From positions 1 through 39,758 of the IMG/VR virus record IMGVR_UViG_3300020723_000011: 39,758 nucleotides of DNA. One strand, written 5' to 3'. Every line of letters begins with the position of its first letter. The first letter of the stretch is position 1. Below the pieces are notes generated by a model. It was given only the letters and a program-made list of their open reading frames with translations. It ran no database searches and was not told the origin of the DNA. Source of the stretch: a virus. Its lineage: Duplodnaviria; Caudoviricetes. Position numbers and translations under genes: made by a program. This document shows positions 1 through 39,758 of this stretch, one piece after another.

Positions 1-80
1 GGCCGGGGCAGGCCGGGGCAGGCCGGGGCAGGCCGGGGCAGGCCGGGGCAGGCCGGGGCAGGCCGGGGCAGGCCGGGGCT
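1..80. repeat. Tandem 10-bp repeat (GGCCGGGGCA)x7 plus one variant copy (GGCCGGGGCT)
   Basis: Read directly; the same unit occurs at the right end of the window. Confidence 0.98.
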
Positions 81-234
81 ATGTGCTAAGGGTTACTGTT
101 TCATCCGGCCCGAATCCCTCTAGCATCCCCCGTGCACAATAAGGCGTGCACGCGGCCGTATCGGTTATTTTTTGGCATAGTTCCCCGTCATAGTCAATGA
201 ACCATGCGCCCAAAGGCAATAATTTAAAAGGCAT
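79..234 (-). CDS. Small hypothetical early protein, 51 aa (MPFKLLPLGAWFIDYDGELCQKI...FGPDETVTLST)
   Basis: Hand-translated, below the ORF-track cutoff. ATG at 234 follows GGGG; the TAG stop abuts the repeat array; co-oriented with neighbours. Confidence 0.55.
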   Translation of the reverse strand: MPFKLLPLGAWFIDYDGELCQKITDTAACTPYCARGMLEGFGPDETVTLST

Positions 235-310
235 GTAATACCCCAGTAGCGGCCAAAAGCGGCCGCGCGAGCGTACCCGTTAGGATGCGCTCGCACAGTG
301 CTCTAAAGGC

Positions 311-472
311 TCAGGAGTAAATTAGGCCGTCGTCCCCGGTGTAGAGGTCAACACCTCCAAAGGGCTTGCATAGCGCCGTGAGCGCATCCCCTGCCGCACC
401 GTTGCCACGGTCCCAAAAGCCCGCCCCGTGGCCGTAAAGCTTGATGGAATAATAAAGGGGTTGGCGCTTCAT
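311..472 (-). CDS. Small phage protein, 53 aa, with GHGAGFWDR...DLYTGDDGLIY motif; possibly N-terminally truncated
   Basis: Hand-translated. ATGA overlap with the stop of 469..708; the motif resembles a recurrent uncharacterised phage early protein (from memory). Confidence 0.65.
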   Translation of the reverse strand: MKRQPLYYSIKLYGHGAGFWDRGNGAAGDALTALCKPFGGVDLYTGDDGLIYS

Positions 473-708
473 GTTGCGCTCACTTTCAAGCCGCCACGTG
501 GGCCAAGAGATAGCACCCGGTCCGGGTATTCTGCGAACTCCTCCCCTTTGGCGTCCACAAAATGTATTGACGCCTCTATTTTTTGGCCGTACCCGTCAAG
601 CTCGCGCGCCGTGGCTTCAAACTCCCCCAAGGCGTAACGGATAGAGGGGCAAAAGGTTGCATCCTCTACATAATCCCCGGCGAACAGGAGATAGCATTTT
701 TGTTGCAT
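469..708 (-). CDS. Hypothetical early protein, 79 aa
   Basis: GAGGG upstream; tightly packed between co-oriented genes. Confidence 0.7.
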   Translation of the reverse strand: MQQKCYLLFAGDYVEDATFCPSIRYALGEFEATARELDGYGQKIEASIHFVDAKGEEFAEYPDRVLSLGPRGGLKVSAT

Positions 709-711
709 GGT

Positions 712-918
712 TTAGCCCTCCAAAATAATAGAACCGTCCGCCGCGAGTGCGTGCATAACGCACAATCCAAGCTCGCGCGCGGCGTCGTAATAGTCCAAGC
801 CTGTGCGGACCTGTTGACCGTAGCGCACGGTATAGGACGGGCCGCGCGCGCTATTTGGCCGGGGCGGCACCTGTTCAAGCGAGATAGGGAAACCGGCGAT
901 AGTTGCAATAATGGTCAT
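712..918 (-). CDS. Hypothetical early protein, 68 aa (MTIIATIAGF...VRYGQQVRTGLDYYDAARELGLCVMHALA)
   Basis: Internal ATG at 918 of track ORF 712..1152. The upstream part of that ORF overlaps 986..1456 and reads as non-coding. Confidence 0.7.
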   Translation of the reverse strand: MTIIATIAGFPISLEQVPPRPNSARGPSYTVRYGQQVRTGLDYYDAARELGLCVMHALAADGSIILEG

Positions 919-1007
919 TTTGTCCACCCGTAGAAATAGAGAGCAAAAGGTAGCGCCAGAAGGGCCGCGATAATGAGGGCTTCTATCAATTGGCGGATGT
1001 AGCGCAT
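915..1007 (-). CDS. Small membrane peptide, 30 aa (MRYIRQLIEALIIAALLALPFALYFYGWTK)
   Basis: GGAGG SD upstream of ATG 1007; one hydrophobic helix; ATGA coupling to the ATG at 918. Confidence 0.65.
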   Translation of the reverse strand: MRYIRQLIEALIIAALLALPFALYFYGWTK

Positions 1008-1456
1008 AGGGCCTCCAATTGTTCAAGCTCACGGCGCAGGGTTGCGGCGCGCCGCTCCAGCATGGCCCGCGTGATTGCCACGGCGTCAAGCTCCCCGGCC
1101 ATTTTCCAGAACAATTTAACGGCCGTCGCTCCAGACTTGGGGGAGGCGTCAAGGTCCGGCCGTGCGATTACGTGGCCGTCAAGGTCAAAGAACACGGGAC
1201 GGTATACGCGGCGGGTGTTCTCATAATCAGCGGCGCAACTCTCGACAATGCCGAAAATTAGGCCGTTGTCCAAGCTCACAGCCTTAGAAATGCGGGACTT
1301 ATGAAAGCGGCGGGTAGAGGCGTCCACGTAGTGAGTGCGGCCCTCTAGGTTGCGTTCGGCGCAGGTAGTGGCATCGCGCCCCCGGTCCGAGTCGTAACGG
1401 TTAAAAAGGCCTGCGCCGTGGATTGCATCGCAAAGGGTTTTTGTTGTATCGGTCAT
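986..1456 (-). CDS. Hypothetical early protein, 156 aa
   Basis: Strong AAGGAG SD; globular-looking sequence. Confidence 0.8.
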   Translation of the reverse strand: MTDTTKTLCDAIHGAGLFNRYDSDRGRDATTCAERNLEGRTHYVDASTRRFHKSRISKAVSLDNGLIFGIVESCAADYENTRRVYRPVFFDLDGHVIARPDLDASPKSGATAVKLFWKMAGELDAVAITRAMLERRAATLRRELEQLEALCATSAN

Positions 1457-1474
1457 TTTTAGGACTCCTTTAAA

Positions 1475-1684
1475 TTACAGTTCGGTTTTGTGGACTAAAG
1501 CGCCGTTGACGTTGTGAAAATTACGGAAGTCATGAAAACGCTCTATAAGTTCACACACTGCGCCGTAAGTATTCTTTGAACCGCTACGGCTAATGATTGC
1601 AAGCGTTCTTTCAATGTAGCTTTCATCATTGGTTGTCAAAGCGCGGTCATACATTTTTTGATCTTGCTTAGTGAGCTTTGCCAT
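1475..1684 (-). CDS. Hypothetical early protein, 69 aa
   Basis: GGGG SD; first gene after the promoter at 1730-1757. Confidence 0.75.
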   Translation of the reverse strand: MAKLTKQDQKMYDRALTTNDESYIERTLAIISRSGSKNTYGAVCELIERFHDFRNFHNVNGALVHKTEL

Positions 1685-1729
1685 AAATTACCCCAGGTTA
1701 GCAGCCTACACCGTGTAGACCATGGGTGA

Positions 1730-1757
1730 ATTATAAGCACACAATGCGAGCGTTCAA
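1730..1757 (-). promoter_or_regulatory. Sigma70-like early promoter TTGAAC-N16-TATAAT
   Basis: Perfect -10 and 4/6 -35 on the minus strand; intergenic; upstream of the small-gene cluster. Confidence 0.65.
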
Positions 1758-1762
1758 GCACT

Positions 1763-2161
1763 TTATTGTAAAGGGTTTGTAAAGTTAGCCAAAAGACGGC
1801 GCACGCCTTCGGACAGGTTGCCGTCACCTATATCCTTTATATCTGACGCCTGAGTCAGGGTTAACATGATCTGGTGAGGATGCACGCGTTCACCGTGTAG
1901 CAGTGGCCGCCCTTTTGGCTTCTTACCCGTAAGCAGGTAATTTTGATGCTCTGTGATGGCCGCTATGACTTGGGCATTGTCGAGCTGTATGCTTTCGTTA
2001 GGGCTTGTAAACTGTACATAATTTTGTGACAGATCATTGAAGGCTAAAGCCCCTTCGATCCCATCGTCAGTAATCACAGTTCCAATCCATGAACATGCTC
2101 GCCCAGTGCGATATGCTGACGGCATAAATTTAAAACCCTTACTGTTTAACTTTACCTGCAT
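1763..2161 (-). CDS. Hypothetical protein, 132 aa, with a putative C-terminal ribbon-helix-helix-like DNA-binding segment
   Basis: AAGGGG SD; C-terminus KGRP...HQIMLT...IGDGNLSEGVRRLL resembles RHH-type phage regulators. Confidence 0.65.
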   Translation of the reverse strand: MQVKLNSKGFKFMPSAYRTGRACSWIGTVITDDGIEGALAFNDLSQNYVQFTSPNESIQLDNAQVIAAITEHQNYLLTGKKPKGRPLLHGERVHPHQIMLTLTQASDIKDIGDGNLSEGVRRLLANFTNPLQ

Positions 2162-2930
2162 GATGCGTTCCCCTTAAGGTGAAAAATGTTAAATGAAATC
2201 AACGGGTTAGGCTTTACCTTCTAGTACCCGGAGATTGCTGTTACCCCCCTAATGCTACTATTCATTTATATACAGCGTTATACATATAATTCATTACTAG
2301 CATTACACTTATAACTATTCTAAGAAGGTATAGAAGGTAAGATAGAGAAAAGCCTTTAAAATCAACGACTTAGCGCACCTACATCCTATTTTGACCTGTG
2401 GACGACTTCGAGGTACTGCGGGTATGGTTATGCAATCCATGCATACATAGGGTGCCATTGTCGCTACACTAGCCTTTGGGCGACAATTGCCAAGCGCTCT
2501 AGCTCAGGTCATACGCGACGGGCCGCCCCGTACCCCGAATGCCCCACGCTCCAAAGGTTCGCACCTATCCATAAATATAGCGCTCCATAAATTAGGCGGC
2601 CGTGCGCCAGGTAGCGTTATGCGCGCCAGGTAGCGTAAGGGGGACGGGGGCTAGAGTGGGACGGCCGGGGTTAGCCGTGGGCCTCTACTGGTGCAAGGGG
2701 GCGCACTGCTATCTATATAGAGGGGAGGGGCGCGCCCCTAGGAGAGCCACGTGCGGCCGGGGGCTACTCGACCAAGCCAGATGGCGCGCGACAAACTCCG
2801 GGCCCACCGGGGAGGGGGCCGGACGGGGGTGATTTTAGTTGCGGCCCCCTCCCCAAACCGCGCAGTAATTTAAAGGTTCATACGCATTGCGTGCCCCATT
2901 GCAACCAATAGTCAGGCCGCTATACTGACG
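2162..2930. promoter_or_regulatory. Large divergent non-coding region (candidate origin, packaging or control region)
   Basis: No credible ORF; AT-rich block, short direct repeats, then a G-rich block; lies between divergent gene blocks. Confidence 0.5.
2899..2926 (+). promoter_or_regulatory. Sigma70-like promoter TTGCAA-N16-TATACT for the terminase/late operon
   Basis: Near-consensus hexamers just upstream of the terminase gene. Confidence 0.5.
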
Positions 2931-2952
2931 GTCATGTCACTAAAGCTATGTC

Positions 2953-4941
2953 ATGTCACTATCTAACGCCTCCATGTTGCGCACAATCTCCGAGGACCGC
3001 GCCCTCGGGGCCAACCTTCTGTTCGCGCACAAGCACAAAAATATCAGTCCCGACTTCCACATCCGCATCATGGACCTGTGGAGGTCAGCCGATGACCTTG
3101 TGGTGATCGAGGCCTTCCGGGAGGGTGCCAAAACCACTTTGTCCGAGGAATTTATGCTCATGGAGGCGGCATTTGCCAACTTCAAATATGCGCTGATCTT
3201 TGGTGAGACATACACCAAGGCCTGCCAGCGGATTGAGGCCATAAAGCACGAGGTCGCAACTAATGACCGCATCCACGGCCTGTTCGGACAACTCAAGGGT
3301 GCGGTGTGGAGCGAGAACAAAATACTGCTCAAAAATGGCGTGCTGATCGAGGCTCACGGCTGGGAGGAGGAGATACGGGGTTACAAGCACCGCGACATGC
3401 GCCCCGACCGCGCCTATCTCGATGACATTGAGAATGCCGCGATGGTCCGTGATACGCAGACTGTGGACACCAACTGGAAAAAGATTCACCTGCAACTCAT
3501 CCCCGCAATGGATAAAGAGGGCAAGGTCCGCATGACCGGCACGCCCCTCGCTGACGACTGCCTCATCCGGCGCGCCAGCAACTCCAAAAATTGGACCTCT
3601 GGCAAGTTCCCAATCTGCAACGGCGACATTGACGACCCGCAAGCCGAGAGCTTGTGGCCCGACCGCTACCCGATGGACTGGATACGCAAAAAGCGCGACC
3701 ACTTTGCGGCCGAGGGGATGCTGCGCGAGTTCAATCAGGAGTACATGCTGATCGCCACCGGTTCACAGGGCAAGCCCTTCACCGAGGAGATGCTGCGCTT
3801 CCAAGATGTGGCACCCACAAGCTACGCGCCACGCAAAGTCATACTCGACCCGGCCAGAACGGTCGAGGTCAAAAAATCCGACCAAACCGGCCACGTCACA
3901 GTCAGTCAAATGGGCACCCGTATTTTTGTGCACCAGAGCGGGGGCGAGTATTGGCAGCCCGACGAGATAGTGGCCGGGGCATTTTCCATGTCCAAGCGCC
4001 ACGACGACGCGGAGGTGGTCATTGAGAAAAACTCGCTCGACGACTGGCTGCTGCAACCCATCCGGGCCATGTCCCTGATGACCGGGCAGCACCTCGACCT
4101 CAAGGCCGTCAACGCACCGCAGGACCGGGACAAGGCTTCTTTCATAATGGGGTTGCGTCCATTTTTCATGGCCGGTGACATAATTCTCGTAGGCGGTCGC
4201 GCGGCGCACAGCCAACTTGTCTCCCAAATTCTCAACTTCCCCTCTGGCAAGCGAGACATTCTCAATGCGCTGGCCTACGTGCTGCGGGTGTTTGCGGGTG
4301 TTGCGGTGTACCCGGACTTTGGGGAGGAGAACATCGTCCAAGGCTACAGCCCCAACCGGCGCGAGCAATTGCTGCTGGGCGTCAATTCCACCGGTACCGA
4401 GACAACCGCCGTGCTCGTGTCCTGCGAGGGCCGCAACATGACCGTGCTGGCTGATTGGGTCAGCCCACTCATGCCCAACGACGCGGTGCCGGACATTGTT
4501 CAACTCATCCGCGCCGTATACCCCAACCGCCAGGTAACAGCATGGGTACCAGCCGATGTATTCGACCAAGTGGGGCGCAACCCGCTACTGGCCGCCCTCA
4601 AGTCCGCAGGCCTCAAAGCCAACCGGGGCGAGAACGCGGTCATGAGCCGGGGTGCTCTCAGCCCATCCATACGCACTGGAATGATGGGACGGCGAATGCT
4701 GCTTGTGGACGACAACGCGCGTGCCACACTCAACGCCTTTATGGGCGGGTACCACTGGCCGGTCAAATCCGGCGGTGAGCGTGGCTCTGAGCCAACCCGC
4801 AACTCAGCACGCACGCTGCTGGAAGCCTTGGAGACATTGACACTGGCGTTGTCCAAGCCCAATAATGAGTCCCTGTCCATGCGTGCGAACGCGGTAAACT
4901 CCACGGGCACGCCATTTTTGTCGGCACTACCAAAAAGGTAA
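2953..4941 (+). CDS. terL: Terminase large subunit with a C-terminal extension
   Basis: Walker A-like AFREGAKTT, Walker B YLDDIE, motif III MTGTP, FNQEY, nuclease ILDPA...SDQTG and KRDILNA; upstream of the portal. Confidence 0.92.
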   Translation: MSLSNASMLRTISEDRALGANLLFAHKHKNISPDFHIRIMDLWRSADDLVVIEAFREGAKTTLSEEFMLMEAAFANFKYALIFGETYTKACQRIEAIKHEVATNDRIHGLFGQLKGAVWSENKILLKNGVLIEAHGWEEEIRGYKHRDMRPDRAYLDDIENAAMVRDTQTVDTNWKKIHLQLIPAMDKEGKVRMTGTPLADDCLIRRASNSKNWTSGKFPICNGDIDDPQAESLWPDRYPMDWIRKKRDHFAAEGMLREFNQEYMLIATGSQGKPFTEEMLRFQDVAPTSYAPRKVILDPARTVEVKKSDQTGHVTVSQMGTRIFVHQSGGEYWQPDEIVAGAFSMSKRHDDAEVVIEKNSLDDWLLQPIRAMSLMTGQHLDLKAVNAPQDRDKASFIMGLRPFFMAGDIILVGGRAAHSQLVSQILNFPSGKRDILNALAYVLRVFAGVAVYPDFGEENIVQGYSPNRREQLLLGVNSTGTETTAVLVSCEGRNMTVLADWVSPLMPNDAVPDIVQLIRAVYPNRQVTAWVPADVFDQVGRNPLLAALKSAGLKANRGENAVMSRGALSPSIRTGMMGRRMLLVDDNARATLNAFMGGYHWPVKSGGERGSEPTRNSARTLLEALETLTLALSKPNNESLSMRANAVNSTGTPFLSALPKR

Positions 4942-4945
4942 TCTA

Positions 4946-5719
4946 ATGGGTAGCGGTTACTCGCGGTCAATCTCCTCTGAGCCCGTTCAAATGAACATTG
5001 ACCGGGCCGCTACGCTTGGGAGAGTTGGCGGCCACAGTCGCATAACCGCCACCGGCCGCATCACGACCGCAGCGGTAGGCAACGATGTGTGGGAAGGCTC
5101 CCAGCCGTATCCGTTCCAATTCAGCGCCAGCAAGTTGGAGGCTTTGTCGGCCTCGGCCAATGACGCAGCCGGTGGTACCGGGGTTCAGATCATCAACATC
5201 AATGGTCTTGACGGCAACTGGAACCAGATCACCGAGCAAGTCATCATGAACGGCGTAACGCCAGTTCAGACCGTGCAGAGCTTCATGCGAGTAAATTCCT
5301 GCAATATTGCAGCGGCAGGCTCGGGCAACGTCAACGCTGGTGCCATAACCGTCCGCCTGACTGGCGCAGGTGTTACGCAGGCCATTATGAATGCCGGGTA
5401 CGGCTGGGCGAAGCAGACGATTTACACCGTACCGGCCGGGTATTCCCTTCTGGTCACCGACTTGTTGCTCCAATGCACGGGGGTGGGAAATAATACGGAT
5501 GTGAGCTTTGGGTTTACTCGTATTGGCCCAACAGGTATCATCCAGATCACAAACGAGTACAACGCAACGCCTGCCAGTCCATTGCAGCGAGTCGTGACAA
5601 TCGGTGTTCTCATTGCAGAGAAAACCGCATTAAGCACACGCATACTTGCTGTGACCGGCACAGTCGGTGCGTATTCGTCGTTTGAAGGCATATTGATCGA
5701 CAACACTCAACTCAAATGA
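4946..5719 (+). CDS. Hypothetical, probably virion-associated beta-rich protein, 257 aa
   Basis: Gly/Ala/Thr-rich beta-strand pattern; between terminase and portal. Confidence 0.7.
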   Translation: MGSGYSRSISSEPVQMNIDRAATLGRVGGHSRITATGRITTAAVGNDVWEGSQPYPFQFSASKLEALSASANDAAGGTGVQIININGLDGNWNQITEQVIMNGVTPVQTVQSFMRVNSCNIAAAGSGNVNAGAITVRLTGAGVTQAIMNAGYGWAKQTIYTVPAGYSLLVTDLLLQCTGVGNNTDVSFGFTRIGPTGIIQITNEYNATPASPLQRVVTIGVLIAEKTALSTRILAVTGTVGAYSSFEGILIDNTQLK

Positions 5720-5728
5720 GGTAACGCC

Positions 5729-5854
5729 ATGCTCCCAAAGAACCAGCCCCGCCCAAAAGCTCCCACCAAAGAGGGCAGCAAAAAGCAAACCGCGCCGGTC
5801 ACCAAGCCGCGCGAGCGCACCAGTGGCAACGCGATGATGCGCAAAAAAGGTTAA
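5729..5854 (+). CDS. Small basic protein, 41 aa (MLPKNQPRPKAPTKEGSKKQ...MMRKKG)
   Basis: GAGGT SD; fills the gap and stops 3 nt before the portal ATG. Confidence 0.65.
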   Translation: MLPKNQPRPKAPTKEGSKKQTAPVTKPRERTSGNAMMRKKG

Positions 5855-5857
5855 GTC

Positions 5858-7978
5858 ATGGCAAAAAAGCCCAAGACCGAGGCGGACAAACCCAAGGCCG
5901 ACAAGCTGGAAAATTGGGCGAGCAAACCTGACTCCGACATTTATGTGAAGTGTGAGGACATGTACCCCACACTTCTCAAGGGGTACCAAAATCGGGAGGA
6001 GGCAGATGAGGCCATCGAAGAATACTGGAGCATCTTCAACGCCTCGCCTGACGACAACCAAATCTACGTTGGCAACTCCAAGTGCTACCTACCGGTGGTA
6101 CGAGATGCTATTGTGGCTCGTTCAAAACGGGCACTAAAACAGCTATTTCCCTCCAAGTACAAGCACGTCGAAGCCGTTGGAAGTGACGGGCAAAACCCAC
6201 AGCCCCAACTCGCCCTCCTAGAGCACTACATCCGCAAGACCAAACTGCGGTCCATCGTGCGCTCCGTGCTCATGGCCGGTGACGTGACCGGTCAGTGGAA
6301 CGTGTATGTTGACTGGCAAAAGACCTCGCGCAATGTGTCCAACATGGTCAAGCGCAACCCCATCGTCGCAGACGTTGAGGGTGCCGAGCTTGAGATTGAG
6401 GACGTGACCGAGGAAGTCGATGAGATGGAGGACGAGGAGGTCATCGAGGAAGGCCCGGACGTGGTGGACTTTGCCACCGAGGACTTCATTGTGGTGCCGC
6501 CCACCTGCACCAACCTCGACAAAGCCGACATTTCCTGCCTCAAGTTGCGCATGTCCAAAGACCAGATCAAGGGTCTCATTGACGATGGCATCTTTGTGCT
6601 CGATGAGGAGTCCGACATTGGTGCGTGGGTCGCTGACCGCAAGGGCAAGGAAAAAGTCGTGCCCGACAAAAAGCGCACGTCCGACGCTGGCATCAAGACC
6701 GAGGGCACGCTAAAGTACGCCCTCATCTATTGGGCTCAGGCCTACATGAAGCCTGACAAAGACAAGCCCAAGTGCCTGATGGACATTTACTTTGCCGGTG
6801 ACAAAGACATTATCGGCATCGTCAAGGCACCCGCTTGGGGCCAAAAACGCAGTGTCATTTCCGCACCGGTTGACCGCGTGGCCGGGAGCTTCAACGGCAT
6901 CTCCAAGATCGAGGGCGTCAAGCGCCTCCAGTGGAATTTGAACGACTTTTGGAACATGGGGCAAGACTCGGCCATGTACTCCCTGCTACCGGTGGTGATG
7001 ACCGACCCGGAAAAAAACCCCAACTACGCCATGATGGTGTTTGGGCTGGCCGCCGTGTGGCCCGTGGACCCAAAGAGCACGCAATTCCAGAGCTTCCCGG
7101 CCCTGTGGAAAGACGCGGCCGGGATGTGCGAGAACATCAAGCAGCAAATTCACCAGTCGCTCGACGTGAACGAGATGATGATGGGGGCCATGCCCAAAGG
7201 ACGCAAAAACAGCGCCGCGATGGGTGCCCAGCAGCAAGAGCAATCCGTGGCTGTGATCGATCACGCCGAGCGCTTTGAGGACGAGATTCTCAATCCGCTC
7301 ATGGAGCGCTTCTTTGAGTACGACGCGCAGTATCGGGACGAGGAATTGACGGTTGTGTCACAAGGTGACATTGGGATAAAGGCTTCCATGCAGAAGATAC
7401 CACGCCAGCAATGGGGTGAGCGGTATTTCTTCCAATGGACCGGCACGGCATTCACAATGAACCTTAACCGGATGCAACAGCAGATTGCATTCATGAACGT
7501 GTTGCGCGGCATTCCACCCCAGCAACTCAACGGCCGCCGCCTCGACATTACCCCCATTTTGGAGAACATGTGCGAGAACGTGTTTGGTGCCGAGTTGGCA
7601 GGGCGCGTGCTCATTGACGACCGCAACAAGTACAGCGTGCCTCCGCAGATCGAGGACGAGATGTTGCTAAACGGCATCATGGTCGAGGTGCACGAGGGTG
7701 ACGACGACGCGCAGCACATCCAGCAGCACCAGCAGTCCGGCCAGCAGTCCGGTGACCCTACCGGCCTCATCCGCACCCACATCCAGAACCACATGAAGGC
7801 GATGGAAATCAAGCGGCAGAAGGCCATGCCGCCACCTCCCCCGCAAGGCCAACCCGGCGTACCTGGCGGTGCAGGCCCCGGCGTGCCCGGAACACCTCGG
7901 CCCGGTGCGCAGCCAGCGCCCCAGCGCCCGGTCCAGCAACCACCCGGCTCCCAGCCCCAAGCTGGTCCTGTTGGCTAA
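5858..7978 (+). CDS. Portal protein (podovirus type)
   Basis: 706 aa, position after terL, helical composition, Q/P/G-rich C-terminal tail. Confidence 0.85.
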   Translation: MAKKPKTEADKPKADKLENWASKPDSDIYVKCEDMYPTLLKGYQNREEADEAIEEYWSIFNASPDDNQIYVGNSKCYLPVVRDAIVARSKRALKQLFPSKYKHVEAVGSDGQNPQPQLALLEHYIRKTKLRSIVRSVLMAGDVTGQWNVYVDWQKTSRNVSNMVKRNPIVADVEGAELEIEDVTEEVDEMEDEEVIEEGPDVVDFATEDFIVVPPTCTNLDKADISCLKLRMSKDQIKGLIDDGIFVLDEESDIGAWVADRKGKEKVVPDKKRTSDAGIKTEGTLKYALIYWAQAYMKPDKDKPKCLMDIYFAGDKDIIGIVKAPAWGQKRSVISAPVDRVAGSFNGISKIEGVKRLQWNLNDFWNMGQDSAMYSLLPVVMTDPEKNPNYAMMVFGLAAVWPVDPKSTQFQSFPALWKDAAGMCENIKQQIHQSLDVNEMMMGAMPKGRKNSAAMGAQQQEQSVAVIDHAERFEDEILNPLMERFFEYDAQYRDEELTVVSQGDIGIKASMQKIPRQQWGERYFFQWTGTAFTMNLNRMQQQIAFMNVLRGIPPQQLNGRRLDITPILENMCENVFGAELAGRVLIDDRNKYSVPPQIEDEMLLNGIMVEVHEGDDDAQHIQQHQQSGQQSGDPTGLIRTHIQNHMKAMEIKRQKAMPPPPPQGQPGVPGGAGPGVPGTPRPGAQPAPQRPVQQPPGSQPQAGPVG

Positions 7979-8035
7979 ATTTTAGAAGTGCATTACCATA
8001 TCGGGGCCTTCCCTTCAACCCTCCGGAGAAATTTC

Positions 8036-8833
8036 ATGAACCGTGCTCTCAAAATCCTTTTGTCTTTTATCAGCCCCAAAGCAATCCCATCCTCGGCCCC
8101 TGTGGTCATCGGCGCGATGCAGGACTATGCCAACTTGCAAACCACGCTCAACCAGTTGGCCGCCAATGGCGCGTCCTCGGCTGGCAACGTGCAGTACACC
8201 GCAAGTGCAGCCGCCTCCCTGACGCTGACCGCTTTGGCCGCCGCCTCCATTCTGTTGACCAACGGCGGTGCCGTGACGGTGACTTTGGACTCGGCCTACA
8301 ACATGGGGCTGCGCCTGCCTGCCCCTCTGGCAGTCGGCCAGCAATTCACCTTTGAGGTGACCACGGCTGCCGCCACCACCGTTGCCACGCCCACCCTGAG
8401 CGACACTGCTGTGACACTGGCTGGTACCACCGCCGTGCTGGCCGCCGCCAAGCGCAACTACCTCGGCCAGATCACGCAGGTGTTTTCCACACAAGGTATC
8501 GCCCTGACCGCAGGCTCGACCTTCAGCTCCCTGACGCAGGTGGGTTCGACCAACAACTACACCGTGGCGCTTGGCACCAATGCCATCGTCCCGACCGTAG
8601 GCCAGTTGATCTATTTGGGCGTGTCCGCTGGTACCCTGCCTGCTGGCTGGTACCCCATCAACAAGGTGACCTCGGCTACCTCGTTCGTGATCGCAGCCCC
8701 CGTGTCGGCCGCCGCTTGGACCGCCACTGCCGCCACCCTGAATGCCAGCAACGCGGTTGCACCGGCCACGTACTCGCCCCTGATTACCATCACCGGCATG
8801 TACTCGACCGTCACGGCCATCATGAGCGCATAA
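8036..8833 (+). CDS. Putative head decoration / minor structural protein with hydrophobic N-terminal leader
   Basis: GGAGA SD before ATG 8036 (the track start at 7988 is probably too early); very Ala/Thr-rich; in the head module. Confidence 0.75.
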   Translation: MNRALKILLSFISPKAIPSSAPVVIGAMQDYANLQTTLNQLAANGASSAGNVQYTASAAASLTLTALAAASILLTNGGAVTVTLDSAYNMGLRLPAPLAVGQQFTFEVTTAAATTVATPTLSDTAVTLAGTTAVLAAAKRNYLGQITQVFSTQGIALTAGSTFSSLTQVGSTNNYTVALGTNAIVPTVGQLIYLGVSAGTLPAGWYPINKVTSATSFVIAAPVSAAAWTATAATLNASNAVAPATYSPLITITGMYSTVTAIMSA

Positions 8834-8835
8834 TC

Positions 8836-8982
8836 ATGGCTTTCACGCTGACTCCACCTGCAATACCGACCTACGCGGCGTTTCCGACTGTGCCGACTGA
8901 CCCACCCGGTCAGCCAGTGCAAATCCCGGTAGTGACGGCTATCCCGGTGTATGCGCCAATTGACGCAACGCCTCAAATGTGA
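8836..8982 (+). CDS. Small Pro-rich protein, 48 aa (MAFTLTPPAIPTYAAFPTVPTDPPGQPVQIP...)
   Basis: ATG 2 nt after the previous stop; GTGA overlap with the next gene. Confidence 0.6.
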   Translation: MAFTLTPPAIPTYAAFPTVPTDPPGQPVQIPVVTAIPVYAPIDATPQM

Positions 8983-9389
8983 ATGCGAAAGTAGTCCAAA
9001 CGGGCGAGCCAATCACGGCTCGTTCCGTGTCATGGTTTTGGCACAAGCGCATCTACGTGGGCACCAAGTTCACCGACTTGCCGCCGCGCGTGAAGATGGC
9101 TGTGCTGGCGCATGAATTTGCCCACTGTGAGGGCCACCACACCGAATGGCGTGCGCTCGCGCTGCTGTGCCCATTTCTCATAAAGTGGCTTTGCCATTGG
9201 CAGGAATACCGCGCCGACGCCTACGTCGCCAGGTGTGGCTTTGGGCCTGAGCTTCTTTGGTTTTTGCGCGATGAGAGCAAGGGCTCGACCACGCATCCAC
9301 AAAATTACTTGCGCCGTCAAAAATTGGTGCATAATAAATTTTTCGCACAGCCCCCGTTAAGGGCTAACACTGACGCACTGTTGGCGTAA
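8979..9389 (+). CDS. Minimal M48-like (HtpX/Ste24-type) zinc metallopeptidase
   Basis: AVLAHEFAH (HExxH), then a hydrophobic segment, QEYRAD (third zinc ligand, ExxAD) and THP...R, the M48 signature order. Confidence 0.8.
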   Translation: MNAKVVQTGEPITARSVSWFWHKRIYVGTKFTDLPPRVKMAVLAHEFAHCEGHHTEWRALALLCPFLIKWLCHWQEYRADAYVARCGFGPELLWFLRDESKGSTTHPQNYLRRQKLVHNKFFAQPPLRANTDALLA

Positions 9390-9406
9390 CCAACTAGGAG
9401 ATAGAG

Positions 9407-10186
9407 ATGAAATTGTGGTACTTTTTGCTTTTGTTGAAGGCATATTTTTCCCCTGCGGTCGATGACGACTTTGCTCCGGACGATGATACGCCCCCGCCTG
9501 ACGACGATACCCCGCCTGACGACGATGACGACACGCCCCCTCCGGACGATGACGACGACACACCGCCCCCTGACGACGATGAGCCAGCCCCTGCGCCGCG
9601 TATTAGCCGGGCTCAGAAGGCAATCATTGACGCCCGTACCCGTGCTCAGGCAGCCGAGCGGGAGCTTGCAGAAGCTCGTGCAGAACTAGCCTTATCACGC
9701 CGTGCACCCCAGCAGCCAGCTACACCCTCTGCCGACCAAGTTCTTTGGCAGCAAGAGGAGGAGACTTTGCGCAACCCCGAGGCGACCGACTGGCAGAAAT
9801 ATGCCATTCAAGCCAACCGGGCCGCACGTTCCGCGAACACCAACTCTCAGAACGCCCTCCAGCGTGCCGAGGACTTGGCCGACAAAACATCGTTTGCAGC
9901 CGTGGCTTCCACAAAGCCGAAGCTGTACGCGGCGTACAAGGACCGTGTGGAGGACATGCTCAAGGACATGCGTAGCCGAGGTGCCAATGCGCCACGCGAG
10001 AAATTGCTGGCGATATTGGTGGGTGAGGACATGCTCTCGGGAAAATTGAAGCCTAGCAAGAGCGGAGGTACAAAACCCGCTGCCGCCCCGCGCGCCTCGG
10101 CCCGGTCAGACGTTCCTTCCTCCGGAAGCGGACGCATGAGCGAGCATGAAAAGCGTGCGAAGCGGCTTGAAAATGTTCGCATCTAG
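9407..10186 (+). CDS. Capsid scaffolding protein with hydrophobic N-terminal leader
   Basis: AGGAG SD; acidic Asp/Pro repeats, coiled coil, basic C-terminus; immediately before the major capsid gene. Confidence 0.8.
   Translation: MKLWYFLLLLKAYFSPAVDDDFAPDDDTPPPDDDTPPDDDDDTPPPDDDDDTPPPDDDEPAPAPRISRAQKAIIDARTRAQAAERELAEARAELALSRRAPQQPATPSADQVLWQQEEETLRNPEATDWQKYAIQANRAARSANTNSQNALQRAEDLADKTSFAAVASTKPKLYAAYKDRVEDMLKDMRSRGANAPREKLLAILVGEDMLSGKLKPSKSGGTKPAAAPRASARSDVPSSGSGRMSEHEKRAKRLENVRI
9475..9582 (+). repeat. Degenerate coding tandem repeat (PDDD(DD)TPP)n in the scaffold
   Basis: Repeated ccTGACGACGAT...ACGCCCCC units. Confidence 0.8.
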
Positions 10187-10196
10187 GAGTTACGCC

Positions 10197-11663
10197 ATGA
10201 AAACTGTTTACTTCGCCCTCATGGGCATCCTGTCCGGTATCGCCAGCGCATTTGGCAGCTACCTGTCCCCCGGTCTGACCAACTACAGCCCTGGCTCGTC
10301 TGGTCAAACCATCGCCAACGACATTGAGCTTCACATCCGCGAGGAAGTGTTGCGCATTGCCCAGCGCCAGCTTGTTGCCTACCAATTCGGCCAGCCGCTG
10401 AAACTGGAAAAGCAATCGGGCGTGCAGTACATCGCAACACGTTATGAGCGTTTACCCCTGCCGTTTGCGCCCCTGTCCGAAGGCGTTGCAGCCTCAGGTG
10501 AGTCCATCACGATTGCACAGGTTTCCGCTACTGCCCAGCAGTGGGGGGATTTGGTCCGCGTGACTGACGTTGCCGACATGACCATCAAGCACCCCCTGTT
10601 TAAACAGGCCATCCGCCTGATTGGTATCCAGCAGCCGGAAACCATCGAGCGCAACGTGTTCAACATCTTGTTGACCGGCACGCAGGTGAACTACGCAAAC
10701 AGCAAGGCCAACCGTGCGTCCCTGATTGCAACCGATGTGATGAGCCCCATCGAAATCGGCAAGATCGTCGGCGCGCTGGAAACCTTTGGTGCCCCCACCT
10801 TCAATGGTGACGACGCCATCGCAATGAAGCTCGACGCGGATTCCACAACCCGCTTCACCTCCAGCACCAAGTCCAAGGCCCCCAATGTGATGCCTCACTA
10901 CGTGTCTCTCGTGCACCCTCTGGTTGCGCAAGATTTGCGTCAGAACAGCACCATCGCCACGGCATGGTCCTACAGCGATTTGAACCGCCTGTATAACAAC
11001 GACCTTGGCGAGTGGGGCGGTGCGCGCTTCTGCAAGTCCAACATGATTCCGTACTGGACTGGCGTGGCTCAGATCAACGGTGCAGCCTCCACAACCGGTG
11101 GTGCACTGGCGACTGGTACCTACTACGTGCAGGTGACCGGCGCTCCGGCCGCGACCTCCGTTGAGCAGCGCATCTATCAGGTGTCCGCATCCATCTCTGT
11201 GACAGGCCCCACCGGCTCTATCAGCTTGACGATGCCAACTCTGGCAGGCTACGTGTTCAACGTGTACGTTGGTACCTCGGCTGCCCCGACCAACTTGGGC
11301 CTGTCCGCCTCTGGTCCCGCTACCGGCCCTCTGGCTGGCAACGCGACTCAGTTGGCCTCTGGCGCAACCGTTGTGGTGACCGGTATCGGCGCATCGCAAA
11401 CGCCTCCCGCAGCCCCTGCGACCGGCGTGACCGTGTTCCCCACGTTCTTCTTTGGCACCGACGCCTACGGCCAAGTGGTGCTCGATGACGTGGAGTACAA
11501 CTATCTGAGTCAAGCTGACAAGTCTGACCCCATGAACCAAACTCGTGTGGTTAGCTGGAAGATGATGTACGGTACGATCATTCTGAATAACGCTTACATG
11601 GCTCGTACCGAGTCCGGTAGCGCATTCAGTGCGACCTACACTGCCGGTACCGCCTCAGAATAA
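10197..11663 (+). CDS. Major capsid protein (N4-gp56-like family) with N-terminal leader and inserted beta-rich domain
   Basis: AGGAG SD before ATG 10197; PLSEGV, QQWGDLVRVTD, LVHP..AQDLR, DLGEWGGARF and DKSDPMNQ...WK motifs; followed by a terminator. Confidence 0.88.
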   Translation: MKTVYFALMGILSGIASAFGSYLSPGLTNYSPGSSGQTIANDIELHIREEVLRIAQRQLVAYQFGQPLKLEKQSGVQYIATRYERLPLPFAPLSEGVAASGESITIAQVSATAQQWGDLVRVTDVADMTIKHPLFKQAIRLIGIQQPETIERNVFNILLTGTQVNYANSKANRASLIATDVMSPIEIGKIVGALETFGAPTFNGDDAIAMKLDADSTTRFTSSTKSKAPNVMPHYVSLVHPLVAQDLRQNSTIATAWSYSDLNRLYNNDLGEWGGARFCKSNMIPYWTGVAQINGAASTTGGALATGTYYVQVTGAPAATSVEQRIYQVSASISVTGPTGSISLTMPTLAGYVFNVYVGTSAAPTNLGLSASGPATGPLAGNATQLASGATVVVTGIGASQTPPAAPATGVTVFPTFFFGTDAYGQVVLDDVEYNYLSQADKSDPMNQTRVVSWKMMYGTIILNNAYMARTESGSAFSATYTAGTASE

Positions 11664-11675
11664 TTCGGGGCCTTT

Positions 11676-11706
11676 GGTGGGGGTCTGATGGCTCCCACCC
11701 CTTTTT
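11676..11706 (+). terminator. Rho-independent terminator after the capsid gene
   Basis: Stem GGTGGGGGTC / GGCTCCCACC (two G-U pairs), loop TGAT, then CCTTTTT. Confidence 0.75.
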
Positions 11707-11718
11707 AGGAGAATCAAG

Positions 11719-12075
11719 ATGGACGAACAAGCTCAAACCCCTGCGCCTGAGACTCAGGCACCGGCCGCTCCAGTGGAGCCAACCACACCCGACCCTGCGC
11801 CTGAGACTGAGGCACCGGCCGCTCCAGTGGAGCCAACCACGCCCGACCCTGCGCCTGAGGCACCGGCCGCTCCAGTGGAGCCAACCACGCCCGACCCTGC
11901 GCCTGAGGCACCGGCCGAGAGCTTGCTCGACCAGCTTGAATCCGAGGCTGTGGAAGCCGCTCAGGAAGTCGTTACGGCTGCCGAGAACGTCATCCACGCC
12001 GTTGAGCGTCGGTCTTTTGGCCGACCATCCGCCGACCATCCGGTCACCGTTACCACCGTGTTTGGAGGCCAATAA
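11719..12075 (+). CDS. Acidic Pro/Ala/Glu repeat protein, 118 aa
   Basis: AGGAG SD; TAATG coupling to the next gene. Confidence 0.75.
   Translation: MDEQAQTPAPETQAPAAPVEPTTPDPAPETEAPAAPVEPTTPDPAPEAPAAPVEPTTPDPAPEAPAESLLDQLESEAVEAAQEVVTAAENVIHAVERRSFGRPSADHPVTVTTVFGGQ
11739..11917 (+). repeat. About 3.3 near-perfect tandem copies of a 48-54 bp coding unit (PAPE(TE)APAAPVEPTTPD)
   Basis: Direct repeats of CCCTGCGCCTGAG...GGCACCGGCCGCTCCAGTGGAGCCAACCAC. Confidence 0.95.
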
Positions 12076-12554
12076 TGGCTACCGCTGAAAAAGACTTGCT
12101 CGCGCAGATTGCCGAGTTGAAGGCCAAGCTGGCCGAGGCCGAGATTGCTAAGACCGAAGCTCAAGAGATGGCGACCAGCATTGCTGCCGCGTCGAGCTTC
12201 ATGGGCAGCGCCGAGGAGCAACCCACCGGCAACACAGTCACCATCAACGTCTGCCTCAATCCCGGCGAAAAGGATGAGCGCAAGCAGAAATTCAAGGATG
12301 TGGAGTTTCCCACGTTCTACTACACCATTGACATTCCCGCTGGCGCAGGCACCAACCTGATGACCAACGGGATTGCCTATTACCACGGTCAAACCTACGA
12401 GGTGGACCAAGCCACATTGGTGGATTTAAAGTCGCGTGTCGCCAGGTGCTGGGACCACGAAAAGTCAATCCACTCCGAGAATGAGAACGCTTACCGTAAA
12501 CCCACGGCCAAGCACCTCATGAGCCCCGCCGCCGCAGCCCGTGCACGGCATTAA
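12075..12554 (+). CDS. Hypothetical protein, 159 aa
   Basis: GGAGG SD; operon packing. Confidence 0.8.
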   Translation: MATAEKDLLAQIAELKAKLAEAEIAKTEAQEMATSIAAASSFMGSAEEQPTGNTVTINVCLNPGEKDERKQKFKDVEFPTFYYTIDIPAGAGTNLMTNGIAYYHGQTYEVDQATLVDLKSRVARCWDHEKSIHSENENAYRKPTAKHLMSPAAAARARH

Positions 12555-12578
12555 CCACCCGTAACCTGAGAGTCAAAA

Positions 12579-13004
12579 ATGACCGATAAACACCCGGCCC
12601 CCGCCGAATCCCCCCTTCACGGTGTTGCCGTCACTGGCAACTTCACCATCCAAGCCACGCTTCCCCAAGGCAAGCAGGTGACCTTTTCGGGCTACCTGTA
12701 CGAGGGTGAGTCCATCGAGTCCGTGAACCAGCGTGTGGACCTCCTGCACGATGCCATTGACCGCCAGCGCACCCGTGCCGAGATTCCCGAGCTTGAAATC
12801 GTGCTGGAGAACAGCATCAAGCGCCTTGACGAAATCAAGCAGCACTACGCGGTCCTCTTGCAAAAGAAGGCCCAAGGCGGCAAGGTGTCCACTCAGGAAA
12901 AGCAAGCGCTCGATGTGATGGACATTAACGTGAAAAAGCACGCTGACGACATTGAAGTTGGCCGTAGCAAGATCGCAGCGGCCCGTGCCGCAGTTGGAAA
13001 ATAA
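12579..13004 (+). CDS. Hypothetical coiled-coil protein, 141 aa
   Basis: Operon packing and codon usage. Confidence 0.8.
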   Translation: MTDKHPAPAESPLHGVAVTGNFTIQATLPQGKQVTFSGYLYEGESIESVNQRVDLLHDAIDRQRTRAEIPELEIVLENSIKRLDEIKQHYAVLLQKKAQGGKVSTQEKQALDVMDINVKKHADDIEVGRSKIAAARAAVGK

Positions 13005-13706
13005 ATGGCACTCACAGCAGCACAGATAGTCGCGGACGCTTTGGCAATTGCCAAGTGTCCCGGCTTCACAAGTCAGGGCGGACGGGCACTCAATCTCGTC
13101 CTCTCGGACTTGGTGCTGCATCGCAACCTCAAGGTCAATCTGGTCAGCACGACCATCCCTGTGACCGCCAACACCAATGGGCCATTTGCCCTTGAGGCCG
13201 ATTACCTGCGTACCTACGAGTTGATGTACTACATCAATGACCAGCCGTATTTCCTCCAACCATCCAACCGCAAGCAGTTCGACTCCGAGCCCAACAAAAG
13301 CACGACCAGCAACTACCCCTACGAGTGGGCAAGCGACCTGTCTCCTGAGGCCCTGAGCCCCAATACGCCGTCCGGCTTGCTCTACATCTACCCGCAGTCC
13401 AATACGGGCCTCACGCTCCAGCACCGCTACTTTGTGCAGCGCGCCGACATTACCACCCCCGAGACAAGCTCGACGGTGCCGTGGTTCAACGATCAGGACT
13501 ATCTCATTCAGGCTACGGCCACGCGCATGATGCGTATCACCGACGACACGCGCTATGACCGGTTTGAACAAATCTGTGAGAAAATGATTGGCGTCCACCT
13601 CGTCATGGAGGGGGATGAGCAGCAAGTGGTCAAAGAGGTGCAACTCGACCCCCGGCGTTTCCGCGTCGGCGGGTCACTCAGACCAACCAAAGTCGAACCG
13701 TATTAA
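13005..13706 (+). CDS. Head-tail adaptor protein (T7 gp11 / P22 gp4-like position)
   Basis: MALTAAQIVADAL N-terminus, LYIYP motif, size and synteny. Confidence 0.7.
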   Translation: MALTAAQIVADALAIAKCPGFTSQGGRALNLVLSDLVLHRNLKVNLVSTTIPVTANTNGPFALEADYLRTYELMYYINDQPYFLQPSNRKQFDSEPNKSTTSNYPYEWASDLSPEALSPNTPSGLLYIYPQSNTGLTLQHRYFVQRADITTPETSSTVPWFNDQDYLIQATATRMMRITDDTRYDRFEQICEKMIGVHLVMEGDEQQVVKEVQLDPRRFRVGGSLRPTKVEPY

Positions 13707-13715
13707 AGGTGCCCA

Positions 13716-15347
13716 ATGCCAATTCCCGAGAGTGCCGTACTGCGATTCACTGCGAAGGGATTGGCGGACGCATTTGACTCGACTGATACATTCCCCGGAG
13801 CCTGCCGCAAGCTCCAAAATCTCGTATTTGACCAGTCCAACCCCGAGTTGGTAATTGCGCGCCCCGGCGTGGATGGTGCCCTAACCTCATTTGCAGGATT
13901 CACCACTCCCGGCTTTATCAGCGTTCAAACCACCATTGGAACTCGCATCTACGGGATGGTTGCCACAGGGCTTACAGCCGGTGTAGATCAACCTTTTTGC
14001 TACGACTTGAGTACCTCTAGCTTTGTCGCAATCAGTGGGGTCACAGCAGGTAATTCCGAGGGCCGACCAGCGAGCCCGTCAACCAGTGGCCCGTGGGTAC
14101 CGCCAACATTGGCAGTCGTTGGAACATATTTGGTCATCACGCACCCCGGCTACGCAGGAACTGGCACTAAATTCTTTGGGCTCATAAATTTGAGCACTAT
14201 GACCTACAGCACTACGAACCTGGCGACTCATGCTTTGCCAAGCGTACCGACCGCAGTTGCTAATTTGAACAACCGTGCGTACTTTGTGTGCGGTAATGCA
14301 GCGTACTACAGTGACGTGCTTTTGCCGACCACGGCGACCAACGCGGGGCAATCACTAACGCTGGGCGACAATTCTCCCATAGTTGCCTTGTCAGGCTTGC
14401 CGGTGCAGACAACCAGCGGGGGTGTTATAAGCGCCTTGCTGGCCTTCAAGACTACCCAAATCTGGCAGGTGACAGGGGACGCCGCTGTGACCGGCTCACT
14501 GGCACTAAACTACCTATCCCTCAACATCGGCTCGGCCTGCCCACGCTCAATTTGCCCATCACCCCTCGGCACGTTTTTCGCAGGCCCTGACGCAGCCTAT
14601 GTTGTAACGGCAATGGGTGCCGTGGTGCCTGTGACCGGCGATATGGCTGGTCCGGGCTCAACCCCTCACCTACGCCAGCCATTCGGCTACGTTACCATCC
14701 CAACGCGCGTGGCGGGTGCATTTGCAGGCAACATTTATCGCATCTGTATGCCGACCATTATTGATGGGGTCACCGGCCTTTACGACTACTGGTTTGACAC
14801 TCGCAAGTTGCGATGGAATGGCCCTCACACTTTCAATTACGACTGCGTATCGTCAGCGGGAAATTATTTCATTGTCAGCGGTACCGGGTCAGGTGCAAAA
14901 CTGTTTGCATCAAACCCATTTCCCATTACCGGAACGGTCTACACCGACAATGGCCTCCAGTTTAACATTGACATGGTGAGCGCAGATTTGCCAAAGCATG
15001 ACGAGATGGCAATGAAGCAGGTTGTGGAGTCCACCATCGAGTTGTCATCAGTCGGCCCATCGGCCACTTATGGCATAACAGTCTATGATGATCAAGCCAA
15101 CTACATCATCTCAACGTCGATCACAACGGCTCAAAGCGGTGGGGTGTGGGGCGCAAATACTTGGGGTGACGGCTCACGCTGGCGCGGCTCACGCAACCAG
15201 CCGTACACTTACAAAATCAGTTGGCCCATTCCGTTGGTGTTCAATAAAATGGCAATCGAGGTGTCCTGTCCGGCAGGCCCGAGTATTTCAATTGGCACGT
15301 TCTTTGCTCGCGCGCAAAAGACGGGCTACACATTACAGCAGGCTTAA
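13716..15347 (+). CDS. Tail nozzle / stabilisation protein (T7 gp12 / P22 gp10-like)
   Basis: 543 aa, beta-propeller-like pattern; follows the adaptor. Confidence 0.7.
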   Translation: MPIPESAVLRFTAKGLADAFDSTDTFPGACRKLQNLVFDQSNPELVIARPGVDGALTSFAGFTTPGFISVQTTIGTRIYGMVATGLTAGVDQPFCYDLSTSSFVAISGVTAGNSEGRPASPSTSGPWVPPTLAVVGTYLVITHPGYAGTGTKFFGLINLSTMTYSTTNLATHALPSVPTAVANLNNRAYFVCGNAAYYSDVLLPTTATNAGQSLTLGDNSPIVALSGLPVQTTSGGVISALLAFKTTQIWQVTGDAAVTGSLALNYLSLNIGSACPRSICPSPLGTFFAGPDAAYVVTAMGAVVPVTGDMAGPGSTPHLRQPFGYVTIPTRVAGAFAGNIYRICMPTIIDGVTGLYDYWFDTRKLRWNGPHTFNYDCVSSAGNYFIVSGTGSGAKLFASNPFPITGTVYTDNGLQFNIDMVSADLPKHDEMAMKQVVESTIELSSVGPSATYGITVYDDQANYIISTSITTAQSGGVWGANTWGDGSRWRGSRNQPYTYKISWPIPLVFNKMAIEVSCPAGPSISIGTFFARAQKTGYTLQQA

Positions 15348-15348
15348 T

Positions 15349-17226
15349 ATGTCAATCATCGGAACATTCCCGGCCACTATCGCCAATGGTCAGGTCGAGG
15401 ACGCAACAGTCGTCATGAGCCTGTTTTCTTGGATTCAAGCTCAAACTAATGGCAATGCTTGCCCAGCCACAGTCGGCACGCTGATGCTCAAGGGTGACGG
15501 CTTTGGGGGCACCATCGGGGCCACAGACGGTACCGACTTTTTGAGTCCGACAACAGCTGCAACATCGGCCGTCTACACCCCAGCAGGCACAGGCTCCGTC
15601 CCTACCACAGTCCAAGCCAAGCTGCGGGAGAGTGTGAGTGTGCTGGACTTTATGACAGCAGCACAAGTTACCCAAGTGTTGACTCGTACAGGGTCGCTTG
15701 ATTTGTCTTCTGCACTTCAAACGGCAATTGACTATTTAGCCACAAAAAGTGGTGGAGAGATATTTTTTCCTGCTGGAACCTATCTATTTAAAACTGCTAT
15801 CAATTTAACTTCTGATAACTCTACCAGCAGAGCGTACATTCATTTGATAGGAACAGGCCAAGGCACGGTATTTAACGCTCAAACGGGAAGTAGGTTGTTT
15901 GACTGTATTGGTTCAAACTTTCTTACTTTTAGGGATTTTTATGTTGTTTCAGTAGGGGCAACACCAAGCATTATTGGCTGGCAGATCGCTCGTGGGCTTC
16001 AAGTTAATTATTGCCATTTCTTGCGAATTGAAGATGTTACTTGTGAGCTTCAAAGTATTCATACTGCTAACAATGGTTTTGGAACCATAGGTGTATTTAA
16101 TGCAGAAGGTGAAGATAACAGTTACATCAACGGTTATTTTGCAACCAATACTCCTTTAATGCTTACTCGTATTGGAGCCTTTCACGGGGTCACAATAACC
16201 TCCTATGTAGCTGTTTCTGTTACTTCGGTATCGTTTGGAATGCTTTCTTTTGGTGGAAAGACGACATTGCAAGCGTGGAATTATTGGTGTCCTGCATTGT
16301 TTATGGATGGGGTTAACTCTCTGTCTATGCCAAACGTCCACATGACAAGTAGTTTATCTCCTTGGGATAGTGATACAACAGGTACGAACGTGTGGGCAAT
16401 TGAAACGGGTTCTAGCTCACCTTGTTTTACTATTCAACATACGGGGCTAATTGAAACATTTGTTCGATATATGGCTATGGGTAACACTGTCCAAGCTATG
16501 AATGTTAATGTGTTTGTTGCTGCTAATGGTGCAACCACAAACGATTATATGATTGGTTTAGTTAACCACACTCTGATTGACTGTGATATTAAACTTATTA
16601 ATGGAGATGCAGGAACTGCGCGAAGAAATATAGTTTTAGGTACGGGTATTGTAAAAAACTGTAATTTAAATTTGTATGGGGGAATTAGAGGATTTCCAGC
16701 GGCTCTTGTGCCGGGTGTAATCAATACTAATTACACGACAGATCAGGTAGATATTTATTATGGGTATAACACAGCTAAAAATTCATTAAATATTGGAACT
16801 CCGATTAACGTAGCTGGTGGAGTAATCTTTTATTATTTGCCATTACCTGCTGTGGTTTCTGGAAATAATGCAGGGTTTGTTTCGGTTAAAGTGGATGGCA
16901 TCTTAACTACCTACGGAGTTGATACACAATCTGATGCTCCATGTGTTGCTAGAGTTACGGCTTATATTGATCTTGTTTCTACCAAAACTGGAACGTACAC
17001 TATTGGCACTCCTGTTACAACATTATCAACACCAATTGCAGGAAATGCTGGACAAGCGTTAATTACGTTGTTTACAGTTTCAGCAGCCATTGTCGGAAAC
17101 GTACTGCAACTTACAGGTACTGCACAAGGCACAGGAACAGGTGTCTATACTAATGGTATCCAACTTAGTGGTGATGTTAGTGTTTCTTGGAATGGGTTCT
17201 CGGCACAAGGCCCGGCGATTAATTAG
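15349..17226 (+). CDS. Tailspike / tail fibre with pectate-lyase-like beta-helix (putative depolymerase)
   Basis: Start at ATG 15349; YTPAGTGSVPTTVQAKLRESVSVLDF head, ALQTAID...GGEIFFPAGTY beta-helix entry; AT-rich distal part. Confidence 0.85.
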   Translation: MSIIGTFPATIANGQVEDATVVMSLFSWIQAQTNGNACPATVGTLMLKGDGFGGTIGATDGTDFLSPTTAATSAVYTPAGTGSVPTTVQAKLRESVSVLDFMTAAQVTQVLTRTGSLDLSSALQTAIDYLATKSGGEIFFPAGTYLFKTAINLTSDNSTSRAYIHLIGTGQGTVFNAQTGSRLFDCIGSNFLTFRDFYVVSVGATPSIIGWQIARGLQVNYCHFLRIEDVTCELQSIHTANNGFGTIGVFNAEGEDNSYINGYFATNTPLMLTRIGAFHGVTITSYVAVSVTSVSFGMLSFGGKTTLQAWNYWCPALFMDGVNSLSMPNVHMTSSLSPWDSDTTGTNVWAIETGSSSPCFTIQHTGLIETFVRYMAMGNTVQAMNVNVFVAANGATTNDYMIGLVNHTLIDCDIKLINGDAGTARRNIVLGTGIVKNCNLNLYGGIRGFPAALVPGVINTNYTTDQVDIYYGYNTAKNSLNIGTPINVAGGVIFYYLPLPAVVSGNNAGFVSVKVDGILTTYGVDTQSDAPCVARVTAYIDLVSTKTGTYTIGTPVTTLSTPIAGNAGQALITLFTVSAAIVGNVLQLTGTAQGTGTGVYTNGIQLSGDVSVSWNGFSAQGPAIN

Positions 17227-17234
17227 GAGCAGAC

Positions 17235-17309
17235 ATGACGGATAAAAAAATCTCTTACCTAACTTCGGCACTGCGATTTGTAACTAACAAAGCGCTATCG
17301 GAGAAATAA
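17235..17309 (+). pseudogene. 24-codon remnant (MTDKKISYLTSA...) of a probable second tail-fibre-type gene
   Basis: Strong AGGAG SD; the N-terminus resembles the M-x-D-K-K-I-S-x-L-T start of phage fibre proteins (from memory) but stops after 24 aa. Confidence 0.45.
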
Positions 17310-17531
17310 ATGAGTGATGACCAAATTGACCGCCGTGACTATGGTCGAATGGAGGCACAAGTCGAACAGTTGACGCAGGACGTGCACACACTCAAACTAA
17401 CGGTTGAAACCATGCGTGACATGATGCAGCAAGCCCAAGGGGGCTGGAAAACCATCATGTTGCTCGCCGGTATCGCATCGACCGTTGGCGCGCTTGTGGC
17501 GTGGTTTGCGGCCCATATCAAATTCTCATAG
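17310..17531 (+). CDS. Small coiled-coil protein with C-terminal TM helix (holin/antiholin-like)
   Basis: GGAG SD; one hydrophobic helix; directly before the endolysin. Confidence 0.7.
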   Translation: MSDDQIDRRDYGRMEAQVEQLTQDVHTLKLTVETMRDMMQQAQGGWKTIMLLAGIASTVGALVAWFAAHIKFS

Positions 17532-17539
17532 GTGACCCG

Positions 17540-17998
17540 ATGACCCCCAATGAACAAGCCTTCCTCGACATGATCGCACACAGCGAGATTGGCGCAGGCC
17601 TGCTAGCTGTGAGTGACAACGGTTACAACGTGCTGGTGGGGGCTACGGCCTCCAAGCCGCTCCTGTTCGACTCCTATGCCGAGCACCCCAATATCCTCAA
17701 CGCGCAGTGCAATAGCACCGCTGCCGGTCGCTACCAAATCCTGCACCGCTATTGGGTTTACTACGAGCGTATGTTGGGGCTGCCCGACTTTGGCCCGGAC
17801 TCGCAAGACAAGGTGGCGATGCAATACCTCAAAGAGTGCCACGCTCTGGACGACATTAACGCTGGCAACTTTGCCGATGCAGTTGCCAAGTGCGCGCACA
17901 TTTGGGCCTCGCTACCTGGCGCGGGATACGCCCAGCACGAGAACCATTTGGCCGACCTGCAACTGGCTTACACAACCGCTGGCGGCACGCTGGCATAG
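17540..17998 (+). CDS. Endolysin, lambda R-like lysozyme/transglycosylase
   Basis: AFLDMIAHSE, GYNVLVG, STAAGRYQIL, DFGPDSQD, WASLPGAGYAQ; start at ATG 17540. Confidence 0.93.
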   Translation: MTPNEQAFLDMIAHSEIGAGLLAVSDNGYNVLVGATASKPLLFDSYAEHPNILNAQCNSTAAGRYQILHRYWVYYERMLGLPDFGPDSQDKVAMQYLKECHALDDINAGNFADAVAKCAHIWASLPGAGYAQHENHLADLQLAYTTAGGTLA

Positions 17999-18007
17999 GA
18001 GCGCATC

Positions 18008-18508
18008 ATGGACGCAACCCAAGTATTGTTGAAGGTGCTCGATGTGGCAAACCCGCTGGCCGGTATGGCCGCCGAGTTCATTGCTGGGAAGATGGGCCTT
18101 GGCTCCAGCACGGTCGAGGCCGTCAAGGATGCCGTGGCCGGTGTGAGTGGTGCCGACAAGGTGAAGCTGGCTGACATTCAGGCCCAACTCCAAGACCACC
18201 TCGCGCAATACGGGCTGCAACTCCAGACGGCGCAGGTGCAGGCCGCCGCTCAGGTGGTCACATCGGTCAACACCACGCTCCAAGCTGACGCGCGGGGCGA
18301 TAGCTGGCTGCAAAAGAACCACCACGCTATCGAGTCACTGGCTACCGTGGCGTGCGTAATCGGCATCTACTTTGTGCTGCCATTGGCCCACATGCCGGTG
18401 CCCAGCGTGCCCGAGGCCGCATTCCTCATGCTGGGTGCCATCCTAGGGGTGACAAGCTGGCAGCACGGGCAGGTGAACAAGGCCATTGCCGAGGGGAACA
18501 GCCAATGA
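18008..18508 (+). CDS. Putative holin (C-terminal TM helices)
   Basis: AGGAG SD; two C-terminal hydrophobic helices; next to the endolysin. Confidence 0.7.
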   Translation: MDATQVLLKVLDVANPLAGMAAEFIAGKMGLGSSTVEAVKDAVAGVSGADKVKLADIQAQLQDHLAQYGLQLQTAQVQAAAQVVTSVNTTLQADARGDSWLQKNHHAIESLATVACVIGIYFVLPLAHMPVPSVPEAAFLMLGAILGVTSWQHGQVNKAIAEGNSQ

Positions 18509-18723
18509 AACCCGCCATCAAAACTGCAACCGGCCGTGTGGTCACCGCTCCCAAGCCGGGTATGCGCCACGTTGAGATTGGGGCCAAAGGCACCCGAGGC
18601 TTCACCGATGGCAACAGCAAATTCCTGAGCCGCGCCGAGGCGGCCAAGATCGCCAAAATCCCCGGCGTCAAGTCGCTCCATTCCGAGGACTTACCTGCCT
18701 ACAAAGCAAAGCACAAAAAATGA
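18505..18723 (+). CDS. Small basic phage protein, 72 aa (GFTD..KFLSRAEA...LHSEDL)
   Basis: ATGA overlaps on both sides; GAGGGG SD. Confidence 0.75.
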   Translation: MKPAIKTATGRVVTAPKPGMRHVEIGAKGTRGFTDGNSKFLSRAEAAKIAKIPGVKSLHSEDLPAYKAKHKK

Positions 18724-19280
18724 GAATCGAAACATTTTGCAAGGGCGAAACGCTCATCCTGCGTGGGGATAGCCTCGCCGCTGTGGAGTTCACCAAGGGT
18801 GATTTGCCTACAGGTGACGCTCGCATCGCCGTGTGCGAAAAGGCCGCTCTTGAAGCCGAAAAGTTTGGGCCTGATAGTGTCCGCCACAAGCTCTACAGCC
18901 TTGAATACGCATTGGGTGCTACTCCCGAGGTTGAGTGCCCTTTGCAGCACGTCTTTGCACCCGGTGTGTATGCCCGTACCATAAACATCCCCGCAGGCAC
19001 TTGCATCGTCGGTAAAATTCACAAGCACAAGCACCTTAACATTTTGTCAGCAGGTACGGTGCTGGTGTTGACTGAATCGCAAGGCGTTGAACGTCTTACC
19101 GGCCCTTTGACAATGGTGTCTGAGCCGGGAACAAAACGTGCCGTATTGGCCGAAACGGACGCAGTGTGGACGACCATTCATTTGACCGCCGAGACTGATC
19201 TGGCGAAGATCGAGGACGAGGTAATTGCCAAGTCCTACGAGGAATACGAGCAATTTTTAAAGATTGGGGTGCAACCATGA
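18720..19280 (+). CDS. Cupin-fold protein
   Basis: HVFAPGVYARTINIPAG...VGKIHKHKHLNIL..G and SEPGTKR cupin-like motifs. Confidence 0.75.
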   Translation: MRIETFCKGETLILRGDSLAAVEFTKGDLPTGDARIAVCEKAALEAEKFGPDSVRHKLYSLEYALGATPEVECPLQHVFAPGVYARTINIPAGTCIVGKIHKHKHLNILSAGTVLVLTESQGVERLTGPLTMVSEPGTKRAVLAETDAVWTTIHLTAETDLAKIEDEVIAKSYEEYEQFLKIGVQP

Positions 19281-20308
19281 CATGGGGCGCAGTAGCAGGC
19301 GGTGTAGCTGGGGCCGTATTACCCAGCTTATTGGGTGGTGGAGGTAGCCGCTCCAGCAGCGGTGGAGGTGCCTCAGGTGGCGGCCAGCAATACGTACCCA
19401 CGGGCATTGGCGCGGCTGACACGGGCTGGCAGCAAGCGTTTGGTGCCGAGCAAGGCCTCGCCAATCAAACACAGCAGCAAACCAGCCCCTACTACCAGCA
19501 GTCGCTCCAGCAAATGGAGGGCATGAACTACCAGCCCTATTTGCAGGCCTCCCAGCAGGCAGGCCAGATGTACGGTCAGGCCGGTCAACTTGCCGGTCAG
19601 CAGATGCAAGGCTATGGTCAACAAGCCCAGCAGGCGCAAATGGCCGGTCAGCAGATGTACCAGACGGCGATGGACCCGCAGAGCGCTCTTTTCCAGCAAA
19701 CGCAGCAAACGCTCCAAGATCAAGTGCGCGCCGGTCAGGCGGCCCGAGGCCTTGGCAACAGCGCTGTGGGTGGCATGGAGGAAGCTCAGGCAATGGGCAA
19801 CTTCGACATTAACTGGCAGAACGCCCAGCTTGCGCGCCAAGCCCAAGGTATCCAAGGGATGAGCCAAGCAAACCAGATGTACGGGCAGGACCAGAGCGCC
19901 GCGCTGGCGGCCGGTGCGGCCAGTGCCGGGTATTACGGTCAGTCGGGCTCTGTGCCCATGCAGGCGCAGCAGTATGCCGCCCAGCAGCCGGGAGCTGCCG
20001 CAGGCCAGTACCAAGCGCAGATGGCAGGGCTCCAGAGCATGTACGGCAACCAAATGTCTCAGGCCATTCCCTACATGAACGCTGGTCAGGGTGCACAGCA
20101 GGCCAACTACAGCGCGCAGACGGCGCAGAACGCTCAAGAGGCGCAACTGTTCGGCCAGATTGGTACCGGCCTGTGGAATCAGTACGGGAGCAACATTTTC
20201 AGCGGTGGCAATCAGGGCACCCCAATATCGCAAAGCCCCTACGCAAACTACACCAGCGCTAACACGCAGGGGTACACCACTGGCAGTGACACCAACTGGC
20301 TCGGATAA
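19277..20308 (+). CDS. DNA ejection / internal virion protein 1
   Basis: Gly-rich hydrophobic N-terminus, Q/A/G-rich body, synteny. Confidence 0.75.
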   Translation: MTWGAVAGGVAGAVLPSLLGGGGSRSSSGGGASGGGQQYVPTGIGAADTGWQQAFGAEQGLANQTQQQTSPYYQQSLQQMEGMNYQPYLQASQQAGQMYGQAGQLAGQQMQGYGQQAQQAQMAGQQMYQTAMDPQSALFQQTQQTLQDQVRAGQAARGLGNSAVGGMEEAQAMGNFDINWQNAQLARQAQGIQGMSQANQMYGQDQSAALAAGAASAGYYGQSGSVPMQAQQYAAQQPGAAAGQYQAQMAGLQSMYGNQMSQAIPYMNAGQGAQQANYSAQTAQNAQEAQLFGQIGTGLWNQYGSNIFSGGNQGTPISQSPYANYTSANTQGYTTGSDTNWLG

Positions 20309-20311
20309 ATT

Positions 20312-21865
20312 ATGCCAATCTTCGCACCCGGCATGGCCCAAGGCGCTCTCGGCGCTATGGAGTACGCGCGTCAAGCCGACATTGATAAGCAACTGGCTGC
20401 CCAGCGCAAGCAGGCGATGGAATATCAGGCGTACCAGATGGAAACATCCCGTGCGCAAGAGGCTGCACGCCTGCGCAACGCCGAGCAAGCAGGTAACCTG
20501 CTGACCCCTCCACCACCCGTGGCGCAGACGCCCAGCCCCGGCCAGCCAAGCGTGCCCATGCAACCGCCAGGTATGCGCCCACCAGCACCGCCCATGTTCT
20601 CGCAAGGTCAAGGGATGGGCCAGCAGCCGCCGCAGATGTTCACCCCCGGTGCACAGCAGGCCATGCAGCCGCCGCAACCACAGCCTATCCCGCCCTACCG
20701 CAGTCTTGCACAGCAGTCGCCCCAGCCGAACCCGCAAGCCCGCGGTGACATGCAGCCGCCCGGAGCCCCGCCCCCTGTGGGTGGCACGCCGATGGCCCCG
20801 GCCGCCGCGCCAAAGCAGAGCCCGGTGGGGATGCTGGAGCAATTGATCGCGCGCATGGACCAGCAGGGTGTACCTGCCGCTGATCGCATTGGCGTGCTGG
20901 CGCAATTGAGCCCCATCATCAAAGAGAATGCCAACGAGCAACTGTTGCAGATGCGCGAGCAAGGCGTTCAATTCACCCAAGGTATGAAGCAAGTTGAATT
21001 GGCGCTAAAGGAGGCCGCACTTGCAGCCAAGGAAGCCCGAGACGCAACATTAGGCAGACAAGGCGACAAGCGCATCGAGTTGTCGGCCCAGCGCCTGCAA
21101 GCCGCGCGCCAAAAGGCGGCATCCGGTGCAGCACCTCAGTCCACCGACTTGGCCGACCGTGAGGAGGCTCGCGTCTGGTACGACATTTTCAAGGAAAAGG
21201 GTACCGCTCCTCAGTTCGCAATGGGCGACAAGGCTGGCAAGGCGGCATGGCGCAAGTGGGTCGCTACGTTCGCCAAGGAAGATGGCATGAGCGGTGGTGA
21301 CATTGCTGCCGAGCAGGGCGGATACAAGGGCGCTGTGAGTGCCAATCGCAACCTTGAGGTGCGTCGCACAAACGTCGAGCAGATTACCGGTGCGCTGGAA
21401 AAGGTGGACTCCACCATCGTCCCGCTGGCAAAGAAGATCAATACCTCGTTTGCTGGGGAGGCTGGTAACCGCTTGCTCAACGATCTGTCCTCCAAGTACG
21501 GCGACAACCGCGAGTTGCAGCAACTCAACGTGCTGGCAAAGACCTACGGCCGCGAGTACATCAAGGCTGTGACCGCCGCAGGCTCCAACGCGCAGATGCT
21601 CGCCACGCACAAGGAGGATGCCGACGCACTGGTCAACGGCAACATGCCGGTCAACAAATTGCTTGGCGCAATTGACGGTATGAAGCTGGACATTAAGGCC
21701 TTCCGCGACTCGATGGCCGATGAGCAAAAGCGTGTCAAGGCCCAAATGGGCGGTACCGGCGCAGGCGCGGCATCCACAGGGCAGGACGCCGAGGCTATCG
21801 CATGGGCCAAGGCCAACACGAATGACCCCCGTGCTGCACAGATTCTCAAATTGCACGGGATGTAA
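20312..21865 (+). CDS. DNA ejection / internal virion protein 2
   Basis: P/Q-rich N-half and helical C-half; synteny. Confidence 0.7.
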   Translation: MPIFAPGMAQGALGAMEYARQADIDKQLAAQRKQAMEYQAYQMETSRAQEAARLRNAEQAGNLLTPPPPVAQTPSPGQPSVPMQPPGMRPPAPPMFSQGQGMGQQPPQMFTPGAQQAMQPPQPQPIPPYRSLAQQSPQPNPQARGDMQPPGAPPPVGGTPMAPAAAPKQSPVGMLEQLIARMDQQGVPAADRIGVLAQLSPIIKENANEQLLQMREQGVQFTQGMKQVELALKEAALAAKEARDATLGRQGDKRIELSAQRLQAARQKAASGAAPQSTDLADREEARVWYDIFKEKGTAPQFAMGDKAGKAAWRKWVATFAKEDGMSGGDIAAEQGGYKGAVSANRNLEVRRTNVEQITGALEKVDSTIVPLAKKINTSFAGEAGNRLLNDLSSKYGDNRELQQLNVLAKTYGREYIKAVTAAGSNAQMLATHKEDADALVNGNMPVNKLLGAIDGMKLDIKAFRDSMADEQKRVKAQMGGTGAGAASTGQDAEAIAWAKANTNDPRAAQILKLHGM

Positions 21866-21867
21866 TC

Positions 21868-23841
21868 ATGCCTTTTGACCCCGACGCATACCTCGCCAAA
21901 AAGCAATCCAGTGGCGGATTTGACCCCGACGCATACCTCGCGGCCAAGGCTCCCCAGCCTACCGGCGCTGACGCCATCCCCGGAAGCAAGCCGATGCCGG
22001 GGGCCGCAGTCAAAGCGCCTGAGCCCGAGGGCTGGGGCACCAAGCTATTGGGTGTTGGTGAGGCTGGCCTGTCCGTACTGAGCAGCATCCCGGCGCTGGC
22101 GAAAGCTGGTATCCAAAGCCTTCCCGGTACCGGCGCACGTCCGCCAGGTACGTTTATGGAGCGCGCCGCCGCCGACACGTATGCGCCCCGCACCGAAACC
22201 GGCCAGAGCGTGCTCAAAGGCATCGGCCAAGCCGGTGAGGCCGCGCAGGCGCTCGGGCCAGAGTTTGGCGGGTATGGCTCGCTGCTCAAGGGTGTTGGCG
22301 AGGCCGCAGGACTTGCGCGCCCAGCGCTCGGAGCCATCCCCCGAGTTCCCATGCCCTCGATGCCCAGCGTGCCCCCGGCAGTGCGCGGCGTTGTGGATAC
22401 CTTGCGGGGCACACCCGCTGCTGGTGCGCGCGAGGAAGCGCTTGCTGCGACCAAAGGCGCTCTGTCCCAAGAGTCATCCACACTCGGGCGCACCGCCGCT
22501 ACCAAGGCGCAGGAAGCCTCACAGGCCGAGAGCGTGGCCGTGGCCGTGCAACGCAACCTCGACCAGATGGCCGAGCGGGGCGGCCGCCCAACTCTTGACG
22601 TGCAGGGGCAGAATGTCCGCACCGCCGTGAGCGGGGCCTATGACACCGCCAAGGAAGCGCGCGCCAAGGGCACCGCTGGCCTGTACGCTGACGCTGAAAA
22701 AGCAGCGGCCGCGCGCGAAAAGGATGGTGCACGCATTGACGTGTCTGGCATCACGCCCAAGGTGCAGAACTTGCTTGACCGGGCCGAGAACATCCCCGAG
22801 TTGCGCTCACAGTTGTCCAAGCTCATCAATGCCGTCAGTGGCATCGAGGAAAAAGCCCCTGTGGCCGCCCCGTTGGGCAAAGGTAAGGTAACCAGTCGGC
22901 TCGCCCCGCCAAAGGCCCCAGCGGCCCCAAAAGCAGGCCTGACGTACAAGGAATTGGACCTTTCCAACAAGTACCTCAAAGACATTGCCTATTCCGGCGA
23001 GTTGCAGGGCTACGACGCCATCGTCCGCCGCGCCGCGCTAGACCTGTCCAAGGGGCTCGACGCGCAGATTGCCAAGTTTGTGCCTGAGCACGCCGCTGCG
23101 GCCGCCAAATACGCCGAGTTGTCCCAGCCGCTTGAATCGCTGGCAACCCGCATCGGCAAGGCTGTGACCGGCACTGAGGGCGGGTTGAAGGGTGAGGCCT
23201 ACTCCAAGATTGCCGCCCAAAACCTTCCTCAACGACTTTTCAGCACCAAAGACGGCATTGACCTCGTGGTGGACGCCATCTCTGGTGGCAAGAATGCTGC
23301 TCCGGCCGCACGCAAGGCCGCACAGGCGCAGGTTGACCAGATGGTCGAGCATTGGATTATGGAAAGCGCACGGGGCTCGACTGGAACTACCGGCGCGGCC
23401 GCCGCAAAGACGCTACAAGCGCCTCAGATGGCGGCCACACTGCAAGCCGTTCCGGGCGTGGGCAAAAAGCTCGCAGGCCAGTTTGCCGGTGAGGAGCGCG
23501 TGGCCGCAATGGGCGAGCGTGCAGCAACCACAGCCAAGGCTGCCGGTGGTGAGGCCAAGGCCGCTGCCGGGGCCAAGGCGCGCGTGGACAAGGCGATGGC
23601 ACAGGCCGAGGTGGATTATGTCCACGGCTCCAAGCAAAAGGCCTACGAGAGCTACGTGGCCGCCCTGCGTCAATCGATGGCCGATATTGACCCGGCAAAG
23701 TACAAAGCAGCCATCGGATTGATTGAGCGCGCGGGTACACTCCAACAAAAGACCGACAAGGCCCGTGCTCTGGCAAAGAAATTCCTTTGGGGCGCTGCGG
23801 CAGTCGGAGCCGGATATGAAGCCAAAGGGGTACTGCAATGA
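21868..23841 (+). CDS. DNA ejection / internal virion protein 3
   Basis: Duplicated FDPDAYLA N-terminal motif; Ala-rich helical body; synteny. Confidence 0.7.
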   Translation: MPFDPDAYLAKKQSSGGFDPDAYLAAKAPQPTGADAIPGSKPMPGAAVKAPEPEGWGTKLLGVGEAGLSVLSSIPALAKAGIQSLPGTGARPPGTFMERAAADTYAPRTETGQSVLKGIGQAGEAAQALGPEFGGYGSLLKGVGEAAGLARPALGAIPRVPMPSMPSVPPAVRGVVDTLRGTPAAGAREEALAATKGALSQESSTLGRTAATKAQEASQAESVAVAVQRNLDQMAERGGRPTLDVQGQNVRTAVSGAYDTAKEARAKGTAGLYADAEKAAAAREKDGARIDVSGITPKVQNLLDRAENIPELRSQLSKLINAVSGIEEKAPVAAPLGKGKVTSRLAPPKAPAAPKAGLTYKELDLSNKYLKDIAYSGELQGYDAIVRRAALDLSKGLDAQIAKFVPEHAAAAAKYAELSQPLESLATRIGKAVTGTEGGLKGEAYSKIAAQNLPQRLFSTKDGIDLVVDAISGGKNAAPAARKAAQAQVDQMVEHWIMESARGSTGTTGAAAAKTLQAPQMAATLQAVPGVGKKLAGQFAGEERVAAMGERAATTAKAAGGEAKAAAGAKARVDKAMAQAEVDYVHGSKQKAYESYVAALRQSMADIDPAKYKAAIGLIERAGTLQQKTDKARALAKKFLWGAAAVGAGYEAKGVLQ

Positions 23842-23906
23842 TCTTACTCACCCTCGCCGTGATCGCATGGTTTGCACTTGAGGCGTGGTTCGCGTTTATG
23901 CCATGA
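23838..23906 (+). CDS. 22-aa hydrophobic peptide (MILLTLAVIAWFALEAWFAFMP)
   Basis: ATGA overlap with the upstream stop and with the downstream ATG 23903. Confidence 0.55.
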   Translation: MILLTLAVIAWFALEAWFAFMP

Positions 23907-25249
23907 GCAAGCGCCTCCTCATCATCGACACGTCGAGCAACTGCCTTGACATGGCCCTGCGCGCCAAGATGGCCGGGTGGCAAGTGAAGTGGTACGACCG
24001 GCCCCGGCCAGATGGCGGACCCCGGCTCGCCGGTATGGGCATGATCGACAAGATTACCGACTTTGGCGAGATACAGCGCAAGTGGCTCGATTGGGCCGAC
24101 CTCATCTATCTGCCGGACAACACCCGGTGGCTCGATATGCTGGAGCCGTACCGCAAGCAAGGCTACCCCATCCTCGCGCCAGGTGTGGAAGCCGCCAAGC
24201 TGGAAACCGACCGAGATGCAGGCCAGAAGGCCATGAAGCAAAGCGGCATCAAAATTATGGAGTCCAAGGCGTTTAACGATTACGATGCAGCCATTGCATT
24301 TGTCAAAAAGAACCCGGAGTTTTTAGTCAGCAAGCCGTCAGGTGACGCCAACAAAGCACTGAGCTATGTTGCGAGCGACCCTGCTGATCTGGTCTACATG
24401 CTCGGGCGCTGGAAGCAGCGGGAGGATTTACGCAAAGCGGCAAAAAAGGACGGTTTCATTCTGCAAGAGCGCAAGTACGGCGTCGAGATGGCCGTTGGCG
24501 GCTGGTACGGCCCCGGTGGCTGGAGCAAGTGGTTTTACGAAAATTGGGAGTACAAAAAGCTCATGGATGGTGACCTCGGGGTTGCCACTGGTGAGATGGG
24601 TACGCTCTCGCGCATGACCACCAAGTCGCGGCTGGCCGAGGAAGTGCTCAAGCCTGTTGGCCCCATCCTCGACAAGCTCGGCTACGTGGGCTACATCGAC
24701 AACAACTGCATCATCGACGCCCAAGGCCCGTGGCCGATGGAATGGACCATGCGCGACGGCTGGCCCACCAAGCACAACGTCACGGCCCACATCAAAAATG
24801 ACGACCCCATCCAATGGATGCTCGATGGGCTCAACGGCAAAGATACCATCGAGGCTGTGGAGGGCGAGGTGGGTATCAGCATCGTCGTGGCCCTGCCGGA
24901 CTTCCCGTACTCCAAGATCACCAACAAAGACCTGTGCGGCATCCCCGTGCGCGGTGCTGACGACATGGACCACATCCACCTGTCCGAGGTGATGATTGGC
25001 GAGGCCCCAACGATGGTGGGCGACAAGGTGATGGACACGCCGGGGTACGTCACCTGTGGCGATTACACGCTGGTGGTCACAGGGACCGGCAAGACGATCA
25101 CAGCGGCACGGCGCTCGGCATATGGCGCTGTGGACAAGGTGAAAATTCCCAACAATCCGATGTGGCGGCTCGACATTGGCGCGGGGCGCATGAAGCGTCA
25201 CCTGCCCAAGCTCCACGCGATGGGCTACGCCAAGGGCTTGGAGTATTGA
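23903..25249 (+). CDS. PurD-like (phosphoribosylamine-glycine ligase-like) ATP-grasp enzyme
   Basis: AAKLETDR, VSKPSG, LQERKYGVEM, EYKKLMDGDLGVATGEMG (cf. PurD DHKR..DGD.GPNTGGMG), MEWTMRDGWP (cf. EFNxRFGDP). Confidence 0.85.
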   Translation: MSKRLLIIDTSSNCLDMALRAKMAGWQVKWYDRPRPDGGPRLAGMGMIDKITDFGEIQRKWLDWADLIYLPDNTRWLDMLEPYRKQGYPILAPGVEAAKLETDRDAGQKAMKQSGIKIMESKAFNDYDAAIAFVKKNPEFLVSKPSGDANKALSYVASDPADLVYMLGRWKQREDLRKAAKKDGFILQERKYGVEMAVGGWYGPGGWSKWFYENWEYKKLMDGDLGVATGEMGTLSRMTTKSRLAEEVLKPVGPILDKLGYVGYIDNNCIIDAQGPWPMEWTMRDGWPTKHNVTAHIKNDDPIQWMLDGLNGKDTIEAVEGEVGISIVVALPDFPYSKITNKDLCGIPVRGADDMDHIHLSEVMIGEAPTMVGDKVMDTPGYVTCGDYTLVVTGTGKTITAARRSAYGAVDKVKIPNNPMWRLDIGAGRMKRHLPKLHAMGYAKGLEY

Positions 25250-25250
25250 C

Positions 25251-25757
25251 ATGACACGGGAAGCATTGCGCGCGGGGCTCATCTCCGAGGACACGGTTAC
25301 TGCGGCCCTCATGTCGGCCCGTGGCGACCTTTTCGTGGCCTCCAGCTACCTTGGGGTCACCGGGCGTGAGTTGGACGGCTACATCCGCGCGTCTGAGCAT
25401 CTGCAAGCATTCTGCGCGGCCATCGGTACCGTCAAGACCAGCGCCGATTACAAGCGCCTGTCCGATGAGCAATTTGAGGATGAGCTTGAGCGCCTGACCA
25501 AGGGCTACAGGCTTGAGGCTTTGAGCGTTATCCACGAGATTGCGACCGAGGCCATTGTGAGCGACGACGGCTCCAAAATGTCCGCCGCTGAAAAAGAGGT
25601 GAAGCTCAAGGCCGCCATTGCGCTACGCGGCGCACCCGAGGCCAAGGCCGGTGCCAACGATCAATCACAGGTGCTGGCCGAACTCAACGAGTTGTACCAG
25701 CAGAACGCTCCCCGCATAAAGTCGGTGCGAGCGGTGCAGATTGAATATCAGTCATAG
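25251..25757 (+). CDS. HTH protein, candidate displaced terminase small subunit
   Basis: N-terminal AALMSARGDLFVASSYLGVTGRELDGYI (Fis-like HTH), then helices; last gene of the late operon. The TerS role is inferred. Confidence 0.55.
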   Translation: MTREALRAGLISEDTVTAALMSARGDLFVASSYLGVTGRELDGYIRASEHLQAFCAAIGTVKTSADYKRLSDEQFEDELERLTKGYRLEALSVIHEIATEAIVSDDGSKMSAAEKEVKLKAAIALRGAPEAKAGANDQSQVLAELNELYQQNAPRIKSVRAVQIEYQS

Positions 25758-26695
25758 AGCCAATACTCGGGGGCCTCGTCAATGAGGGTTTTGAGTTTGA
25801 ACCAGCGTCCCCGGTACATATTGTTGATCGCATCGAGCTTGTCAATTTGCAGCGATGGGCCGCTGAGATTGATGACGTAGATATTGTCCTCGCGCACGAT
25901 GTAATTGAACCGCTTGAGGCGCTTGAGTTGCTGCTGAAAGCCCAGCACATACGGCCCCTTTGGCCGGTCATCACGCAGCGCATATTGGCCGCGCGCAACC
26001 TCGGGTTGCTCCCTCAAAATGTCGTAGGCCCAGCGCATGGCCTCGTCGTCGGGCGGGAAGCGCACCGAATAGATGTGGTACCGAATGGAATACCGCAGAT
26101 ACCGGTGGTACAGAGCGTATTTCAGGAAGCGCTCATTCCAGCCGGTCAGTTGCTCAATGTCCCATGCTGTGAATACCGCCGTTTTACCTGGCGGATAGCC
26201 ACTTGCGTCGAGAGCGCCCTGCATCTCCTCCGTCAACTCGCGGCCCACCAGTGACTTTAAAATCGAGTCCAACGTCAGGTAGGTACCGGCGTGCGGGAAC
26301 AGATGCTCAATTGTCTCGTTGTGCAACTCCCATGTCGGCGGACGGTAGACGACCACCTCTTGACGCACGTTGGCGGTGATGCGCTCAAAGTCGGTAATCA
26401 TGTAGGGCGCTTCAATGAACAGCATGGCGTCGGATGGGGGCATCACGGCCTTCAAACTGTTGGGGTGGGGCCGGTACACCATCAGGCCCCCTTTGACACT
26501 CCAGCGCTCGATTACACCGGCTGCCATCGGCTGCCACGCCTTGCACAACTCGATGGACAAATCCTTGAGCTTGTTCATTCGCATCCGGATTGGCCGTGCC
26601 GAGCGGTGCTGCATGTAGATGATGACGTTGCGATTGGTAGCCACAAGCTGGCGCGCTGCCCCCTCCATGTCATCAGTCGTGTAGAGCTTAACCAC
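25748..26695 (-). CDS. Hypothetical protein, 315 aa
   Basis: Long ORF overlapping the polymerase stop; protein-like composition. Confidence 0.75.
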   Translation of the reverse strand: MVKLYTTDDMEGAARQLVATNRNVIIYMQHRSARPIRMRMNKLKDLSIELCKAWQPMAAGVIERWSVKGGLMVYRPHPNSLKAVMPPSDAMLFIEAPYMITDFERITANVRQEVVVYRPPTWELHNETIEHLFPHAGTYLTLDSILKSLVGRELTEEMQGALDASGYPPGKTAVFTAWDIEQLTGWNERFLKYALYHRYLRYSIRYHIYSVRFPPDDEAMRWAYDILREQPEVARGQYALRDDRPKGPYVLGFQQQLKRLKRFNYIVREDNIYVINLSGPSLQIDKLDAINNMYRGRWFKLKTLIDEAPEYWLYD

Positions 26696-28484
26696 CCACG
26701 TCCCCCAAGATGCTCACGGCCTCGTTGATGTACCACTGATAGTCAATGTCGGCGGGGATGCCATCGGGCAATTCCATCAACGGCCGCGCGCCTTCCGATC
26801 GGGCGACTTTATTGCCGTTAGTCTTGTAAGCGATGTGGCGAGTCTCACCTGCGGCGTAATACCAGCGCACAGCTTTCCCCAAGTACGACTCACCATAAAT
26901 AGCCCCGTCGTTTACTTGGCGAATCGTGAGGAATTGGCGTATGTCGGTGCACCCATAGATGGTATTTTGTATCGGCACACCCAGCGACAAATAATCCAGC
27001 ACCGCTTTGACGCAAATGGCGTTGGTGACGTTTTTCGACAACCCGACCGGCGCGTATAGCCCCTTGAGTTTTTGCTCGCCGTCAGGCTTGAGCGCGATGT
27101 AGTTGTTAACGTCTTTGCTGTAGAGATGAGCATATTCCGTTTCCTCAGTGTTGAAACCTGTGGTCATCTCCCATGCCGCAACCAGCGCCTCAAACAGGTC
27201 GCGTCGGTCATCGGGCACCAGCGTGACCACGCCGTCCGTGTTGGCGCTAACCACCTCAAACCCGTTCACGTCAAAGCTCTCGATGAGCATGAGCAATGCA
27301 ATCTGACCGGTGAGTGTCACGGCAATCATTTGGTCAGGCGCGTACATCATCGAGTACATGCTGCCGAGCTTGCCGAAAGTCCCATTCAAAACAATCTTCA
27401 AAGCCTCGTTGATGACCTTGTTGCCCTCGCGCTTGGCGGCCACACGGCGCTCCAGCAGCGAGCGATAGACCGCCTGAAACGAGTTGCCGTAGCTGGGTGG
27501 GCAGATACCGGCGTTGATGATGAGGGAGGGGTAGTAGCTGGTCACGTCACGGTCCACGATGCGCAGGCCGGGGCGTGCGTGGTGCACGGTGCATTTCTCA
27601 TTGCTGTGGAGGCCGCCGATACCCATCTTGTAGACGCCGCGCCCAATGCGGATGCGCAACGAGTCGAGCGCCGGGGGCATCTCCACGCTGCCCACCGCAT
27701 TGTCTTTGGTGGCGAAGCGGCGCAACTTGAATGTCTGCTGGCCGATGATGGCGAGCATTTGCTGCATCCCCGGCGTCTGGAATGAGGCCCATGCTGGCGC
27801 GTGATAAGTGAACTCATAGGTTAAGTCCACATCCTGCCGGTAGACCCGTTGCGCGAGCCTACGCTCCACCTCGGAGCGGATGACTGCCTCGGCAATCTGC
27901 GCATCGGACTTGGAGCGTAGGTCGATGCCAAACTCTTTGCCCATCTCCTCGCGCAAATCAATCTGAGGCTTCAATCGTTTGTAGAGGTCGATGGTGGTAA
28001 CAAGATCGTTTCCACAGTAAAGCCGCAGGACTGGCACGTCAGCTTGTGATATGACGGCGCTAGGTTCGATTGGTAAATCTTGTAGGCGTCGTGAGTGCAG
28101 ACGACCTCCATAGATTTTAAGTCCCGCAGTGCCGGGAGCAACTTCAATAAGGTCGATATGGTCGAGCGCAAGACGTTCAAATCCGAACTCTCTTTCCATA
28201 TCCCAAAGCTTGAGGTTGCGCAGGATGATGGTATCGCTGGCGAGTTTGAGGGTAGCATTTGTTGCTCCTTTGATGGCGATAGCGAGCATCACCATGTCGT
28301 AGTTGTTGCCGTTGAAAGTGATGTGCGTACCTGGCGGCAACGGGTTGCTCTCAGTCACCACATCGTTGAATAGTTCGTACACCACAATAATCTCGCCCGA
28401 GTACACGTTGCGCACCAGCACGAGAAAATAGTTGACGTAGCACTCAATGTCGAGCACCCAAATTGGTGGTGGTGGGACGATCAT
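26688..28484 (-). CDS. Family B DNA polymerase with 3'-5' exonuclease
   Basis: ExoI DIECY, ExoII FNGNNYD, ExoIII YCGND; [24 protein letters not shown]. Start probably ATG 28484 (ATGA overlap). Confidence 0.92.
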
Positions 28485-29113
28485 TCTGCTGGCGTCCAAA
28501 GCGAGATATGCGCCTCAAACATAAGAACCGCCATCGCGTACTCTTTGCCGTGGTCCGAGTCACCGTGGGTACGCTCGCACGCCACGACAAACTCGTCAAG
28601 CGTGCCAGTGAAGCAACCGGCTTTTACCATCGGCCCTTTATCGGTCAACCACAGGGTTACGTTTGCGCAACGAGAACCTATTGGACCAATCGCAAAATAT
28701 GGGCGCTTGCCGATGAGCACTTTATCAGAATCGAACTTCGCACGGGACAGGTTCGCACTGGACAGGTTCGCACTGGACAGGTTCGCACTGGACAGGTTCG
28801 CACCGTACAGGTCCGCACCGTACAGGTCCGCACCGGACAGGTTCGCACCGTACAGGTTCGCACCGTACAGGTTCGCACCGGACAGGTCCGCACCGGACAG
28901 GTCCGCACCGGACAGGTTCGCACGGGACAGGTCCGCACTGGACAGGTTCGCACCGTACAGGTTCGCACCGGACAGGTCCGCACCGGACAGGTCCGCACTG
29001 GACAGGTTCGCACGGGAAGCGGTGGCCTTTTCCAGAGTTTGCCGTGTGGTCAACCCCGATTCACCTTCATAAATTACGGCATTGGTGAAGCGATTTTTGA
29101 ATACGTGTGTCAT
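28481..29113 (-). CDS. Pentapeptide repeat protein
   Basis: About 18 A[DN]L[SY][GSR] repeats with non-repeat N- and C-caps; AAGGA SD. Confidence 0.95.
28737..29016. repeat. 15-bp coding tandem repeat (CGCAC[CTG]G[GT]ACAGGT[TC])n
   Basis: Read directly; encodes the pentapeptide array. Confidence 0.95.
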
Positions 29114-29193
29114 TGGTTTTCCTTATTTGCACTTAAATACTTTTCGCACCATTTGTCAAAGGTTCGCCAAGCTCGTTTGATTGCGTTGAGCAT
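29110..29193 (-). CDS. 27-aa peptide ([27 protein letters not shown])
   Basis: GGAG SD; ATGA coupling to the pentapeptide gene. Confidence 0.5.
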
Positions 29194-29360
29194 GATGCTC
29201 GCTCCAATAGTTTTGCGCGGTAATGATGCGCTTTGTATCTCCACTCGTCACGCTGGGAGAGTGCCCGTTTGAGTTTGCGGTTGAGCTACAGCGTGAGATG
29301 GCGCTACTCAACCGCAATTGCGTCGTTAATGGCCGTGGTAAGCCGGTCGCTCAGTGCCAC
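29133..29360 (-). pseudogene. 76-codon frame interrupted by two TAG codons
   Basis: VALSDRLTTAINDAIAVE*RHLTL*LNRKLKRALSQRDEWRYKAHHYRAKLLERA...; the GTG overlaps the upstream gene end; fills an otherwise empty operon gap. Confidence 0.4.
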
Positions 29361-29506
29361 AAGCAAATTACCATTAGAGCGATTGCTGCGACCGCGTACA
29401 GCCACGCAAATACCCCGTGTGACCGAGGGCGGGGCTCCACAAACTCGTGGCTCGTGTAAGGCCCGAAGGCCTCATTGAGTGTGCGGGGGTATCTGCGGGT
29501 GTTCAT
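29351..29506 (-). CDS. Small membrane protein, 51 aa (MNTRRYPRTLNEAFGPY...FAWLYAVAAIALMVICLWH)
   Basis: ATG 4 nt after the SSB-like stop; C-terminal TM helix. Confidence 0.7.
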   Translation of the reverse strand: MNTRRYPRTLNEAFGPYTSHEFVEPRPRSHGVFAWLYAVAAIALMVICLWH

Positions 29507-29510
29507 GGTC

Positions 29511-30440
29511 TTACACCATCATCCCGTGCTGCACCAACAGCGTGTCATTCCAGCCTGCGGCAATCATTTGCTCATAGGTGGCACCACCGGCCTTGGCGGT
29601 CATCTGCTTGGGTGCTGGTGCTGGGGGAGCGAGGGGCACGGGTGGCATGGCCGGGGCAGGTGGCACAGCGAGGAATGCCGGGTTGGGGGCTGGTGCGGCC
29701 ATTGCCGGTGCAGGAGGGGCATAGGCTGCGGCAGGCACGGGCGGCTGGTACGCGGCTGCTGGCGCTGGGGGCTGGTAGGCCTGCGGTGCAGCGGCGGCCG
29801 GGGCCACAGGGTTAAATCCGCCGACCGGTGCGGCCATCGCTCCAGCAGGCAGCGGTGCGGTACCGAAGCCCACAGAGGATGCGTCGGGGCCGACCACAAT
29901 CTCGGGGCCGTAGGCGCTAAGTGCGACCATGCTGTGGTTGATAAAGACGCCGGGTTGCTGGCTGGAGCCGTTGCCGTCAACGTCACCGTTCACCTGCACG
30001 TAGTAGCCGAGCTTGACTGCATCGGGCTCAACAATTTGGGCAGTGCCATCCTTGTTGTAAATCTTGGGGGCAAAGCCACTGGTGAAGCTGACCACCCAAT
30101 TGCCACGGTAGCCCTCGCGGTCGCACGGTTTTTTGCCGGTGCGGTTGGGCTCTTGCGAGTCGCCGTCCACAACTTTCCATGCGAATGCACGGCCCTGAGC
30201 CTGCTGGGGGAATGCGGCGTGCCCAACGGCCCAAATCTTGGAGCCCCATTCGGTCTGCGACCAGTGTTGCTCTGTGCCCTTGGGGATGCCCACGGCAAAG
30301 AAGTATTGCACCTTAGGCTGGCCGATGTTGGGGCCGGACTTGTTGACCAGAGGCTTGCCCTCGGCATCGGTGGTTTGGGCCTTGTAAAGCGAGCCCATGA
30401 GCAAGCGGCCAACGGGCGTCGTAAAATTGGTTCTAGCCAT
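29511..30440 (-). CDS. Putative single-stranded DNA-binding protein with Pro/Ala linker
   Basis: TPVGRL, WKVVDGD, YYVQV...PGVFIN pattern of phage OB-fold SSBs; between the nuclease and the polymerase. Confidence 0.7.
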   Translation of the reverse strand: MARTNFTTPVGRLLMGSLYKAQTTDAEGKPLVNKSGPNIGQPKVQYFFAVGIPKGTEQHWSQTEWGSKIWAVGHAAFPQQAQGRAFAWKVVDGDSQEPNRTGKKPCDREGYRGNWVVSFTSGFAPKIYNKDGTAQIVEPDAVKLGYYVQVNGDVDGNGSSQQPGVFINHSMVALSAYGPEIVVGPDASSVGFGTAPLPAGAMAAPVGGFNPVAPAAAAPQAYQPPAPAAAYQPPVPAAAYAPPAPAMAAPAPNPAFLAVPPAPAMPPVPLAPPAPAPKQMTAKAGGATYEQMIAAGWNDTLLVQHGMMV

Positions 30441-30455
30441 GATAATTCCTTGGAG

Positions 30456-30773
30456 TTAACGGGTGAGGGAGTCGAGGTCGCGTTGCGCTTGATTCATTTC
30501 AGCGCGAGCAACGTCATAGGCGATTTGACCTTGGAGGCGCGCATCGCGGTCATTGGGTATGCAGGTTGTACCCAGCGCATTGAAGCGCTCACGGGCAATG
30601 AACAGCGCTGTGGATGCCGCCACAATGCGGTCGCGCTTGGGAGGAACGAGGCCACTGCGGCGCTCGACCTGATTGGCCTCGCAAGCCTGCTTTATGGCCT
30701 GTTCTTTGGCTGGAGATACGCCCCCGATTGGGCCGCCTGCATCGCCTGAATAGGCTGCTGTAAATTGGTTCAT
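30456..30773 (-). CDS. Hypothetical protein, 105 aa
   Basis: AAGGA SD; ATGA overlap. Confidence 0.7.
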   Translation of the reverse strand: MNQFTAAYSGDAGGPIGGVSPAKEQAIKQACEANQVERRSGLVPPKRDRIVAASTALFIARERFNALGTTCIPNDRDARLQGQIAYDVARAEMNQAQRDLDSLTR

Positions 30774-31885
30774 TTTGCTGGTCCTTGAAATACTTTACGG
30801 GCCTGTGCGCCGTTGTCGCGCACGAGTTTTACCTCCCCGAGGGGGACGGTCGAATAGCTATCAACAACTGCGGCAGGTATACCCGCCTTGATAGCTTGTG
30901 TCGGGGTGATGGCGTCAGGCTTGCTAACGTCCACGCCCATCATCTGGCCGAGGGCCACAATCTCCTCCAGAGGCTTGTCCCATTTCTTGCGGCCAGTGCC
31001 TTGTTTGGTCATCCATCCGGTCACCGGCACGCCGCGCTTGATGTTGCCCAGCACCTCGTTTTCCAAGCCGTCGATGCGCGCCTTGAGCAATTCGGCCGCC
31101 TTCTGCATCAACGCCAACTCACGACCAACTGCCTCCACTGGCATGTCGAACGGGATGGCTTTGCCCGAGGCCTCAACCGCCAGGTATCCAGCCGCTTGGA
31201 GCGTTGGGCAGGCGTGGCGCGCGCGGCAGTCGCGGCATTCCGAATTGGTCTTGCACGGGGGGTTGGGGGCCAGTGCAATCTTGCCGGACTCGGCCAGCAC
31301 GGTACGGTAGCTCCACAGGTCATCGGACATGACCACCCACTCTCGGATGGGACCGTCAGGGTGGTAGCTGCGCGGCTGGACGATGCGCAGGTGGCACTCG
31401 ATGCCCTCGGGTATCTTGCCGCTCAAATCATTGCACAGGCTCAGGATGGTGTAGTTGATGAGTTGGAGGTTTTCAAACACGTCAACGTAGCGGTGCCCAA
31501 ACTTGTAATCCCAAGCGTAAAACTTGTTGTGCGGAATGGCATTCACAGTGCAGTCCGGCGTGCCCCAATTGTTGGGGTCGAACAGCATCCGATTGGTCTT
31601 GTCGAGGCGGTACTCGATGTTGGGACGAACGCCGGGGCCGGAAGCCTTGACGACAGTTTCAATGTCCTCGCAGTACATCTCGGCACCCTCAACCATCTCA
31701 TCGGTCGCGCCGTCCGGCAGGGGCTTACCGGCAAGCATGGTGTGGCAGACAAGGTGGGCCATATCGCCCTCGGCCGCTTTTTCTTTGTCGGCATCGTTCT
31801 CGGGGAACATCGCCTCCAGCGTCACCGAGCCGGGGCATGGTACCCAGCGTGACGCACTCGATGGGGGTAGGAGTGCGTGTTCCAT
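30770..31885 (-). CDS. Cas4-like PD-(D/E)XK exonuclease (DUF2800-like)
   Basis: HALLPPSSASRWVPCPGS, WGTPD, WDYKFG, QLINY, IVQPR, C-terminal C..C.ARHACP cluster. Confidence 0.88.
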   Translation of the reverse strand: MEHALLPPSSASRWVPCPGSVTLEAMFPENDADKEKAAEGDMAHLVCHTMLAGKPLPDGATDEMVEGAEMYCEDIETVVKASGPGVRPNIEYRLDKTNRMLFDPNNWGTPDCTVNAIPHNKFYAWDYKFGHRYVDVFENLQLINYTILSLCNDLSGKIPEGIECHLRIVQPRSYHPDGPIREWVVMSDDLWSYRTVLAESGKIALAPNPPCKTNSECRDCRARHACPTLQAAGYLAVEASGKAIPFDMPVEAVGRELALMQKAAELLKARIDGLENEVLGNIKRGVPVTGWMTKQGTGRKKWDKPLEEIVALGQMMGVDVSKPDAITPTQAIKAGIPAAVVDSYSTVPLGEVKLVRDNGAQARKVFQGPAK

Positions 31886-32754
31886 TACAGTGCAATCCCG
31901 AGGATGGTTGCGACTTGGGCCACGAGGTCTGGGCGTGATGCGAGCATCGGCAGGGACGGCAGGCCAACGGCTTGGCAGGCGGCTTGGATAGTCGGCTGGT
32001 CAAGGGTCTTGGCTGTGAACGCCTGCGTGATCTTTTGCATCAACATGGGGAAGGTGACGGGGCTAGTAGGGGATGCAGTCGTCACAGCACCAGCCGGGGC
32101 AGTAGGTGGGGGCGGTGTAATGACGGCCGGGGCCGCAATAGGCTCCGCATTGGGCACAAAAGGGGGCGGCACCGGCACTGCTGCGGCAGGGGGTGGCGGA
32201 ACCACGGCGGCAATGAAGGCTGACTCAGGAGTGGCCGGAACAGTGGGGGTCGCCGCAGTCACCGGCACAGTGGTAGTCGGTGCAGGAGTAGGCAAGCCCA
32301 TCGTCGTGCGCAACTCGCCCTCCACCTGCGCCAGCACGTTTGGGTCGAGGTTGCGCTTTTGACGCCATGAGCCATCGGCTACCTTGGCGCGGCTACCACT
32401 GTGAATGCGGTTGTCCCACGGCATGCCGTTGGCGTCAACCTCGATGCCGGGGGCTTGTGGCGGGGGAGGTGGCGCGACCGGCGCGGCGGCCACAGGGGCT
32501 GGCGCTGGAGGCGTAGGCACGGGCATTGCAAAGACGTTGGACGCCTTGGGCTCGGCATCCTGCACCGGCAGGCCATTGTCGGCAGGCAAGTCCTCGGGCC
32601 ACACATGCTGTGCTGGCGCGGCGGCCACGGGGGCTGGTGCTGGAGTGGTTGCCTCAACTCTGTAGCCAGCGAACTCCAGCATAAATTTGGCTGCCTTGAT
32701 GAGCGCACTTCGCTCAGTATTTTCGAGGTCAGTGACCTCAATCCGGATTCCCAT
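31885..32754 (-). CDS. Pro/Ala-rich replication-module protein with central DANGMPWDNRIHS domain
   Basis: AAGGAG SD; first gene of the leftward arm. Confidence 0.8.
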   Translation of the reverse strand: MGIRIEVTDLENTERSALIKAAKFMLEFAGYRVEATTPAPAPVAAAPAQHVWPEDLPADNGLPVQDAEPKASNVFAMPVPTPPAPAPVAAAPVAPPPPPQAPGIEVDANGMPWDNRIHSGSRAKVADGSWRQKRNLDPNVLAQVEGELRTTMGLPTPAPTTTVPVTAATPTVPATPESAFIAAVVPPPPAAAVPVPPPFVPNAEPIAAPAVITPPPPTAPAGAVTTASPTSPVTFPMLMQKITQAFTAKTLDQPTIQAACQAVGLPSLPMLASRPDLVAQVATILGIAL

Positions 32755-32783
32755 AATTACTCCTTCGGGGTTGATAAATTTGC

Positions 32784-32825
32784 TTGACGCGGTTGAATTC
32801 TAGGACATAATGACGGCCTTGTCAC
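32784..32825. promoter_or_regulatory. Overlapping divergent sigma70-like promoters
   Basis: Plus strand: TTGACG(32784)-N16-CATAAT(32806). Minus strand: GTGACA(32825-32820)-N17-TAGAAT(32802-32797). Confidence 0.65.
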
Positions 32826-32851
32826 CAATTATTTTTACTGAGGTACAGATC

Positions 32852-33091
32852 ATGGACATTGAGGACTGGTTCATACCCGGCATCGTCTTGCTGGTCATAG
32901 CGCTGACGGTCTGCGCAATCATCGACCACAACAATTGGGCCGAATTTAAGGCGAGCCACGATTGCAAGGTTGTGGCGCACGTCAGTAGCTCATGGGTGAC
33001 AGTCGTTGGCACCGATGGAAAAGTTGGGATTGGTAGCACGGGGGAAAAGACGGGCTACCTGTGCAATGACGGCGTTACCTACTACCGCTAA
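32852..33091 (+). CDS. Small protein with N-terminal TM helix, 79 aa
   Basis: GAGGT SD before ATG 32852; hydrophobic N-terminus; two-Cys C-terminal domain. Confidence 0.75.
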   Translation: MDIEDWFIPGIVLLVIALTVCAIIDHNNWAEFKASHDCKVVAHVSSSWVTVVGTDGKVGIGSTGEKTGYLCNDGVTYYR

Positions 33092-34672
33092 ATGATCGCA
33101 CTCTACGACTACCAGCAGCAAGTCCGCGACCAAGTTTATGTAGCTTGGCAGTTGGGTATGCGCGACGTGATGGCCGTGCTGCCCACCGGGGGCGGCAAGA
33201 CGGTGGTTTTCTCTGACGTGATCGCAAACAACGTAGGTCCGTCAGTTGCCATCGCCCACCGGCAAGAGCTTGTGAGCCAGATTAGCATGGCGCTCGCTCG
33301 CAACGGTTTGCGCCATCGCATCATCGGCCCCGCATCCGTGGCGCGCATCTGCACCACCGCGCACCTGGCGGAATTGAAGCGCAATTACATCGACCCCATG
33401 AGCAAGGTTGCAGTGGCCGGTGTGGATACCCTCATCCGGCACAACCAGAATGACCCGTGGCTCCAGCAAGTCACCCTCGTTGTCACTGACGAGGGGCACC
33501 ATGTGCTGGCTGACAACAAGTGGGGCAAGGCCATAACGCTATTTCCCAACGCTCGGGGCCTCGCCGTGACGGCCACACCTGTGCGTGCTGACGGGCAGGG
33601 CCTCGGGCGGCACACCGATGGCTTGATGGATTACATGGTGGTGGGACCGACCATGCGTGAGTTGATCGCCAAGGGCAGGCTCACTGAGTACCGCATCTTT
33701 GCGCCCCCATCCGACCTCGACTTGCGCGACGTGCCGCTCAGTGCCTCGGGCGACTTTTCCCCTCCCAAGCTGGCGGCCGCCGTGCACAAGTCGCACATCG
33801 TTGGCGACGTGGTGACGCACTACCAGCGCATCGCCCCAGGCAAGCTCGGCGTGACCTTTGCTGTGGACGTTGAGGCGGCCGGTGATATTGCCAAAGCCTA
33901 CCGTGACGCCGGGGTGATGGCCGAGGTGGTGAGCGCCACAACGCCGGATGCCCTGCGCGCCAGCATCTTGCGCCGGTTCCGCAACAGGGAGGTGCTGCAA
34001 CTGGTCAACGTGGACCTCTTTGGCGAGGGCTTTGACCTCCCCGCTATCGAGGTGGTCAGCATGGCGCGGCCCACGCAAAGCTACGGCCTGTACGCTCAAC
34101 AATTTGGGCGCGCGCTGCGTCCGCTGGAAGGGAAAAAGTATGCTCTCATCATCGACCATGTTGGCAATGTGCATCGCCACGGCCTGCCTGATGCTCCTCG
34201 CTCTTGGACTCTTGATCGCCGTGAGCGTCGTAGCAAAAACGATACAGCTTCGATTATTCCTACCCGCACTTGCCCTCAGTGCACGTCTGCGTATGAGAGG
34301 GTTTACACGACTTGCCCGTACTGTGGATTTTATGCGGAGCCTGCCGGTCGCAGTGCCCCGGAGTTTGTTGATGGTGACCTGTCTGAGCTTACTTTTGATG
34401 CTCTTGAGCGGCTACGTGGCAGTATTGATAGTCCCCCGGCTTGGCATCCTGACTCCATGATTCAGGCCACGCTCAAAAAACACCACCGCGAAAAGGCCGA
34501 GGCTCAGGCCGAGCTACGCAACCGCATGGCAATGTGGGGTGGGGCGGCCACAGCGGCAGGTGACACGATACCGATGGCGCAACGCCGATTCTTCCTGAAA
34601 TATGGGGTGGACGTTGCGACCGCCCAAACCCTCAATGCGCGTGAGGCGCGCGAACTTATGGAGAGACTATGA
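33092..34672 (+). CDS. Superfamily 2 DNA helicase with C-terminal Zn finger
   Basis: LPTGGGKT, DEGHH, TATP, EGFDLP, QQFGRALR, CPQC...CPYC. Confidence 0.95.
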   Translation: MIALYDYQQQVRDQVYVAWQLGMRDVMAVLPTGGGKTVVFSDVIANNVGPSVAIAHRQELVSQISMALARNGLRHRIIGPASVARICTTAHLAELKRNYIDPMSKVAVAGVDTLIRHNQNDPWLQQVTLVVTDEGHHVLADNKWGKAITLFPNARGLAVTATPVRADGQGLGRHTDGLMDYMVVGPTMRELIAKGRLTEYRIFAPPSDLDLRDVPLSASGDFSPPKLAAAVHKSHIVGDVVTHYQRIAPGKLGVTFAVDVEAAGDIAKAYRDAGVMAEVVSATTPDALRASILRRFRNREVLQLVNVDLFGEGFDLPAIEVVSMARPTQSYGLYAQQFGRALRPLEGKKYALIIDHVGNVHRHGLPDAPRSWTLDRRERRSKNDTASIIPTRTCPQCTSAYERVYTTCPYCGFYAEPAGRSAPEFVDGDLSELTFDALERLRGSIDSPPAWHPDSMIQATLKKHHREKAEAQAELRNRMAMWGGAATAAGDTIPMAQRRFFLKYGVDVATAQTLNAREARELMERL

Positions 34673-35031
34673 ACGAGGCAAGCGTACAAAGCATGGTCCG
34701 GCTGGAGGCCGCGCGCCGGGGCTGGAGGCTGTGGCGCAACAACGTGGGTGTGCTACTCGACGCGCGAGGCGTGCCGGTGCGCTACGGGCTCGCCAACGAT
34801 TCCAAGGCTGTAAACCAAAGTGTAAAGTCCGCTGACCTGATAGGCATCCGCCCTGTGGTCATCACCCCCGAAATGGTGGGCCAAGTCATCGGACAATTTG
34901 TGAGCATTGAGTGCAAGCACGAGGGGTGGCGACCCTCGATGACTGACGAGCACGAGAGAGCGCAGGCACGGTGGGCCGAGCTTGTTTTATTGGCAGGCGG
35001 ATACGCCACTTTTTCTACTGGACAAATATGA
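34669..35031 (+). CDS. VRR-NUC-like nuclease
   Basis: NEASVQ, LWRNNVG, SADLIG, SIECK. Confidence 0.85.
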   Translation: MNEASVQSMVRLEAARRGWRLWRNNVGVLLDARGVPVRYGLANDSKAVNQSVKSADLIGIRPVVITPEMVGQVIGQFVSIECKHEGWRPSMTDEHERAQARWAELVLLAGGYATFSTGQI

Positions 35032-35351
35032 GCAAAGCAAATACGGGCCGCGCAGGACGCAAACCCATCCACGAGCGCGAGGTGCTTATGAGCGCGGCGC
35101 TGATAGTGGCAGCACGGGACGGCTACACCCGCATGAGCCGGGATGCCATCGCCATCGAGGCCAAGTGCAGCACCGGCCTGATAAGCAAATACTTTGGCAC
35201 CATGCCTGCACTGCGGCGCGCCGTGATGCGTGCGGCCGTGGCCCGTGGCAACCACACGGTGCTGGCGCAGGGGCTGGCCGCTGGTGACCCCAATGCCCAC
35301 GAGGCTGGACCAAAGGCCAAGCGTGACGCATTGGATGCGCTGCTGGCATGA
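35028..35351 (+). CDS. TetR-like HTH protein
   Basis: LMSAALIVAARDGYTRMSRDAIAIEAKCSTGLISKYFGT; start at ATG 35028. Confidence 0.8.
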   Translation: MSKANTGRAGRKPIHEREVLMSAALIVAARDGYTRMSRDAIAIEAKCSTGLISKYFGTMPALRRAVMRAAVARGNHTVLAQGLAAGDPNAHEAGPKAKRDALDALLA

Positions 35352-35638
35352 GAATCTATGTGTCTGGACCAATGACAGGTCACCCTAAACTAAACTTTCC
35401 AGCCTTTCACGCCAAAGCCAAAGAACTACGGGCGCAAGGGTTTGATGTTTGCAATCCGGCAGAGCATGACGAGGTGCCAAACCAATCGTGGGACTTCTAT
35501 TTACGCAAAGACATTCGCTTGCTAATGGACTGCCAAGCGTTGCACTTGTTGCCCGGATGGGCCAGCAGTAGGGGCGCACGTCTTGAGCACCACATCGCCC
35601 GTGAGTTGGGTATGCAAATTGACGGAGCGGAGATGTAA
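35348..35638 (+). CDS. DUF4406-like (nucleoside deoxyribosyltransferase-like fold) protein
   Basis: RIYVSGPMTG, NFPAF, NPAE, LPGWASSRGARLE. Confidence 0.85.
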   Translation: MRIYVSGPMTGHPKLNFPAFHAKAKELRAQGFDVCNPAEHDEVPNQSWDFYLRKDIRLLMDCQALHLLPGWASSRGARLEHHIARELGMQIDGAEM

Positions 35639-35640
35639 CG

Positions 35641-36873
35641 ATGGCCGCCTACTACAACGAGATCGACCCCTTCGCAGCCCAATGGTTGCGCAACCTGATT
35701 AAAGCCGGTCACATCGCTGACGGCATTGTTGACGAACGGAGTATTGAGGATGTTAAACCAGACGACTTGCGCGAATTTACACAGTGCCACTTCTTTGCCG
35801 GTATCGGAGTCTGGAGCCGAGCGCTACGACTCGCTGGGTGGCCTGACGATAGACGAGTATGGACAGGCTCTTGCCCCTGCCAACCTTTCAGCGCGGCAGG
35901 CAAAGGCGATGGGTTTGCTGACGAGCGGCATCTGTGGCCTGCATTCAACCATCTCATCCTCCAGTGCCGACCTCCAAGCGTCCTTGGAGAACAGGTTGCT
36001 TCTAAAGACGCTGCACCTTGGCTCGACCTTGTACAAGCTGACGTGGAAGCAATGGGTTATGCCTTCGGGGCGGTTGCGTTCCCGGCTGCGAGCGTCGGTG
36101 CTCCGCACATCCGAGACAGAACATACTGGGTGGCCCACGCCAAACACGATGGATATGATCGACAGGGACGGGTTGCGGCCGTCGAGGGTGGCGACCAACC
36201 GGGCCAGCGGGTACTTGACCGAGATCGTTCCCTTGGCGGGATGGCCCACGCCAGACGCACATGCTGCGAGCGGAGGTCGAACACCTGCGGACTTGATGGC
36301 TACGAAACGACCCAATGGGTCAAAAGTACAAGTGACCATCAATCATGCGGCAGCAATGGCGTCGTGGGCAACACCCACGACGCGCGACCACAAGGATTCG
36401 GGCGACTTGGAGGCGTCGATGGTGCGCAAGGACGGAGTGATACGGGACGACACGGTGGGCAGACAGGCGTGGCTTGCGGGATGGGGCACACCGAGAGCGA
36501 CCGACCCGAAGTGCGGGAGCACCTACACCGAGGGTTGTCAGGGCAAGGACTTGCCCAAGGATGCGACTTTAGCGGGCTGGCAGACGCCGAAAGCAACCGA
36601 AACGATGGGTCGTTACGGGATAACCAATGGCAAGAAATACCTGAAGCTGTGGGGCGAAGCGTTGACCTGTCAGAACTTGGACCGACCAGCCCGACTAACG
36701 GCCACTGGGGAGCTGCTGACTGGCTCCTCTGCCGGGATGGAAAGTGGCGGCCAGTTGAACCCGGCACATTCCCGTTGGCTCATGGGGCTACCGGCCGAGT
36801 GGGACGCCTGCGCGCCTACGGTAATGCCATCGTTGCGCAAGCAGCCCAAGCCTTTATCGGGAGTGTGATGTGA
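35641..36873 (+). CDS. DNA cytosine-C5 methyltransferase, alpha-type polypeptide
   Basis: Motif [43 protein letters not shown]; no motif IX in this frame. Confidence 0.9.
35750..36868 (+). CDS. Out-of-frame overlapping MTase partner (beta-type polypeptide) with five WxTP modules and a motif IX-like end
   Basis: +1 frame open for 380 codons; GGAG before ATG 35750; ends [18 protein letters not shown]. The true start is uncertain. Confidence 0.75.
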
Positions 36874-39197
36874 GTCTACCCACCGCCCTCCAGCCCTTTG
36901 AGGCCCACCGCCAATTTATCACCTACGCCACGCGCCCGAGCAGCCGCCCCGGCAAGACCGACAAAATACCCACCGACTGGCGCACAGGGCACCCCGCCAA
37001 CGCGCACGACCCGGCCATCTGGACCGACTATGCCACGGCGGCCGCGCACGGCCCTGTGGGCTTTGTATTCACCGAGGCTGACCCATTCTGGTTTCTCGAC
37101 ATTGACAATTGCCTCCTCGCAGGCACTCCGACCACACCTGGCGGATGGTCACCCCTTGCAATGGAGTTGTGCACCTCCCTTGCTGGCGCTGCGTGCGAGG
37201 TGTCCATCAGTGGCACTGGCCTGCACATGTTCGGCGTGGGCCAAGTGCCCAAGCACAAGACCAAAAATAGCGCGCTGGGGCTGGAGTTTTACCACTCGGG
37301 CCGCTTTGTAGCGCTTGGCAGTGGAGCCGTTGGTAACGCCATGACCGACCACAGCGCGGCACTTGCGGCCATCATCCCCAAGTATTTTGCTGGTGTCGAG
37401 GTGGACCCAATCATGGTGGGCTGGACCACCTACCCGGTGCCCGAGTGGCGCGGCCCTGTGGATGACGACGACCTTATCCGGCGCGCCTGCAACAGCAAGA
37501 GCGCGGCCGGGGCCTTTGGTGGCAAGGCCTCATTCCAGCAACTGTGGGATGCGGACTTTGCGGCCCTGTGCAAGGCCTACCCGGATGCCAATCGCGGCTA
37601 CGACGCATCGAGCGCGGACGCGGCGCTGGCGCAGCACCTCGCATTCTGGACCGGCAAGGATTGCCAGCGCATTGCCACGCTCATGAACCGCAGCGCCTTG
37701 AAGCGCGCCAAGTGGACCGAGCACGGCAGCTACATCGAACGCACGGTGCTGGGGGCCATCGGCCAGCAGAATGATGTGTGCAAGGACAAAGAGATGGAAG
37801 CGCCCAAGCCTGCCACGGGCGTGCGCGACGTGGTGGGGGAAACTTGGCTACAGCCCGAGGATATGAAAGTGATGTTTGCCGGGTGTACCTACGTTATGAG
37901 CACCCACACCATACTCATGCCGGGCGGCCACAGCCTCAACGAGGGCCGGTTCAATGCGATGTGCGGGGGCTTTACCTATACGCTGGACCGCAATCAGGGC
38001 AAGCCTGCCAAAACCGCATGGGAGGCCTTCCTGCAAAGCCGTGACGTGCGCTTTCCCAAGGCCAACGCCTGCGAGTTTGACCCACGCAAGGGTCCGGGCG
38101 AGATATGGGAGGAGGGCAACCTCACCTACGTCAACAGCTACGTGCCCATCAAGACCCCGAGCAAAAAGGGCAACCCCCGGCCATTCCTTGACCACCTGCA
38201 AAAGATACTGCCCGTAGCGCGCGACCGGGAGATTATTCTGGCCTACATGGCGGCCGTGGTGCAGTACCCCGGCGTCAAATTCCAGTGGGCACCGCTCATT
38301 CAGGGCGCGCCAGGTAACGGCAAGACTTTGCTCTCGCGCTGTGTCACCGAGGCCATCGGGCGCGCGCACTGCCACACGCCAAAGCCCCACGAGCTTGCAT
38401 CCCGGTTCAACGACTGGATTGCAGACCGGATATTTATCGCTGTGGAGGACATTTACGTGGCCGAAAACCAGAGCGAGATTTTGGAGGCCTTGAAGCCGAT
38501 GATTACCAACGACTGGCTGGAGGTGGAGGGCAAGGGGGCCAACAAGTCGAGTCGAATGATATGCGCTAACTTCATGCTCAACAGCAACCATAAAGACGGC
38601 GTGCGCAAGACCAAGGACGACCGGCGCTTTGCTATCTTCTACACGGCCCAGCAAAGCGTTGAGGACATTATCAAGGCTGGCATGGGCGGCAATTACTTTC
38701 CCGAGCTTTACAACTGGCTCAAACGCGACGGCTATGCCATCGTTACCGACTATCTGCGGGGGTACGCCATACCGGCCGAGCTAAACCCCGCTGGCGACTG
38801 CCACAGGGCACCGCAGACCAGCAGCACGGATGAGGCAGTGCAGGCCAGCGCCGGACGGCTGGAGCAGGAAATAATCGAGATGATCGAGCAGGAGCAGGTG
38901 GGATTCCGCAACGGCTGGGTGTCGAGCCATTTTCTGGACACGCTCATCAAGGGGCTCAACTTGGAGAGCCGGTACCCACGCAACAAGCGCGGGGACTTGA
39001 TGCTGGAGTTGGGATACTTCCCTCACCCCGGCATCCACAAGGGGCAGGTGCACAACCCGGTGAGCCCGGACGGATGCAAGCCCCGCCTGTGGATTATGCC
39101 GGGTCACCCAGCGGAGGGGTTGAAGGGTGCGGACGTGGCCCGGAAGTATTCAGAGGACCAGATTGATGCGGCGCGGCACTTGCGGTTAGCATCATAA
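36870..39197 (+). CDS. Primase-helicase (prim-pol-like N-terminus, SF3/D5-like C-terminal NTPase)
   Basis: FLDID, EVSISGTGLH, LEFY; QGAPGNGKT, AVED, LNSNH, DRRF. Confidence 0.9.
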   Translation: MSLPTALQPFEAHRQFITYATRPSSRPGKTDKIPTDWRTGHPANAHDPAIWTDYATAAAHGPVGFVFTEADPFWFLDIDNCLLAGTPTTPGGWSPLAMELCTSLAGAACEVSISGTGLHMFGVGQVPKHKTKNSALGLEFYHSGRFVALGSGAVGNAMTDHSAALAAIIPKYFAGVEVDPIMVGWTTYPVPEWRGPVDDDDLIRRACNSKSAAGAFGGKASFQQLWDADFAALCKAYPDANRGYDASSADAALAQHLAFWTGKDCQRIATLMNRSALKRAKWTEHGSYIERTVLGAIGQQNDVCKDKEMEAPKPATGVRDVVGETWLQPEDMKVMFAGCTYVMSTHTILMPGGHSLNEGRFNAMCGGFTYTLDRNQGKPAKTAWEAFLQSRDVRFPKANACEFDPRKGPGEIWEEGNLTYVNSYVPIKTPSKKGNPRPFLDHLQKILPVARDREIILAYMAAVVQYPGVKFQWAPLIQGAPGNGKTLLSRCVTEAIGRAHCHTPKPHELASRFNDWIADRIFIAVEDIYVAENQSEILEALKPMITNDWLEVEGKGANKSSRMICANFMLNSNHKDGVRKTKDDRRFAIFYTAQQSVEDIIKAGMGGNYFPELYNWLKRDGYAIVTDYLRGYAIPAELNPAGDCHRAPQTSSTDEAVQASAGRLEQEIIEMIEQEQVGFRNGWVSSHFLDTLIKGLNLESRYPRNKRGDLMLELGYFPHPGIHKGQVHNPVSPDGCKPRLWIMPGHPAEGLKGADVARKYSEDQIDAARHLRLAS

Positions 39198-39333
39198 ATA
39201 GAGCCAGCTTGGCAGGGGGACAGTTACGACGCCCCCCTTCCCACTCCTGCACCGCTCGGCGCGTGCCCCCAATCAACGCCCCGGCAGCTTCTTGTGTAAG
39301 ACCTGATGCCACGCGTGCAGCTTTGAAGTTCAT
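39094..39333 (-). CDS. XRE-family HTH protein
   Basis: FKAARVASGLTQEAAGALIGGTRRAVQEWEGGRR; GAGG SD. Confidence 0.85.
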   Translation of the reverse strand: MNFKAARVASGLTQEAAGALIGGTRRAVQEWEGGRRNCPPAKLALFMMLTASAAPHQSGPLNTSGPRPHPSTPPLGDPA

Positions 39334-39530
39334 ACCGGACCTCTCAATTCACCCTTGGAGTGCTCACGCGGCACAAAGTTGCAGGGGTGGCAGGTTGAAT
39401 CGGTTGGGGTTTCCAAGTGGTACTTTTCCCTAGGCAGGGGGAGGCCTATCAAGTTGATGCGGCACCGGTCACACCAGTGGTCAGGCTTGGCAGGCAAGCA
39501 GAATTTAGGGGGGAGGGGGGCTTGGGTCAT
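39330..39530 (-). CDS. Hypothetical 66 aa protein with CxxC...CxxC
   Basis: AGGA SD; CDRC and CHPC; ATGA coupling to the HTH gene. Confidence 0.55.
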   Translation of the reverse strand: MTQAPLPPKFCLPAKPDHWCDRCRINLIGLPLPREKYHLETPTDSTCHPCNFVPREHSKGELRGPV

Positions 39531-39672
39531 AAAAAATTCCTGAGTGATTTTCGGCTAAACGGAAATAAAAAAATATAGCACACTTTGCGAATGTTGGGCT
39601 GGCGCTGGCTTCCGCAATATAGGGCTTGGCGTTTTTCTTCCTTGCCCGTACCTGGCGCACTCATCCCCGCGG

Positions 39673-39758
39673 GGCCGGGGCAGGCCGGGGCAGGCCGGGG
39701 CAGGCCGGGGCAGGCCGGGGCAGGCCGGGGCAGGCCGGGGCAGGCCGGGGCAGGCCGG
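39673..39758. repeat. Tandem 10-bp repeat (GGCCGGGGCA)x8 plus a partial copy
   Basis: Read directly; same unit and orientation as 1-80. Confidence 0.98.

Follow-up and report, generated by a model that had tools for sequence, protein, structure and literature searches.

Organization of the Head Module

The window is the whole 39,758-nucleotide stretch of a Caudoviricetes virus (IMG/VR record IMGVR_UViG_3300020723_000011). The following features were assigned to its head module.

5858..7978 (+), portal protein without a leader, upstream border of the module; PHROG 332 (E 1.8e-10), PHROG 1216 portal (E 1.7e-4)
8036..8833 (+), 265-aa capsid-spike-like beta protein, presumed auxiliary head protein
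8036..8080 (+), spike-like protein leader, 15 aa; box FISPK at 8066-8080, predicted cut K15↓A16
8836..8982 (+), 48-aa Pro-rich ORF, its stop overlapping the GTG start of the peptidase
8979..9389 (+), predicted minimal M48-like gluzincin peptidase, 136 aa, GTG start
9111-9125, HExxH; 9204-9206, E76; 9294-9299, H106-P107; 9312-9314, R112 (peptidase motifs)
9407..10186 (+), scaffold protein (acidic repeat, then helical part), assigned by position and conservation
9407..9457 (+), scaffold leader, 17 aa; box YFSPA at 9443-9457, predicted cut A17↓V18
10197..11663 (+), major capsid protein, N4-gp56 family; TIGR04387 137.4 bits (cut-off 60), PHROG 1357 (E 1.2e-34)
10197..10274 (+), capsid leader, 26 aa; box YLSPG at 10260-10274, predicted cut G26↓L27

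A preliminary description of this DNA had proposed that three head proteins share a hydrophobic leader ending in a common box and that an M48-type peptidase encoded between them removes it. The three quoted N-termini (starts 8036, 9407, and 10197) match the sequence, each with a Shine-Dalgarno-like sequence ahead of the start (anti-SD duplex -6.6, -7.3, and -6.8 kcal/mol), and ORF 8979-9389, between the head genes, has all three peptidase motifs: HEFAH (residues 45-49), ExxAD (76-80), and THP (105-107). The overlap of the 48-aa ORF stop with the peptidase start makes translational coupling possible. A small Pro-rich ORF occupies the same position in the relative L011. The scaffold had no family matches in Pfam, PHROG, or NCBIfam; its homologue in relatives directly precedes the capsid gene. 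The capsid profile found no counterpart among solved capsids.

The protein at 8036, formerly labeled decoration-like, is better described as capsid-spike-like. Its AF2 model (mean pLDDT 79.6) has a helix at residues 2-12 followed by a low-confidence loop at 13-20, and the best structural match was the capsid spike of Pseudomonas phage Pa223 (Z 10.0, rmsd 2.5, 95 aligned). Searches of the viral library returned only partial fibre-like matches (TMq ≤0.35), those of the Atlas only unnamed clusters, and the window copy had no PHROG matches.

A Predicted Minimal M48 Peptidase

Invariant in 38/38 peptidases are H45, E46, H49, H54, E76, D80, G87, L92, P107, and R112, which include the HExxH zinc motif and the downstream ExxAD third ligand of M48. 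The C-terminal H-P...R segment, in which residue 106 is mostly His or Tyr, aligns with HPP...ER of ZMPSTE24. Profile comparison matched Ste24p (E 1.3e-9). Against Pfam PF01435 the window peptidase scored 17.2 bits, under the cut-off of 20.3, and 30/38 members matched at E ≤0.1 (best 2.7e-11). The model is compact (pLDDT 90.8) and was matched to ZMPSTE24 (Z 9.6, rmsd 2.5, 110 aligned) and Ste24p (Z 7.6). Foldseek found no PDB match at E ≤0.001, only matches at E 0.02-0.07, and two in the viral library, both giant-virus proteins. Judged from motifs and model, the product of ORF 8979-9389 is likely a minimal but intact zinc peptidase of M48 (Ste24-like) type with predicted activity. The family comprises 326 proteins (E ≤1e-10, 50%-identity representatives), among which may be cellular M48s.

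The enzyme shares with M48 (Ste24p/ZMPSTE24, HtpX, BepA; PF01435) the order HExxH, ExxAD, H/Y-P...R and has its best sequence and fold matches there. It differs in being standalone and small (~110-140 aa), in lacking the transmembrane helices of the Ste24/HtpX type, and in that only 26 residues separate HExxH from the third ligand. The minigluzincins proabylysin (4JIU, Z 6.4) and selecase (4QHF, Z 5.2) are similar in size, but they are archaeal and match more weakly than Ste24. In the passages available from bioRxiv 2020.07.07.192476, minigluzincins represent the minimal catalytic scaffold of M48/M56, and those passages mention no phage role for them.

Leaders and Peptidase Occur Together among Relatives

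From 88 capsid clusters of relatives, 34 with and 34 without the peptidase entered the comparison. Capsid and scaffold leaders were found in 34/34 peptidase-bearing clusters (capsid leaders of 8-30 aa) versus a leader in 1/34 of the others; in the remaining 33, capsids carry 0-3 aa, starting exactly at the leader's end. Among spike-like homologues, read by eye, 21/24 have a leader ending in the box and 3/24 start at the site. The comparison thus supports both conservation of the leader across the three proteins and its linkage to the peptidase. Counted by locus, with redundancy among loci, the leader was present in 192/192 peptidase-bearing versus 2/53 peptidase-less loci. All seven leaderless records of ≥98% completeness are without a peptidase anywhere, and in two leadered records missing it from the fetched locus the gene lies elsewhere in the same record. 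Loci retrieved by the peptidase belonged to this head module in 80/80 cases.

Leaderless homologues start at the point where the leader would end. Capsid N29 is invariant in both leadered and leaderless capsids, the capsids of peptidase-less relatives begin M-A/P-x-N, and leaderless scaffolds start at the acidic tract. Exceptions of another kind occur: peptidase-less L058 and L290 have capsid extensions of a different type, and a short leader with A-P or S-P at its end is found on several scaffolds whose loci lack the peptidase. The peptidase is confined to one clade, with one change on the capsid tree, so that the 34/34 linkage represents one evolutionary event. No cultured member was found (GenBank phage capsid matches were <30% identical, and two peptidases gave no matches); one relative, L079, has a named host, being a prophage of Paraburkholderia phenoliruptrix LMG 22037, with predicted cuts at L-F-P-G↓V, L-L-P-G↓V, and L-F-P-A↓I.

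The Leader Box Is Kept as Protein, with Matching Variation in Capsid and Scaffold

A box matrix was trained only on relatives' capsid boxes, with the window and its nearest cluster left out. The window capsid and scaffold scored 13.2 and 12.7 bits, and the remaining 41 of the 43 scored genes ≤5.1 bits, the portal reaching -7.3. For these two the match exceeds chance. The spike-like box (FISPK↓A), at 2.7 bits, ranked tenth among the 43 genes, and the leader there is assigned from the homologues. S-P is the variant of the window phage, the family box being [FYL]-[LFI]-x-[PLR]-[GA]↓[VLI].

The box Ser codons in the three window genes are AGC, TCC, and TCC; the box is kept as protein, not as DNA. 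With residues kept while codons differ, we ruled out a DNA or RNA operator shared by these genes; a promoter and terminator scan performed no better than chance. The pN/pS ratio was 0.27 in the box versus 1.19 immediately upstream; by this measure the last five leader residues are shown to be under purifying selection. Downstream starts omitting the leader were rejected because no more than 8/31 capsids have GTG or TTG as the P1' codon and a Shine-Dalgarno-backed start near the site was found in 1/31 capsids and 0/31 scaffolds. Neither a lack of box conservation, nor a lack of linkage, nor starts beyond the leader, each named in the preliminary description as contrary to its proposal, was observed.

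Scaffold boxes were placed by an acidic-tract rule, as an earlier matrix placement had put variant boxes wrongly; the rule yields no box in 3/34 clusters and misplaces a few (e.g., L042, L033, and L177). P2 was the same in capsid and scaffold in 22/31 clusters (12.4 ± 1.8 when shuffled) and P3 in 12/31 (4.1 when shuffled), while P1 did not co-vary (12/31 versus 10.1, p 0.22). P2 disagreed between the two proteins in 6/37 clusters. Phylogenetically independent pairs on well-supported branches numbered only 3, none opposite, too few for significance. As read from these alignments, capsid and scaffold boxes are shown to vary in step. The complete relative G005 bears its own variant, F/W/Y-L-x-L-[GPA], on 8 late-strand genes, including the homologue of the window ejection-like protein at 19277 (E 6e-21).

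A Proposed Role in Head Assembly

We propose, with a probability of roughly 0.7, that the phage mini-M48 recognizes the leader of capsid, scaffold, and spike-like protein and removes it during head assembly. The enzyme would read P5-P2 ([FYL]-[LFI]-x-[PLR]) and is predicted to cut one residue past the proline (S-P-G↓L, S-P-A↓V, and S-P-K↓A), which would leave the N-terminus that leaderless relatives have from the outset. The P1' residue after such a cut would usually be hydrophobic, as gluzincins prefer; ZMPSTE24 favors hydrophobic P1' in the available part of PMC7948416. More tentatively, the uncut leader may serve as a shared assembly address that gathers unrelated precursors, possibly with peripheral membrane contact. 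A complex prediction of the peptidase with capsid residues 8-44 scored 0.50 versus 0.02 for the best control, with runs agreeing in ≥80% of contacts and partner pLDDT ≥53. The mark was reached by 116/157 solved and 2/215 mismatched pairs, at ≤0.60 by only 18/157 and both mismatches, and the model lends weak support to the predicted pairing.

Alternatively, the leader could be an assembly or folding tag, either kept or cleaved by some host protease, HtpX-like or otherwise, with the phage peptidase acting on another late target; we regard this as unlikely. Scaffold clearance or a host protein are examples of such targets. Leadered capsids without a phage peptidase do occur, in L058, L290, and an unrelated siphovirus group. 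There, a related mini-M48 lies directly upstream of the scaffold gene, the capsid leader is present in 12/12 peptidase-bearing loci, and the residue after the presumed site is small (A, G, S, or P). Because 5/5 leadered records of this group at ≥93% completeness are without the peptidase, leaders can persist without it; a PF01435 search of 5 further records, insensitive to mini-M48, found nothing. The host-cut reading also draws on phage 80alpha. In the accessible passages of PMC5744158 and PMC9405229, the host cysteine protease Prp (MEROPS C108), whose cellular substrate is ribosomal protein L27, takes off the 13-14-aa leaders of 80alpha by cutting F↓A at a common motif, and this motif is also found on other non-homologous virion proteins of other phages. 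Cleavage is dispensable there, uncleavable mutants being viable, as far as the passages of PMC5744158 go. Against a host cutter here, no complete leadered record without the peptidase was found among relatives in the window phage's family, and genome-specific boxes on up to 8 unrelated genes are more readily explained by a reader that the phage itself encodes than by a host enzyme that is conserved.

The idea that head precursors are anchored at the inner membrane by their leaders, with heads assembling there and the peptidase freeing them, shares the cleavage step with our preferred reading and differs in purpose. We consider it slightly less probable than the host-cut tag. In its favor, leaders are basic and hydrophobic (median net charge +2), with 24 uncharged residues in that of the window capsid. 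Residues 59-69 of the peptidase form a hydrophobic patch (KD11 2.1), the enzyme's closest solved relatives are membrane enzymes, and siphovirus-group peptidases have an N-terminal hydrophobic segment, with far longer leaders there. However, the median leader is 16 aa (shortest 8). A membrane-spanning core in each leader, as for a Sec signal peptide or anchor, was not found: a 19-residue hydrophobic span (KD19 ≥1.6) occurs in 2/31 capsid and 1/31 scaffold leaders (3/62), and an uncharged run of ≥15 in 10/31 and 0/31. The peptidase, with a maximum KD19 of 0.85, has neither span nor transmembrane helix. Tethering as put forward in the preliminary description is therefore without support as a general mechanism, since most leaders are too short to cross the membrane; at most, they may bind it peripherally.

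That the peptidase is unrelated cargo (an anti-repressor or anti-defence protease) and only arose in the same ancestor as the leader is very improbable: the single origin on the tree and weak Pfam M78/IrrE matches in 6/38 members fit it, but the 80/80 location in the head module, the 30/38 M48 matches, and the related enzyme in the same slot of an unrelated phage group do not.

A broader form of the leader-removal reading is speculative, and we hold it with reserve. One mini-M48 might read a box peculiar to its genome on as many as eight unrelated virion proteins, from shell, scaffold, and spikes to fibre and ejection protein, gather them at the membrane surface, and license assembly by cutting. 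This would amount to a phage-private address code, with stripped-down Ste24-like enzymes recruited in at least two unrelated phage lineages and forming a new class of metalloproteases for head maturation.

Relation to Known Head Maturation Systems

T4 gp21 and HK97 gp4 are phage-encoded serine prohead proteases that lie between the portal and capsid genes, and a single motif directs T4 gp21 to several head and cargo proteins. The candidate shares their position in the portal-capsid interval but differs from their serine class and fold. No serine prohead protease domain was found in the window head-module genes (Pfam, PHROG, NCBIfam), where the only protease motif is HExxH. The head maturation proteases known to us are serine enzymes, apart from the cysteine protease Prp, and no M48 head protease was found in the literature searched. 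Two possible precedents, a crAss-like zincin (bioRxiv 2020.03.07.982082) and the Arthrobacter AZ SprT protease (bioRxiv 2025.05.26.655371), have other roles assigned in the available parts of those sources.

The likeness to 80alpha, as portrayed in the passages of PMC5744158 and PMC9405229, lies in a short N-terminal leader shared by capsid and scaffold, here in 34/34 clusters. In contrast to 80alpha, the candidate enzyme is a zinc metallopeptidase encoded by the phage, the motif bears no relation to that of Prp and differs between genomes, and the named host is Paraburkholderia. The Prp L27-like motif LQFF↓A, as listed in Table 1 of PMC9405229, is absent and the family box stands in its place.

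If the proposal is true, head maturation would gain a metalloprotease class, represented by a minimal Ste24-like zinc enzyme that the phage encodes. Even for 80alpha, the available text of PMC5744158 treats what shared capsid/scaffold leaders do as an open question. The question is directly testable in this family because it supplies natural plus/minus versions, genome-specific boxes, and a prophage whose Paraburkholderia host strain is named. The ~120-residue M48 core with its predicted short substrate motif may also provide a tractable model of ZMPSTE24-type catalysis.

Phage and Head Module

Matches to a terminase, a portal, an N4-gp56-family capsid and a tail spike were found among the genes of the 39,758-base virus record, and none to a tape measure, so that the gene content points to a podovirus. 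The searches turned up no cultured relative, the GenBank capsid matches all being below 30% identity. Paraburkholderia phenoliruptrix holds a relative with 61% capsid identity, with both peptidase and leaders. The window features are:

8036, spike-like protein; putative cut S-P-K|A (K15|A16)
8979-9389, 136-aa M48-like peptidase
9407, scaffold; putative cut S-P-A|V (A17|V18)
10197, major capsid; putative cut S-P-G|L (G26|L27)
11676-11699, terminator-like hairpin after the capsid gene
11719-12075 (+), gene immediately downstream of the capsid gene, for a protein with Pro/Ala/Glu tandem repeats; repeat region variable among near-identical relatives
19277, ejection-like protein
23885-25249 (+), PurD-like protein of the ATP-grasp type (TIGR00877 at E 2e-25, well short of the cut-off; Pfam GARS_A), encoded behind the ejection-like genes at the end of the late operon
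28481-29113 (-), early-region pentapeptide-repeat protein (PF00805, E 3.6e-45)

Leaders in the Window

The preliminary description had reported N-terminal leaders ending in a common five-residue box on three head proteins, together with peptidase motifs. The three N-termini and the motifs were found as described, and the leader-plus-peptidase feature in the window is real. A box matrix trained on the capsid boxes of relatives alone was used to score 43 window genes. The capsid reached 13.2 bits and the scaffold 12.7, with the next best gene at 5.1. The spike-like protein scored only 2.7 bits on this capsid-trained matrix. Support for a leader on it comes from homologues: of 24 read by eye, 21 carry one and 3 start at the putative site. 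In its predicted model residues 2-12 form a helix, and a loop of low confidence (13-20) spans that site; the closest structural match was the capsid spike of Pa223 (Z 10.0, rmsd 2.5, 95 aligned).

The earlier proposal that the leaders tether precursors to the membrane does not hold generally in the form of integral anchoring, because the leaders, although basic and hydrophobic, are short (median length 16 aa) and contain a transmembrane-type span by hydropathy in only 3/62. Any general membrane contact would be peripheral. A long uncharged run (24 residues) occurs only in the capsid leader of the window.

Linkage of Leader and Peptidase in Relatives

Co-occurrence, which had been suggested as a check, was examined in 303 sequences (the window and fetched loci), 266 of them with a usable capsid start. 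Sequences without one were cut short, had no capsid gene or, for 12 of them, did not fit the anchor pattern (1 was leadered and had the peptidase, 11 had no leader). At 90% identity the capsids formed 88 clusters. The peptidase is present in 34 of them; another 34 cover the stretch from portal to capsid and lack it, and 20 were left unassigned. Capsid leaders of 8-30 aa were present in 34/34 peptidase-bearing clusters versus 1/34 peptidase-less ones, and scaffold leaders, read by eye, in 34/34 of the former. By locus, with redundancy among loci, the capsid counts were 192/192 versus 2/53. In whole-record searches no peptidase was found in 7/7 leaderless records at least 98% complete, and one was recovered in 2 leadered records whose fetched locus had missed it. 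A leadered fragment with a leaderless scaffold (L187, 11% complete) is too incomplete to bear on linkage. On the capsid tree one change accounts for the peptidase clade (support 99 by FastTree; 96 by IQ-TREE, for 34 of the rows), which makes the co-occurrence a single evolutionary event, not 34.

Capsid extensions were also seen at L058:5887 and L290:6884, where peptidase was not detected (records 57% and 29% complete); that of L058 resembles the end of siphovirus-type leaders. At L132:5120 the capsid leader is about 32 residues longer and retains the box Y-L-F-P-G|V. In relatives with leaderless capsids (L293, L294, L295, L257, L274, L262 and L070) the scaffold has a different short leader before an acidic tract, ending mostly in F/Y/M-A-P. 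No mini-M48 (minimal Ste24-like peptidase) was found in the complete records L257 and L294, so any scaffold-leader cutter there would be a host enzyme.

On 8 late-strand genes of one complete relative, G005 (L223, L301, L304-L306), the box takes a form of its own, F/W/Y-L-x-L-[GPA]; a single match on the opposite strand was taken as chance. The tagged genes include one for a collagen-repeat protein and one whose product is homologous to protein 19277 of the window; the window copy starts without a leader. Elsewhere the box was rare outside the head module (13/124 genes from portal to scaffold, 3/162 downstream, 0/60 upstream), and in peptidase-less loci it was found in 5/364 such genes. In L188 a downstream tail-like gene (14815) is also tagged.

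Selection on the Box and Putative Cut Site

Judged by pooled pairwise pN/pS (pairs non-independent), the box is read as protein: values were 0.27 for the last five leader residues (P5-P1), 1.19 for P7-P6, 0.04 for P1'-P3' and, in the core, 0.03. Almost no alternative starts were found at the putative site. Capsid and scaffold shared P2 in 22/31 clusters (shuffles 12.4 ± 1.8) and P3 in 12/31 (4.1 shuffled); no co-variation was detected at P1 (12/31 versus 10.1, p 0.22). Proline or its absence at P2 agreed in 31/37, with 2 miscalled rows left out. Independent pairs on well-supported branches numbered 3, too few for significance, none in the opposite direction.

The M-A/P-x-N start of leaderless capsids lines up with G|[VLI]-T-N in leadered ones. 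The initiator methionine is removed from such N-termini. We place the cut one residue past the proline, since leadered and leaderless N-termini would then coincide. Capsids have V, L or I at P1', as do most scaffolds. A hydrophobic P1' is preferred by ZMPSTE24 and thermolysin, according to PMC7948416.

The Peptidase and a Second Lineage

Ten residues (H45, E46, H49, H54, E76, D80, G87, L92, P107 and R112) were invariant in 38 peptidase sequences. The profile matched Ste24p (E 1.3e-9), and the model (pLDDT 90.8) aligned with ZMPSTE24 (Z 9.6, rmsd 2.5, 110 residues); Foldseek matches were weak. Hydropathy gave no transmembrane-length span in the window peptidase. Viral loci matching the profile lay in the head module in 80/80 cases, with a portal upstream in 72/80, a scaffold or capsid downstream in 70/80, and either in 80/80. 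Outside any head module, L309:5716-6300 encodes a comparable mini-M48 whose N-terminus carries a hydrophobic segment; no portal, scaffold or capsid matches were found in that locus.

Besides cellular Ste24-like genes, a metagenome scan yielded a siphovirus-type module (PHROG 145 portal, PHROG 283 capsid). Its mini-M48, encoded directly before the scaffold gene, has an N-terminal hydrophobic segment and is related to the window-family peptidase (hhalign 98%, E 1e-13). The siphovirus group itself (L307:5863-8653, L318-L397) is unrelated to the window family, and its mini-M48 looks membrane-anchored. Among its 80 loci, a long capsid leader ending in L-G was found in 12/12 with peptidase (11 by rule, L323 by eye); its scaffolds have no leader. 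These long leaders are optional and scattered over the tree. The arrangement supports repeated use of a mini-M48 in the slot before the scaffold gene. The peptidase was missing from 5/5 leadered records at least 93% complete, which shows that leaders can exist without a phage-encoded cutter.

Candidate Protease and Known Systems

In a predicted complex of peptidase, zinc and capsid residues 8-44, a value of 0.50 was obtained versus 0.02 for the best control; runs shared at least 80% of contacts, and partner pLDDT was at least 53. The mark applied was passed by 116/157 solved and 2/215 mismatched pairs, with only 18 of the 157 solved pairs, and both mismatches, at 0.60 or lower. The prediction weakly backs the pairing. 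We consider the phage-encoded minimal M48 the most likely cutter of the leaders, with a probability of about two in three.

No M48-type head protease and no leader of this kind were found in the literature searched, which took in few subscription papers. According to PMC5744158 and PMC9405229, the host cysteine protease Prp cuts 13-14 residues off the capsid and scaffold of phage 80alpha, where the scaffold leader is needed and its cleavage dispensable. The window system would work like Prp-type leader processing without being a member of it.
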